DNA of 64,000 nucleotides from Candidatus Dojkabacteria bacterium. GTDB taxonomy: Bacteria; Patescibacteriota; Dojkabacteria; B142; JAFGMG01. How positions within the stretch are numbered: the first letter of the stretch is position 1; every line of letters begins with the position of its first letter. The stretch covers positions 16,180 to 80,179 of the forward strand of contig JAFGMG010000010.1 of NCBI GenBank assembly GCA_016927655.1. Direction: 5' to 3'. The notes under the pieces are model-generated. The model was not told the DNA's origin. It saw nothing but the letters and a program-made list of their open reading frames with translations, and made no database searches. Positions 1-64,000 of this stretch are shown here, in pieces. The position numbers and the translations under genes are program-made.

Positions 1-871
1 CTCTATATCCATTTTCCGCCATCCTTTCGCCGATTTTGCTTACCTGAGTATAAAGCTGATTATAAGTCTGCTCACTAAATCCCTCTCTATAATTGAAATC
101 ATTACCCACAGTCCCGCCCTCAAAATTAGTAAGCCCCTTTTCTCCAGTAATTTGATAGCTCAATCCAGCAATATATACATTCCCCATATAAATACAGGTA
201 TTTACTGTATATGCTTTTCCATTTACAAATTCAGCAATGCGAACAATACGCTCTGGGAATTCAGCTTGGATATTATTAAAATCATCCTCTCTGTGCAGAA
301 ATAATGTTCCCTGGCCAGTATGTCCTCTGTTAAATTGCAGTACAAGCTTTTCACCAATCTGTTTCTTAAGGCTTTTGTATTTCAAATCGGCTAGTCTGCC
401 GATAATAGTTTTTGGAAATTGAATTCCATCATTATTTAATGCCTTATATTGCGAAATTTTTTCCTCAAAAAGCCTGTTTAAATCAGAGTTTGTATTTAAT
501 AGCTTACCATCAAAAATTTCGCCCTCAATCAGTTTTTCAAATCTAGAGCTTATTTTAAATGTCTGGAAATAATTCAGAGCCTTTTTATTCTTCTCAATAT
601 ATTTTCTTGTATCTTCCTCTAGCAATAGCTTAGAAGAGTTCCTGTATAGAGAGTTTAGTTCCCCTGTCTGTTCTTCAAGTGAGAAATATTTAATGCCAGC
701 AGTTTTTAGACCTTCCAGCAGATTTGAATCGTCTACACAAATGATGTGATAAGAGTCTACCAGCCCTTCCAAACCTAAAGCCCTTTCAGGATCATTTGAA
801 ATATAGAACAATGAACTGTCTTTCAGTTTAAGATTGATTTGCTTTAGAAGAAACTCAATATTTGAGCTCAT
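1..871 (-). CDS. ATP-grasp family ligase (RimK/LysX-like); N-terminal ~290 aa, C-terminus off left edge
   Basis: Hand translation of the minus strand from ATG at 871 (MSSNIEFLLKQ...) reads open to position 1. Motifs KLVLQFNRGHTGQGTLF (Lys plus Gly-rich ATP loop) and IAEFVNGKAYTVNTCIY fit ATP-grasp. It is absent from the ORF track, presumably because no stop lies in the window. Confidence 0.5.
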   Translation of the reverse strand, partial: MSSNIEFLLKQINLKLKDSSLFYISNDPERALGLEGLVDSYHIICVDDSNLLEGLKTAGIKYFSLEEQTGELNSLYRNSSKLLLEEDTRKYIEKNKKALNYFQTFKISSRFEKLIEGEIFDGKLLNTNSDLNRLFEEKISQYKALNNDGIQFPKTIIGRLADLKYKSLKKQIGEKLVLQFNRGHTGQGTLFLHREDDFNNIQAEFPERIVRIAEFVNGKAYTVNTCIYMGNVYIAGLSYQITGEKGLTNFEGGTVGNDFNYREGFSEQTYNQLYTQVSKIGERMAENGYR

Positions 872-889
872 TAAAATTTTTCTTTGAAA

Positions 890-1075
890 TTATTTTTCTT
901 CCTCAATTACTTTTAGGACTTTGCCTTCTTCGCTATCTTCTGTGTACTCATATTCTATGCCGCAAAAACTGCACTCAATAACGTCTCCAAGAGCTAGTGA
1001 GTCATCAATTTCTACCTCGTTCTTGCATTCCAGGCAGACAAATGTTTTTCCGTTTGTGGTTATGGTTTCATCCAT
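890..1075 (-). CDS. LysW-like zinc-ribbon amino-group carrier protein with acidic C-terminal tail
   Basis: 61 aa. CLEC-x17-CSFC zinc ribbon with an LGDVIEC motif matching LysW (CPEC-x17-CEDC, LGELVVC), then acidic tail YEYTEDSEEGKVLKVIEEEK. An 18 nt spacer separates it from the ATP-grasp gene on the same strand. Confidence 0.5.
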   Translation of the reverse strand: MDETITTNGKTFVCLECKNEVEIDDSLALGDVIECSFCGIEYEYTEDSEEGKVLKVIEEEK

Positions 1076-1115
1076 TGTTTTGATTTAACAAGTTATTTGA
1101 TATGATATCAAAATA

Positions 1116-2081
1116 ATGAATATCTGGAAATACGACAAAATAAACAAATTAATTCCGATAGAGGATCAACTGACAATTGATGAGGGCGGGACATCACTTG
1201 AGAAGATCTATTTAAATTCAAAGGAACTTGAACTTTTTGGAATAAGGGAGGCAGATACCCAGAGGGTATATCTAAAACTTGAGACACAGAATCCTAATGG
1301 ATCTTTCAAGGACCGCTCTCTTGCTTATCAAATCTCTTTTTATAAAAGTATTGGGACAAAAAAGCTTTTAATCAGTTCTTCTGGAAATGCGGCGATTTCT
1401 GCAGCTAGTTACGCAGGTCTTGCCAAAGATCTTCAGCTGGCGGTATTTATGTCGGTAGGTGCAAATCCCGAGAAAATTAAGAAACTAAACGAACTAATAT
1501 CCAAATTTTCTAATGTAGCAGTTAATTATTCAAAAAAGCCAAAGTCTGAAGCTGTAAAGTTCTCGAATTTCGGGAGTTATTTAAACCTGCGAGGCTCTCT
1601 AGATAAAAATGCCGTTATTGGCTTTAAAACAATCAGCTATGAGCTTGCTGATCAAATTCCTGGAGCTGACGCAATATTTATACCTTGCAGCTCAGGGACA
1701 AGCACTGTAGGTATTTATGAGGGCTATAGGGATCTAGAACAGAAATCACCTCAGATTCATATTGCGCAAACTTCAAAGGTCTGTCCTATTGCAAAGGAAT
1801 ATGACGTAATATACAAACCTGCAGAATCAAGCCTTGCTGATGCTATTGTTGATAGAGTTGCTCACAGGAAAAAAGAAATTATTGGAATAATTGATGAGAC
1901 AAAGGGTTTTGGCTGGATCATAGATGATGATTTACTTGAAAAATCAGTAAAATTCCTGCAGGAAAAGACTGGATTTGAAAATCTGACATACAATGGTGTT
2001 CTTTCATTTGCTTCCTGGATCAAGGCCATGAAGCAGAAGAGAAGATTTGAAAAGCCTGTTTGTGTTATTTCCGGAATCTAA
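1116..2081 (+). CDS. PLP-dependent enzyme, fold type II (cysteine synthase/threonine synthase/threonine dehydratase family)
   Basis: SFKDRS PLP-lysine motif, SSGNAA asparagine loop, SSGTSTVG glycine loop; 321 aa. Confidence 0.6.
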   Translation: MNIWKYDKINKLIPIEDQLTIDEGGTSLEKIYLNSKELELFGIREADTQRVYLKLETQNPNGSFKDRSLAYQISFYKSIGTKKLLISSSGNAAISAASYAGLAKDLQLAVFMSVGANPEKIKKLNELISKFSNVAVNYSKKPKSEAVKFSNFGSYLNLRGSLDKNAVIGFKTISYELADQIPGADAIFIPCSSGTSTVGIYEGYRDLEQKSPQIHIAQTSKVCPIAKEYDVIYKPAESSLADAIVDRVAHRKKEIIGIIDETKGFGWIIDDDLLEKSVKFLQEKTGFENLTYNGVLSFASWIKAMKQKRRFEKPVCVISGI

Positions 2082-2386
2082 ATATCTAATAATTGAATTC
2101 CTTTGTTTTGAGTATAACTTCCCGATATTACAATCTGTCTGTAAAAAATGTAACTATGTCGAAACCCTCTGACGTACTAAGTGTCACATTTAAAGTATTT
2201 GTAAAATTATTAAAATACTTTTATTGATTTATAAGGGTTTTCAAGATTAATTTGAAATTTTTTATGTTAAAACTTATCAAAATGACAGAAAGTACGTCAT
2301 GGTGTTTCAGAAGGTGTAATATCCTCATCAAGGACATTAATCTTTACATGGCAATTTTTTCACAAAAATAGTAAACTCATATAAAT

Positions 2387-2462
2387 GCGAACGTAGTTCA
2401 GTTGGTAGAACGCTTCCTTCCCAAGGAAGAGGTCACGAGTTCGAATCTCGCCGTTCGCTCCA
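2387..2462 (+). tRNA. tRNA-Gly (anticodon CCC)
   Basis: Cloverleaf parsed by hand: acceptor gcgaacg/cgttcgc, anticodon stem cttcc/ggaag, loop ttCCCaa, T-loop ttcgaat, encoded CCA. Confidence 0.8.
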
Positions 2463-2524
2463 TGATATTGTTTTGAATCTATTGATACAAAATAATTCTG
2501 TTAATTCAACAAAGATAGTGCAAA

Positions 2525-3085
2525 GTGATAGATTACCTAAGCATCATTCACAAATACATAAAACCAAACACAAAGCTTTACCGGAACTATATCATTCATG
2601 TCACACTTGTGACGAATAAAGCATTATCAATCGCACGTCGACTAAAACTTACTCAGAAGCAATTAGAATTTATAGAAGAAGCTGGGATGCTTCATGATAT
2701 TGGAATTTGCAAAGTCAATGCTCCTGAGATGGGGGCAAACGGGAGTCTTCCGTATCTTACACATTTAACTGAAGGACAGAAAATCCTAGAAAGGGAAGGT
2801 CTGGCAAAACATGCAAAAGTCGCACATAATCATATTGGTGTCGGACTTACAAAAGAAGAAATTACTAATCGGAATTTACCATTGCCTGTCAAGGATATCT
2901 CGCCCATGAGCATAGAAGAGAAAATAATCAGCTATGCAGATTTATTCTTTTCAAAGCGACCGAAATCTTTCTGGATAGAGAAAACTGAAGATGAAGTAAT
3001 TACAGAACTGGAACAATACGGTGAGGAGGATCTAAAGACATTTAGAAAATGGTCTGATGAACTTAGCGGAAATGATAGCCTCTAG
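2525..3085 (+). CDS. HD-domain (HDIG) phosphohydrolase
   Basis: MLHDIGI...HNHIG...YADLF motifs; GTG start. Confidence 0.6.
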   Translation: MIDYLSIIHKYIKPNTKLYRNYIIHVTLVTNKALSIARRLKLTQKQLEFIEEAGMLHDIGICKVNAPEMGANGSLPYLTHLTEGQKILEREGLAKHAKVAHNHIGVGLTKEEITNRNLPLPVKDISPMSIEEKIISYADLFFSKRPKSFWIEKTEDEVITELEQYGEEDLKTFRKWSDELSGNDSL

Positions 3086-3174
3086 AAAGTCCCTAAATAA
3101 ATATCCACTAAGGAATGTTACTTTTGTGATATACTACAGGCTAGAATGTTACGATTCTTAATTTACATAAAATA

Positions 3175-3250
3175 GCTGGGGTAGCTCAGTTGGCAGAGCA
3201 TTCCCTTCGTAAGGGAGAGGTCGCGAGTTCGACTCTCGCCCCCAGCTCCA
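3175..3250 (+). tRNA. tRNA-Thr (anticodon CGT)
   Basis: Acceptor gctgggg/ccccagc, D-arm gctcagttggcagagc, anticodon loop ttCGTaa, T-arm gcgagttcgactctcgc, CCA encoded. Confidence 0.8.
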
Positions 3251-3292
3251 ATTATTTTACGTTAATTTTCAGTTAAAATTATTGTATTCATT

Positions 3293-4369
3293 ATGTACGA
3301 AGCAAATTACAATATATCAAACAATATTTTAAACAGCATTGTAAAACTTGAGGTGCAGAAGAAATCCATCGAGACTGCAGCAATCGGAACAAAGCTCAGA
3401 AATCAGCTCCAAAGGCGGGCTAAAGCTTTAAATCTTTTCCATTTTGCACACATAATCGGCATAAATATCACCCTGAAGGATGCGGAGCGCCTCGCAGACG
3501 GCAAAAAACTCGTAACAGATGATGCCAGAGGAACAATTCTTAATAACTTTAGAAACGTCCTTGAATTTACCAGATCAAATGTCGCGGAGACTTATGTCGA
3601 TATTGACATAAATATCCTTATGCATTTAAACAAAATACTTCTTACTGATTGGAAGGAGTCATGGGATTCAAAATTTAGAACAGGCGGGGAAGAAGTTGAT
3701 CTAAGTTTAGAAAACTGGGCAACACTGAGAGACAAATCCATCCAGCCAGAGAGAATACAAAACGAGGTCGCTGAGCTTGTTGAATGGTACAAATCAAACA
3801 TTTCTAGAGTACACAGCCTTATCCGCGTATCAATTTTTATCTCTAGATTGATCGAAATAAGTCCATTCGTATATGCAAACAAACTTACAATCATTGCAAT
3901 TGCCGATTTTCTTCTTTACAAAAATAACTATGTCGCAAATACATTTTTGCCGACTAGTAGAAATTTCGATGTTTACGAAGATGAATATCTTGAAAGCTGG
4001 AATCAGAAACGGGCAATGGATAAATCAGAATTGACCGAATCCGAGATTGGAGTAGATCTGACACTCTGGATAGAACGTTTCACTAGAAATCTATCTAACG
4101 ATATGCTGGAAACCAGAGATGAAATTAAAAGGGAATTAAAGGAAGAAGAGAGTACAAGCAGGAAGCCTTTTCTTGATTTAAATAAGAGACAGCTAAAAAT
4201 CCTGAGATATCTTCAGACAATCCCAACAGTAAAAAGAGAAGATTATGTGCAAATGATGGATGTCAGTACAATGACAGCATTTAGAGACCTCGATGGCCTT
4301 CTCAAGAAAAGGCTTCTAAAAGTACACGGCAAAGGCAGGGGTACGAAATACATGCTTACCAATAGATAA
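3293..4369 (+). CDS. Fic/Fido-fold protein with degenerate active-site motif and C-terminal winged-helix domain
   Basis: SPFVYANKLTIIAIADFLL aligns to the Fic signature HPFxDGNGRxxR, but H, D, G and R are replaced. The C-terminus KRQLKILRYLQTIPTVKREDYVQMMDVSTMTAFRDLDGLLKKRLL...GRGTKY is wHTH-like. Confidence 0.45.
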   Translation: MYEANYNISNNILNSIVKLEVQKKSIETAAIGTKLRNQLQRRAKALNLFHFAHIIGINITLKDAERLADGKKLVTDDARGTILNNFRNVLEFTRSNVAETYVDIDINILMHLNKILLTDWKESWDSKFRTGGEEVDLSLENWATLRDKSIQPERIQNEVAELVEWYKSNISRVHSLIRVSIFISRLIEISPFVYANKLTIIAIADFLLYKNNYVANTFLPTSRNFDVYEDEYLESWNQKRAMDKSELTESEIGVDLTLWIERFTRNLSNDMLETRDEIKRELKEEESTSRKPFLDLNKRQLKILRYLQTIPTVKREDYVQMMDVSTMTAFRDLDGLLKKRLLKVHGKGRGTKYMLTNR

Positions 4370-4371
4370 TT

Positions 4372-5925
4372 TTAAAGCAGTTTCCGTATAGCCTCGACGG
4401 TTTTTTTGTTGCGGACTACTGTTTGCAGGTCTTCAGATTTGGCTTTTTTAATTTTTTCCATGCTGCCAAAGGCCTTTATCAAACGTTTTTCGGTCAATGC
4501 TCCTACCCCCGGTATATCACTCAGTGACGATCTTATACTATTTTCCTCTCTAAGTTTTCTATGATATCCAATTGCAAACCTGTGCGCCTCATCCCTTATT
4601 CTCTGCAAAAGATATAGTGCTTTTGATCTTTTTGGTAGAGTTGTTTTTGAAAAGGAATTATATAATTCACCTTGTTGATCCTTTCCCTCGAGTATTTTAA
4701 ACAATTCTTCTTCCCGCTTTGCAAGTCCAAGAATTTGAATTTTCTTTTCAAGGCCGAACTTCTTCAAAATCTCGTATGAGCTGGAAAGCTGACCTTTCCC
4801 TCCATCAATTATTATTAAATCTGGCAGAGGAAGAAATTTCTGGTCTTTTTTCTTTGCACGATTTAACCTTCTGATGAGAGTTTCCTGCATCATAAAAAAG
4901 TCATCAGGCGTTTCCTTTGATTTTATTTTAAATTTTCTATATTTTGATTTGTCGGATTTCCCATTCACAAATAAAACCATTGATCCAACCGCCTGCTTTC
5001 CCTGGATATTTGAAATATCGTAGCACTCAATTCTAAAATCTTTGCTTATTTTAGTCTTTTTACCGAAAACTCTCCTGATAAGCTCTGCTTCAGTTTGCTT
5101 GAGATAATCTGTCGCGCATTCCTGCAAATCAAATTCATCTGTTCTAGATTGAACCTTGATCCTTTGTGTGACGTAAACAAGATTTTGAAGCTTGTTTCTT
5201 AGTTCGGCAGCCTTTTCGAAATTTTTTGCTTTTGCAGCGCGTTTCATTTCCAGCTCAAGATCTTCGTAAATTTCACGTTTTTCACCTCTGAAAAATTTTC
5301 TAATGTGCGATATATTTCTTTTGTGTTCAGTTTTACTTATCAGTCCCGCGCAGACTCCGCTGCAAAAACCGGTATAGTAGTCTAAACAAGGTCTCTCCTG
5401 CGCTCCAATAACTTTGACAGTCTGCTTCGCTCCAATATCAGTCTTGATATGCTTTATCTTAAAATTTGTATTGCAATATGGGAAAAGCTGCCGTAATTCA
5501 TGAAGAACTTGTTTGGCGGGAAAACTCTGAGGGAATGGGCCGAAATATTCGGCTGATTTTATACGCTTCTCTCTTACTATCTCCGGTCTTGGAAAATCAG
5601 CCTTTTTGTCAAACATCACCCAGATATAGCTTTTATCATCCTTCATCAACTTGTTGTATTTCGGCTTGTATTTTTTGATGAGGCTTGTTTCCAGTATCAG
5701 GGATTCTGTCTCTGAATCTACAAGAAGAATTTCAAGCTCAACAGCCTTCTTAAGCATACTCTTGATTTTCGGTCTCTCATCACTATTTTTCGCAAAATAT
5801 GAATTTACCCTGGCTTTGAGATTTATTGCTTTGCCAATATAGAGAATTTTCCCTTGTGTATCTTTATAAATATAGCATCCTGGCTGATTTGGTAGGTTTT
5901 GTAGATTTGTTTTTGTAATCCTCAT
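4372..5925 (-). CDS. uvrC: excinuclease ABC subunit C
   Basis: GIY-YIG (PGCYIYKD...GKILYIGKA), UvrBC-interaction region, C-terminal HhH (LSDIPGVGALTEKRLIKAFGS). The ORF in the track extends to 6012, but the ATG at 5925 (MRITKTNLQNLPNQPGCY) gives the usual ~14 aa before the GIY-YIG motif. Confidence 0.85.
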   Translation of the reverse strand: MRITKTNLQNLPNQPGCYIYKDTQGKILYIGKAINLKARVNSYFAKNSDERPKIKSMLKKAVELEILLVDSETESLILETSLIKKYKPKYNKLMKDDKSYIWVMFDKKADFPRPEIVREKRIKSAEYFGPFPQSFPAKQVLHELRQLFPYCNTNFKIKHIKTDIGAKQTVKVIGAQERPCLDYYTGFCSGVCAGLISKTEHKRNISHIRKFFRGEKREIYEDLELEMKRAAKAKNFEKAAELRNKLQNLVYVTQRIKVQSRTDEFDLQECATDYLKQTEAELIRRVFGKKTKISKDFRIECYDISNIQGKQAVGSMVLFVNGKSDKSKYRKFKIKSKETPDDFFMMQETLIRRLNRAKKKDQKFLPLPDLIIIDGGKGQLSSSYEILKKFGLEKKIQILGLAKREEELFKILEGKDQQGELYNSFSKTTLPKRSKALYLLQRIRDEAHRFAIGYHRKLREENSIRSSLSDIPGVGALTEKRLIKAFGSMEKIKKAKSEDLQTVVRNKKTVEAIRKLL

Positions 5926-5932
5926 GAGGCTA

Positions 5933-6208
5933 TTATACCTCAGTTTCAAGAGCTCTTCTGTAGTTTTTTGTCTCGTTTTCGTAAATATAAATTCTTCCGC
6001 AGACACATTCAACGCGAACAGTGCCGTTTGGTCTTGGATCTCTATTTGTAAGAGAGTCTAGTTTCCTAGTACATGCTGGACAATAGTTCTTCTGAAGAAG
6101 AACGTCCTGCATTGGACTTATTAATTTTTTAAGTAGGTTTTTAGCCACGAAAATTCCTGTAATTAATTTAATGTTATCACGTTTGACACAGACGTGGAAG
6201 TATAGCAC
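5933..6208 (-). CDS. small zinc-ribbon protein (hypothetical) upstream of uvrC
   Basis: CPAC-x20-CVCG ribbon; stop TAG lies 4 nt before the inferred uvrC start. Alternatively part of this frame is the uvrC leader; the true start is uncertain (possibly MQDVLL...). Confidence 0.3.
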   Translation of the reverse strand: MLYFHVCVKRDNIKLITGIFVAKNLLKKLISPMQDVLLQKNYCPACTRKLDSLTNRDPRPNGTVRVECVCGRIYIYENETKNYRRALETEV

Positions 6209-6233
6209 AATAAACTATCTAATTTGGAAATAA

Positions 6234-7376
6234 ATGAGACTTGATGACATTTTGGCTTTTTCAGTTCTAAATCTGCTTATCAGTTTCCTGATTGCTTTCC
6301 CAATTATTACACTTCTTTATAGATTCGGTATTGTGCGTCAAATTGACGTCGATTTTTCTACTTTGATTGAAAAAAGAAAATTAAAGGTCGGAACGCCGAT
6401 TATGGGAGGGTTGATAATTATAATTGCTGTTGCTCTGACTAATCTTGCTTTTAACTGGAATGGAAGTACAAAAATTCCGCTTCTTGTATTTTTAATATCT
6501 GCAGCACTAGGAGCTTTTGATGATGTTCTAAATATTTATGGAAAGGAAAGAAGGGTGAAAACTCTTGATCGCATATGGAAGCTGATAAAAGTCCATAGAA
6601 ATAAATTAACTAGAATAAAGTATTTTCTACTGCTTCCCTGGTACGCGTATAAAAGACTGTTTTTTATTCTTGGATCTAATCCTGGTAAAGGAATCCAGGC
6701 TCATGAAAAAGTTATTATCCAATTGGTTGCCGGAGTCCTGTTGGGATGGTGGGTTTACTTTCGAACTGGCTGGGATATGCCTGGTCAATTAGACTTTTTC
6801 CAACTGGGGACTCTTGACATTGGATATTTAATAATTCCTTTCGCTGCACTTGTCGTGGTTGCCATGGCGAATGCTGTAAATCTTTCTGATGGAATGGACG
6901 GACTAGCCGCAGGTCTTCTTTTCCCTGCATTTGGGGCTCTTTTTGTAATTGCATTTCATCAGGAAGTAATGCTTAAACTTGTAAGCCGGGAGGGAATTGA
7001 TATGATTCCAATGACTTTGCTTTCTGTCTCTGTTATGGCTTCATTGATTAGTTATTTATACTTCAATATTCCACCAGCAAGGTTTCAAATGGGAGATGTC
7101 GGCTCTCTTGCTCTTGGGACACTTTTTGCTGCGATTGCATTTGCTCTTCAAGTGCCGATGCTCCTTCCTATTATTGGCTTTCCCTTTGTTGCTGAGATCG
7201 GGGCCTCCCTTATTCAAGGGCTGGCAAGAAGAGTAATAGGCAGAAGAGTATTCAAAATGGCTCCGCTTCATCATCATTTTGAGCTATTGGGCTGGAGCGA
7301 GGAAAAAGTCACAATGAGATTTTGGTTAGCAGGTATCGTCTGCGCTATGTTTGGGTTGTTTGTGTATTTTGTGTGA
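6234..7376 (+). CDS. mraY: phospho-N-acetylmuramoyl-pentapeptide transferase
   Basis: NAVNLSDGMDGLAAG, MGDVGSLALG and C-terminal APLHHHFELLGWSE signatures of MraY; multi-TM. Confidence 0.8.
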   Translation: MRLDDILAFSVLNLLISFLIAFPIITLLYRFGIVRQIDVDFSTLIEKRKLKVGTPIMGGLIIIIAVALTNLAFNWNGSTKIPLLVFLISAALGAFDDVLNIYGKERRVKTLDRIWKLIKVHRNKLTRIKYFLLLPWYAYKRLFFILGSNPGKGIQAHEKVIIQLVAGVLLGWWVYFRTGWDMPGQLDFFQLGTLDIGYLIIPFAALVVVAMANAVNLSDGMDGLAAGLLFPAFGALFVIAFHQEVMLKLVSREGIDMIPMTLLSVSVMASLISYLYFNIPPARFQMGDVGSLALGTLFAAIAFALQVPMLLPIIGFPFVAEIGASLIQGLARRVIGRRVFKMAPLHHHFELLGWSEEKVTMRFWLAGIVCAMFGLFVYFV

Positions 7377-7386
7377 TAATGTCTAC

Positions 7387-10245
7387 ATGTTCCAGACTCT
7401 AAATTCTAAACAACAACAAGCGGTTGAGACAATAGAAGGTCCAGTCATGCTTCTTGCAGGGCCGGGAGCGGGCAAAACACACACGCTTACTGCAAGGATA
7501 GCGAATATTCTCAAAAATACAGACGCAAACCCGGAAAACATCCTAGCTATTACGTTTACAGAAAACGCATCTACAAATATGCGAAACAGGCTAAAAGAAT
7601 ACATCGGGCAAGCAGCATACAAAGTTAAATTTGCAACGTTCCATGCTTTTTGCAACGAAATTATTCAATCCTACCCTGAGAAATTTGACCTTGGCAGCAA
7701 TTCAGATCAAATCAGCGATTTAAATAGAGTCCGTCTTATAGAAGAGATTATCGATGAGCTTAAACCTCAACAACTTACAACATTCTCAGACCAATATTTC
7801 TACAAAAATGATATTTTGTCCACCGTTTCAGAATTAAAAAAGGAGGGCTTTACCCCAGAAGAATTTCTCGAATTAGTAAACGAGGAAGAAGAAACTTTAA
7901 AAAAAATGGCTAAGACTAATCCAAAGACAAATAAGCCTTATGGAAACTATATAAAACTAGAGAAAAAAATTGCAAAAAACAGAGAATTCTTTGAAATTTA
8001 TAATAAGTATCAGAATGAACTAAAAGAACAGGATAGATATGACTACGATGATATGATACTTTTTGTAGTTGAGAAGCTGGAGGATGACAACGAGCTCCTT
8101 TCGGACCTGCAGGAACGTTTTTTGTACATCTTAGTCGACGAATTTCAGGATACAAACGGAGCCCAGACAAGACTTCTAGAACTTATTGGAAGTTTTGATA
8201 AGCAGCCGAATTTATTTGTCGTTGGAGATGATGATCAGTCAATTTTCAGGTTTCAGGGTGCAAACATCGAAAATATCTTTGATTTTACTCAAAACTATCC
8301 GGATACTCAGATTATCAGCCTGGACATCACCTATAGGTGTCCTCAGGCGATTTTGGATGGTGCGAGAAGCCTTATTTTAAAAAATAAGAACAGCATTGAA
8401 AACAAGATCAAAGCTATCAGCAAGGATCTAAAATCAACCAACACTTTAAAAACGAAAATAAATATTAATGAACTTGAAACGAGTGACGAAGAGAATTTAT
8501 TTATACTAAGTGAGATAAAGAAACTAATAGACTCGGGAATAGCTCCATCTGATATTGCAATAATTTACAGGAATCATAAAGACGCAGAAGAAATTAAAAG
8601 ATTATTTCTAAAGTCTGAAATTCCCAGCAATATAGCTGATAAAGGCAATTCCTTAAATGACTTGGCTGTCATTCAGTTTTTACACCTTTTAGAGGTTGTA
8701 AAAGATCCCTACAATGACAAACTACTATTTGAAATACTTAATTTTGATTTTCTTGATATAAAAAGACTGAAGGTTCTGAAGGCCGTCAGAAATTTAAATA
8801 ACAATAAATTATTCGATGTCCTAAATGAATCAACTGAAAAAGATTCCAAACTGGCTGATTTCCTAAATAAGCTGCTCGAATGGGGCAGTCTTGATCATAA
8901 TGCAAGCATCATCAGCCTTTCTGAGACTATTTTGAATGAATCAGGATTGCTAGATTACCTTCAGAAATCGAAAAATTATGAAGGGATAGAGGCTCTAAAA
9001 TCACTTTTTAAATTTATTCTAAATCAGAGCAGCGGAAGTTTCGACTACAAACTCGAAAATCTGCTTTCAGACATTGACGGACTCAACATAAATAGAATTT
9101 CGCTCAATCTTGATTATACAAAAGAAGGCACCGGAGTGAATTTTTTGACAGCACACAAAGCAAAGGGTCTTGAATTTGACTACGTTTTTATTATGAATCT
9201 TAGAGACGGAGTATGGGGAAATAAACGAACGAGAAGACTGATAAAACTCCCGGACGGGATTTTCGATTCAATTGAGATTTCTAGACTTGATGAAAATGAA
9301 GAAGAACGAAGACTTCTTTACGTCGCGATGACACGTGCTAAAAAACAGCTGAATATGAGTTTTTCCACTAAATCTATTGAAAACGGCAAGGAGAGAAACT
9401 ACATTGAGTCACAATTCATTGGAGAAATTGATGAAGATTTTTGTACTCGTGAAAAAGGCATGTTTGATGAAAAATTATATGATTTAGTTCTTGAGCAAAT
9501 TCCCGCACTAAATTTTGACGATAATGCAAATTCTTATCTGAAAAATCTTGTTAATGAATTTAAACTTAGTATTACTGCTCTAAATAACTATCTTGAGGAT
9601 CCAAGAAGGTTCTTTTTGGAAAATTTGCTTAGAGTTCCTTCAGAGAAACCTGAGGTGATGATCCTGGGTTCTGTAATTCATAAGCTTCTTGAAAAGGACA
9701 ATTTAGAGCCTGAATATTATAAAAAGCTGATTTCAAACGAACTTAAAAGAGAGTCTCTCTCAAAGGATATATCAGATAAGATATTTAAAGAAGCTGTTGA
9801 TATATTTGAAGGATTTATTCCTGAGATTCAGGCAAATAAAGCTGAGACTGCGCATGTAGAATACAATTTCCATTCTCATAATGTCTTCTTGGATGATATC
9901 GAGCTGACTGGGAAAATTGATAAAATAGAGTGGATTGATAAGCAGGCGAAAACTGTAAGGCTGATTGATTATAAAACAAGCACACCAAAAAGCAGAAATC
10001 AGATACTCGGTTTGACAAAATATTCTGACGAAAAACTTTTGCGGCAATTGCAGTTCTACAAGCTAATTTCACAGCTGGATAGCAGATTTGAGTACAATAT
10101 TGCAGAGTTTGAGCTGCGATTCGTAAAGCCTGACCCAGCAGGTAATTACAGGTCACAAATCTTCACTGCAGATGAAATAGAAACAGTTGAGCTCAAAGAA
10201 GTTATCAAAGAGACAATGGAAAAGATTCGAAATCTGGAATTCTAA
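7387..10245 (+). CDS. UvrD/PcrA-family SF1 DNA helicase fused to C-terminal RecB-like PD-(D/E)xK nuclease domain (AddA-like)
   Basis: Walker A LLAGPGAGKTHTL, DEFQDT (motif II), VVGDDDQSIF, TAHKAKGLEF, VAMTRAK. C-terminal GSVIHKLLE / GKIDKIEWID / RLIDYKTS / QLQFYKL match RecB/Cas4-type nuclease motifs. Confidence 0.85.
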   Translation: MFQTLNSKQQQAVETIEGPVMLLAGPGAGKTHTLTARIANILKNTDANPENILAITFTENASTNMRNRLKEYIGQAAYKVKFATFHAFCNEIIQSYPEKFDLGSNSDQISDLNRVRLIEEIIDELKPQQLTTFSDQYFYKNDILSTVSELKKEGFTPEEFLELVNEEEETLKKMAKTNPKTNKPYGNYIKLEKKIAKNREFFEIYNKYQNELKEQDRYDYDDMILFVVEKLEDDNELLSDLQERFLYILVDEFQDTNGAQTRLLELIGSFDKQPNLFVVGDDDQSIFRFQGANIENIFDFTQNYPDTQIISLDITYRCPQAILDGARSLILKNKNSIENKIKAISKDLKSTNTLKTKININELETSDEENLFILSEIKKLIDSGIAPSDIAIIYRNHKDAEEIKRLFLKSEIPSNIADKGNSLNDLAVIQFLHLLEVVKDPYNDKLLFEILNFDFLDIKRLKVLKAVRNLNNNKLFDVLNESTEKDSKLADFLNKLLEWGSLDHNASIISLSETILNESGLLDYLQKSKNYEGIEALKSLFKFILNQSSGSFDYKLENLLSDIDGLNINRISLNLDYTKEGTGVNFLTAHKAKGLEFDYVFIMNLRDGVWGNKRTRRLIKLPDGIFDSIEISRLDENEEERRLLYVAMTRAKKQLNMSFSTKSIENGKERNYIESQFIGEIDEDFCTREKGMFDEKLYDLVLEQIPALNFDDNANSYLKNLVNEFKLSITALNNYLEDPRRFFLENLLRVPSEKPEVMILGSVIHKLLEKDNLEPEYYKKLISNELKRESLSKDISDKIFKEAVDIFEGFIPEIQANKAETAHVEYNFHSHNVFLDDIELTGKIDKIEWIDKQAKTVRLIDYKTSTPKSRNQILGLTKYSDEKLLRQLQFYKLISQLDSRFEYNIAEFELRFVKPDPAGNYRSQIFTADEIETVELKEVIKETMEKIRNLEF

Positions 10246-10282
10246 ATTGACAAAAATACACGACCATACTCTTCCAAGAGGC

Positions 10283-10323
10283 GACTTACTTTAGATCTGA
10301 TATGACCAGATCTAAAGTAAGTC
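10283..10323. repeat. perfect 17-bp inverted repeat (hairpin) 40 nt downstream of the helicase gene
   Basis: gacttactttagatctg-atatgac-cagatctaaagtaagtc read directly; no U-tract follows. Confidence 0.7.
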
Positions 10324-10434
10324 ATAGATTCAAATGATACATCAGACATCCATCCTGACAAAATTATTGCTCGAAATGACCATATCCTTTATAATCATTA
10401 TAGTCTTTTGAAAACTGATTTTTTTAGTTTTGCT

Positions 10435-10507
10435 GCCGAGGTAGCTCAGTTGGTAGAGCACGCGACTGAAAATCGCGGTGTCGCCAGTTCAATCCTGGCC
10501 CTCGGCA
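10435..10507 (+). tRNA. tRNA-Phe (anticodon GAA)
   Basis: Acceptor gccgagg/cctcggc, anticodon stem cgcga/tcgcg, loop ctGAAaa, T-arm gccagttcaatcctggc. Confidence 0.8.
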
Positions 10508-10510
10508 CAC

Positions 10511-10587
10511 GGGCGCCTAGCTCAACTGGCTAGAGCAATTCGTTTACACCGAATAGGTTGGGGGTTCGAGTCCCTTGGCGCCCACCA
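10511..10587 (+). tRNA. tRNA-Val (anticodon TAC)
   Basis: Acceptor gggcgcc/ggcgccc, anticodon stem attcg/cgaat, loop ttTACac, T-loop ttcgagt, CCA encoded; 3 nt after tRNA-Phe. Confidence 0.75.
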
Positions 10588-10664
10588 ATTTTCCTCGAGA
10601 ACAAATTTTTATAATTTCCCAATACGTTATATAATCCGTATATATTTTTTACTTTATGCAATAA

Positions 10665-11273
10665 TTGTCAGGAGTATTTACAGAGCCAGAACAATATTAC
10701 ATAGAACGACATATATGTTTCGACGCTGAAGCTGGATATAACATGCTTTCAGGTACAGTAGCGGAACGCTCCCTGTCCTCTGGTGCTTCTTTAAATGGAC
10801 TTCTAGAAAATACGCGGTACACACTTACGGATATGGACACCGGCGAGCTTTTGGCCGTATACGCACAAACAGATGGACGAATGCTTCTAATTAAAAATCC
10901 TTATGCCTTAGACCAATTTATTGCCGGGCAGAGAAACGCTCTTGGAATAGACCATAAAGGAGATCTTGCATTGTACTACTCAAGAGACTGCTGTACATGG
11001 CAATGGGGGCGAAAAGCAAATTTTGAACCAGAAAATATTTATAACGCGGAGGTGCTAAATTATAAAAATATTCCTCAAATTGAGTTATTAATAAGAGGAA
11101 CAAAATACGATCCGAGACCAACTACTTTTAGAGGCAAAGAAATAGTCCTAGCAGAACTTATCAGCGATGAAGAAATGCTAGATGAGTTAGGATTTGCTGC
11201 TGCTGATGGAGATCCTACTGCACAAAATATATTAGAAATGCTTACAGCATATTTGCTAGATGAGACGAAATAA
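10665..11273 (+). CDS. hypothetical protein
   Basis: ORF only; GC content somewhat above neighbours; true start may be internal (MLSGTVAERS...). Confidence 0.4.
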   Translation: MSGVFTEPEQYYIERHICFDAEAGYNMLSGTVAERSLSSGASLNGLLENTRYTLTDMDTGELLAVYAQTDGRMLLIKNPYALDQFIAGQRNALGIDHKGDLALYYSRDCCTWQWGRKANFEPENIYNAEVLNYKNIPQIELLIRGTKYDPRPTTFRGKEIVLAELISDEEMLDELGFAAADGDPTAQNILEMLTAYLLDETK

Positions 11274-11281
11274 TAGAACAA

Positions 11282-11899
11282 TTATAATATCTTCTTCAGC
11301 AAAATCACCAGAGCTGCAGTAAGTGTCACAACGATAAATATTCTCGAGTCGAAGCTCCAGCCGAGCTTAAATAAATAGAAAAGAAGCATGTTGTATGGCA
11401 GAGCAGCGCAAGCAGTAGCAGCAAAAAATTTTACAAAATCAACCCTCAAAACTCCAGCAAATACAGCCATATAATCCCCAACCGGCTTAGATAAAAATTG
11501 AATAATTATCAAATCAACAAAACTTGTTCGTTTCTCCAATCTTCCCTTAAATTTATTGAACTTATGCATATTTGGGAATAGGTGGAAAATAAAGTCATGC
11601 GACAAACTTGAGAGGAAATATCCTACAGAATATCCAATCATTTCAGCTCCCGTAACAATCAACGCTAGAACTGGCCAGTAGATGTATTTTGCAGCGACGA
11701 AGTTTACACTCAATGACGGAAGAGGGGGCATAATAATACTTGTAGTATTATAAGCAGCCAGTATTAAACTAGTCAGAGCCACATTTTCATGACGATAGTC
11801 CTCAATAGCCTGATTTACATCCGGAAGCATTGTAACTATAATTAAGAAAATGCTCAGAAGAAGCGTCATTGAAATGAATATATATTGCTTTAGTTTCAT
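11282..11899 (-). CDS. DedA/TVP38-like membrane protein (tentative)
   Basis: Multi-TM; segment FLSKPVGDYMAVFAGVLRVDFVKF resembles the DedA re-entrant loop motif. Confidence 0.4.
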   Translation of the reverse strand: MKLKQYIFISMTLLLSIFLIIVTMLPDVNQAIEDYRHENVALTSLILAAYNTTSIIMPPLPSLSVNFVAAKYIYWPVLALIVTGAEMIGYSVGYFLSSLSHDFIFHLFPNMHKFNKFKGRLEKRTSFVDLIIIQFLSKPVGDYMAVFAGVLRVDFVKFFAATACAALPYNMLLFYLFKLGWSFDSRIFIVVTLTAALVILLKKIL

Positions 11900-11917
11900 T
11901 TTTTACAATCAATAATA

Positions 11918-12637
11918 ATGTCAAAATTAAGGAAACCTCTAGCGAACTACCTGGGATTGTTCTTGTTATTATCGACTATAATAATCTTCGGTGCAAGTAA
12001 ATTGTTTACATTAGAGGAATTTATTCCTCTAAGAGGCGAAGAATTTTTTAAATTATTCTCACCATCCATCTATGCAATATATATTTTTCTTTTTTATACA
12101 AGCATTGAGGCGCCCAGAAAGAAAAAGATATGGGCAAATATTGTGCTAGTAGTGAGTATAGCGATTATGGGGCAGGGGATAGCAATGAATCAAACGGCGA
12201 ATTATTTTAATCTTCAATATCATGATCAAGTGACTACCGAGGCATACGATGCAATTTATTTTTATGATGAGTATCTTGGTCATTTCCTGGCTCTTATGGG
12301 TATGCTGACTGCTCTTGGCCTGATTCTTTACTTTGCGCTGGACTCAAAAACAAAACAATATAAGCCAGTATTATTTACCTATTTCTCAGGAATTCTTACT
12401 GGTACTTTATTTTTTGTCCAAGTAATCGAATCGCAGATGGTGCCGGCATTTATGCCACTAGCAGCTGTCTTGATGAGCTTGTTGATTTATAATACGAGAA
12501 AATCTAAGACTAATATTTTTAAAAATGACTTACTGACACTTTTCTTTTTTGCATTTTCAATCAGCATGACGCTGATTTTAATTTGGGGTGCATATCATGG
12601 AAGTTTCCTTGAATTTTCAGATCTCGGCTGGATTTAG
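11918..12637 (+). CDS. integral membrane protein, hypothetical
   Basis: ORF with ~6 hydrophobic segments. Confidence 0.45.
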   Translation: MSKLRKPLANYLGLFLLLSTIIIFGASKLFTLEEFIPLRGEEFFKLFSPSIYAIYIFLFYTSIEAPRKKKIWANIVLVVSIAIMGQGIAMNQTANYFNLQYHDQVTTEAYDAIYFYDEYLGHFLALMGMLTALGLILYFALDSKTKQYKPVLFTYFSGILTGTLFFVQVIESQMVPAFMPLAAVLMSLLIYNTRKSKTNIFKNDLLTLFFFAFSISMTLILIWGAYHGSFLEFSDLGWI

Positions 12638-12679
12638 CCTGTATTACTTTTGTGGTAAAATCAGACGGCTTCAAATTGA

Positions 12680-12756
12680 GCGGTAGTAGTTCAGTTGGCT
12701 AGAACGTTTCCTTGCCAAGGAAAAGGTCGCGAGTTCGAATCTCGTCTACCGCTCCA
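12680..12756 (+). tRNA. tRNA-Gly (anticodon GCC)
   Basis: Acceptor gcggtag/ctaccgc, anticodon loop ttGCCaa, T-arm gcgagttcgaatctcgt, CCA encoded. Confidence 0.8.
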
Positions 12757-12829
12757 TTCTCAATGAGTGAAACGAGCTGATTGAATGGAGGCGATGGCCG
12801 AACGGCTACCGCTCTTAATCTTCGAAAAT

Positions 12830-15031
12830 TCACAACGTACACAAACTGAAATTACAAGATAAGCATTTAATGCATCCTTCAGAAGATACCAGTCTTGAGC
12901 CGCACTTCGGACAATCATCTCCGGGTCTCAACTGCCGCATTGATTTTTCTTGCTTTTTTACAAGTTTTTCCAATACTGATTTCTTTTTTTTCTGATCACC
13001 AAATTCAATTACCTGGTCTAGTTTTGACTGATCTCTATAAATCGTAATTCCTTTGCATCCCATTTCCCATGCCATCATATATGCCTTCTCGACATCATCA
13101 ACAGTTGCACTTGATGGCATATTTATCGTTTTTGTAATCGCATTATCTACATATTTCTGCCATGCGGCTTGAATTTTCAGGTGATCCTGCCAATCAAGCT
13201 CATGTGCTGTAAGAAACAGCTTTCTAATTTTTTCGGGAATCTCCTTCATATTCTGGATACTTCCGTGATTCTCGAAAATTCTATCGAAAAGATTCTCTAC
13301 AACAATTCCTTCTTCTTTTAGTTTTTGCTCAAGCTTATCATTAACGTTCCTTATTCTGACACCGCCAAGCACGTTTTGATAAAAAGCAAGTGCAAAAAAA
13401 GGCTCAATACTAAACGATGTTCCGAATATCACGGCGTTCCCGCTGCTTGGAGGAAGAGTATTTACTGCCACGTTTCTAGGCTGATCCTTTTTCCCTGCCC
13501 ATTTTGAATATTTCACATATGGAAATGGTCCCTTCTCTTTCCCGATTTTCATTGATTCGTCATGGCATGCATCAGCAATTGTCTTTGATACTTTTTCTGC
13601 TAGCTTAAATGCCCGCGGGTCATTATATGGCAAGCCTAGATCAACTAATATTTCCGCCCACCCGACTATCCCAATACCCAGCCTTCTAAAGCTTCTTATA
13701 TTTTTTGTCTGTTCCTTTACTGGGAACCATGAAGCCTCAATAACATTGTCCATAAATCTTGTTGCAATTCCTGCCACCTCAGTAAGCTTTTCATAATTTA
13801 TTGCCGGAATTCCCTTTTTATTCTTTTCCAGAAATGAGTTCAAATTCAGATATCCTAGATTACATGATTCATATGGGTACTGAGGTATTTCACCGCAGAC
13901 GTTTGTAGACTGTATTGGCCCAAATTTTTCAAGTAATGGATTGTCCTTATTTATATTATCTAGAAAAATTATCCCTGGATCTCCAGTTTTGTGAGCATAG
14001 GTTGCAGCTAATTCCCATAGAGCTTTAGCTCTAATTCTATTTACAACTCTTCCTGTTCGAGGATTGATAAGCTCCCATTTTTTATCTTTCTTCACTGCCT
14101 CCATAAAGCCGTCAATAATTCCAATTGAGATGTTTGTTTTTGTCAAAACACCTTCCTGCTCCTTGCAGGTAATAAATTCTAAAATATCTGGATGGTCGAC
14201 ATTTAATATAGCCATGTTTCCACTTTCATACCTTCCCTGCTGGCGAAATATACTAGTCGGCAGGTCAAACATTTTCATTATTTCGATCGGACCTGCCGCC
14301 AGTCCTGGCTCGCCCGCGACCATATCTCCTTTTGGCCTTAATTTTGAGAAATTGTATCCGCATCCCCCTCCATGCCTTTTCGTTACGCTGGATTCATATA
14401 ATGTCTTGAATATACTTTCAATATTGTCGTCAATATCAAACACGAAACAATTTGCAAGCTGTGCATTTTTCTTCCCAGCATTTGCTAATACCCTTGTCCC
14501 AGGTAAAAACTGCCAGTCCTTCATTATTTGAAAAAATTTCTTCTCCCATTTGCGTGTTTTTGCAGCGGTCGGTTCTGCTTTAGCGACAAATCTTGCAACT
14601 CTTTTTAACATTTGCTCTGGTGTTTCTTTTGTTTCACCAGACTTTGTCTTTTTTAGATATCTCTCTTTTAGGATAAATAGGGAATTATAAGACAAATTAC
14701 CAATATCATCCCTTACTCCAAGCTGTTCTTTTCTGTTAAAGGTTTCGCGTTTCTTTTCCCTTGAGAGGATAAATTCCTTTACTGTAGCATAGTGTCCTCG
14801 TTTTACCAGCACTCTTTCAACGGCTGAGCCTACATCTGCTGTTTGAATTGGCTCATTATCGCCATACACTTCATCAATATATTCTATTACTTCCTCGCCG
14901 ATTTCGTTTGCTAAATTCTGATCCTTCCCCCCGACGTTTCTAGCAGCAGTCCATATTGATTTTTGAATTTTCGTTTTATTAAACCTCTCCTTACTTCCAT
15001 CCCTTTTAATAACATAACGAGGCAAGGCCAT
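12830..15031 (-). CDS. nrdJ: class II (adenosylcobalamin-dependent) ribonucleotide reductase with N-terminal ATP-cone and C-terminal zinc ribbon
   Basis: ATP-cone VIKRDGSKERFNKTKI; catalytic-core motifs (NCFV, STNVCGEIPQ); C-terminal CPKCGS...CIKCLSC; 733 aa. Confidence 0.8.
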   Translation of the reverse strand: MALPRYVIKRDGSKERFNKTKIQKSIWTAARNVGGKDQNLANEIGEEVIEYIDEVYGDNEPIQTADVGSAVERVLVKRGHYATVKEFILSREKKRETFNRKEQLGVRDDIGNLSYNSLFILKERYLKKTKSGETKETPEQMLKRVARFVAKAEPTAAKTRKWEKKFFQIMKDWQFLPGTRVLANAGKKNAQLANCFVFDIDDNIESIFKTLYESSVTKRHGGGCGYNFSKLRPKGDMVAGEPGLAAGPIEIMKMFDLPTSIFRQQGRYESGNMAILNVDHPDILEFITCKEQEGVLTKTNISIGIIDGFMEAVKKDKKWELINPRTGRVVNRIRAKALWELAATYAHKTGDPGIIFLDNINKDNPLLEKFGPIQSTNVCGEIPQYPYESCNLGYLNLNSFLEKNKKGIPAINYEKLTEVAGIATRFMDNVIEASWFPVKEQTKNIRSFRRLGIGIVGWAEILVDLGLPYNDPRAFKLAEKVSKTIADACHDESMKIGKEKGPFPYVKYSKWAGKKDQPRNVAVNTLPPSSGNAVIFGTSFSIEPFFALAFYQNVLGGVRIRNVNDKLEQKLKEEGIVVENLFDRIFENHGSIQNMKEIPEKIRKLFLTAHELDWQDHLKIQAAWQKYVDNAITKTINMPSSATVDDVEKAYMMAWEMGCKGITIYRDQSKLDQVIEFGDQKKKKSVLEKLVKKQEKSMRQLRPGDDCPKCGSRLVSSEGCIKCLSCNFSLCTL

Positions 15032-15139
15032 AGCAAAAAGCTAATAAGTATTTTGTAGGATAAATTGCGGATACAATATAGCAGGATAATTTTATTCCTG
15101 CAAAATATTTGTGGAATATGGAACTTTAGCTCGTTAAAC

Positions 15140-15373
15140 TTAAAAGTCAGATCCGCTCCACCCATAATCAGCTTCTTCCCCCATCCCCGAGCCCATATGC
15201 GCATTACCAGAGCCATCATCCGGTGAGTAAGGGCAGTCTACTTGATTTTGATATTGTGAATCGACATCACCCAGCAATGTTTCGTTATTAATAGGCACTT
15301 CACTTCTTATTTCAGCACCAGTGTTTAAACTATTATCTCGTTGCTGACCGGCAGGGGCTGCTTCTTCTGACAT
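15140..15373 (-). CDS. small acidic protein, hypothetical
   Basis: MSEEAAPAGQQRDNS...DYGWSGSDF (77 aa from ATG 15373). The track ORF extends to 15421 through AT-rich, probably non-coding sequence. Confidence 0.35.
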   Translation of the reverse strand: MSEEAAPAGQQRDNSLNTGAEIRSEVPINNETLLGDVDSQYQNQVDCPYSPDDGSGNAHMGSGMGEEADYGWSGSDF

Positions 15374-15404
15374 TTCTTTAATATAATAAATATAAATTAT
15401 GAAG

Positions 15405-15725
15405 TCACTCTCCTTGACCAATTTGCCCGTTGAGACATTCTCTAACTTTGGCTAAGCTTAGAGCTAAATCGGGATTTTCTGCACAAAATTCTGTTTGTTC
15501 ATAATGATTAACAAGATAAGCCATTTCCTGAATTTGCTTACTTGTAAATCTTATTCCATTACTGAGGAGCTCCTCCATTCTATTTATTATTTCACCTCCA
15601 AATTGTCGGCGTTCATATTCTCTCACTGGATTGCTCAAGGTGCCAATCATAAACAATGTACTTTGTTCTCTTGTTTGTATAGGATGGTCCTGCTCAAAAC
15701 CTGTGAGATTTATCCCGTCTGGCAT
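15405..15725 (-). CDS. hypothetical protein
   Basis: 106 aa ORF; its start overlaps the stop of the DsbB-like gene upstream. Confidence 0.4.
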   Translation of the reverse strand: MPDGINLTGFEQDHPIQTREQSTLFMIGTLSNPVREYERRQFGGEIINRMEELLSNGIRFTSKQIQEMAYLVNHYEQTEFCAENPDLALSLAKVRECLNGQIGQGE

Positions 15726-16219
15726 TAGATATTTCTAACTTTTACCAGACGAATTATACATAGAAATAATGTCCCTGCAAATCCTAGAGCGCATAGCAAT
15801 GGTATTGTAATCCCGGAGCCTGTCCACAGTTCCCATTCCAGATCGCCGCATGCACCGTCTGTTTTGCAGAAGGGGGTTTCTTTTGGGAAAATATCTGTAA
15901 CTTTTAGAAGATGATGATAAATTGAGATTGGAAGGCCGATTGCCGACAATGCTAAAATATAATAATGCGCTTTCTTGTCTCTCATCAATAATGCCACTAA
16001 AGCGACAATCGGAATCGGATAAAATAAAACCCTCTGATACCAGCAAAGATCACATGGTGGTAGATCCATCGCTTCACTAAAGTAAAGACTCAGCAAAACA
16101 CCAAACAAACCCATCATTAAGATCAGATTCAAAGAATATTTTCTTAGAATCTCTATAATGCCCTTGTAAAAAGCCTTCACATCAAACGTGCTCTTTATTT
16201 TACTTGACTCTTTATTCAT
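15725..16219 (-). CDS. DsbB/BdbC-like disulfide bond formation membrane protein
   Basis: 4 TM; first loop PCDLCWYQR (CxxC), second cysteine pair FCKTDGACGD. Confidence 0.65.
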   Translation of the reverse strand: MNKESSKIKSTFDVKAFYKGIIEILRKYSLNLILMMGLFGVLLSLYFSEAMDLPPCDLCWYQRVLFYPIPIVALVALLMRDKKAHYYILALSAIGLPISIYHHLLKVTDIFPKETPFCKTDGACGDLEWELWTGSGITIPLLCALGFAGTLFLCIIRLVKVRNI

Positions 16220-16259
16220 AATTTCGTTATATTAACTAGTTATTTGTTATTTATTTCAA

Positions 16260-16865
16260 ATGTTTAAACTTCCACAACTTCCATATTCTTACGATGCACT
16301 TGAACCATACATCGACGCTCAGACAATGGAGATACATCATACCAAACATCACCAGGGATATACAGATAAGCTCAACACAGCTCTTGAAGGGGAGGAAAAG
16401 CTTCTTTCAATGCCGGTACTTGAAATTTTGAGTAACATTGATATGATCCCCGAAGCAAAGAAACAAGCAGTCATCAATAATGGAGGAGGATATGCAAATC
16501 ATATTTTATTTTGGGAAATAATGTCTCCCGACCCCAAAAAATCACCGGAAGGCAAATTAGCTGAGTTAATAGAGGAAGAGGTTGGAAGCCTTGAGCAATT
16601 CAAAGCTGAGTTTACTGACACAGCACTTACTCAATTTGGATCAGGCTGGGCATGGCTTGTTGTAAATAAGAACAATAAACTTGAGATAATCTCAACGTCA
16701 AATCAAGATAGTCCAGTCATGAAGGGCCTAGTCCCGTTAATCGGTCTTGACGTATGGGAGCATGCCTACTACCTCAAATACCAGAATAAAAGAGCAGATT
16801 ACATTGATGCATGGTGGAATGTTCTAGATTGGAATGCAGTTGAAGAGAAGTATAAGAACGTTTAA
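16260..16865 (+). CDS. sodA: Fe/Mn superoxide dismutase
   Basis: HHTKHHQGY and DVWEHAYY metal-ligand motifs; 201 aa. Confidence 0.9.
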   Translation: MFKLPQLPYSYDALEPYIDAQTMEIHHTKHHQGYTDKLNTALEGEEKLLSMPVLEILSNIDMIPEAKKQAVINNGGGYANHILFWEIMSPDPKKSPEGKLAELIEEEVGSLEQFKAEFTDTALTQFGSGWAWLVVNKNNKLEIISTSNQDSPVMKGLVPLIGLDVWEHAYYLKYQNKRADYIDAWWNVLDWNAVEEKYKNV

Positions 16866-16910
16866 CACAATCTCGACAGCAAAAATTATTTCCTGTAGGC
16901 TTATTCTAGT

Positions 16911-17846
16911 ATGAAACTGTCCTCTCAAAGAAAAACTGCATATTTGTATTTAATTATAAATGCAATATTGTGGGGCGCTAGCCCGCCTATTGTCAAGTTT
17001 GCATTTAATGAAGGCCTTGACGCATTCAGGTTTCTTTTTTACAGATACTTATTTGCTGCTATTCTTGCTATTCCAATATTAATATACTATTGGCCCAAAA
17101 TTAACAGAAAAATCACGAAAATTAGAAAGATTATTCTGCTTGAAATACTTGGGATTACTGTTTCACTTTCACTTTTGTACTATGGCCTTTCAAAGACAAG
17201 CTCCATCGAAGCAAGCTTGATTTCCACTACTACTCCAATACTAGTTACTATGGGTGGTATATGGTTTTTCCGGGAAAGAGAGGAAAAACATGAACTAACA
17301 GGCATGTTTCTAGCCGTTATTGGTACAATTTTGCTGGTTGTTATTCCTGTCTTCGTTGAGAGTGAAACAAAATTTGCATTTTCTCTTGAAGGAAATTTAT
17401 TAGTTCTAGGGCAGTGCATTACCACAGCTGCTTACTTAATAATTGCTAAAAACCTATATAAAAAGCTCCCGCATTTCTTTGTAACCTCCGTGAGCTTTTA
17501 TGTCGGACTAATTTCATTCTTTTTAATTTCCTGGATTGATGCAGGAAGTCTTTCATCTTTATTTGAATTTATGAGCACTGATTTTTCACACCCAAGTTAT
17601 CTATTTGCAAGTATTTACATGGCATTTTTCGGCTCAATCATTGCTGTGTCACTTCTTATCAAGGGCCAGACACTCATAGAAATCTCAGAGTCATCCTTAT
17701 TCACATATCTGCAGCCACTTATCGCAATACCAATCTCAATCCTGTGGCTAGGTGAAAGAGTTATCCCATTTCAATTTATTGCATTGGCAATGGTAGCTAC
17801 TGGAGTTTTTATTGCTAGTAGACGTGGAAAAACCAGCGTTAAATAA
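16911..17846 (+). CDS. EamA/DMT-family transporter
   Basis: 10 TM, duplicated EamA-like halves. Confidence 0.6.
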   Translation: MKLSSQRKTAYLYLIINAILWGASPPIVKFAFNEGLDAFRFLFYRYLFAAILAIPILIYYWPKINRKITKIRKIILLEILGITVSLSLLYYGLSKTSSIEASLISTTTPILVTMGGIWFFREREEKHELTGMFLAVIGTILLVVIPVFVESETKFAFSLEGNLLVLGQCITTAAYLIIAKNLYKKLPHFFVTSVSFYVGLISFFLISWIDAGSLSSLFEFMSTDFSHPSYLFASIYMAFFGSIIAVSLLIKGQTLIEISESSLFTYLQPLIAIPISILWLGERVIPFQFIALAMVATGVFIASRRGKTSVK

Positions 17847-17880
17847 TAAATCTGCTTTGTGTGTAATATAATACAACGAA

Positions 17881-18411
17881 TTACGACATCCCTATTGGGG
17901 CCTCGATGCCCTCAATATATACTATTGACATATTGTCCGGGGCTTCAGTATGAACAAAAGTATAGCCGCTTTCTTCTTTCGAACTATCTTTTTGGAAATA
18001 TTCTTCAAAAGCCGGAAAAATACATATATACATCACATCATCTAAATCAAAATAATTTGCATCAGAAACAAATTCCACTAAATCGCCAATTGTTCTATCA
18101 CTACAGAAAATGTCATATCCCCCATAGTCCTCATATCTATATTTATCAACGTGAATATATCTGTCACTGATTGGTCCAACTAAACACGCATCAACCATAC
18201 CGGTTATATTATTTTTATAAACCACAGCTAGATTAAACTCGCCATCTTTTGGGAATAGCATTTCACTTCTTGCTTCTATGGCTCTGGTTTTCAGCAGATG
18301 CTTCAATTCTAGATCTACAGCTTGTGTTACTTCAGCAATTTCAAAGGCACGAGAGGATGCACCTGGTCGATTAAATTCTCTTGGATTTTCTAGATCAACC
18401 CAATTACTCAT
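17881..18411 (-). CDS. hypothetical protein
   Basis: 176 aa ORF, no recognised motif. Confidence 0.4.
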   Translation of the reverse strand: MSNWVDLENPREFNRPGASSRAFEIAEVTQAVDLELKHLLKTRAIEARSEMLFPKDGEFNLAVVYKNNITGMVDACLVGPISDRYIHVDKYRYEDYGGYDIFCSDRTIGDLVEFVSDANYFDLDDVMYICIFPAFEEYFQKDSSKEESGYTFVHTEAPDNMSIVYIEGIEAPIGMS

Positions 18412-18543
18412 TTACTTTTTGCAAACCTAAATTAAAATAGTATATATGCATTATATACCTTTTGAGTAATATTCTCAATATATAGCTTGCGAAATTATAC
18501 ATTTCATCTTATAGTTAATTAATACTTTTTTATAAATTTTTCT

Positions 18544-19371
18544 ATGAAATTTCAAAACAAGAACATCCTTATAACGGGAGCATCTTCAGGGATAGGCGCT
18601 GCATTTGCGAAGCAAGTAGCAGAAGACAAGTGTAATATCGTACTCGCCTCACGCAATATATCAAAACTTAAAAAAACTGCTGAAATGGTAGAGAATCTCG
18701 GAAGCACAGCAATTATAATACAAACCGACGTTACTAAGGAAGATGAAATCAGGAACCTTTTTTTAGAAGCTAAAAGAAAACTTGGCACAATAGATTTAGT
18801 ATTCAACAATGCAGGGCTTGGCCATATAGCAAAGATTCATGAGCTAACAGTTGACCAGATTAGACAGATAATTGATGTAAATGTATTTGGAATGATCACA
18901 GTCTCAAAATTTGCAGCCGAAGTCTTTACCAGGCAGAAGTCAGGCCACTTGATAATGACCTCATCTCTTGCAGGCCTTATAACATTGCCTGAGTGGTCAG
19001 TGTATGTAGCTTCAAAGTGGGCAATTCTTGGATTTGCAGACAGTATGCGCCAGGAAATGAAGCAATACAATGTAAAGGTCACTACACTTCACCCCGGTGC
19101 AGTTAGCACTGAATTTTTCGACAAGGACAAGGCCGATATTGATATTAAAGAAGCCGGCCAGGCGATAAGCCCGGAAAAAGTTTCCGAAGCACTCTACAAA
19201 GCGAGTTTTACGAACAAGAATCGAATTTTGATACCATCAAGCACCAAAATGTATGCATTCTTGTACAAATATGCGCCATCTTTGGTTAAATACCTGATTA
19301 GTACGCAGACGTCTAAGGTCAAATATCACGAGAATATCCAGGAGGACGAACCTGAATTTGACAAAGATTAG
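18544..19371 (+). CDS. short-chain dehydrogenase/reductase (SDR)
   Basis: TGASSGIGAAFA cofactor motif, NNAG, YVASKWA (YxxxK). Confidence 0.85.
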   Translation: MKFQNKNILITGASSGIGAAFAKQVAEDKCNIVLASRNISKLKKTAEMVENLGSTAIIIQTDVTKEDEIRNLFLEAKRKLGTIDLVFNNAGLGHIAKIHELTVDQIRQIIDVNVFGMITVSKFAAEVFTRQKSGHLIMTSSLAGLITLPEWSVYVASKWAILGFADSMRQEMKQYNVKVTTLHPGAVSTEFFDKDKADIDIKEAGQAISPEKVSEALYKASFTNKNRILIPSSTKMYAFLYKYAPSLVKYLISTQTSKVKYHENIQEDEPEFDKD

Positions 19372-19412
19372 AATTTTTTAACTAGCATTTAATTAGTTGT
19401 TAAATTTTAAAA

Positions 19413-19913
19413 GTGAAAGATAAATTCTTTTACATTACAGTTGCCGTATTTCTTCTCACTTTAGGTATAACGGGCTTTCTTTATTACAATATGAGCCTAA
19501 AATCTGTTGTAGAATACGACAATGCATTTATTGATAGCAGGAACGATGTAATCTCTCAAATTGATACCCTTTCAAACACCCTTAATACTGCTGATGATGA
19601 AGAAACAGTTGACGGGCAGATACAATTATTAGTTTCAAAAAGAGCTGCTCTTGAAGAAATTTTTAATAATGAGAGCCATCCAAACAGAAACGGAGAGGAA
19701 ATAGTTGCCGCAAATAAGAACTTTCTTGACAAAACACAGGAAATTATAATTCTCGCACAAGAATATAGAAATTCATTTATGGATGATACAGTTGATCCAG
19801 TCGAGAAAATGACTGCCTACAATGCAAAAGTATCAGAACTAAACACGATCATTGATCAGATCAGGCAGATACTTGATGAAAATAACAGCGGGCTACTTTC
19901 TGAGTTTATTTAA
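19413..19913 (+). CDS. membrane-anchored hypothetical protein
   Basis: N-terminal TM segment, helical remainder. Confidence 0.4.
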   Translation: MKDKFFYITVAVFLLTLGITGFLYYNMSLKSVVEYDNAFIDSRNDVISQIDTLSNTLNTADDEETVDGQIQLLVSKRAALEEIFNNESHPNRNGEEIVAANKNFLDKTQEIIILAQEYRNSFMDDTVDPVEKMTAYNAKVSELNTIIDQIRQILDENNSGLLSEFI

Positions 19914-20129
19914 CTCTTTGAGCAAACTCTCCTGTTCAGCTTCATCAAGACCGTGTACAATCATTCCCTCCCCTAGTGTCTCCATATACGAAAGTGGGCA
20001 CCCGATACAATGAAACCCATATTCCTCTACTAAATAATCTGCCATCTCAGGGAACCTCTCGGTAATCTCAATGATTGGGATATCTCTAGTAATTTCAAAA
20101 TCTGTTTTTGATTTAGTGCTGCTAGCCAT
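19893..20129 (-). CDS. DUF1858-type redox-disulfide protein
   Basis: YGFHCIGCPLSYMETLGEGMIVHGL matches the hybrid-cluster-protein-associated redox disulfide domain; start taken at MASSTK. Confidence 0.55.
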   Translation of the reverse strand: MASSTKSKTDFEITRDIPIIEITERFPEMADYLVEEYGFHCIGCPLSYMETLGEGMIVHGLDEAEQESLLKELNKLRK

Positions 20130-20188
20130 TAGTCTTGAATTTATTATACAATGAATCTGCAAATTTGCATTTTAACTTGGACTTTCTA

Positions 20189-21376
20189 ATGGCACGGACT
20201 AGATCACGAAAAACTTTCAGAAGAACAATTTCCAATCGGACAGCAAAAGAACCTGATTTTCCCCTAATGATCGTTATTGGCTTCCTCCTGATGTTTGGCT
20301 GGATAATGGTATACAGTTCAAGCGTGATAGTTGCATTCAGCCAGGACTTGACACCCTGGTTCTATTTTCTACGGCAGTTGCTTTGGATAATAATGGGAAT
20401 TATCTTTGGGTATATAGTTTATCGATTTGATTACAAACGTCTTCCTCAAATTGCAACTATACTTATAATTACAGCAATAATTCTGCTTGTGACTGTTCTT
20501 ATTGCAGGAGTCAGCATCAATGGCTCCCAGCGATGGATTAGATTGCCGTTCTTTGATTTGCAGCCCTCTGAATTTGCCAAGCTGGCTTTTGTAATTTATT
20601 TATCAAGCTGGCTATCAAGAAAAAGACCGATAAATAAATTCAAAAGCCAGCTAGGAAATTACTTTTTGACTGAAATGCTTCCGTTCCTGGCTGTACTAGG
20701 GACAATTTTGGTTTTGATTCTCATTGAGCCTGATTTGGGCACAACAGGCATAATAGCACTCACTGCTATGTCAATGTATTTCATTGCAGGCTCGGGGCTT
20801 GCACACAACCTCGGTATGAGCGTCCTTGTGATATTTTCATTGTTAATCGGCTCTCTTGCAGCAATTCTTGAAAGCTACAGGCTCGAAAGAATAAAAACCT
20901 ACATCTCTGTTATTCAGACAGGATTACCTGAAGATAAACTTGGAGCTGGCTACCAGTTGAGTCAGGTACTCACCGCAGTTGGTTCGGGGGGACTTTGGGG
21001 ACTAGGTTTTGGGCAATCAAAGCAAAAATTTAATTATTTAGGAGAAACCGCATTTAGCGATACAATTTTTGCTGTTATTGCTGAAGAATTCGGTTTTCTC
21101 GGATCGCTTATTATCATTTCGGCCTTTCTATATATTGCAATACGCGGTCTAAAAATTGCCAGAAATGCGCCTGATCAATTATCTTCATTGCTGGCTGCAG
21201 GCATTACTATCTGGATATCTTCTCAGGCATTTTTGAATATTGCAGCAAACGTTGGTTTAATTCCACTTACTGGAATTCCTTTACCATTTATCAGTTATGG
21301 CGGAAGCTCAATGATCGTTACCCTTGTTGGGGTTGGACTCTTGTTAAATGTCAGCAGATACGCTAAGCTTGATTAA
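20189..21376 (+). CDS. ftsW: SEDS-family peptidoglycan glycosyltransferase, FtsW-like (adjacent to murG)
   Basis: 10 TM; motifs GSQRWIRLP, LIEPDLGT, PLPFISYGGSSM; start taken at MARTRSRK. Confidence 0.8.
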   Translation: MARTRSRKTFRRTISNRTAKEPDFPLMIVIGFLLMFGWIMVYSSSVIVAFSQDLTPWFYFLRQLLWIIMGIIFGYIVYRFDYKRLPQIATILIITAIILLVTVLIAGVSINGSQRWIRLPFFDLQPSEFAKLAFVIYLSSWLSRKRPINKFKSQLGNYFLTEMLPFLAVLGTILVLILIEPDLGTTGIIALTAMSMYFIAGSGLAHNLGMSVLVIFSLLIGSLAAILESYRLERIKTYISVIQTGLPEDKLGAGYQLSQVLTAVGSGGLWGLGFGQSKQKFNYLGETAFSDTIFAVIAEEFGFLGSLIIISAFLYIAIRGLKIARNAPDQLSSLLAAGITIWISSQAFLNIAANVGLIPLTGIPLPFISYGGSSMIVTLVGVGLLLNVSRYAKLD

Positions 21377-21403
21377 TCTGTTTTGATATATTAGAACAAT
21401 TTT

Positions 21404-22753
21404 ATGAAAAAAGTTCTTGCCTCGAGCTTGGTTCTTCTTTTTGTTGCAGTTATTTCTCCTTTATACGCAGTCGATCCGACCACCTCAATAACTGCTTATG
21501 CCAAAACATCAGACAACCTGCCAGTTGAAGGTCTGAGTATTTCAATATCAAAAACCCCCTTTAGTGATGCCGGAGTTACAGATGCTCAAGGCAAATACAT
21601 ATTTGATCTCAGCTCAGAGGGTGCTGGCGATTATACGGTTACAATCAGCCTTAGTGGGTCTAATTATGAACTGGTTAGCGGAGAACAAGCCAGCAAATCT
21701 GTTCCAGTACTTGAGAATGAATCCAAATCAGTATATTTTGGAGTTAAAGAAAAAACGACTCCTGATCCTGAGGATGAAACAACAACTATCTCAATTCCAA
21801 GTGAATTTTATGCAACAGGCAGCAAAACTACAGTTCTTAAGGACATGTCATCAGATCAGCTAAAAAGTGTTTCTGACTTTACACTTCATAAACCTGGCCT
21901 TGCTAAAATCGAATACTCCGGGGAACTGGATTTAAGCTCCACTTCTATAATCAACAAATTAAAATCATTAGATCAATACGTCTTTATTGAAATTCCGGGC
22001 GAAGTAACTGTCGCCAGCGATCTTGTTCCTGAACTTGATGCTCCTGCTACAGTTACATTTGAAGGATTAAATTTTATTCAACTTTCTCAAGGATACACGC
22101 CACAGATTATGCAGGACGATCAAGAAGCTGGAGGTGGTGTCAGCAATGTTTCTTTAATAAATGGAGATAAAATCTCATTTGACGTTGATGGCTTTTCTAC
22201 ATATGCAGTCAGACCGACATTTGAATTTGAAGAGAATGAGATTGAAACTACAGAAACGTCTTATACTTTGCAGGGCAAAATTGATGATCTTGATGCTCAA
22301 ATTTCAATTTATATAAATGATGAAAGTCAGGACATTGAAATTTCAATAAATGACAATGGAGAGTTTGAAATTCCGATTGAGCTTAGTGAAATGGAAAATA
22401 TTGTACAGATTCTTGCTGTTGGTGTTTCTGAACAAACTTACTCTGAAGTAGTAAAAATTACAAATCCGAATCTTGAAGAAGCAGCCCCAGAAAGCAGCGG
22501 AATGAAAATTTCTCTTACAATGATTTTTGGTATTCTACTTCTAGCAATGGCTATTGGTGGTGGAATAGGATACTATTATTATAATAGAAGACAAAAGACT
22601 AAACTAAAAAAACCAGCAGCAAAATATGATAGCCGTCTTCTGACTCCGGAGGAACGAAAGACACTATCAAGCGAGACCACACAAACACGTCTTGATAAAA
22701 AACCTGATAAGCAATCCAATGATGCTGAAGAAAAACAAATTCCAAAACTTTGA
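21404..22753 (+). CDS. cell-surface protein with carboxypeptidase-regulatory-like domain, C-terminal TM anchor and K-rich tail
   Basis: Signal peptide; TDAQGKYIFD (CarbopepD_reg-like); C-terminal TM ISLTMIFGILLLAMAIGGGIGYYYY then RRQKTKLKK. Confidence 0.5.
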   Translation: MKKVLASSLVLLFVAVISPLYAVDPTTSITAYAKTSDNLPVEGLSISISKTPFSDAGVTDAQGKYIFDLSSEGAGDYTVTISLSGSNYELVSGEQASKSVPVLENESKSVYFGVKEKTTPDPEDETTTISIPSEFYATGSKTTVLKDMSSDQLKSVSDFTLHKPGLAKIEYSGELDLSSTSIINKLKSLDQYVFIEIPGEVTVASDLVPELDAPATVTFEGLNFIQLSQGYTPQIMQDDQEAGGGVSNVSLINGDKISFDVDGFSTYAVRPTFEFEENEIETTETSYTLQGKIDDLDAQISIYINDESQDIEISINDNGEFEIPIELSEMENIVQILAVGVSEQTYSEVVKITNPNLEEAAPESSGMKISLTMIFGILLLAMAIGGGIGYYYYNRRQKTKLKKPAAKYDSRLLTPEERKTLSSETTQTRLDKKPDKQSNDAEEKQIPKL

Positions 22754-23939
22754 AAAGCGACAGAAAAGAATATTAATTATCGGCGGACACATGACTCCCG
22801 CACTTGCTGTTGCAGATGAGCTAATCGAGATAGGATATAGCAATATTTTATGGGTCGGCCATAAACGTTCGCAAACTGGAGACAGGAATTTGAGCGCAGA
22901 ATACAGGGAAGTTGCAAGAAGGAATATTCGCTTTATTACCTTGCACACAGGGAAGATATGGCGCAGATGGACGTTTGCCACATTTGATAAAGCTTTGCTG
23001 AATCTGATCAAAATTCCATTTGGTTTTTTTCAGGCATTTTTAATTTTGATTCTTTATAGACCTTCAATCATCATGTCATTTGGCGGATACCTCTCTGTAC
23101 CACTTGTCCTCAACTTTCTACCTAACCGATTTAACAAAACAAAAATTTATATTCACTCACAGACTATTCGGCCTGATCTTTCAATTAGACTTACAAACAG
23201 GTTTGCTAAAAAGCTCTTCCTTACCTGGGAGAATGCTAAGAGATATTATAAACACAAAAACATCGAAGTTGTGGGTACTCCGCTAAATAAATTTTTACTA
23301 GAGCCTGTCAAAAGCGATGGCGGAGATAAGTTATTTGATAACGATTTGCCAATATTGCTTGTGATGGGCGGCAATCAGGGGGCAAATACTTTTAACAGAC
23401 GACTTAATCCTCCAATTCTGGAAAAATATCTGAAGATATTTAATGTCATTCATCAGACCGGATCAAGTACTGTTACTAATGATTATCAGAAAGCCCTGGC
23501 GAATAAGGAGCATTTGGAAGATCCATTTAAATCAAGATATCTAGTTTTACCTTATATTCTGCCAGAACAGCTGAATCAAGTATATGCCCAAGCTTCATTG
23601 ATCCTTGCCAGATCCGGCGCCAATACCGTTCAGGAGATTATGTTCAAAGGTGTGCCGGCAATTCTTATGCCTATCCCATGGTCACAAAACAATGAACAGC
23701 TTGAAAATGCCAAAATTGCAGAGAGAACAGGACTTGCAAAGTTATTTGAATTCAAGGACGGATTGAAGCCTGAGAGTCTTTTTAGGGAGATATCCCTTGG
23801 ATTAGAGCAGATTCAAAAGCGTGAATCATTTAAAGCTGACACAAGCTGGGTCAAAGCTAAGCAAAAAGCTAATGCGCTGATCAAGACAGATAGCGTAAAA
23901 AGAATTCTAGCAGCTATCGAAGAGATTCATGTTATTTAG
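22692..23939 (+). CDS. murG: UDP-GlcNAc:lipid I N-acetylglucosaminyltransferase
   Basis: GT28-family glycosyltransferase (ILIIGGHMTPALAVADEL, LVMGGNQGA); follows ftsW as in dcw clusters; true start possibly MLKKNKF. Confidence 0.7.
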   Translation: MIKNLISNPMMLKKNKFQNFEKRQKRILIIGGHMTPALAVADELIEIGYSNILWVGHKRSQTGDRNLSAEYREVARRNIRFITLHTGKIWRRWTFATFDKALLNLIKIPFGFFQAFLILILYRPSIIMSFGGYLSVPLVLNFLPNRFNKTKIYIHSQTIRPDLSIRLTNRFAKKLFLTWENAKRYYKHKNIEVVGTPLNKFLLEPVKSDGGDKLFDNDLPILLVMGGNQGANTFNRRLNPPILEKYLKIFNVIHQTGSSTVTNDYQKALANKEHLEDPFKSRYLVLPYILPEQLNQVYAQASLILARSGANTVQEIMFKGVPAILMPIPWSQNNEQLENAKIAERTGLAKLFEFKDGLKPESLFREISLGLEQIQKRESFKADTSWVKAKQKANALIKTDSVKRILAAIEEIHVI

Positions 23940-24281
23940 CCCTGTATTTATCACACGGATTATCTGATTTAGTGAGCGGGTATCCGCATTAATGAATTCT
24001 CCGCCATTCCAAACGGAAGCATTCTCTACATTCCAAATATTCACATTCCTTTTTAAGGTCAGACTAAAAGGAAATGGGTTTTGAGAATTCTGGAAAATCA
24101 ATTCACTCCTTTCTTCATATAACATGCATGTCAAACCATGACAATTAATTTCTAGGAAAGAATGATCAACACCGGGTTCTTCTAGGAATCCCAAATCAAA
24201 GAAATTATCATCAATTGAAATCATGCATTCTCCTGTAGGAGCACTCTCCGGGCAGTTATTGTCCCGAAGTATTGTCAACAT
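23907..24281 (-). CDS. hypothetical protein downstream of galU
   Basis: 124 aa ORF; no motif; may be spurious. Confidence 0.3.
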   Translation of the reverse strand: MLTILRDNNCPESAPTGECMISIDDNFFDLGFLEEPGVDHSFLEINCHGLTCMLYEERSELIFQNSQNPFPFSLTLKRNVNIWNVENASVWNGGEFINADTRSLNQIIRVINTGLNNMNLFDSC

Positions 24282-24286
24282 CCAAT

Positions 24287-25120
24287 TTATTTCCCTATAA
24301 ATTTCAAATATTCAATATACGCTTTGATGTAGTTTTCCGGATCTCCAGTTGTCATCCACTTTGAGTCAACTTTAACCACTTTTACACGTCCGATTTTTGC
24401 CAGCTTATCAATTGCATCGGCTGTCCATAATTCCCCATCCTTCCCAGTGTATTCAGAAACAAGATAATCAAATACTTTCGGTGTAAGAAGGTATCTTCCG
24501 TATGATGCTAACAAGCTGGGAGCCTTTTCTGCATCTGGTTTTTCAATAAGCTCATCAAGAAATTCTTCTGATTCGGTCTTAAATCTGACGCTTGCGTATT
24601 TTACAATTTCATCTCTGCTTACCTTCTGTACCGCAATAAGCCCGTCAATACTTCTGTCTTTATTATACTCTTCAACCAAAGCCTTCACAGCACCATTTCG
24701 TCCCAGAACAATGTCATCACTATACATATACAAAAATGCTTCTTCTCCATTTAAGAATTCTCTGGCAGAAAGCAAAGGCGAACCATTCCCATAAGGCAGA
24801 CTCTGGTCCTGGGTAATCACGTTAATTTTGGGGAAATCAAGCACTTCTTGCACTGGCTTATATCTTTCAGCTTTACCCTGCGCGGCAAGCTGCTTTCTAA
24901 TTCTATTAACTGCGTTATTGAAATAATCATCGTAAATTGGTTTGCCTTCAGGTGTTGCGACGATAACTATTTCTTCAATACCGGCTTCGACACATTCTTC
25001 AACTACAAGCTGCATTATCGGTTTATTGTGCATAGGAAGCATTCCTTTTGGTATAGTTTTTGTAATAGGAAGATATCTGCTGGCAAATCCCGCATCGGTA
25101 ATAACAGCTTTTCTTACCAT
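24287..25120 (-). CDS. galU: UTP-glucose-1-phosphate uridylyltransferase
   Basis: KAVITDAGFASRYLPITKTIPKGMLP matches GalU N-terminal signature. Confidence 0.85.
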   Translation of the reverse strand: MVRKAVITDAGFASRYLPITKTIPKGMLPMHNKPIMQLVVEECVEAGIEEIVIVATPEGKPIYDDYFNNAVNRIRKQLAAQGKAERYKPVQEVLDFPKINVITQDQSLPYGNGSPLLSAREFLNGEEAFLYMYSDDIVLGRNGAVKALVEEYNKDRSIDGLIAVQKVSRDEIVKYASVRFKTESEEFLDELIEKPDAEKAPSLLASYGRYLLTPKVFDYLVSEYTGKDGELWTADAIDKLAKIGRVKVVKVDSKWMTTGDPENYIKAYIEYLKFIGK

Positions 25121-25228
25121 TGTTGTTATGACTAACAATTATGCAGGCAGTATACATTGTTGGTATTGACAAAACAACATACGGACCTTAATATGAGGAC
25201 GTCCCAGAGATTTCCTGGAATAAGTTAA

Positions 25229-25921
25229 TTGAAGCGGGTCTTCCGCAGATTATTGACAAAAAAAGTCAAAAAAATTACACGAGCGGCCATCAGAAGGCCA
25301 GCTTTTACTTTTAAAATCTCGATCATTTTCTTTGGTGCTGCTTTGATATTTGTAGCTCTTGCAGCCAATAACACAACAGAGGCAGAAACTTCAAATAGCT
25401 CAAAAATCTTTGGAATATCTACCACAGATTCTTTTTCTGAATTCAAAGAGCTTAATGCACCGACATTTACAACTCAATCTATAGCTATTGCTGAACAGAG
25501 AAAGCAGGCGGAAATCGCAAGGGTTGCCGCAATTAAAAAAGCTCAGGAGGAGAAAATGAAGCATGTAAATAAGATCAATAGCTTCCTAACGAAGAAGCGC
25601 TCACCTGTAGCAAATACTAAAATTGCAGATATGCTTTACGATAATTATAAATCTACAGGAACGGACTACAGAATTCTTCTGGCTATAATGGGTGTGGAAT
25701 CCGGCTTTTGCAATGCCTCATTCAGCTATAACTGTTTTGGATATTTAAATGGTGCTCGCTACCCAAACTACGAAGCAGCTTTCAAGGATTTAATTCCTAA
25801 AATTTCTAATCAGTATGTAAAACCGTATGGCACTGATTTTGAAGCATTAGCAAAAGCCTATGGTATGGTTAACTGGCAAGCAGGAGCCGCGAACATGCGC
25901 GGCTACTACGATAGCATCTAG
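25229..25921 (+). CDS. membrane-anchored protein with SLT-like (lytic transglycosylase) domain (tentative)
   Basis: TM anchor; ILLAIMGVESGFC resembles the catalytic ES motif of SLT domains. Confidence 0.4.
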   Translation: MKRVFRRLLTKKVKKITRAAIRRPAFTFKISIIFFGAALIFVALAANNTTEAETSNSSKIFGISTTDSFSEFKELNAPTFTTQSIAIAEQRKQAEIARVAAIKKAQEEKMKHVNKINSFLTKKRSPVANTKIADMLYDNYKSTGTDYRILLAIMGVESGFCNASFSYNCFGYLNGARYPNYEAAFKDLIPKISNQYVKPYGTDFEALAKAYGMVNWQAGAANMRGYYDSI

Positions 25922-25924
25922 CTT

Positions 25925-26212
25925 TTATTCTACTGCTTCCTCCTGCTTTTTTTGTGCCTCATATTCTTTATAACTTTCCAAAGCCTCCGGATTAAGCTGA
26001 CCTAGGATCTCCAGTCCCTTTGTTCTGATTTCACTTGTTGCAATAACTCCATCAACTGCAGCTTCCTGGGCCCAAGTCTCGACTTGTGCTGTTAAATCCT
26101 CTGCCTGTTCTTCGGTTGCCCCAGCCTTCATTACACCGTTTTTAATCTTGTTTCTGTCAAAAGGCTCAGTAGTCCCATCAGTTTTTCTTACCATTAAATC
26201 CATATTGTTCAC
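25925..26212 (-). CDS. stand-alone ATP-cone domain protein
   Basis: MVRKTDGTTEPFDRNKI ATP-cone start; no zinc ribbon (unlike NrdR). Confidence 0.55.
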   Translation of the reverse strand: MNNMDLMVRKTDGTTEPFDRNKIKNGVMKAGATEEQAEDLTAQVETWAQEAAVDGVIATSEIRTKGLEILGQLNPEALESYKEYEAQKKQEEAVE

Positions 26213-26274
26213 CTCCTTTCTTTTAGTATTCTTTGCTTTAATCTTGAATTTATATACAATAGCACAATTATAAA

Positions 26275-27126
26275 ATGAATGAAATGGCTATATTTCTAGC
26301 AATTATTGCATCCATAAATTTTGCATTTTCATCAATCTTCATGAAAAAAAGTTTCAGAGACTTCACACCCGCTGTTTCTTTGGGCTTTTTTACCTTTTTT
26401 GTAATTATAGTCTGGTCGCTGACTGGACTTGGATTTGGTATTACAATATCTGATTTTCCAAAAGCCTTTGCTTATGGATTGATTGGCGCCACATTTGCTC
26501 AGGGTGTGTATATTTACGTTTTATCAAAAGGAGAGCTAAGTATCACAAGTACAATTTTAGCCAGTTATCCAATCTATACTGTTATAAGCTCGCTTCTCCT
26601 CCTTGGAGAATCTATAACGGCTTTTCAGGCACTTTTTATAGGCTTAAATATCCTAGGGACGCTAGTGGTTTCTTTACCGCAAAAGTTTAGTAAACAAGAT
26701 CTTGGTAATTTTAGTTATATACTATGGCCGATACTTGGTGCAATTTCAGTAGGACTTTCCGACACGGTTTCTAAAAATGCCATCGATACAATTGATCTTG
26801 GGACTTATCTTTTTGCACTCGCCTGGGCTCATATTCCAGTTACGGTTTTTGGTCTTTTCCTTAGTAAGGAATACAAAGCATTTAAATTCAAATGGAGCGA
26901 ACATAAATTTTCAGTTTTAGGTGCTTCAATTCTCTGTGTTGGGACCTTATTTCTATACATTTCCTTCAACTACGGCCAGGCATCTCTTGTAGCTCCGGTT
27001 ACCGCCAGTTATCCAGTTCTAATTGTAGTGCTCTCGTTTATGTTTCTAAAGGAAAAACTAGCACTAAAAGACCTGATCGGCCTTACAATGGCAATAATCG
27101 GTGTTATCGGGATAAGTTTGGTCTAG
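26275..27126 (+). CDS. EamA/DMT-family transporter
   Basis: 10 TM, 283 aa. Confidence 0.6.
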   Translation: MNEMAIFLAIIASINFAFSSIFMKKSFRDFTPAVSLGFFTFFVIIVWSLTGLGFGITISDFPKAFAYGLIGATFAQGVYIYVLSKGELSITSTILASYPIYTVISSLLLLGESITAFQALFIGLNILGTLVVSLPQKFSKQDLGNFSYILWPILGAISVGLSDTVSKNAIDTIDLGTYLFALAWAHIPVTVFGLFLSKEYKAFKFKWSEHKFSVLGASILCVGTLFLYISFNYGQASLVAPVTASYPVLIVVLSFMFLKEKLALKDLIGLTMAIIGVIGISLV

Positions 27127-27172
27127 CCCTCCTTGCCTGGATAAATCATGTGCGTTATAGTGAAACCGTCTA

Positions 27173-30100
27173 ATGAATTTCACACATTTACACCTACATA
27201 CAGAATACTCACTGCTCGATGGGGTATCAAAAATTGATCCTCTCCTGGCAAAAGTCAAAGCTTCGGGAATGACTGCCTGCGCGCTTACTGATCATGGAGT
27301 AATGTTTGGTGCATTTCAATTTATAGAATCTGCACATGCAAATGGAATAAAGCCGATCATAGGCTGCGAGGTCTATATTGCTGAACGAACGAGATTTGAT
27401 AAACAGCCAGGTATAGACAATAAACGCTACCACACGACATTGCTTGCAAAAAATAAAACCGGCTATCACAATCTGGTCAAACTCGCTTCACTCGCACAAA
27501 GTGAAGGCTTCTATTATAAACCAAGAATTGATAAAGAGCTTTTAGAAAAATACTCAGAAGGAATAATAGCAATGACCGGCTGCATGGGAAGTCCAATGAA
27601 TCAGGCACTACTGCAAGGAAATGAGAAAAAGGCAAATGAGTGGGTCAGCTTTTTAAAAAGCAATTTTGATGATGTGTATGTCGAACTAATGCGCTTCAAC
27701 TATAAACCAAATGACGATCAGAACCCTAAACGAATAGAAATAGCCGAGAAGCACAACATTCCAATAGTAGCTACAGTTGATGCTCATTACATCGAACCTG
27801 AGGATTATAAGATTCAGGAAATTGCATGGTGCATAAGTGACGGGACAAAATTGAATGATCCAAATAGGCGTCAATACGTCTCAAGAGAATTTTGGGTCAA
27901 AACACCTGAAGAAATGCAGAAAAAATTCAACGATCTTCCTGAAGCAATTGAGAACACAATGAAAGTTGCAGATAGTGTAGAAGAATACAAAATAGGTTTC
28001 GAAAGAATCCAGCCAGAATTTAAAGACATTCCAAAAGGCAAAACGACAAAAAATTATTTATTTGAAAAAACTCTTTTAGGTGCGAAGGAGCGTTATGGCA
28101 AATTAGACAAAAAAATCAAAGAAAGAATTAATTATGAGCTCGAAATAATTCACAATAAAGGTTACGACGACTATTTTCTAGTCGTTGAAGATTATTGCAG
28201 ATGGGCAAGGGACCAGGGAATCCTTGTAGGTCCAGGCAGAGGCAGCGGAGCTGGTAGTGTCGCTGCATATTCACTAAAAATTACAAATATAGATCCATAT
28301 AAATACGATCTGATTTTTGAAAGATTTCTCAATCCTGAAAGACCATCTCCTCCAGATTTTGACATTGATTTTCAAGATGATAGAAGAGACGAATTATTTG
28401 AGTATATGAATGATCGCTATGGGCATGATAATACAGCGTTTATCGGGACTTTTGGGAGATTAAAAACAAAAGCAGCCATTCGTGATGTTGCCAGAGTGAT
28501 GGGAATAGATTTAAGCATTGCAGATAAGCTTTCAAAGATGGTCATTGTTAAATTCGGAAGAGTTCACTCAATAGACAAAATGATGGCCGAAGTCCCTGAA
28601 TTTAAGCAGATAATTGAGTCAGACTCAAAACTCCAGGAGCTTGCAGGCTATGTAAGAAAACTGGAAAATATTGCGAGACACACATCTACTCATGCTTGCG
28701 GTTATCTTGTAACCCCGACAGAAATAACAGATTACGTCCCTGTTCAAAAGGAAGGCAAAGGAGGGAATCGGCTGATGACTCAGTTTGAAGGTGGCCCGCT
28801 TGAATACCTGGGTCTTATGAAATTTGATTTTCTTGGCTTATCAAATCTTACTATTATTCAAAATTCGATAAAACAAATTAAATATACCCAGAATAAAGAA
28901 ATTGATATTGACGCAATCCCGATGGATGATAAAAAGACATTTGAACTTTTTCAAGAGGGCAACACAACAGGGGTTTTTCAGTTTGAGTCCGATGGAATGA
29001 AAAAATATTTGAAAGACTTGAAGCCGGAATCAGTAGATGACCTGATCTTTTTGAATGCTGCTTATCGCCCCGGTCCAATGAAATATATTCCAAGCTATAT
29101 TGAGCGTAAATTTGGCAGGGAAAAGGTTGAATACCTTCATCCAGATCTCGAGCCGATATTAAATACAACCTATGGCTATGCGATTTATCAAGAGCAGGTA
29201 ATAAACATTGCGGTTAAAATTGCCGGACATTCACTTGGGGAAGCAGATATGCTAAGACGTGCTATGGGGAAAAAAATTCCGGAACTTATGAAGGTCGAAA
29301 AAGAAAAATTTATAGAAAAGGCACAAAAAAACGGCTATACAAAAAAAACGGCAGAGGATATATTCGCCTACCTCGAACCTTTTGCCGATTATGGATTCAA
29401 CAAATCACATAGTGCCTGCTATTCTGTAATCGCTTATCAAACAGCCTATCTCAAAGCTAATTATCCGATTCAATTTTTAGCGGGACTTATGGAAACAGAT
29501 CTTGGAACATCAGATAAAATTACCAGGGACTTGAAAGAAGCGCGTGAAATGGGCATTGACGTTCTCCCTCCGCATGTCAACGAAAGTTTTGTAGATTTTA
29601 AAATTGAACCTGGCAAAAAATTTAAGGACGGGAAGGAAAGAATCCGTTTTGGACTTGGCGCAATAAAGGGAGTCAGTAACAAAATTGTAGCTAATATCGT
29701 AGAAGAAAGGGAAGAGAACGGAGATTTTATTTCACTAGATGATCTGATCGAGCGAGTCGGACCTTCCAAGCTGACAAAAAAAGTCCTCGAACTTTTAATC
29801 CAGGTTGGCGCTCTTGAAGGCTGGGGTAATAGGAATCAATTACTAGTCACAATGCCGCAGATTTTTGATAGAGTTTCCTCTCACGAGGAAAAACGGAAGG
29901 GCGGACAGGACAGCTTATTTGGAGGGCTTGATGCTTCTGAAATAGAAAAAACTACAACTCAATTACCAGACATCACTCCAGAAGACGACCAGCAGAAAAT
30001 TGCCTGGGAAAAAGAACTCCTCGGGACATTTTTGAGCCAGCACCCGCTAACAAGATTTAGGAAATTACTTGTAAATGGCAGAATTTTATCGATTTCAGAT

Positions 30101-30601
30101 GCTTCCTTGCTTAGAGAGAGAGACAAGGCAATGGTACTTTCAATTATTTCCGAAAAAAAAGTAATTTATACAAAAAAAGATAATAAACCAATGGCCTTCC
30201 TGCAGCTTGACGATGGGGACGACAAGGTTGATGGCGTTGTCTTTCCAAGCACCTACGAAAGAGTACGAGATGCTTTAGTTGAAAATCTTCCCGTTGTTCT
30301 GACAAGTTCAATCAGTTTTAGAGATGAAACTTTTAGTTTGATAATAGATGACATTGCTCCTGCAGAAATGCTTCCTGATGAGGATGAGATGACAATTGAT
30401 ATTACCGGTGTAAAGGACAAGGAAGAACTAGCACAGATCAAGCAGATTATTAAAGACAGCCCGGGTACTGAAATGCGCTTAAAAATTCTCTATGGAGTCC
30501 CATATGCAAAAAAAACCCTGGAAAAAACTATTTCCCCAACCGATCAGGCATTGCGCTTTTTGAAAAAATATAGCGTTGGAAATTCTAATAATATAAAATA
30601 G
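27173..30601 (+). CDS. dnaE: DNA polymerase III alpha subunit
   Basis: PHP domain (HLHLHTEYSLLDG), polymerase-core and OB-fold regions; 1142 aa. Confidence 0.9.
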   Translation: MNFTHLHLHTEYSLLDGVSKIDPLLAKVKASGMTACALTDHGVMFGAFQFIESAHANGIKPIIGCEVYIAERTRFDKQPGIDNKRYHTTLLAKNKTGYHNLVKLASLAQSEGFYYKPRIDKELLEKYSEGIIAMTGCMGSPMNQALLQGNEKKANEWVSFLKSNFDDVYVELMRFNYKPNDDQNPKRIEIAEKHNIPIVATVDAHYIEPEDYKIQEIAWCISDGTKLNDPNRRQYVSREFWVKTPEEMQKKFNDLPEAIENTMKVADSVEEYKIGFERIQPEFKDIPKGKTTKNYLFEKTLLGAKERYGKLDKKIKERINYELEIIHNKGYDDYFLVVEDYCRWARDQGILVGPGRGSGAGSVAAYSLKITNIDPYKYDLIFERFLNPERPSPPDFDIDFQDDRRDELFEYMNDRYGHDNTAFIGTFGRLKTKAAIRDVARVMGIDLSIADKLSKMVIVKFGRVHSIDKMMAEVPEFKQIIESDSKLQELAGYVRKLENIARHTSTHACGYLVTPTEITDYVPVQKEGKGGNRLMTQFEGGPLEYLGLMKFDFLGLSNLTIIQNSIKQIKYTQNKEIDIDAIPMDDKKTFELFQEGNTTGVFQFESDGMKKYLKDLKPESVDDLIFLNAAYRPGPMKYIPSYIERKFGREKVEYLHPDLEPILNTTYGYAIYQEQVINIAVKIAGHSLGEADMLRRAMGKKIPELMKVEKEKFIEKAQKNGYTKKTAEDIFAYLEPFADYGFNKSHSACYSVIAYQTAYLKANYPIQFLAGLMETDLGTSDKITRDLKEAREMGIDVLPPHVNESFVDFKIEPGKKFKDGKERIRFGLGAIKGVSNKIVANIVEEREENGDFISLDDLIERVGPSKLTKKVLELLIQVGALEGWGNRNQLLVTMPQIFDRVSSHEEKRKGGQDSLFGGLDASEIEKTTTQLPDITPEDDQQKIAWEKELLGTFLSQHPLTRFRKLLVNGRILSISDASLLRERDKAMVLSIISEKKVIYTKKDNKPMAFLQLDDGDDKVDGVVFPSTYERVRDALVENLPVVLTSSISFRDETFSLIIDDIAPAEMLPDEDEMTIDITGVKDKEELAQIKQIIKDSPGTEMRLKILYGVPYAKKTLEKTISPTDQALRFLKKYSVGNSNNIK

Positions 30602-30628
30602 AAATACTAATCATTATTTATTCTGATA

Positions 30629-30856
30629 ATGAAAAAATCTAGTTCAAACAATATTCTCAGACTTCTAACAAAGGCCTGGCTCATCGTAGTGTCCTGCTTC
30701 TGGGGATTTATGCTTCTAGGTTATGCAATTGGAGGTGATCCATACGCAGTTGAAGGTTCTGAACTAGAAGGGATTATTCTTGGTATTCTGATGATATTTG
30801 CTCTTAGCAGCACTATCTACACGTTTCGCAATGACGCCTTGGAAGCATGCTTCTAA
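30629..30856 (+). CDS. small membrane protein
   Basis: 75 aa, two TM. Confidence 0.4.
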   Translation: MKKSSSNNILRLLTKAWLIVVSCFWGFMLLGYAIGGDPYAVEGSELEGIILGILMIFALSSTIYTFRNDALEACF

Positions 30857-30990
30857 TTCTAGCTGGAATATTTTTGGCAATCTTTGCCGCACTGACGGCT
30901 GGCAGCAATCATATCTTTGCAATGGCAGTTTCTGGCGGAGTTTTCTTTCTTCCAGGAGCGATTCTTCTAATGATTAACTATAAACACTAA
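30847..30990 (+). CDS. small membrane protein in -1 frame overlapping previous ORF (possible frameshifted single gene)
   Basis: MLLILAGIFLAIFAALTAGSNHIFAMAVSGGVFFLPGAILLMINYKH read by hand. Confidence 0.3.
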   Translation: MLLILAGIFLAIFAALTAGSNHIFAMAVSGGVFFLPGAILLMINYKH

Positions 30991-31765
30991 ATAATTTTAC
31001 AAATTCATTAAATTCCAATTCCGAGGCTCGCGCCGCCAATTTTATTTCAGATTTCTTGAATATATTCTCCCAATCAGCTTCTTTATAAATTCCCCTCAAT
31101 ACTCCCTTCATCTGCTTTCTCGGTGACCTAAAGCAGTTTTTCAAAAACTTCACAAAAGCCTTGTAATCCTTTTTGTCTATTTCAGAGTGCTCCTTCTTTG
31201 TAAGTTTGATAACTCCGCCATCTACTTTTGGCATTGGAAAGAAATTTTCTTTTGGAATCGTTCTTAAATATTCAACGTTGTAAAATACTCGTACAAAATT
31301 TGCAAGAAAGCATGATTTTGGCGCTTCTGCAGCATAGTCTTGAGCCACCTCCTTTTGAAGTGTAAACACCATAATATCGGGTTTGTTTTCCAGCTCAATA
31401 AATTTTTTGATAATTGGCTTTGAGATATTGTAAGGAAGATTGCCGGTGACTTTGTAGTGATCTTTACCGGATAATTCTTCACTGGTTATCTCAAGTATGT
31501 CTTTATGAATTAGTTTGAAATTAGCATACTCACCGAATTTAGTCTGGAGGACTGGGATCAGATCATTATCAATTTCAATTGCCCGCAGCTCGATTGGTTC
31601 ATTTATCAAATACTCAGTCAATCTCCCATCTCCAGGGCCTACTTCTATAATATGATCACCGGGAACAATTTCCAAAGCTTCTATACTAGATAAAACGGCA
31701 TCTATATTCTTCAGGAAATTCTGCCCAAATTGTTTTTTGAAATTATGAGTCTCCATCAAGTTCAT
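30974..31765 (-). CDS. rsmA: 16S rRNA (adenine1518/1519-N6)-dimethyltransferase
   Basis: FGQNFL motif, VEVGPGDG SAM-binding. Confidence 0.85.
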   Translation of the reverse strand: MNLMETHNFKKQFGQNFLKNIDAVLSSIEALEIVPGDHIIEVGPGDGRLTEYLINEPIELRAIEIDNDLIPVLQTKFGEYANFKLIHKDILEITSEELSGKDHYKVTGNLPYNISKPIIKKFIELENKPDIMVFTLQKEVAQDYAAEAPKSCFLANFVRVFYNVEYLRTIPKENFFPMPKVDGGVIKLTKKEHSEIDKKDYKAFVKFLKNCFRSPRKQMKGVLRGIYKEADWENIFKKSEIKLAARASELEFNEFVKLFSVYS

Positions 31766-31859
31766 TATAACGGATAATATACATTAATCAACCTATCGCT
31801 TGATTTTGGATATTTCTTTAATATATAATTCAGAACTTTATTAAAATTGTAGAATGTGT

Positions 31860-32140
31860 TTACCAGAAGCTTCCTGTCCAGCAAATTGTGCTTTTAGATC
31901 AAAAGTTAATCCAGCTCAGGATGGAGAAATCCCAGGGCCAGAACATTGTGGGCTATTGAGGGGGTATAGTGCAGTTTTCTATCCAGACCCTCGCGAGAAA
32001 GGTGTACCTCTTGAAGCACACCGTCAAGGATTGAGACAGGCTCTAAACCATGAATTTGTTCAAGTACACGGATGTCGAAACCCGAACATTTTGATAGCAA
32101 TTGAAGAATTGGTAGACGACAGAACTAGTTAATTTTTATA
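31860..32140. ncRNA. candidate structured RNA in a GC-elevated intergenic island; family unassigned
   Basis: Hand count gives ~51% GC over 31921-32040 against a ~36% background. There is no convincing ORF. A short ACGACAGAAC string resembles RNase P CR-V, but the other conserved regions were not found. Confidence 0.3.
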
Positions 32141-32529
32141 CATTACTAAAAGAAAGAAATGGGAATGACCTCACCAGGAATAGAATGTGGAGCGCCAGCT
32201 TTTCATCCATGTAGCGCGAAGATAAAGGGCTGGAGAAAATTGTGGTGGTTGTACATTACTACATGGACTACAAACCCTCCCTCTTTCTAGCCTCACTCGG
32301 GAAGACAATAGAACAGCCGGAACTCTTATAAAGGCATTAGGAGCAGCTGGAGCAAGGAGAATGTCGATTAATATGCTAGCTAGTACAACTGCTGATTATG
32401 CAGAAAGTTATGGTTGTCCAGCATCAGGTTATGTTGAAGACCAAGGTATAAATATTCTCGAAGCAAGAACACCTTCATGGGATGAACCAACTCAACCAGG
32501 GGAATAATAGGTATAAATATCCTAAACTA

Positions 32530-33321
32530 TCACAACGCATTTTCATGCGCCTGCCATTCGAGGCTGTCATCTAGTGTTTCCAATTGCCCGAATTTTCTGC
32601 CGTACTTATTTTTCATTGCCAGCGATATTAGCAGATCAGCTATGTGTGGATTTTTTGGCAAGAAGCTTCCATGCAGGTACGTTCCAAATGCATTTTTATA
32701 TCTTAACCCATCAGAAATTCTATCCTCATTATCTCCAATTCCCTTTATAACTTTAGCTAACTTCATTTCATCTTTTCCAACAATCCTAGTCCTACCAGCA
32801 TGGTTTTCAAAACCAACAAGAGTAAACAAGTTTTTCCCCTTCACACCACCATAAGTGTAATATTTCCCAATCTCTTCTTTTGTCTTCTCATGAATAATTC
32901 TAGTCGAAATATTTCCAATACATCTCTGCTGAACATTTGGACCGGGAGCAACAGTTTCAATGGGGAAAAATCCAACTCCTTCAGCTTTTCTACTCTCCCC
33001 AGTTAAATAATATTTGCCCAGCAATTGATAGCCACCGCAGATGCAAAGAGCCACAGTACCGGTTCTTAAATCTTTAAGGAGTGCATCTTTCTTTTTCTCA
33101 ATCAAGTCAGGTGCAATATCCGCCTGCTGTCTGTCCTGCCCGCCACCAAAGAAATATATATCAGTTTCATTTGGCTTCAGCTTGTCACCAACTTTGACGC
33201 TCTTAATTTTGACTTTAATATCCCTGGCTTCAGCACGCCTCCTTAACACAATTACATTTCCAAGATCACCATAAAGATTCATCTCTTCAGGATACAAATG
33301 TGTTATTCTCAAATCCATCAA
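32530..33321 (-). CDS. gatD: lipid II isoglutaminyl synthase glutaminase subunit
   Basis: CobB/CobQ-like GATase with catalytic LCICGGYQLLG; immediately downstream of a MurT-like gene. Confidence 0.75.
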   Translation of the reverse strand: MMDLRITHLYPEEMNLYGDLGNVIVLRRRAEARDIKVKIKSVKVGDKLKPNETDIYFFGGGQDRQQADIAPDLIEKKKDALLKDLRTGTVALCICGGYQLLGKYYLTGESRKAEGVGFFPIETVAPGPNVQQRCIGNISTRIIHEKTKEEIGKYYTYGGVKGKNLFTLVGFENHAGRTRIVGKDEMKLAKVIKGIGDNEDRISDGLRYKNAFGTYLHGSFLPKNPHIADLLISLAMKNKYGRKFGQLETLDDSLEWQAHENAL

Positions 33322-33338
33322 AGCAATATTTTAACTAA

Positions 33339-36247
<2,909 letters not shown>

Positions 36248-36257
36248 ATTGAATTCT

Positions 36258-36385
36258 TACGTATACTAAACAACATACTTTATCTTATCACTATTTTACA
36301 CGTACATACTTACGTACATCACATTCCTTGTTATACACTCTCCTGTAGTCTATTTACTCTCTTATTCGTACATCCGTACGTACAT
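36258..36385. promoter_or_regulatory. operator-like array: four CGTACAT boxes (36301, 36313, 36367, 36379) plus TACGTA palindrome at 36258, between the RHH gene and divergent uvrB
   Basis: Read directly from sequence: two box pairs 12 bp apart, pairs 66 bp apart; palindromic core GTACGTAC at 36376-36383; candidate -10 TATGCTAAAAT for uvrB at ~36444. Confidence 0.45.
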
Positions 36386-36463
36386 TGATATAAGCGACCC
36401 ATAATAGATCACCTTACCTAACCCTGGAACCCACAAGAAATAATTATGCTAAAATGACCCGTA

Positions 36464-38545
36464 ATGTCACTTTTTCAGCTAAAAACAAAACTTAAACCCG
36501 CTGGAGATCAAAAACAGGCAATTGAGAAACTTACAGCAAATCTAAAATCCGGTGCGAAACATCAGACCTTGCTCGGAGTCACAGGATCCGGGAAAACTTT
36601 TACGATGGCAAATGTTATTGCAAATAGCAATAAACCAGCATTAGTTCTTGCACACAATAAAACTCTTGCAGCGCAGCTTTTCAACGAATTTAGAGAATTT
36701 TTTCCGAATAATGCCGTTGAGTATTTCATTTCATATTACGACTATTACCAGCCGGAAGCATATATCCCAAGAAGAGATCTCTACATCGAAAAGGAGACCA
36801 GTATAAACGAAAACATCGAACGCTACAGGAATTCTGCAATGCAAGCACTTCTAACAAGAAAAGACGTGATAATCGTCGCTTCAGTTTCCTGCATATATGG
36901 AATCGGAGACCCAGAAGACTACAGACAATTAAGCGTTGAACTTAAAACCGGGGAGAAATTTCCTCAGGATAAACTGCAGATGCGTTTAACTGATATGCAA
37001 TACGAAAGAAATGAATATGACTTTCACAGCGGTTACTACAGAACAAGAGGCGATACCATCGATATCAATATCGCAAGCGAAGAATCAGCAATCAGGATAG
37101 AATTTTTTGGTGATGAAATAGAAGGAATCAAGATATTTAATCCTATAACAGGCGAAATTCTTGAAAGGAGAGACAAAGTACAAATTTTTCCGGCGAAGCA
37201 ATTCGTCACCCCATATGAAAAAATTCCACGAGTAGTCAAGCAGATGCGTGAAGACCTTGATAAAGAGGTGGAATTATTTATGAAAAAAGGAAAAGAAATT
37301 GAAGCGCAAAGACTTAGACAAAGGACAGAATATGACATTGAAATGCTCACAGAGACGGGCTATTGCTCAGGTATTGAAAATTATTCCAGATACTTTGACA
37401 ATAGGCGGCCTAGAACACCTGGTTCAACCCTGCTTGATTACATGCCGGAAGACTGGCTGATGTTCATTGATGAGTCGCACATGACAGTTTCCCAGGTCAG
37501 GGGCATGTACAACGGAGATCAAGCCAGAAAACAAATGCTGGTTGACTATGGTTTTAGAATGCAGGCTGCCAAAGATAACCGTCCTTTAAAATTTCACGAG
37601 TTCAATGATAAACTTGATCAAACTATATATGTCAGTGCCACTCCCCAAGATTACGAGCTAAAACTAAGCAAAAAATGCATCGTGGAGCAGCTTATCAGAC
37701 CCACAGGATTGCTTGATCCAGTTGTTGAAATACGACCAACTGAGGCAAAAAAACTCAACGCACTTAAAATTGACATTAAAAGGCACAAATACAATGACAT
37801 GCCAATTCTCAAAGAAGAAGATTTCAAGGAAAACCAAGTCGACAATTTGATCAAAGAAATCAGAGCGACCATTGAAAAAGGCCAGAGAGTCCTGGTCACA
37901 ACCCTCACGAAAAGAATGTCAGAAAATTTATCAGAGTATCTAAACGAAATTGGCCTAAAAGTTCAATATTTACATTCCGATCTAGATGCAATTGAAAGAG
38001 TCGAGATTCTGCAGAAATTACGCCTGGGCCATGTAGATGTAGTAGTAGGCATAAATCTGCTAAGAGAAGGACTAGATCTTCCTGAAGTGTCTCTTGTGGC
38101 GATTATGGACGCCGACAAAGAGGGCTTCCTAAGAAGTGAAGTCAGCCTTGTTCAGACAATCGGAAGGGCAGCAAGACATGTTGAAGGGCGTGTCATTATG
38201 TACGCAGACAAAATTACCGGATCTATGAAACGAGCAATAGATGAAACAAGGCGTCGTAGAAAAGTACAAAATGAATACAACGAACTCCACGGTATTACCC
38301 CATTGTCAATCCAAAAAGCTGTCAAATCTAGTCTTGAACGAGCGAAAGAAGATGACAGCGACAAAACTAAACTTGATAAAGTCGGCAAAGATCTATTCAA
38401 GGAAGCGCAAAGCTGGAAGCTCATGAAGAAAAACGAGAGAAAAGCCCTTACCCAGGAAATTGAAATTCAAATGCAGATTTATGCCGACTCACTTGAATTT
38501 GAGAAAGCTGCAAAACTACGTGATTTACTTGGGACTCTTAAATAA
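36464..38545 (+). CDS. uvrB: excinuclease ABC subunit B
   Basis: N-terminal LKPAGDQKQAIEKL, GVTGSGKTFT Walker A, helicase motifs, C-terminal UVR domain. Confidence 0.9.
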   Translation: MSLFQLKTKLKPAGDQKQAIEKLTANLKSGAKHQTLLGVTGSGKTFTMANVIANSNKPALVLAHNKTLAAQLFNEFREFFPNNAVEYFISYYDYYQPEAYIPRRDLYIEKETSINENIERYRNSAMQALLTRKDVIIVASVSCIYGIGDPEDYRQLSVELKTGEKFPQDKLQMRLTDMQYERNEYDFHSGYYRTRGDTIDINIASEESAIRIEFFGDEIEGIKIFNPITGEILERRDKVQIFPAKQFVTPYEKIPRVVKQMREDLDKEVELFMKKGKEIEAQRLRQRTEYDIEMLTETGYCSGIENYSRYFDNRRPRTPGSTLLDYMPEDWLMFIDESHMTVSQVRGMYNGDQARKQMLVDYGFRMQAAKDNRPLKFHEFNDKLDQTIYVSATPQDYELKLSKKCIVEQLIRPTGLLDPVVEIRPTEAKKLNALKIDIKRHKYNDMPILKEEDFKENQVDNLIKEIRATIEKGQRVLVTTLTKRMSENLSEYLNEIGLKVQYLHSDLDAIERVEILQKLRLGHVDVVVGINLLREGLDLPEVSLVAIMDADKEGFLRSEVSLVQTIGRAARHVEGRVIMYADKITGSMKRAIDETRRRRKVQNEYNELHGITPLSIQKAVKSSLERAKEDDSDKTKLDKVGKDLFKEAQSWKLMKKNERKALTQEIEIQMQIYADSLEFEKAAKLRDLLGTLK

Positions 38546-39647
38546 CACCTTCCTCCCGGAAAAAATTAAATGCTATTTGAACAGTCGCGACCATCGGAAT
38601 TACAAGCAATGCTCCAAGTATTCCGAACATCCCGAATGCAGCAATAATTCCTAGAATTGTTACGATTGGATCAACCCCCACAGCTCTTTTCATTACTTTC
38701 GGTACAAGAAATACTGCTTCAAGGTTTTGAATCAAGAAACCAGAAGCAACAACGTATATAGATTGCAAAGCCATAACAGTCGTTGTATCCCCGCCGCCAA
38801 GGCTTGCACTGCCAATTGCGATCACTACAGCAATCATTGAAGTTATTGTAGGCCCTATATTCGGGACAGCTTCTAACAATCCGGCAATCAAAGCAATAGG
38901 CAGGGCGTACTGATCTAGAGTGTAACTGCTGAAAAACATACCCGGAAGCATTATAACCACCCAGGTGACAATCCCAATTGCAATCATTAGCAGCAGCTCA
39001 CCTACGAACCAGGAGCCAAGACCGGTTTCAATTTTTTTCATAAGTTTCATTGCTCTGGCCTGATCCTTCTTTGGCAGATAATCTATAATCGGCTGATAAA
39101 ATTTCTCCTGCCTATCAAGCATATAAATACTCACCATTAAAACAACAAAAACACTCAGAATAATTGTAGTGACCGAACTCAAAATTCCAAAAGCGTTTGA
39201 TATTATTCCACTCGTAAACTCTGTATTGGTCAAATTTTGACTCAATGACAAATCTTCTACAATTTTATTTCTATCAATTTGATCTTGGAGCCAAGGGAAA
39301 AGCTCTTCAACTTTTAGCAGAAAAGAATCCAATATCTTATCAAAATCACCAGTCAAATTATTATACTGATCTATCATCGCACTAACCCCGACAGCTAAAA
39401 TAAACGAAAGTACGACAAGGAATACAATATAGATAGTCAAAATTGCCACAGATCTGGGAACTCCAAGCTTGGTAAATCTATCTACAACCGGGTCGAATGC
39501 AGAGTATAAAATAAATGCAAAAAACAACATGAAGAACACACCACGAAGCTGCCATGCAAAAAATATCGCAATCAAAAAAAAGGCAATTTTGAAAAGCGTT
39601 CTCGTGGAAACTTCAAATTTTGTTACTTTTGCTTCCATAATTTGCAT
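38538..39647 (-). CDS. AI-2E (UPF0118/PerM) family transporter
   Basis: 8 TM, characteristic length and topology. Confidence 0.6.
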   Translation of the reverse strand: MQIMEAKVTKFEVSTRTLFKIAFFLIAIFFAWQLRGVFFMLFFAFILYSAFDPVVDRFTKLGVPRSVAILTIYIVFLVVLSFILAVGVSAMIDQYNNLTGDFDKILDSFLLKVEELFPWLQDQIDRNKIVEDLSLSQNLTNTEFTSGIISNAFGILSSVTTIILSVFVVLMVSIYMLDRQEKFYQPIIDYLPKKDQARAMKLMKKIETGLGSWFVGELLLMIAIGIVTWVVIMLPGMFFSSYTLDQYALPIALIAGLLEAVPNIGPTITSMIAVVIAIGSASLGGGDTTTVMALQSIYVVASGFLIQNLEAVFLVPKVMKRAVGVDPIVTILGIIAAFGMFGILGALLVIPMVATVQIAFNFFREEGVI

Positions 39648-39746
39648 TTAATATGAGTAAATACTGCTAAATATAGCAAACTTAATGACAAAATGGAACT
39701 AATTTGCTACAATTCATTTCGTATTTTTGAGATTATTAACATATAA

Positions 39747-40019
39747 ATGGCAAATCTAAAATCATCAAAGAAGGCGGTACGTGTTCAAAAAAGGAAAAGA
39801 GTGATCAATTTGGTTAAAATCGACGCATACAAAAAAGCCAGAAAAACTATTCTGGATCTTCTTAACAAAGGGGAATTAAAGGAAGCAGAGAAACAATTAC
39901 CAACAGCCTACAAAGCAATTGATAAGACAGCCAAAAACAATACTATTCACCAAAATAAGGCTGCAAGACTTAAAGCAAGGCTTGCTGCAAAACTAAAAGC
40001 AGCAAAAGAAACAAAATAA
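39747..40019 (+). CDS. rpsT: 30S ribosomal protein S20
   Basis: MANLKSSKKAVRVQKRKR... basic helical protein, 90 aa. Confidence 0.8.
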   Translation: MANLKSSKKAVRVQKRKRVINLVKIDAYKKARKTILDLLNKGELKEAEKQLPTAYKAIDKTAKNNTIHQNKAARLKARLAAKLKAAKETK

Positions 40020-40092
40020 ATTTTCCTTAGGTGACACGCCACAACTTTTAGTCTACAATTATCCAAAGAGTTACTTAAATCTGCCTGATCCC

Positions 40093-40641
40093 ATGACTAA
40101 ATCATTACTTGAAATTTTAGACGCATCTATTTTTCCAGCTGCTTTGATGATAGCAGCAAAGTTTATAGGCTTATACATTACAGTTGAGCTTTTTGCTCTG
40201 GAATGGGGCGTTGAAAATTCGCCAAACAGTTTTTTTTCAACTAGGCCGGTATTGTACTCAAGTGATGTTGCTCTTGTTTCAACAAATTCTGACCTACTGC
40301 TGCTTTTTATTATGCTGGCTGGTTTAAGTTTCTATATAATCAGAGCGACTTTTTTTCATGCCAGCCATATTGACCCCAAAATGCTTTCAAGACTCGCAAT
40401 AAACGGTCTTCTTGGAATAGTTTCAAGCTCATATGAAGTTTATAGGAAAGCAACAGTCTGGCTGATATTCGTCTGGGTCACAAATTTCACCATCCTCATC
40501 AATGCCCTGAATAACAAGACTGAAAGCTGGGTACCAGTAATTGGAATAATTGCAACATTATTTTTGAGCGTTATACTTCTTCGCGATGTAATCTACGAAG
40601 TAAAACTATCCAGAGAAAATATCGGGCAAACTCATAAATAA
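40093..40641 (+). CDS. membrane protein, hypothetical
   Basis: 4-5 TM ORF. Confidence 0.4.
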   Translation: MTKSLLEILDASIFPAALMIAAKFIGLYITVELFALEWGVENSPNSFFSTRPVLYSSDVALVSTNSDLLLLFIMLAGLSFYIIRATFFHASHIDPKMLSRLAINGLLGIVSSSYEVYRKATVWLIFVWVTNFTILINALNNKTESWVPVIGIIATLFLSVILLRDVIYEVKLSRENIGQTHK

Positions 40642-40658
40642 TCTGCTAAAATGCACCC

Positions 40659-41732
40659 GTGAAAGCACAAATCCCTAAATTCCAAAAAAGAATAGCCGAA
40701 ATCAAAACAAATCTTGATCTTGAGAAAAAAGAGACCAAACTAAAAGAACTTGAGCAGACCTCCCAATTACCGGAATTCTGGAATGACCAGGATAAGGCGC
40801 AAAAAACTATGCAGAAGATTTCTGATATCAAAGACACTCTCGAGAAAATTTCTCTTATTCAAAGCAAAATAAATGATCTCGAGGCATATCAGGAACTTTT
40901 AGAGGAAGGGGGAGAAGGACTTGATCAGGACATCAAAAATTTGTCCTCTGAGATCGAAGTACTTCTAGATAAAATCGAACTCGAGACATATTTGTCAGGC
41001 AAGTATGATAGCTACGGCGCTATTCTTTCAATCCATGCTGGTCAAGGAGGCACAGAGGCGAATGATTGGTCAGAAATGTTAATGAGAATGTATCTTCGTT
41101 TTTTCGAGTCACAAGGATGGAAATATGAGGTAATAAATATAATCAGCGGCAATGAAGTTGGTATAAATACTGTTTCTATTCAGGTTGAGGGCAAGAATGC
41201 CTATGGTTATCTAAAAGGAGAACACGGCACTCACAGACTTGTCCGTGTTTCACCTTTTAATGCCCAGGGACTAAGACAAACTTCTTTTGCAGGTGTAGAG
41301 GTTATGCCGATAATTGAAGACAATCTTGAGGTTAATCTTAAAGATGAGGATATTGAATTTACTGCAGTCAGGTCGGGCGGCGCCGGCGGACAAAATGTAA
41401 ACAAAGTCAGCACAGCAGCAAGAATCGTTCACAAACCGACAGGTATTCAGGTACACTGTTCCACAGAAAGGAGCCAGCTGAAAAACAGAAATGCTGCGAT
41501 GCAGCTTCTTCGAGGGAAATTATTACAAATCGAGCTAGATAAACAAGCTAAAGAAACAAGCGAACTAAAAGGCGAACATAAGATCGCGGGCTGGGGAAAT
41601 CAAATCAGGAATTATGTGCTTCATCCATATAAACTTGTCAAGGATCTGCGCACTGGAGTAGAAACAGACCACCCAGAAACAGTTCTTGACGGCGATCTTA
41701 GTAAATTTGTCGAAGCAACAATAAAATTATAA
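40659..41732 (+). CDS. prfB: peptide chain release factor 2 (no programmed frameshift)
   Basis: SPFNAQG (RF2 SPF), GGQNVNKV; GTG start; contiguous ORF through the region where the E. coli +1 frameshift site lies. Confidence 0.85.
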
Positions 41733-41816
41733 CTTTCCTCTTGCAAAGTTTTCTTTTTCAGTCTAATATGATTTTCATATCCCTGCCCCGGTTTATTTAT
41801 ATTTTATACAGCAGCA

Positions 41817-42395
41817 ATGTCCAGACGATTAGTTTTATTAATTCTAGGCCTTATAATATTATTAAATGTCTTTGTTATCGGCTATGTACTTATCAGCAGA
41901 GAAATTGACAACAACAAAGAAGACGAGGTTGCACAAGATGCAGAAGATGCAGAAGATGCAGAAGACTCACAAGATGCGCAAGATCCAGAAGATAGTCAGA
42001 ATTCTGATAATGAGGTACAACAGCCGGAAGAAGAATCAACAGACCAAACAACTGAGGAACAAACCGAAGCAGAGGGTGGGAACGTCCCATCAGATGGAAA
42101 CTACGACGAGAATGAAGCAGCTCTAAACAAAAATGCTATTGAGAAATCCTCTGCTAATCAGAATTTAATGATTGAACTTGGCAGATGGATTGCTACAAAC
42201 TACGAGCCAAAAGATATCCAGACAAAAACATATACTGTTCAAAGAGGCGATACACTTTGGGAAATTTCAGAGGCGTATTACGGAACCGGATTTGACTGGC
42301 ACAAAATTCTCGAATTAAACAGAAGCGATATCGGCTACTTGCCAAATGGTTCTCAAGCACTGATTATTCCCGGGCAGATACTGATCCTGGAATAG
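41817..42395 (+). CDS. LysM-domain protein with acidic EDAED repeat linker
   Basis: N-terminal TM; C-terminal YTVQRGDTLWEISEAYYG...IPGQILIL LysM. Confidence 0.7.
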   Translation: MSRRLVLLILGLIILLNVFVIGYVLISREIDNNKEDEVAQDAEDAEDAEDSQDAQDPEDSQNSDNEVQQPEEESTDQTTEEQTEAEGGNVPSDGNYDENEAALNKNAIEKSSANQNLMIELGRWIATNYEPKDIQTKTYTVQRGDTLWEISEAYYGTGFDWHKILELNRSDIGYLPNGSQALIIPGQILILE

Positions 42396-42455
42396 TTTCT
42401 AGACTCTTACGCCATTATACTGTTATACTAATTCCGACAAATTTTTAGATCAACA

Positions 42456-43649
42456 ATGTTGATTCAATTTCTATCAGTTTCAAAATTGTATGATAACGAT
42501 TTCCTTGCATTGGATGATATTAATTTCGAAGTTGAAGAGGGGGAGTTCTTATTTCTAATCGGTCCTTCCGGATCGGGCAAAACTACAATCATCAGGCATC
42601 TTATTAGAGAAGAAAAGCCGACCGAAGGGCGGATTTACTTTGATGACAAAGATATTACAAAATACAAAAGAAATGAGGTATATGAGCTTAGAAGAAAAAT
42701 CGGAGTAATATTTCAAGACTATAAACTGATCAATGATAAGAACGCCTACGAAAACATTGCTTTTGCGATGGAGGCTGCCGGACAAAACGCTAAAGATATT
42801 GAAGAAACGGTTCCCTATGTACTTGATATTGTGGGCCTTTCTCACAGATGGAACGCATTCCCAGCACAGCTTTCTGGCGGTGAAAAGCAGAGAGTTGCAA
42901 TCGCTCGTGCCCTTTCAAATAACCCAAAACTCTTAATTGCCGATGAGCCTACAGGCAATCTAGATCCTGAGTCGTCCTGGGATATTGTCCAGATCCTAAG
43001 TAAAATTAACAACTGGGGAACAACAGTCTTGATGTCTACTCATGGTTCAGAGATCGTCGACACACTGGGGAAAAGGGTTATTACTCTAAAGGACGGGAAA
43101 ATTAAAAAAGATGCATTGAAGGGTACATATAAAAATGACGAGATAGAAATTGAAAAAATCAAAGTCTCCGCTAAAAAGGAACAAAAGAAAGAAGAAATTA
43201 AGAAGAAGGAGAAGGGAAAGCAAAAGGAAAAAGAGAAAGAAAATAAAGTTGAAACACCAAAAGAGATAGTTGTACCGGAGGAGAAATCTAAGGCCCCTAG
43301 TAAACAAGTCGAGCCTGAAAAGCAACCCGAAATAACCCTCACAGACAGACGGAAGGAAAAAGAAGTCACAAAGGAAGACTTTGAAAAAAACATAAAAGAC
43401 AAAATGGATGAGGTTGATAAGAAGCAGAAAGCGCATAAAGAGAAAATACTCAAGGATAGCCAGGAAGAAAAGAAAAAAAATAGCGGTGATATTAAATCTC
43501 AAGGCTTCTCACCAAAACTTATAAGTATTCTCAAGGCATTTGGATATGATACACTGGATTCAATAAAGAAAGCCGGATACAAAAAAATAAGTAAAATTGA
43601 TGATCTATCACCCAAGGATTTAAAAAAGCTGAAAGAAGTAATTTCTTAA
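42456..43649 (+). CDS. ftsE: cell division ATP-binding protein FtsE with ~170 aa Lys/Glu-rich C-terminal extension ending in HhH-like motif
   Basis: GPSGSGKTT Walker [27 protein letters not shown]. The extension [25 protein letters not shown]... ends [43 protein letters not shown]. Confidence 0.85.
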
Positions 43650-43658
43650 GATAAATTT

Positions 43659-44585
43659 ATGAATCTTACAACCACAAAGCGAGTACTATCCAATACAGCC
43701 AAACAAATAAAAAGAAGCGGCTGGCTGGCCTATACTTCAATGCTTGTTATGACCTTAGCTTTTTTAGTTATTTCAATTTTTGGATTCCTAGCCTACACAT
43801 CGAATTTGTTTTTAAAATATATCGAGAATAAGCCTCATATTTACGTTTTTTTTAATACCGGGGTAGAAGAAGACAACATTACAAAGCTTCGTAATAAATG
43901 GGAAGAAAATTCTAACGTGGATTATATTGAATATACATCAGAAGCACAGGCAGTTCAGGAATTTTACGACTCACAAAAAAACACCAATCCTTTAGCAGCA
44001 GAAGCTATAAAAGACAGGACTCTCCCGGCGAGTCTGGCAATTCGCCTGAACAGCGTTGAAGACGCAGCTGAAATAATTGATCTTGTAAATACTGAGCAGG
44101 AAACAAACGAAGATATTTTCAGAGTCAGATACAGCGAAGATACGATAAACAATATCAAAGACGTATTCGGCTGGCTTAGATTTGGGGGGGCATTTATCAT
44201 GGGGCTTTTACTGATTGTCATTTTTCTATTTACCTTTTTTACTGTTGAATTCAGGACCTTCAACCGCTCAGAAGAAATCGGCATTATGCAGCTAGTTGGA
44301 GGAAGCCTCTGGTTTATCAGAGCACCGTTCGTACTTGAAGGGACTTATTATGGTATTGTCGGTGCATTTATCTCAAATATGATTATTCTGTTCTTTTCAC
44401 TGATTGTTTATTACACAGCGATGACATCTCCCACAATGGTTTTCTTGAACAACCTTTTCGGACAGCTTGCATGGCCTGATGCTAGTATTATGAACATCAC
44501 ACTAATTTTCCTTTCAACACTTGTTCTTGGAGCAATTCTCGGCACAATTACAAGCTTCATTGCAATTTTGAGGTATATTAAGTAG
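43659..44585 (+). CDS. ftsX: cell division permease FtsX
   Basis: 4 TM with large extracellular loop; follows ftsE. Confidence 0.8.
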   Translation: MNLTTTKRVLSNTAKQIKRSGWLAYTSMLVMTLAFLVISIFGFLAYTSNLFLKYIENKPHIYVFFNTGVEEDNITKLRNKWEENSNVDYIEYTSEAQAVQEFYDSQKNTNPLAAEAIKDRTLPASLAIRLNSVEDAAEIIDLVNTEQETNEDIFRVRYSEDTINNIKDVFGWLRFGGAFIMGLLLIVIFLFTFFTVEFRTFNRSEEIGIMQLVGGSLWFIRAPFVLEGTYYGIVGAFISNMIILFFSLIVYYTAMTSPTMVFLNNLFGQLAWPDASIMNITLIFLSTLVLGAILGTITSFIAILRYIK

Positions 44586-44591
44586 CAATTA

Positions 44592-45296
44592 ATGTCCAAA
44601 TTCCCTCTAATAATTCTTGGTGGCATCGGAGATACTGGAGAAAAATCATATTCCCTTCTTATCAAAGAACTCGAAAAAGATTTCCAGATTATTAAAATTT
44701 CATATCCAGGCTTTGGAGGAACTTCAAAGCCCAAAGAAGCAACACTTGAAGCTGATGTTGAAATAATCAGAAAGCACATTAAATCCTTGAATTTGAAAGA
44801 ATTAATAATTTTTTCTCATTCAATTGGGACAGCTTATGCATTTGAACTTTGCTATCCAAACGATTTGTATATCAGGGCACTGATTGCAGCAAATCCATTT
44901 ACTATTCAAAATAAAAACTTGATTAGTCCTTTTATAAGAGGTATGAGAGAAAGAAGGAAATTGAATCAGTGGCTAAAAGCTAACAACAAAAAAATTGAGT
45001 TTCGTCCATTCAGCTATGGGTCTCTAAAATATCTGTCCAGCTATTTGCGAATTGCGAAAATCTTCAGAAAGATTGAGGTTAAAGATGATCTCAGTAAAAG
45101 TGAAATCCCAATGCTAGCAATGATCGGAGACTTTGATACTTTGATTCCAAAACAAATTCAAATGCGAAATCTTGATCTTATTAAACACTTGCAAATTACC
45201 CATTTAAATGATGGCCATTATTTCATACACACCCAAGCCCCCAAAATCGCGAAATTGATAACTAAATTTGCAAACGAACAGGGAATTACTCTATAA
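44592..45296 (+). CDS. alpha/beta hydrolase
   Basis: Nucleophile elbow FSHSIG, 234 aa. Confidence 0.55.
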   Translation: MSKFPLIILGGIGDTGEKSYSLLIKELEKDFQIIKISYPGFGGTSKPKEATLEADVEIIRKHIKSLNLKELIIFSHSIGTAYAFELCYPNDLYIRALIAANPFTIQNKNLISPFIRGMRERRKLNQWLKANNKKIEFRPFSYGSLKYLSSYLRIAKIFRKIEVKDDLSKSEIPMLAMIGDFDTLIPKQIQMRNLDLIKHLQITHLNDGHYFIHTQAPKIAKLITKFANEQGITL

Positions 45297-45306
45297 TAAA
45301 TTTGTA

Positions 45307-46584
45307 ATGAACTACTTTGCACTGACCAAAAAATATACAAAGACAATCGTCATTGCTTTCACCGTGATTCTCCTTACTCTTTCAATTATAGTACCTGTTT
45401 ATGCAGGTGCACAGGAGGATCTGGAAAATGTTCAAAAAGAATTGGCTGAACTTCGTAAAAAACAGCAGGAGCTCAATGGACGGCTAGGAGATCAAAAAGC
45501 CCTCTCAAGTAAATACGGCTCAGAAGTGTATGCTCTTAATTCGGAGATACAGAAAATGGATCTTCAGGTCCAGGAGAAATCGCTTGTTATCGATGAACTC
45601 AATTTACAAATTCAGCTCCTTGAGCAGCAAATTAAAGACACCATAACTCAAATTGAAATAACTGAGGGAAATATTGCCAAGCTCCAGGAGGAAACAGACG
45701 CCAGGCTTGCAGACATGTATATGGAAACTAAAAGCTGGGACAATAGTGTCAATATGATGTTTGCCTCTGAAGGGAATGGTGACTTTGTCAAGGACGGTCT
45801 ATACCGTGAAGCTATGCAGGAGGATACAAATGAGAAGCTGGACAAGCTTGCTCTTGCAAAAGATAACCTGGAAAAAGATAAAGAAAAGCTGGAAAATGAC
45901 AAAATCAAGGTAGAAGAAGACAAGACCTTACTGGAAGAGGAAAAAATTGCACTTGAGAATGATCAGACAATCCTTGCCCAGAAAAGAAATAAATTTGAAT
46001 CGATGAAAAGAAGCGCAGACACAGCAGCAGCAGCACTAGCAATTGAATACGAAACAATGAGCGATGAGGAAAAGAAATTACAAGCTCAATTAGACTTACT
46101 TAAACAGCAGATTTTCAACGAAGTCGGGCAGATACCTAGCGGAGACTATGTTGCCGAAGGGACAATCATTGGCTATGAAGGAAATACCGGTGTGTCAACA
46201 GGCAATCATCTTCATTTCGAATATAGAATGAATAATACTTATAATAATCCTTGTTCCGTACTTCCAGGAAAACAGCTATATAATGCCTACTGCGGGACAT
46301 CAAACCCGACTCTTAACACGTGGCCGATGTCTGGCAATTATTGGCTTACAAGCGGATACAGGACCCCTTCAAGACCTACACACAATGCAATTGACATTTC
46401 ATCAGGAGGAAGCGCGGCAATCATTGCATCACATTCTGGCTGGATTTATTATGGGAATGACGGTGCCTGTTCTTGGTACCATGGTGTATACCCATGCCAT
46501 GGCGCTGGGGCAAACTATGCGATTATTTGTCAAAACAAAAATTGCAACACAGGAATTAAAACAATGTATCTTCATCTAAGATAA
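45307..46584 (+). CDS. coiled-coil M23 peptidase (PcsB/EnvC-like FtsEX-associated hydrolase)
   Basis: Signal/TM, long coiled coil, C-terminal GNHLHFEY M23 metal-binding motif. Confidence 0.75.
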   Translation: MNYFALTKKYTKTIVIAFTVILLTLSIIVPVYAGAQEDLENVQKELAELRKKQQELNGRLGDQKALSSKYGSEVYALNSEIQKMDLQVQEKSLVIDELNLQIQLLEQQIKDTITQIEITEGNIAKLQEETDARLADMYMETKSWDNSVNMMFASEGNGDFVKDGLYREAMQEDTNEKLDKLALAKDNLEKDKEKLENDKIKVEEDKTLLEEEKIALENDQTILAQKRNKFESMKRSADTAAAALAIEYETMSDEEKKLQAQLDLLKQQIFNEVGQIPSGDYVAEGTIIGYEGNTGVSTGNHLHFEYRMNNTYNNPCSVLPGKQLYNAYCGTSNPTLNTWPMSGNYWLTSGYRTPSRPTHNAIDISSGGSAAIIASHSGWIYYGNDGACSWYHGVYPCHGAGANYAIICQNKNCNTGIKTMYLHLR

Positions 46585-46673
46585 ATTCCATCTATTTCCA
46601 TCATAGCTTCATAATCCTTCCATATTCTGGCAGGAAATTTCTGCTATAAATTACAGATATTATCTTTTCTGTA

Positions 46674-48407
46674 ATGAAAAAATCACTTTTGTTTTTGTTT
46701 GCCTTTTCAAGCATTTTAGTCCAAGCCGTACAAGCGCAGTATTTTGTAAATATTCAAGCAATAGAGCCAGACTTTCAAGTATCAATCAATGAAATTCTTC
46801 CAAATCCCGAAGGAACTGATACCGGCAAGGAATGGATCGAACTTTATAATTATTCTAAAGAAACTATCAATTTACAAAATTGGCAGTTAAAAGATACAAG
46901 CACCAAATCTTTCGTTTTTGAGGAAATTGAATTAGACTCTCATGAGTTTCTCCTAATTTATCCGAATTTCTCATTAAATCAATCAGATGAAAATGTTTCT
47001 CTTTACGATGATCTTGGGAATTTAGTCGATTCATTTAGTTACATAATATCTAGCGAAGGATTAAGCTGGGCAAGAATTCCTGATGGAGTCGGAAACTGGA
47101 TTCCAGACAAATCCCCGACACCTGGCTCGACAAACAATATTGATGAATTAGATTATCCCGACTCATTACTAATCAGTGAAATATATCCGACTCCAAAGGA
47201 TCAAGAAAGTGAGTGGTTGGAAATCTTCAATAATTCTTCAGATGAGATAGATCTTACAAACTGGATCATTTCAGACTTATCAAATTCTGCAAAGCTTCCC
47301 GGTATTATCATCGAACCTTATGAATACCTGACATTTGAAGAGAATCTGCTTACAAGTGTAACCTTAAATAACTCGGGCGACACTCTGGCTTTGCTCAATC
47401 CAAATGCTGAACCTGTTCATGAATTTATTTACCAAAAGACAAACGCTGGACTTAGTAATATCCTTTATAAAGAATCAATTCTACAGACCAAGCTTCCAAC
47501 GCCTGGAGAAGAAAACATATACGTAAATCCTCAAGATTGCTTTTTTGGATCTATTTATACAGATATCAAAAGTTTCAAAATGACAGAGGCAAGCAGCGAT
47601 GACATATTTTATTCACTGACTGGTACAGTCATTGCCAAACCAGGGACGATATACGATAGTAAATTTTATATTCAGGACAGCGATTCAGGTTTGATGGTAT
47701 CCCTGCCAGCCGGATATAACGAGACTATTGAAGTCGGCGAGCAGATCGAAATTTGCGGCAGTCATAATGCATACTACAGCGAGGATGAATTTGTGACAGC
47801 GTCTAATGGTTTACGTAAACTAGGAAGCAGTACAAATACAAAAATATTTGAAACAGAACATGCATTGCCGGATCTTGTCGGGAATCTGATCAAAATAAGC
47901 GGGGAAATTGTCGAAAACAGCTCAACCTCAATTACAGTTTTAACTAAAGAAGAGCAGATCAAAGTGAAACTGTCACATCTTATTCTTACAGAAGAAAAAT
48001 CGAAAGGCGATAACACCGAAATTACAGGTGTATTGACTAGATACGGCGATACAAAAGACGGTCAGCCAAATCTTCGACTTGTTCCAAGAAGTACAGATGA
48101 TATAAAATTTGTTAGAATGTCAAAGCCATCAACCACTTCAAGCTCGAAAATGGTTAAATCTTCTGCAAAAATATCAACTAACCAGATTAAAGGGGTCACT
48201 TCGACAAAAACCAGCAGCCCCAAACTATCAAAACCCCAATTCCACGATCGACTAGATTCAACTGATTTATCACTTGGTATAGGGAAAAAGAGTCAACAGC
48301 AGCATCAAACCACCCTTAGAGCCATTAGCGCATCAGGATTTTTATTTAGCAGTTCATCAATATTTTTGTTGTTTGGGAAAAAAACCTTGAAGTCATATTC
48401 TATTTGA
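46674..48407 (+). CDS. secreted protein with two lamin-tail domains and Ser/Thr-rich C-terminal anchor
   Basis: INEILPNPEGTDTGKEWIELYN and ISEIYPTPKDQESEWLEIFN LTD signatures; signal peptide; C-terminal TM. Confidence 0.65.
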   Translation: MKKSLLFLFAFSSILVQAVQAQYFVNIQAIEPDFQVSINEILPNPEGTDTGKEWIELYNYSKETINLQNWQLKDTSTKSFVFEEIELDSHEFLLIYPNFSLNQSDENVSLYDDLGNLVDSFSYIISSEGLSWARIPDGVGNWIPDKSPTPGSTNNIDELDYPDSLLISEIYPTPKDQESEWLEIFNNSSDEIDLTNWIISDLSNSAKLPGIIIEPYEYLTFEENLLTSVTLNNSGDTLALLNPNAEPVHEFIYQKTNAGLSNILYKESILQTKLPTPGEENIYVNPQDCFFGSIYTDIKSFKMTEASSDDIFYSLTGTVIAKPGTIYDSKFYIQDSDSGLMVSLPAGYNETIEVGEQIEICGSHNAYYSEDEFVTASNGLRKLGSSTNTKIFETEHALPDLVGNLIKISGEIVENSSTSITVLTKEEQIKVKLSHLILTEEKSKGDNTEITGVLTRYGDTKDGQPNLRLVPRSTDDIKFVRMSKPSTTSSSKMVKSSAKISTNQIKGVTSTKTSSPKLSKPQFHDRLDSTDLSLGIGKKSQQQHQTTLRAISASGFLFSSSSIFLLFGKKTLKSYSI

Positions 48408-49209
48408 GATCATTGATAGAAATGCATTCTGCCAAAGTTATCTGACCGACTCTGCTTCTCTCCAGTTCGATCAGCATCGCAGGTACTTCAAGCAATTCCC
48501 CGATATCTTTGGCAAGCTGTCTTATGTACGTACCTTTTGAGCAACCAACTGTCAAATCAAGTTCTACTAATCGAGTTTTCCCATCAAAATTCTTTTTTCC
48601 CTTCAAATATCTTTCAACCTCAGAAGCTCTGATTTCTTTTTTCTCTCCAATTTCAAACTTCTCAAATTGCACCTTCTTTCTAGGCAGCACCACTCTTTTC
48701 TTCCTATCATCATTCATATAAAAAATTACAGCATCTCCATCAATTTCATAACGCTCGGACTTGTGTGCAAGTATTCTCAGTTTTTGTCCTTCAACTTTTA
48801 CGGAACTGAAAACTGGGACTTGTTGATCATAACCTCTCTCAATTCCAGCTAAAGCTCCATTACTGATTTTTTCATTAATTTCTTTGGCCGAGACATCCTG
48901 GCTTTTAATTATTTTTCCCTCAGTATCTAATGTATCAGTCTCCAGCCCAAGCAAAATTTTACATTTGTACTCTTTATCTCCGCCCATCAATTGGTCACTT
49001 AGCTTCGTATATCTGCCTATTAGAACAATCAAAACACCGCGCGCAAATGGATCCAGAGCTCCAGCATGGCCCACTTTTCTTGTATTATATTTTTTCCTTA
49101 CAATATTTACTACATCATGCGAGGTAATTCCGGAAGGCTTATTTACCGCAAGTACACCATGAACTTGATTCCCGGCTCCAATCGTCATTTTGTTTATTTC
49201 GTAGCCCAT
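48400..49209 (-). CDS. truB: tRNA pseudouridine(55) synthase
   Basis: GHAGALDPFARGVL catalytic motif; start taken at MGYEINK to avoid overlap with nth. Confidence 0.85.
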   Translation of the reverse strand: MGYEINKMTIGAGNQVHGVLAVNKPSGITSHDVVNIVRKKYNTRKVGHAGALDPFARGVLIVLIGRYTKLSDQLMGGDKEYKCKILLGLETDTLDTEGKIIKSQDVSAKEINEKISNGALAGIERGYDQQVPVFSSVKVEGQKLRILAHKSERYEIDGDAVIFYMNDDRKKRVVLPRKKVQFEKFEIGEKKEIRASEVERYLKGKKNFDGKTRLVELDLTVGCSKGTYIRQLAKDIGELLEVPAMLIELERSRVGQITLAECISINDLK

Positions 49210-49213
49210 TTTC

Positions 49214-49843
49214 TTATTTACCAAATTTAAAAGCACCAGGACAAATGTCATTTAAAACACAGTTTTCACAATCCGGCTTTTTTGCTTTGCAAGTATCTCT
49301 CCCAAATTCAACCAGTCTTAAACTAAATTCTCCTAATTTCTCCTTTGGAATTTTTTTCAATAAATCCTTTTCAACCTTTTTAGGGTCGGTTTCTTCTGTC
49401 AGCCCAAGCCGTTTACTAATTCTTTTCACATGAGTATCAACTGCAATGCCTTCATTTTTACCATGCCAGATACTCAATACAACGTTTGCAGTTTTTCTTG
49501 CTACCCCAGGCAGCATTATCAAATTTTCTATAGTATCAGGGACTTTCGAATCAAATTTTTCTTCTAGCATTTTCGCCGCGCCGATAATATTTTTTGCTTT
49601 ATTGTTATAAAAACCGGTTGAGTAAATTATTTTTTTAAGCTCCTCGATATCAGCATCCGCATAATCCTCAACGGTTTTGTACTTCGCAAATAAATCTCTC
49701 GTAACAATATTCACCCGCTTGTCAGTACACTGCGCAGAAAGGATCACAGCAAAAAGGAGCTCAAAATCAGTAGTATAATTTAAAGCTGTTTCAATAGTTG
49801 GATATTTCTCCTCAAGACGTAGTAAAATCTCTTTAATGTTCAA
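49214..49843 (-). CDS. nth: endonuclease III
   Basis: HhH-GPD fold; C-terminal CKAKKPDCENCVLNDICP 4Fe-4S cluster loop. Confidence 0.85.
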   Translation of the reverse strand: MNIKEILLRLEEKYPTIETALNYTTDFELLFAVILSAQCTDKRVNIVTRDLFAKYKTVEDYADADIEELKKIIYSTGFYNNKAKNIIGAAKMLEEKFDSKVPDTIENLIMLPGVARKTANVVLSIWHGKNEGIAVDTHVKRISKRLGLTEETDPKKVEKDLLKKIPKEKLGEFSLRLVEFGRDTCKAKKPDCENCVLNDICPGAFKFGK

Positions 49844-51260
49844 TTTACGTGCTCTTAAAAATCATGACTATATTATCACAATTTGCATCTGCATTCTCGC
49901 GGTTTTAAGCCTTATGTTGATTTACTCAACTACGATCAATGCTTCAACTGAAAGCGAAGGAGCCGGAACATTTAGTAAACAATTATTCTTTTTCATCGTC
50001 GGGTTTCTTATTTACTTTGCATTTTCGACGTTCGATCTGTCATGGTTAAAAAACAAGCGTTTGATCGGGCTCCTCTATGTCATCACGATACTGGCCCTTT
50101 TATACGTTAAGTTTTTTACCCCAGAAGTCGCCAATACGAACAGATGGATAAATCTTTTCGGATTTAATATCCAGCCTGCAGAGTATGCCAAAATTACAAT
50201 AATAATCATTACTGCTATGTTCTTTGGGCTCAAAGACGAACCGATGGTCTCAAAAAATGTAAACCTTGAGAAATTAAGCGGCTCAGAATCAACCCATAAT
50301 CATAAAGAAAAGTACCTAGCAGCTTTGCAGAGAATCAAACTATTTTTTCAGACTTATGAAAATTTAATACTTTCTATTTTATCGATTGCCGTCATTTCAT
50401 TTCTAATTTTTGTTCAGCCTTCGTTTGGGAATAGCGTGATTATCACTTTTTTGTGGGCCAGTCTTGTCTTTGCAGCCTCATCAAATCAACATAAACTCAT
50501 CTCGCTCTCAATTCCGATAATAATTATACCTCTACTTGGCTGGAATATCTGGGGATTGAAGGATATATTTGGCAGCATTTACATCGGCTTAAGTGTCATA
50601 CTGCTTGCAACCATAGTTTTGAATATTATTACAAGGGTACGGCTTTATTTTCTAATTTTAGCGATATTGATCGGCTTGAGCCTGAGACCTTTTATACTAA
50701 CCATCTGGGATACGAATATCATTTCTGATTATCAGAAACAGCGTATCCAGACTTATTTCCAATCTCCGGAGAACGACCCACTGGACGCTGGATATCAAGT
50801 CAGGCAATCTAAAATAGCAGTAGGCTCGGGTCAGCTCCAAGGAAGAGGATATCTTCAAGGGACCCAAAGCACACTCAAAGTTCTTCCATTTGCTCATACT
50901 GACTTTATTTTTGCTGCCCTTGCCGAGCAATTTGGTTTTGTTGGGTCTCTTTTATTGCTTGGTATTTACAGTGTTATTATTTACCGAATTGTACGAACCG
51001 GGATTTCAACAAAAGACGAATTTTCATTCTTAATTGCTACAGGCGTGATTTCTCTGTTGATATTAAACATTTTTATAAATATCGGCATGAATCTTGGCAA
51101 ACTTCCAGTTACAGGTGTTCCACTGCCCCTGCTTAGCTATGGAGGTAGTTCAGTGCTTGTAAATATGATTGCACTTGGTTTGATACAATCTATCAATACT
51201 ACCAGAACATCCAAGGATATCTCCGAAAGTCTTCTCCCTTCTAGCTCCCCATGGCGTTAA
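49836..51260 (+). CDS. SEDS-family protein (RodA/FtsW-like, second copy)
   Basis: 10 TM; PLPLLSYGGSSV motif; 474 aa. Confidence 0.75.
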   Translation: MFNLRALKNHDYIITICICILAVLSLMLIYSTTINASTESEGAGTFSKQLFFFIVGFLIYFAFSTFDLSWLKNKRLIGLLYVITILALLYVKFFTPEVANTNRWINLFGFNIQPAEYAKITIIIITAMFFGLKDEPMVSKNVNLEKLSGSESTHNHKEKYLAALQRIKLFFQTYENLILSILSIAVISFLIFVQPSFGNSVIITFLWASLVFAASSNQHKLISLSIPIIIIPLLGWNIWGLKDIFGSIYIGLSVILLATIVLNIITRVRLYFLILAILIGLSLRPFILTIWDTNIISDYQKQRIQTYFQSPENDPLDAGYQVRQSKIAVGSGQLQGRGYLQGTQSTLKVLPFAHTDFIFAALAEQFGFVGSLLLLGIYSVIIYRIVRTGISTKDEFSFLIATGVISLLILNIFINIGMNLGKLPVTGVPLPLLSYGGSSVLVNMIALGLIQSINTTRTSKDISESLLPSSSPWR

Positions 51261-51314
51261 ACCTTGACACTTCAGGCAGCAAGATGATAACATCAGAGCG
51301 TTTAAAAGTACTTA

Positions 51315-51629
51315 ATGAGTAAGGATTTTGCTATTATAAAAATTCAAGGGACACAGGAATTAGTCACTAAAGGACAGGAAATTCTTGTAAATAGAATTGA
51401 TGGGAAAGAAAAAGATAAAATCAAGATAAACGAAGTTCTTCTCAGCCAATCAGGGACTGATACAAAAATCGGGACCCCATATGTTACCGGTGCTGAAGTT
51501 GAGATTCAGATTCTCGAGCATACACAAGGAGAGAAAGTAAGGAAAGAGACATTTAAAGCTAAATCAAGACAGAGAAGGCACGTTGGACATAGGCAGGATT
51601 TGACTAGAATAAAGATAACTAAAATATAA
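51315..51629 (+). CDS. rplU: 50S ribosomal protein L21
   Basis: FAIIKIQGTQELV... 104 aa. Confidence 0.85.
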   Translation: MSKDFAIIKIQGTQELVTKGQEILVNRIDGKEKDKIKINEVLLSQSGTDTKIGTPYVTGAEVEIQILEHTQGEKVRKETFKAKSRQRRHVGHRQDLTRIKITKI

Positions 51630-51641
51630 CGAACTAAAAAA

Positions 51642-52034
51642 ATGGCACATACAAAAGCCCAAGGGGCAGCAAACAGAACAGTAAATGTAGAAGGCAAGAG
51701 GCTTGGAATCAAGAGATATGCCGGAGAGATGGTCAATGCCGGCACCATTATTGTCAGACAGAAGGGAACGAAATTCCACCCCGGAATTAATGCAAAAATG
51801 GGCAGAGATTTCACAATTTTTGCATCAGAAAGCGGCACAGTCAGCTACAGAGGTATGACAGGTCATCACAGAGGACAGAAGTACATAGATATAAAAGTCG
51901 CCGAGACTAAAGCTAAAAAAGCTGCAAAAAAACCGGCAAAGGTAACTCCAAGGAAAGTCGTTGCAAAGAAACCTCCTGTCAAAAAAGCAGCGCCGAAAAA
52001 AGTACCAGCTAAAAAAACTACTGCAAAGAAATAA
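51642..52034 (+). CDS. rpmA: 50S ribosomal protein L27 with Lys/Ala/Pro-rich C-terminal extension
   Basis: MAHTKAQGAANRTVNVEGKRLGIKR...IIVRQKGTKFHPG. The tail AKKAAKKPAKVTPRKVVAKKPPVKKAAPKKVPAKKTTAKK makes it ~45 aa longer than typical L27. Confidence 0.85.
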   Translation: MAHTKAQGAANRTVNVEGKRLGIKRYAGEMVNAGTIIVRQKGTKFHPGINAKMGRDFTIFASESGTVSYRGMTGHHRGQKYIDIKVAETKAKKAAKKPAKVTPRKVVAKKPPVKKAAPKKVPAKKTTAKK

Positions 52035-52085
52035 TTTCACTAATTCGAGTTTTACGTCAATTCTTATTCAAGCTATACTTATGCT

Positions 52086-52637
52086 ATGGACTATAAAGAC
52101 TTCCAGCCAAAACTAATAGTCGGATTAGGAAATCCCGGCAAAGAGTATTCTGACACCTTTCACAACGCAGGCTTTATGCTCATCGACTATTTAAGACAGA
52201 AGATCGGAAAGACCTCTGAAGTTATCAATAAAAAAGAATATGAAATGACAATCCTCCAGGAAAAAGGATTGAAGTTACTCAAACCACTAAACTATATGAA
52301 TAATTCCGGTCCGGTGATCGCGCAATTTCTAAAGTTTAATGAACTTGAACCGGAAGAAATCCTAATTGCATTTGATGATCTTGATCTGGAATTTGGTGAA
52401 TACAAAATTCAACAAGGGAAATTCCCCAAAAGCCATAACGGCATAAATTCAATCCATGAATCAACAGGGAAGGCAGATTATTGGTACCTGCGAATTGGAA
52501 TCGAGACAAGAGATGAGAAAAGAAAGCAGCAGCAAAAAGGAGAGGACTATGTCTTATCTAGAATGACGCCTAATCAACAAAAAACACTTCAATCTCTTTT
52601 TGATAAAATCTCAGCGGATATCTTCAGCGGGCTTTAA
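52086..52637 (+). CDS. pth: peptidyl-tRNA hydrolase
   Basis: LIVGLGNPGKEYSDTFHNAGF motif. Confidence 0.85.
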   Translation: MDYKDFQPKLIVGLGNPGKEYSDTFHNAGFMLIDYLRQKIGKTSEVINKKEYEMTILQEKGLKLLKPLNYMNNSGPVIAQFLKFNELEPEEILIAFDDLDLEFGEYKIQQGKFPKSHNGINSIHESTGKADYWYLRIGIETRDEKRKQQQKGEDYVLSRMTPNQQKTLQSLFDKISADIFSGL

Positions 52638-53558
52638 GATTTCGGGAGTCTCCCCATTATAAAGCTGCATCCAGAATTCTTGATCCATATAAGGGAATAT
52701 CTCCCTCCACATTTGTTTTAAAATTTCAAGTTTTATACTTCCTTCTACGTCTTGCTGTGTCTCTTTCAGATATCCCCTTGGATCGATAACGTATGCAGCA
52801 AATTCTTCAGCCATCTGTCTGTCCATATTTTCGTCGTTTATCTCATGACCTAAATTAACATTCCACACTTCTCTGTATTTCTGCATTGCACCGGATTCTT
52901 CAAGTTTTGCCTGCAGCAAACCTTGCGCACCCGAAAGGTATTGCGTTCTTGAAAGCAGCTCAGCCTCTTCATTAGTAATATCCCAATTTGAACCGGGGAA
53001 TGCGGCAACAACTAGTACCTTCCTATCCTCCAGAATTATCAGTCCTGTTTGCCGGGCGCTATCTCCAATGATAATCTCATCAAGACCCAACTCAGCTAAT
53101 ATTTCCGGGCTAAACCCGGGAATATTTGATATTGAATTTAAAATTAGTTTAATACCAGCAAGGTTTGCTTCAGTTATTTCAAGAGTTCCATCTCCGTCAT
53201 TATCTATGTATATACCATTGATTTCGTAGACCTCTTCGATAGAGTCGATTTGATCCTCAAGAGATGTATACCATCCTGCATCTTCAAAAACCACAGCCGC
53301 CCCAGACCTATTTAAAAATGTTTCGCCCTGGCGAAATGTTTCATCCCTACAATCTTTTTCTGTTGCCAATCTGAAGCAAGTTATTAGAGTTATACCTGTA
53401 ACTCCCAGCCCGACAATCTCCTTCCAGGGCCGTTTTGATTTTGCATTCTCTGATAAATCCTGTTTTGGCTCCAGTGGAGATACTATATGCTCCTCTTCTG
53501 GGCACTGACCGGTTTGCTCTACAACGTCTATTGACCATTCTGACATTGCCATATTCAT
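52611..53558 (-). CDS. hypothetical membrane-anchored protein
   Basis: 315 aa ORF, one TM near the N-terminus. Confidence 0.4.
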   Translation of the reverse strand: MNMAMSEWSIDVVEQTGQCPEEEHIVSPLEPKQDLSENAKSKRPWKEIVGLGVTGITLITCFRLATEKDCRDETFRQGETFLNRSGAAVVFEDAGWYTSLEDQIDSIEEVYEINGIYIDNDGDGTLEITEANLAGIKLILNSISNIPGFSPEILAELGLDEIIIGDSARQTGLIILEDRKVLVVAAFPGSNWDITNEEAELLSRTQYLSGAQGLLQAKLEESGAMQKYREVWNVNLGHEINDENMDRQMAEEFAAYVIDPRGYLKETQQDVEGSIKLEILKQMWREIFPYMDQEFWMQLYNGETPEILKPAEDIR

Positions 53559-53671
53559 TATATAAAATCATTGGATTATACCATTACTTTCATTATCTTA
53601 TGTCTTGCAATGCTATTTAAATCAAGATATATTTACATATTAGCTGCTTACTTATTTTTTATTATTATTAA

Positions 53672-53998
53672 ATGACAACTATCTTCGGTGTAGATCTCGA
53701 TAAGGAGATCACTCCAATCAATGTTAGAGATGCCATAATTGAGTGTTTTTATCAAGCACACTGTGAGGATTCCGGCATTACTCGCGGAGATGAAATATTA
53801 ACTAAGGATTATTGTGCAAGCATTGTCAAAAAAGCTTTTGATGATGTGGAAGGAGATTATGACAACCCTACAAAAAAAGACATTTTAAAAACAATGACAA
53901 AACTTAGCGAGTTCTCTACTAATTTTAGAACAGAGGAAGAAGTAAAAAAGAATTATATGAAAATAAGCAAGCTTGTTGAACAATTGAAAGATGATTAA
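53672..53998 (+). CDS. hypothetical protein (possible antitoxin partner of downstream GNAT)
   Basis: 108 aa ORF overlapping the GNAT gene start by 8 nt. Confidence 0.4.
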   Translation: MTTIFGVDLDKEITPINVRDAIIECFYQAHCEDSGITRGDEILTKDYCASIVKKAFDDVEGDYDNPTKKDILKTMTKLSEFSTNFRTEEEVKKNYMKISKLVEQLKDD

Positions 53999-54497
53999 AA
54001 TTGTCACGTTGACAATCAGCGACTGGCAGGCATACCGAGACCTCAGGCTTCAAGCATTAAAAGAGAGTCCTCTTGCATTTACAACAACCCTTCATGAAGC
54101 TCTCAAAAACGTAGCCGATGACTGGAAAGGCTACCTCAAATCTCAAAATTCAATCACACTTTTTGCAAAAAAAGGACAGTCCCTTGTTGGTATGGGAGCG
54201 GCAATTTTCAATGAGAAAGAGAGAACCTCACACATTGCAGAAATAGTCGGATTTTACGTCTTGAAAGAACATAGAGGCAAAGGAATCGGCGGGAAATTAT
54301 TTCAAAACATTCTTAGGAATATAGAAGATCTGGAAAATATTATAAAAATAAAACTCGGTGTCGCAGAAACCCAAAAAGCCGCTCTTGGACTTTATAAAAA
54401 ATTTGGTTTTAAGATAATTGGAACGCAGGAGAAGGAGTTGGTCTTGGACGGAAAATACTATGATGTCATACTGATGGAAAAAATGCTTAATAAATAG
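53991..54497 (+). CDS. GNAT-family N-acetyltransferase
   Basis: RGKGIGGKLF acetyl-CoA binding motif; 168 aa. Confidence 0.8.
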   Translation: MIKIVTLTISDWQAYRDLRLQALKESPLAFTTTLHEALKNVADDWKGYLKSQNSITLFAKKGQSLVGMGAAIFNEKERTSHIAEIVGFYVLKEHRGKGIGGKLFQNILRNIEDLENIIKIKLGVAETQKAALGLYKKFGFKIIGTQEKELVLDGKYYDVILMEKMLNK

Positions 54498-54643
54498 TAT
54501 AATTGACGCATGAAAATACAAAAACTAAATAACAACAATAATAATTCTAACGCTTTTTAAGCGGGATTTGTTATTGAAGTTTTTAGTAAATCAGATCTCG
54601 CGGGAAGCGGGATTTTTGTTTTATAGCAAGATTTAGAATAAAA

Positions 54644-54715
54644 TGGGCGATAGCATAACGGTATTGCAATTCGCTGTTAACGAATAGATTGTAGGTTCGA
54701 ATCCTACTCGCCCAG
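54644..54715 (+). tRNA. tRNA-Asn (anticodon GTT)
   Basis: Acceptor tgggcga/tcgccca, anticodon stem attcg/cgaat, loop ctGTTaa, T-arm gtaggttcgaatcctac, discriminator G; no encoded CCA. Confidence 0.7.
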
Positions 54716-54768
54716 CTTTGTCGCAATTACAACATTAGAATATAATTTATTCTTGTTATTAATAATTT

Positions 54769-56148
54769 ATGAAAGTTTCAATCGTCGGGACTGGCTACGT
54801 CGGATTGACAACCGGATCATTACTGGCCGCTGCCGGCAACAAAGTATATTGCATTGATGTTGATCCGAAAAAGATTGATATAATCAAAGAAGGGAAAGCC
54901 CACTTCTACGAACCGGGACTGGATGAATTTGTTAATAAAGCAATCAGCTCTAAGAACTTGATTCCTACCCTTGATTATAAAGAAGCGATCCCTAATTCTG
55001 AAATAGCAATAATATCTGTAGGTACCCCCACGAACCCGGATGGCTCTCTTGATCTTTCCTATGTTTTTTCCGCCGCTGAATCTATCATCAAGCATATGCA
55101 AAACGGACTGATTATTGTGCAGAAAAGTACTGTGCCGGTAGGAACTGGAAGAGAGATTATGAAAATGATTGAAAAGAGTGGGAAAAAAGCCTCAGTTGTA
55201 TCATGCCCGGAATTTCTATCTGAGGGAAGCGCGGTCTTCGATACCTTTAATCTAGACAGACTTGTAGTTGGCTCAGATAATAAAAAAGCTATGACGGAAG
55301 TTGTCGGACTTTTTAAAAGTCTCGACCAGTTTAGCAAAACACTAGACCTGTCAAAATATAAAGAATTCTCAGAAATTTACAAAAAGAAAACCAAGTTAAA
55401 TACTGACATTCCATTTGAAGAGCGGGTTTTATATCTTGGCCTTGAAAGTGCCGAAATGGTGAAAATCACTGCAAACGCCTATCTCGCTACAAAAATCAGC
55501 TTTGCAAATTCAATTGCAAGAATTTGCGATAAGGTTGGAGCTGACTCGAGCGAGGTTATGGAGGGGATTGGCAGAGACCAAAGAATAGGACGCGATTTTC
55601 TATATCCAGGACTTGGCTGGGGCGGCGGCTGTTTTCCAAAAGACACCTCTGGGCTTTTGTTTCTGGCAAATGAAAACGGACTTAATTTTGCTCAACTCCA
55701 GGCAACTATTTCAATCAATGAATCTCAGTCAGATTATGTAGCTGCGAAAATTCAAGGAGCACTTAATGGTGATCTTAAAAACAGAAAAATAGGAATTTTG
55801 GGCCTCTCTTATAAACCTGGGACAAACGATACCAGGGAATCACCAGCTGTCAAGCTTGCCAATAAACTTATCAAGAAAGGAGCAGAAGTGACTGTTTTTG
55901 ATCCTGAAGCTATGGAGGAAGCGAAGTCTTTTTTAGCTGAAAAAATTAAACTAGCGGATTCGGCTAAGAAAATTTTCGACGGCTCAGAAGCTGTTGTGCT
56001 TGCTACTGACTGGCCTGAATTCCTGAAACTGAACTTTAAGGATTTAAAAAGCAAAACAAAGAGAGCTGTTATAATTGACGCTAGAAATAAACTTGATAAG
56101 GAAGAATTAAAAAAAATAGGCTATACTTATATCGGAATTGGCAGATAG
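54769..56148 (+). CDS. UDP-glucose (or UDP-sugar) 6-dehydrogenase
   Basis: N-terminal VSIVGTGYVGL Rossmann motif; catalytic GWGGGCFPKD. Confidence 0.85.
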   Translation: MKVSIVGTGYVGLTTGSLLAAAGNKVYCIDVDPKKIDIIKEGKAHFYEPGLDEFVNKAISSKNLIPTLDYKEAIPNSEIAIISVGTPTNPDGSLDLSYVFSAAESIIKHMQNGLIIVQKSTVPVGTGREIMKMIEKSGKKASVVSCPEFLSEGSAVFDTFNLDRLVVGSDNKKAMTEVVGLFKSLDQFSKTLDLSKYKEFSEIYKKKTKLNTDIPFEERVLYLGLESAEMVKITANAYLATKISFANSIARICDKVGADSSEVMEGIGRDQRIGRDFLYPGLGWGGGCFPKDTSGLLFLANENGLNFAQLQATISINESQSDYVAAKIQGALNGDLKNRKIGILGLSYKPGTNDTRESPAVKLANKLIKKGAEVTVFDPEAMEEAKSFLAEKIKLADSAKKIFDGSEAVVLATDWPEFLKLNFKDLKSKTKRAVIIDARNKLDKEELKKIGYTYIGIGR

Positions 56149-56177
56149 CAAATAATTATAATATTACATACAAAATA

Positions 56178-57464
56178 ATGACGATCGCAGAACTTAAAAA
56201 TTATCTCGGCAAAGAGGTGACTATACAAGGCTGGATGTACAATAAACGCTCCTCTGGGAAAATTGCATTTTTACAAATCCGCGATGGAAGCGGCTTCTTG
56301 CAGGCAATAGTCGAGCAGGAAAAAGCCGGTGAAATAAACTGGGAAAAGGTAGAAAAGTTAACAATTGAATCATCTGTAATCATAAAAGGTACAGTCACCA
56401 AACACCCGAAAAAAGAAGAATATGAAATCCAGGTTTCAGAAGTCGAAATATTAAATATTGCGCCGGAATATCCAATCAGCAAAAAAGAGCACGGCCCGGA
56501 ATTTTTGTTTGATAATCGCGATTTGTATCTGCGATCGAAAACTCCATGGGCAGTTCTGCGAATCAGAAACCAGGTTTTTCTCAGCATTACAAACTTTTTT
56601 GCCGAGCAAGGATTTATCCGATTTGACACACCGATCTTGCAGCCAACAAGCTGTGAAGACACCACACAGCTATTTGATCTGAAATACTACGACACAATGA
56701 TGTATCTGTCGCAATCCGGACAATTGTACAGCGAAGCAGGGATAATGGGATTTGGAAAAGTTTATGATTTTGGCCCGGTTTTCAGAGCAGAGAAAAGCAA
56801 AACGAGACATCACTTAAGTGAGCTTTGGATGATGGATGCAGAAATGGCTTTTTTCGATCAAAAGATGAACATGGATCTGCAGGAGAGAATGGTTAAGCGG
56901 ATTGTGAAAGATGTGCTTAGAAAATGCAAAGTCGAGCTGGAAATTCTTGAGAGAGACACGACAATTCTGCAAAATATAGTTGAAAAGTCATTTCTGCACA
57001 TGACACACAAACAGGCAAAGGAAGAATGCAAAACAGACGGCCTTGAGACAGAATTTTTAGCTGATATGAGCACTGAGGAGGAGATTCATCTTGGAAACAA
57101 ACATAAACTTCCAATATTTATCGAGGATTATCCCTTTGAAGTAAAAGCCTTCTACATGAAGAAATATGAAAAAGATGGGGTAGTTTATGCTAAAAATTCT
57201 GATTTAATCGCACCGGAAGAAGGCAGAGAGATTATCGGGGGCTCGCAGAGAGAGGATAGCTACGAAGTAATCCTAGAGGAGATAAAGAAACGCGGCTATC
57301 CAAAAGATGATTACGAATGGTACTTAAATACACGCAAATATGGCAGTGTAATTCACAGCGGCTTTGGGATCGGCCTGGAAAGAACTATCAGATGGCTTAC
57401 CCGAGTCCACCACATTAGAGAAACAATTCCATTTCCAAGGACACTAACTAGAAGCAAACCATAA
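56178..57464 (+). CDS. class IIb aminoacyl-tRNA synthetase (asparaginyl- or archaeal-type aspartyl-tRNA synthetase)
   Basis: N-terminal OB fold; class II motifs FRAE and GGSQRE...GFGIGLER; 428 aa; tRNA-Asn lies 1.5 kb upstream. Confidence 0.8.
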   Translation: MTIAELKNYLGKEVTIQGWMYNKRSSGKIAFLQIRDGSGFLQAIVEQEKAGEINWEKVEKLTIESSVIIKGTVTKHPKKEEYEIQVSEVEILNIAPEYPISKKEHGPEFLFDNRDLYLRSKTPWAVLRIRNQVFLSITNFFAEQGFIRFDTPILQPTSCEDTTQLFDLKYYDTMMYLSQSGQLYSEAGIMGFGKVYDFGPVFRAEKSKTRHHLSELWMMDAEMAFFDQKMNMDLQERMVKRIVKDVLRKCKVELEILERDTTILQNIVEKSFLHMTHKQAKEECKTDGLETEFLADMSTEEEIHLGNKHKLPIFIEDYPFEVKAFYMKKYEKDGVVYAKNSDLIAPEEGREIIGGSQREDSYEVILEEIKKRGYPKDDYEWYLNTRKYGSVIHSGFGIGLERTIRWLTRVHHIRETIPFPRTLTRSKP

Positions 57465-57571
57465 AGTCAAAATTTACTATCCAATATTTGCACTCCTTTT
57501 TGTCATTCGCTATACTGATTTTAGAATTTGGCAGGGATTCTGCCTGTTCCATAATTTTTTAGCACAAAAAA

Positions 57572-58411
57572 ATGCCCAGCACTTTAACACAAAGGCGTTC
57601 AGGAGGTACCGCTGCTTCCAAAAACACCGGTAATAATTCTGCCCCAAGAAAATCTTCAACACAGAATTCAATGATGCCGGCAAGATCAAGTCTAAGCTCT
57701 ATTGACAAAATGACCCAGCCAAATGAAGCAGGCTCGGTTTTCAAAATAATAATCTGGGGAGTTGTGATTCTTGCAACAGGAATTGGACTTGCAGTAATCG
57801 TTAGAAATCTAACAAAACAAAATACAGACGAAGCAGATACTACCCAGGAAACCACAGAAGAAGAGACGACAGCTGAAGAAACAACTACTGAGGAAGATGC
57901 GACAGAAACCGAAGAAATTGATACGACCGATGAAGATGCTGAGGAAGAAGATACGACTGATGACACCGCAGACGAAACTACCGATACAACAGAGGAGACT
58001 ACCGCAACGGGTGAATACTCTAAATCCGACCAGACGATCAACGAAGGCCTGACTACAAATACAGTATCAACCATAGGCTATAGCTACAGTACGACTGCGA
58101 TAAACTTTGAATACGATATCAAACTCTCAAATGCAGCAACATATCCTAAAGTAACGGCGACTCTTGACGAAACTGAAAAAACCTTGACGGTTGTAGTATA
58201 CAATCTAGCAACAGACAGCATCGTGGGGAATGGCGGAAGCGGGACAACGGAATTTGCTTCCCCAAGAAATGTCCAGTCAGTAGACATTTCGAATGCAAGC
58301 AACAAGACGACTTTTGTCTTCGAAATGAACACAGCGACCCAGTACAAACTGGTAAAAACAACAAATGACGCTGGTGTGACCGTTGTAAGAGTAGACATCA
58401 AAAACAGCTGA
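57572..58411 (+). CDS. membrane-anchored protein with Thr/Glu/Asp-rich low-complexity linker
   Basis: TM IIIWGVVILATGIGLAVIV, then TTEEETTAEETTTEEDATETEE..., then a beta-rich C-terminal domain. Confidence 0.45.
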   Translation: MPSTLTQRRSGGTAASKNTGNNSAPRKSSTQNSMMPARSSLSSIDKMTQPNEAGSVFKIIIWGVVILATGIGLAVIVRNLTKQNTDEADTTQETTEEETTAEETTTEEDATETEEIDTTDEDAEEEDTTDDTADETTDTTEETTATGEYSKSDQTINEGLTTNTVSTIGYSYSTTAINFEYDIKLSNAATYPKVTATLDETEKTLTVVVYNLATDSIVGNGGSGTTEFASPRNVQSVDISNASNKTTFVFEMNTATQYKLVKTTNDAGVTVVRVDIKNS

Positions 58412-58443
58412 CAGGAAGTATTTAATTTTTAGTATAAACTGAG

Positions 58444-59598
58444 ATGAGTAGTAGTTTCCTTGGTGAAGAAAATGTACCCAGTAATAATCCGGAGATTACT
58501 TCAACAGAAGAACAAGCGCAGCCGACAGAAGGCACCCCTGATAACTTGGGAAAAGCACTGGCGAGAATAGCAGGATCCCCAAGGACACGTCAGGGTAACT
58601 TTGGACCAGGATTAAGAGCTGAATTGAGCCAAAGGTCTACTTCCAAACCGATTGTTGAAAGCCGAACGCCAGCAAAACCAGACGACCCTCAAGACCAGGA
58701 GGGTGATAGCAAATATGAGCCGGAACAAGAAATAAGTTCCGCACCAGAAACTAATCAACAGGAAGAGACGGGTGATGCCTTAAACGAAGGTATCACCGGT
58801 ATCCCCGAAACTTCAGAAGAGACTGCAGAAACTGGAGGGGATCAAAAGGATATTAACGAAATGATTGAATCAACCTGGAATGAAGAAACAACAGCGAACG
58901 AAATATTAAACTTTGTTCGTGAAACAGAAGACCAGGATCTTTTAAAGGTTCCCGTGGAAACAAGGACGCAGCTTCGTAGAATTATGCATAAAGCTGCAAG
59001 AAAGGCATTAGAAAATTCAGATAGGAATGAATTAGTTTCATTGATACTCCTAGGACATAGATACAGTGAAGAATATGGTACGTCAGATTACCGTGGATTT
59101 TGGAAGGAAGCACTAAAAAAATTATTCCCAAAACAAGATGAAAAACAGAATGATCAAGAATCCTCATCAGGAATACTTGAAGAAATATTGAACGATTCTG
59201 AATTAACTATTCTAGATTTTGCCATATTACACGGAGTGATCAATCAGATGGCTAGGGATAGAATGGCTAGACCTGAGAGCGAAATCAACTTAGACATGGA
59301 ACAAGTCAATATCCTTTTTCTTAATAAAATAGAGCAAGATATCAACAAACTTGCAAACCCCAGTGAAGGAATAGAGGAATCAGATAAGTTGATAATAAAC
59401 AGAATGATCGATAAGATAAGATATGAGATAGAATTACAACCTGATCTAGATTATGATACTACCCTCGGATATTTAAGAGCACTTGCAAAACTACACGAAG
59501 CCGTGATTGGTGATGAGACTAGGGAAACAATAAAGACTATATATAGACTTATTAATAAAACAGAAGCAGAAATTGACAGAAGAAACACTGTAATATAA
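58444..59598 (+). CDS. acidic hypothetical protein
   Basis: 384 aa ORF, disordered acidic N-terminal half, helical C-terminal half. Confidence 0.4.
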   Translation: MSSSFLGEENVPSNNPEITSTEEQAQPTEGTPDNLGKALARIAGSPRTRQGNFGPGLRAELSQRSTSKPIVESRTPAKPDDPQDQEGDSKYEPEQEISSAPETNQQEETGDALNEGITGIPETSEETAETGGDQKDINEMIESTWNEETTANEILNFVRETEDQDLLKVPVETRTQLRRIMHKAARKALENSDRNELVSLILLGHRYSEEYGTSDYRGFWKEALKKLFPKQDEKQNDQESSSGILEEILNDSELTILDFAILHGVINQMARDRMARPESEINLDMEQVNILFLNKIEQDINKLANPSEGIEESDKLIINRMIDKIRYEIELQPDLDYDTTLGYLRALAKLHEAVIGDETRETIKTIYRLINKTEAEIDRRNTVI

Positions 59599-59658
59599 TC
59601 CGAATAGTATGATATCAAGGCTTTATGCTATAATGAAAAGTTTTATTCTTTTCATTAA

Positions 59659-62592
59659 ATGACCGAACAAAAGGCGAAGCCCGGCAGAGAAACCGCGAAT
59701 CCAAATACGCATATTATCATCAAAGGCGCCAGAACAAACAATCTCAAAAATATCGACGTAAATATCCCAAAGAACAAATTCGTCGTAATAACCGGCGTTT
59801 CCGGCTCAGGCAAATCTTCTTTAGCCTTTGATACAATCTATGCAGAGGGGCATAGGAAGTACGTAGAATCGCTCTCAGCATATGCCAGACAGTTTTTGGG
59901 CGTTATGGACAAGCCGGATGTCGATATTATTGAAGGCCTGAGCCCTGCAATATCAATTGACCAGAAATCAGCAGGACACAATCCTCGCTCAACAGTAGGA
60001 ACCGTTACAGAAATATATGACTATTTGAGACTGCTTTTTGCAAGAATCGGCCGTGCGCATTGTCCGGACGATGGGACACCCCTTGAATCACAGACTATCC
60101 AGGAAATCGTTGATAGTATAAAGCAGATCAAGGGCACAAAAATTATGCTACTTGCACCGATAATTAAAAATCGCAAGGGAACCTACGAAGAATTATTTGA
60201 ACGGCTTAGCAAACAAGGCTACGTCAGAGTAAGGGTAAATGGCGAGGTTTTTTCACTTGAGGAAGACATCAAACTGGACAGATACGTAAAACACAATATC
60301 GATGTAGTTATTGACCGCTTGATAATTGATAAAAAACTAGATAAAGCAAAAGAGAAAAGAATAACTGATTCAGTAGAGGCCGCAACAAGCCTTGCTGAAG
60401 GCGAAATAATCGTCAGCAGGGAAGAAAATGGAAAGTGGATCGATAAATTATACTCAGAAAACAGCACATGCAAAACCTGCGGAAGATCATTTCAGAAATT
60501 AGAACCACACAGTTTTTCATTCAATTCACCATTTGGCGCATGCGAAAATTGCTCTGGCCTGGGAATTATCAAAGAAATTGACCCAGAACTTATCTACAAT
60601 CCCCGCCTTACAATTTCAGAAGGAGGAATTTATCCATGGTCCAGGATGGCTGACAATCCAAATTCATTCTATATGAAACTGATTGAGGCAGTTGCAAAAA
60701 AGCATGGATTTTCAATGCGTGAGCCGATTGGCGAACTAAGCGAAAATGCACGAAATATTATTCTATATGGGACCGATCGTGAAAAATACGTAGTGACATA
60801 TGACAGTCAGACCTACGGCACCCAAAACAATCATATGACTAGTTTCGAGGGCGTTATAAACAATCTAGAGAGAAGATACAAGCAGACAGATTCCGACTAT
60901 ATCAGAAAGGAAATTGAGAATTATATGCGTACTGTGCTTTGCCCAGTCTGCGAAGGAGAGAGATTAAAGAAAGAGTCTCTTTCAGTATTTATTGACAAGA
61001 AAAATATAAATCAGATGACTGAAATGTCAATCAAGCAGGCAGTCAAATGGATTGAGACTCTTGAGAATGGGGGGATTTTGACAAGATCAGAAGAAATGAT
61101 TGCCAGACAGGTAATAAAAGAAATCACTGCAAGATTAAATTTCCTTGAAGCAGTTGGGTTAGAATATCTGACAATAAACAGGAAAGCAAACAGCTTATCT
61201 GGCGGAGAAGCGCAGAGAATCAGACTCGCTTCGCAAATCGGCTCAGGTTTGACCGGGGTACTTTATGTACTTGATGAACCATCAATTGGCCTGCACCAAA
61301 GAGATAACGAACGGCTATTGAGCACTTTGAAGGAATTAAAAAATCTAGGAAACACAGTCCTGGTCGTTGAACACGATGAAGATACAATCAAAAAAGCTGA
61401 TCATATAATTGATATTGGACCAGGGGCAGGAGAACATGGGGGAGAAGTCGTTTGCGAAGGGAAGATCGAGTCTATAACTAAAAACAAGAATTCTCTTACA
61501 GGTCAATATCTTGCCGGCAAAAAGGAGATCACCAAGTCTGGAATTGCTAAGGAAGTTGAACAAATTATAAAAAAACATACCAAAAACGGCACAAACAATG
61601 GCAATACTTTGAAAATAATTGGTGCTGCACAGAACAATCTGAAATCAATTGACGTAGAATTGCCATTAGGGAAAATGATCGCCATTACAGGTGTATCCGG
61701 TTCTGGAAAATCCTCGCTGATCAATGACATATTGTATAAATCTCTTGCAAGAACTTTAAACAGAGCAAAATCGCAGCCGGGTAATCACAAGTCAATAGAA
61801 GGAATAGAAAACATTGACAAAGTCGTAAATATTGACCAATCGCCTATAGGCAGAACTCCAAGATCCAACCCAGCAACTTATACAGGTCTTTTCACACCAA
61901 TAAGAGATTTGTTTGCAAGCACCAGAGAGGCCAAATCGAGAGGCTACAAGACGGGCCGTTTCAGCTTTAATGTCAAAGGCGGCAGGTGCGAAAAATGCCA
62001 GGGAGATGGAGTGATAAAAATTGAAATGCAGTTTTTGCCTGATGTCTACATTAAATGCGAGACTTGTAACGGTCAGAGATACAATAGAGACACCTTGCAG
62101 ATTGATTATAAAGGAAGAAATATCTCAAATGTGCTTGATATGACGGTCGAACAGGCACTGGCATTTTTCGCCAAAATCCCGGCAATCTCAAACAAACTCC
62201 AAACTCTCATGGACGTGGGGCTTGGATACATCAAACTCGGCCAGCCGGCAACCACACTTTCCGGCGGAGAGGCCCAAAGAGTAAAACTTGCTACAGAGCT
62301 TTCAAAGCGCTCAACTGGCAAAACACTTTATATCCTAGACGAGCCGACAACAGGTCTGCATTTTGAGGACGTTCGCAAGCTGCTCATAGTCCTTCATTCA
62401 CTTGTAGCAAAAGGCAACACCGTGATAGTAATTGAGCACAATATGGACGTGATCAAAACCTCAGACTGGATAATCGATCTTGGTCCTGAAGGCGGTGATA
62501 AAGGAGGGGAAATCATAGCAACAGGGACGCCGGAACAAGTGGCAAATTCAAAAGAAAGCTATACAGGAGAATGGCTCCGGAGAATTTTCTAA
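59659..62592 (+). CDS. uvrA: excinuclease ABC subunit A
   Basis: Two ABC modules ([10 protein letters not shown] x2, LSGGEAQR x2), zinc fingers CKTCGRSF...CENC and CEKCQGDG...CETCNG. Confidence 0.9.
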
Positions 62593-62815
62593 TCAAAAGA
62601 GTGTATAAATTTCACATCGGTAAAAAATTGATAGGTTCTCATGCTAAACAAATCATCATGACGAACGACTACGGGGACAGTAAACAAATCCCCGTGTGGG
62701 GATTCCGCCAAACTTGTTTGTAGATTCACCTTCCCAGTATTGTGCCTATCAATAATTTTTTGCATGTATTCAACGGTAGGCCAAGAACTCCTCTCTATCA
62801 TTTCTATAATATCTA

Positions 62816-63532
62816 TTAATTTATAGCACTCGTTGGATACATAGTCTGATCATCTTCCAACATCCTTGTAAATCTATGATCATAAATTGCCATTAGATTC
62901 CTAACACTGTTGGATTTTAGCGCTTCCTTTTCTCCTTTTCCCTTTATCTCATTGTACTTGTCAATTCTACGTTTCAATTCTTTAGCGTCAATTGCAAAAT
63001 AGTATTCAGTAGAATCATCGGAGATACTACCCTGATATATTTCATCTCCAAATAACTCCAAAAATGCCCGATGCTGAACTTCGTTTGTAGTCCCGATTAA
63101 ATAGTCAATTTGTTCATCGGCTTGTCTTTGACCGTTCCAAACAACTAGTTTTACTATACCACCTGCAAGCATCTGGACTTTTTGAACAGCCCTTGGATCA
63201 TCTTTAACTGGGTTTAGTTCTCCAAAAGGTGCGAAATACAACTCCGCTTGGACCATAGAGTCACTTACCTTTGCTGAGCGATTTGGTAGTTTTTCAGCAG
63301 CTAAGTGTCCATGCCAAAAATTGATCATTACTCCTGTATTCCCAATGTATATATTTCCATTGCTAGTTTCTACAATCCTGTCAGTCATCCTATATTCAGG
63401 TTCATAAAACCATTTATCATTTTCAGGTGCACAATCCTGCTCACTTTTAAGATAATTTTTAAAAATAATTTCCCTCTGCCTACGGTATGGTTCCAATTTA
63501 GCTTCTAGTTCGGGGGAAAGATCAAGATCCAT
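62816..63532 (-). CDS. hypothetical protein
   Basis: 238 aa ORF. Confidence 0.4.
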   Translation of the reverse strand: MDLDLSPELEAKLEPYRRQREIIFKNYLKSEQDCAPENDKWFYEPEYRMTDRIVETSNGNIYIGNTGVMINFWHGHLAAEKLPNRSAKVSDSMVQAELYFAPFGELNPVKDDPRAVQKVQMLAGGIVKLVVWNGQRQADEQIDYLIGTTNEVQHRAFLELFGDEIYQGSISDDSTEYYFAIDAKELKRRIDKYNEIKGKGEKEALKSNSVRNLMAIYDHRFTRMLEDDQTMYPTSAIN

Positions 63533-63549
63533 TTATTAAGAAATCAAAG

Positions 63550-64000
63550 TTAAATGACTAATTTCCCATTCGTTACGACTATTCGCCGATCGGTAATTGG
63601 AGCATCAATATTAAACCCCTCCATTTCACACCCTGCCTCCTCGGCAATTAAAATCGGAGCTAGTATGTCAGGATTTTTCATAGTTCTTGATATATCTATA
63701 AATGCATCGTAACCTCCATCCGCTATATAACACAACACAGCACCTAACCCCCAAGAACGCACTCGATAGAAATCTTTCATAATATTATCGAATTCCTCCG
63801 GATCCCATTCACCTCTGCTAATATTCGGCGGTTCACAGTATATTATCGCCCTCTCAGGATCATCTACGTCCGAAGGCTTGCATTGATTGCCATTTCGATA
63901 AGAACCGCCGTCTTTGTGAGCAACAAACATATCACCGAACTTTGGAAGGTAAACAACCCCGATCAATACTTCCTTCGAATCTGCATCATAAAGTGCAACA
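63550..64000 (-). CDS. inositol monophosphatase/FBPase-family protein, C-terminal part (N-terminus off right edge)
   Basis: The frame stays open upstream of the displayed TTG start (…ALYDADSKEVLIGVVYLP…); IMPase-like C-terminal motifs. Confidence 0.5.
   Translation of the reverse strand, partial: VALYDADSKEVLIGVVYLPKFGDMFVAHKDGGSYRNGNQCKPSDVDDPERAIIYCEPPNISRGEWDPEEFDNIMKDFYRVRSWGLGAVLCYIADGGYDAFIDISRTMKNPDILAPILIAEEAGCEMEGFNIDAPITDRRIVVTNGKLVI

Follow-up and report, generated by a model that had tools for sequence, protein, structure and literature searches.

The ksgA-gatD spacer and its flanking genes

The window (the whole 64-kb stretch that was analysed, to which all positions refer) belongs to a genome of Candidatus Dojkabacteria, a CPR bacterium and not an archaeon. 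Between ksgA/rsmA and gatD it contains a spacer of 764 bp (31766-32529), lying in gene-dense surroundings in which ksgA, gatD and murT are all encoded on the − strand. The neighbouring genes are as follows.

30974-31765 (−): ksgA/rsmA, 16S rRNA adenine dimethyltransferase, left flank (Pfam RrnaAD, E = 9e-50)
32530-33321 (−): gatD, glutaminase subunit of the MurT/GatD lipid II isoglutaminyl synthase, right flank (Pfam GATase_3, E = 8.5e-33)
33339-34601 (−): murT, first gene of the ancestral murT-gatD-ksgA array (Pfam Mur_ligase_M and MurT_C)
34622-35746: tgt, divergent from murT

Both flanking genes named in the preliminary description are present, gatD being the glutaminase partner of MurT. 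Its product is a CobB/CobQ-type glutamine amidotransferase, the gene adjoins murT, and its homologues in protein databases are named lipid II isoglutaminyl synthase; assignment as an archaeal Glu-tRNA amidotransferase was rejected on the last two grounds. The true start of ksgA is probably Met4 at 31756, where the gene call of 260 aa in the Logan assembly begins; alignments of KsgA with its relatives start at residues 2-7. As had been stated, 31766-32529 contains no long ORF, the longest being 92 aa.

Comparison with related lineages

Relatives were found with GatD in GTDB genomes and JGI metagenomes, closer ones were found via the protein database, and the contigs were compared. Seven loci, belonging to five related lineages, have ksgA directly after gatD, at distances from overlap to about 40 bp.

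L062/L063: GatD 73% identical, gatD-ksgA spacer of 13 nt
L064: GatD 73% identical, gatD and ksgA overlapping
L065: GatD 72% identical, gatD and ksgA overlapping
L066/L067: GatD 65% identical, gatD-ksgA spacer of 9 nt
L001: GatD 53% identical, gatD-ksgA spacer of 39 nt

In L062/L063, KsgA is ~75% and Tgt 83% identical, and the order tgt|murT-gatD-ksgA is that of the studied stretch. The murT-gatD(-ksgA) arrays of these Dojkabacteria relatives (L062-L067 and L001) are like the studied one in flanking genes, order and orientation, but their gatD and ksgA overlap or lie at most ~40 nt apart, whereas 764 bp of antisense-oriented sequence intervene here. Searches with the spacer by blastn and tblastn against 67 loci gave no match except to L061, a second assembly (Logan, SRR13394437). 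Over 6279 bp, which take in the frameshift region described below, the two assemblies do not differ; L061 was probably made from the same reads as the MAG and is not independent support for an indel there. Since the spacer is absent in relatives with contiguous gatD and ksgA, the 764 bp are a lineage-specific insertion that splits an ancestral, tightly packed murT-gatD-ksgA array. Conservation of the ksgA-gatD spacer had been proposed as a check on a functional RNA, and neither the length nor the sequence of the spacer is kept in relatives.

The sole other long gatD-ksgA spacer (1.26 kb) was found in L028 (JGI contig Ga0209416_1000080; GatD 64% identical) and holds an opposite-strand gene for a 291-aa J-domain protein (Pfam DnaJ, E = 3e-21). 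The two inserts are alike in carrying an opposite-strand gene at the same junction, but they are unrelated at the DNA and protein level, and the possibility that the studied spacer is a remnant of the J-domain gene was rejected for lack of similarity. A remnant of the short-chain dehydrogenase gene that adjoins ksgA in relatives was likewise rejected: no match was found near the locus, and the comparison returned only a distant paralogue within the window, at 18565-19176.

An assembly artefact, in which foreign DNA was mis-joined into the contig, is scarcely credible. The genome is metagenome-assembled and the composition of the insert is unlike that of native genes, both of which would suit such an origin; but the genes on either side are those expected from synteny, so that two precise chimeric joins would be needed, the contig of a second assembler is identical over the 6279 bp, and the position-3 GC and codon usage of the insert fit the host.

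Coding statistics and GC content of the insert

ORFs at 31854-32132 (+, 92 aa), 31906-32100 (−, 64 aa) and 32361-32507 (+, 48 aa) had been reported from the spacer, and all three exist, with the peptides as quoted. The first (ORF1) has a product identical to a GenBank hypothetical protein of the Candidatus Dojkabacteria MAG, and the 64-aa ORF is antisense within its region. The following + strand features were delimited.

31854-32132 (+): ORF1, intact orphan gene of 92 codons containing the GC peak; GenBank hypothetical protein JW978_03185
31921-32040 (+): GC peak, due to codon positions 1 and 2 of ORF1; phase GC.72/.47/.33, p = 0.0015
32133-32158 (+): AT-rich gap from ORF1 to the next ATG, from the stop map and phase GC
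32159-32230 (+): probable N-terminus of a second cistron, MGMTSPGIECGAPAFHPCSAKIKG, one base behind the ORF1 frame
32226-32507 (+): second coding-like segment in the ORF1 frame, from phase GC and synonymous codons

GC at codon positions 1/2/3 is.61/.45/.27 in ORF1 (31854-32129; chi2 p = 2.5e-5) and.56/.57/.18 in 32226-32504 (p = 1e-8), the latter being in the frame of ORF1; its start-less part (32226-32360) alone gives.58/.62/.22 (p = 1.7e-4). The sequence between them (32133-32225) has values of.45/.29/.42 (p = 0.39), i.e. no periodicity, and is interrupted by four stops when read in the ORF1 frame. A run of 93 open codons has a probability of 0.0015 in Markov sequence with the composition of the spacer, and two such 93-codon open stretches share one + frame; each of the three − strand frames of the insert has 12-15 stops. 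None of the native 93-codon fragments (437 compared) and none of the 87 null ORFs shows as large a difference between GC1 and GC3. Scored on synonymous codons only, ORF1 (40th percentile) and 32226-32504 (85th percentile) fall within the range of native in-frame fragments, while the +1 frames scored below all native fragments. Scored over all codons, ORF1 has a log-odds of 0.027, which is lower than the 1st percentile of native fragments. Its amino-acid composition is responsible: next to native proteins, the products of the insert contain much Ala, Gly, Pro, Arg and Cys and little Lys and Ile.

A long open frame, three-base periodicity and host-like synonymous codon usage are thus all found on the + strand, which is, or very recently was, protein-coding in one frame. 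ORF1 had been set aside as aberrant; by phase GC and synonymous codons it is rather the best gene candidate of the spacer.

The spacer had been described as a GC-elevated island. The peak of ~51% at 31921-32040 was confirmed (0.508, a value that places it among the most GC-rich 0.8% of the 120-nt windows in the 64-kb stretch), but the spacer as a whole is not elevated: its GC is 0.398, compared with 37.9% for the window, and 22% of equal-sized windows match or exceed it. In neighbouring genes, 120-nt GC values reach 0.44-0.48. The local rise is produced by codon positions 1 and 2 of proteins with the amino-acid bias described above, position 3 remaining very AT-rich, and it is not an RNA-structure signal.

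Searches for structured RNA

The 64-kb stretch was scanned with cmscan against 4227 Rfam families, and at the gathering score six tRNAs only were returned, all outside the spacer. With lax filters and E ≤ 10, the sole match in 31700-32600 was a 13-bit eukaryotic scaRNA (SCARNA21), attributed to chance. The check with Infernal and Rfam that had been suggested for this spacer therefore yielded no family match in it. ARAGORN found 0 tRNA or tmRNA genes in 31500-32800, and the RNase P covariance models gave no match either at the gathering score in the 64-kb stretch or at E ≤ 10 in 31700-32600. Folding energies were compared with those of dinucleotide shuffles. The minimum free energy of 31840-32520 had z-scores of +1.34 (+ strand) and −0.04 (− strand), and thirteen overlapping 150-nt windows on both strands ranged from −1.17 to +1.79, so that no energy below the shuffles was found for the whole region or any window on either strand (all z > −1.2). 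No intrinsic terminator-like hairpin was present in the spacer. Covariation across relatives was not computable, as none of the 67 loci held similar DNA save the second assembly of the locus itself.

A match to the RNase P CR-V motif had also been noted.

32116-32125 (+): ACGACAGAAC, RNase P CR-V-like decamer in the last codons of ORF1 (…VDDRTS), chance match

The decamer is present, but no RNase P model matches around it even at E ≤ 10. The likeness to bacterial RNase P RNA (Rfam RF00010/RF00011) is limited to these 10 nt, which resemble part of CR-V; the spacer differs in having no covariance-model match, P4, CR-I or stable fold, and no sequence conservation at this locus.

That the GC-rich part is a structured non-coding RNA, whether a divergent RNase P RNA, 6S, SRP, tmRNA or a novel class, is accordingly very hard to sustain. 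The local GC of 51%, where the genome has 38%, and the CR-V-like decamer would fit it, and CPR genomes hold divergent RNAs that models can miss. Against this, no Rfam family was found at E ≤ 10 with lax filters apart from the chance scaRNA, nor any tRNA or tmRNA; neither strand as a whole nor any 150-nt window folds more stably than its dinucleotide shuffles; and GC content rises in step with codon positions 1 and 2, a pattern that would not arise from an RNA gene. The element is also absent from all relatives examined and so cannot be a housekeeping RNA at this site. RNase P, tmRNA, SRP and 6S RNAs are not supported, for want of an Rfam match, a fold signal and a conserved spacer. Of the three outcomes that had been named as refuting structured RNA, the main reading, two were observed: the missing Rfam match and the lack of spacer conservation.

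Promoter-like elements, translation initiation and inverted repeats

A consensus scan of the left edge of the insert and a comparison of its two ends gave the following elements.

TTGATT (31791-31786)-16-TATAAT (31769-31764) (−): promoter-like element facing ksgA, 10/12 consensus matches
TTGATT (31800-31805)-18-TATAAT (31824-31829) (+): promoter-like element facing ORF1, 10/12 consensus matches
31804-31815 and 32515-32526: 12-nt inverted repeat, TTTTGGATATTT and AAATATCCTAAA, with 1 mismatch, bracketing 31804-32526

The region 31764-31829 at the left insert edge would thus be a divergent promoter region, to judge from its sigma-70-like consensus matches. The two −35 hexamers together form AATCAA-N8-TTGATT (31786-31805), and the ksgA-facing −10 box lies 7 nt from Met4 (31756). 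The insert would separate ksgA from the murT-gatD transcript, and ksgA is now presumably transcribed from the promoter-like elements at the insert edge.

The ATG of ORF1 is located 24 nt downstream of TATAAT, behind an AT-rich leader without a Shine-Dalgarno sequence. Native genes are similar: a Shine-Dalgarno motif (GGAG, GAGG or AGGA within 20 nt upstream of the start) was found in 0 of 41 long native ORFs, and the sequence ahead of native genes is AT-rich and in many cases contains a −10-like box within a few bases of the ATG. As read from the sequence, the initiation context of ORF1 looks host-like, and we infer that ORF1 would be expressed and functional. Two small ORFs in the distal part of the spacer had been put forward as preceded by ribosome-binding sites; since native genes lack Shine-Dalgarno sequences, this argument carries no weight.

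The 12-nt inverted repeats may be the ends of the inserted segment. When the two 65-nt ends were shuffled 2000 times, a repeat pair of this kind appeared 44 times (post hoc p of ~0.02), so that the repeat departs only weakly from chance. No transposase domain was found in the insert with Pfam, and no second copy of the insert within the 64-kb stretch.

The second coding-like segment

The first of the two small ORFs, of 43 aa, exists, although at 32159-32290 and not at 32158-32295. Its ATG at 32159, 26 nt past the stop of ORF1, is the candidate start of a second cistron, and the composition of MGMTSPGIECGAPAFHPCSAKIKG resembles that of the downstream segment 32226-32507. The tail of the ORF, up to 32290 (WRKLWWLYITTWTTNPPSF), contains 4 Trp in its last 19 residues, compared with 1% Trp in native proteins, and this Trp-rich out-of-frame tail (WRKLWWLYITTW) runs against the periodicity, which changes frame ~55 nt before the stop of the ORF. 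The 43-aa ORF looks real only over its first ~23 codons.

The segment 32226-32507 has no ATG, GTG or TTG before 32361, and the 48-aa ORF (32361-32507) makes up its 3' part. Translation begun at the ATG at 32159 would enter the frame of 32226-32507 only via a +1 shift between 32226 and 32287; skipping of one base between 32226 and ~32240, where AAA (32224-32226), GGG (32227-32229) and AAAA (32236-32239) runs occur, would give a conceptual product of ~115 aa. The conceptual fusion used as a search query had 116 aa and an approximate junction, the exact +1 product being 115 aa.

We read the second cistron as a recent frameshifted pseudogene or an assembly indel, recoding being least likely. Programmed +1 frameshifting of the prfB type would similarly join the 32159 ORF to the frame of 32226-32507. 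It differs in that no CUU-UGA-type site is found here, in that the shift would take place well upstream of the stop of the ORF itself, and in that a Shine-Dalgarno-like stimulator is meaningless in a genome without Shine-Dalgarno sequences. No CUU-UGA-like slippery or stop site was present in 32226-32290, and for want of a prfB-like site we consider programmed +1 frameshifting unlikely. It is very improbable that the insert encodes a pair of functional, lineage-unique Cys-rich small proteins, arisen de novo or evolving extremely fast, of which the second would be made by programmed +1 frameshifting in a host without Shine-Dalgarno sequences. Alternatively, only the 48-aa 3' ORF, i.e. the last 48 codons, would be translated.

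The preliminary description had also considered small-peptide genes. The DNA is indeed coding-like, but the gene models differ, ORF1 being the best of them and the 48-aa ORF the 3' part of a longer segment. Two independent small-protein genes with ribosome-binding sites, at 32159-32290 (43 aa) and 32361-32507 (48 aa), are improbable. Both ORFs exist, AAGGAG stands ahead of the ATG at 32361, and the period-3 signal of the 48-aa ORF is strong (p = 5e-5); however, the signal continues in the same frame for 135 nt upstream of that ATG (p = 1.7e-4), and the coding unit therefore is or was longer than the 48-aa ORF. The AAGGAG, moreover, is 1 nt from the ATG at 32361 in a genome in which none of the 41 native ORFs has a Shine-Dalgarno sequence, and the last 19 residues of the 43-aa ORF, with their 4 Trp, are out of phase.

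Homology and structure searches

In a word-indexed search of 5.8e9 proteins, ORF1 matched only itself. An exhaustive HMMER search of 1.84e9 representatives returned, in addition to ORF1 itself, three giant tandem-repeat proteins (P0002-P0004, E down to 4e-41). These were rejected as sums of weak matches: each consisted of 6-22 matches of ~35 residues, at ~7 bits each, to a YPDG-type repeat, and Pfam detected no Rib or other domain in ORF1. The second segment and the fusion had no homologue among the word-indexed proteins, in JGI metagenomes and IMG/VR, in the PDB or among phages and plasmids. Searches of Pfam, NCBIfam, PHROGs, PADLOC and the PDB with ORF1, ORF2, the frame-0 segment and the fusion gave nothing significant, searches of JGI metagenomes and IMG/VR with ORF1 and the fusion gave nothing, and BLAST against phages and plasmids gave nothing. 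Neither product has a credible homologue in ~15 billion proteins, and none under purifying selection emerged from any of the searches.

A toxin-antitoxin or defence cassette was rejected, as neither product had a significant match in Pfam, NCBIfam, PHROGs or PADLOC. A template or variable repeat of a diversity-generating retroelement, or another kind of duplicate, was also rejected, matches within the 64-kb stretch being at chance level only, and no paralogy was found between ORF1 and the second product. Single-sequence AlphaFold2 models were of low confidence (pLDDT 55.7 and 41.1), and Foldseek of the low-confidence ORF1 model against the PDB gave nothing at E ≤ 0.001. Speculatively, the products could be small accessory proteins that bind metal or redox groups, since their N-terminal parts are Cys/His-rich and helical segments come after these.

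The locus resembles small ORFan genes of CPR and other bacteria in its coding statistics, promoter-like element, absence of homologues and position at a variable spot between conserved genes. It differs from them in that a cluster-level search of ~15 billion proteins returns only ORF1 and in that the second gene is frameshifted.

Discussion

On the insertion, the coding periodicity, the native-like synonymous codons and the absence of homologues and RNA signals, the best explanation, to which we give a probability of about 0.7, is a lineage-specific insertion with a small + strand orphan coding cassette, one gene of which is intact and one frameshifted. The insertion split the tightly packed murT-gatD-ksgA array in this Candidatus Dojkabacteria genome, bringing in an orphan coding cassette on the + strand, antisense to the flanking genes. 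ORF1 (92 aa) is intact and lies behind a sigma-70-like promoter element of its own, with an AT-rich leader that, as in native genes, lacks a Shine-Dalgarno sequence. The second cistron would run from the ATG at 32159 and continue in the ORF1 frame from ~32226 to 32507 if one base is skipped (~115 aa). It would be a recent pseudogene or carry an assembly indel; otherwise the last 48 codons alone may be translated.

It is unlikely, though worth keeping in mind, that the whole insert is instead a dead remnant of horizontally acquired genes, in which nothing is functional and ORF1 is still open as the decay is recent. The frameshift in the second cistron, whose frame-0 part has no start codon, is consistent with decay, as are the lack of a homologue or paralogue anywhere searched and the non-native amino-acid composition; the gatD-ksgA junction, moreover, holds an unrelated insert in L028 and therefore tolerates junk. 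However, two 93-codon stop-free stretches, with a probability of ~0.0015 each, stand open in an AT-rich genome, and ORF1 keeps a promoter-like element. Position-3 GC (0.18-0.27) and synonymous codons are host-adapted, which implies long residence under a maintained frame.

With an insertion carrying a coding cassette as the preferred reading, the insert is an ordinary orphan-gene locus, which bears on no long-standing question. With respect to the GC peak the result is mainly a negative one: GC may rise locally in an AT-rich genome without signalling a structured RNA, and a codon-phase GC check is a cheap way to tell an RNA from a coding reading. The locus is a clean case of a lineage-specific insertion splitting a conserved array of cell-wall and rRNA-modification genes, and ORF1, if expressed, would be one more uncharacterised small CPR protein.

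Insertions at the gatD–ksgA junction

An independent insert of 1.26 kb was found at positions 5799-7057 of L028, a relative's locus fetched for comparison, at the same gatD–ksgA junction as the insert of the window. L028 belongs to a different lineage (GatD 64% identical), and its insert encodes a protein of 291 amino acids on the opposite strand. This protein starts with a DnaJ (J) domain at the N-terminus, and its C-terminal part has no other assignment. The junction seems to be a spot of recurrent insertion.

Both ends of the window's insert carry short repeated elements:

31786-31805, left end: AATCAA-N8-TTGATT, a perfect 6-nt inverted pair made of two -35-like hexamers
32444-32458 and 32509-32523, right end: 15-nt direct repeat, AGGTATAAATATTCT and AGGTATAAATATCCT, 65 nt apart

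The second copy of the direct repeat and the right arm of the terminal inverted repeat overlap; the direct repeat may have been left by the insertion event or have arisen by chance. The hexamers at the left end belong to divergent promoter matches, one facing ksgA and the other facing ORF1, the 92-codon orphan gene of the insert, and the pair could additionally serve as a putative regulator binding site.

In the exhaustive protein search, ORF1 matched the giant tandem-repeat proteins P0002-P0004 with E-values down to 4e-41. These were rejected as homologues, the scores being purely sums of 6-22 weak repeat matches; multi-stretch scores against repeat proteins can thus reach apparent high significance without any homology.

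Neighbouring genes and gene order

The stretch from dnaE to the 3' end of ksgA holds two small hydrophobic, membrane-like ORFs:

30629-30856: ORF of 75 amino acids
30847-30990: ORF of 47 amino acids

They are in different frames, overlap by 10 nt and may represent a single gene for a small membrane protein that a frameshift has split. Neither had a Pfam match, and neither was called in the annotation of the second assembly (Logan, SRR13394437). In the relatives L065 and L066/L067 this position is occupied by a short-chain dehydrogenase (SDR) gene, of which no remnant was present at 30602-30973 of the window.

The placement of tgt varied across the Dojkabacteria relatives. In L001 and L028 it followed ksgA on the same strand, as it did, with an SDR gene in between, in L066/L067; in the window and L062-L064 it was divergent from murT. 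The difference is a local rearrangement inside the clade. One of these loci had broken gene calls:

L064 (ENA contig ATLA15-1 scaffold_2412), 329-1853: broken murT/tgt calls

Here murT was called as two ORFs (282 and 114 amino acids) and tgt as fragments, and the tblastn pieces overlapped; the breaks look like frameshifts of a low-coverage assembly, or pseudogenes.

Translation starts

None of 41 long ORFs in the whole window had GGAG, GAGG or AGGA within 20 nt upstream of the start, and the native genes appear not to use a Shine-Dalgarno sequence. A paper on CPR ribosomes (PMC9297842) describes the anti-SD motif as lost in a Parcubacteria subgroup only, not in Dojkabacteria. A TATAAT-like box was present 5-9 nt ahead of the start codon in 15 of 53 long ORFs, compared with 4.4% of all ATG trinucleotides. 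Example sites of this start-region pattern are:

31756-31769: ksgA
33321: gatD
34602-34621: divergent starts of murT and tgt

Together, the boxes near the starts and the apparent lack of Shine-Dalgarno sequences suggest that mRNAs here are frequently leaderless or have a very short leader.
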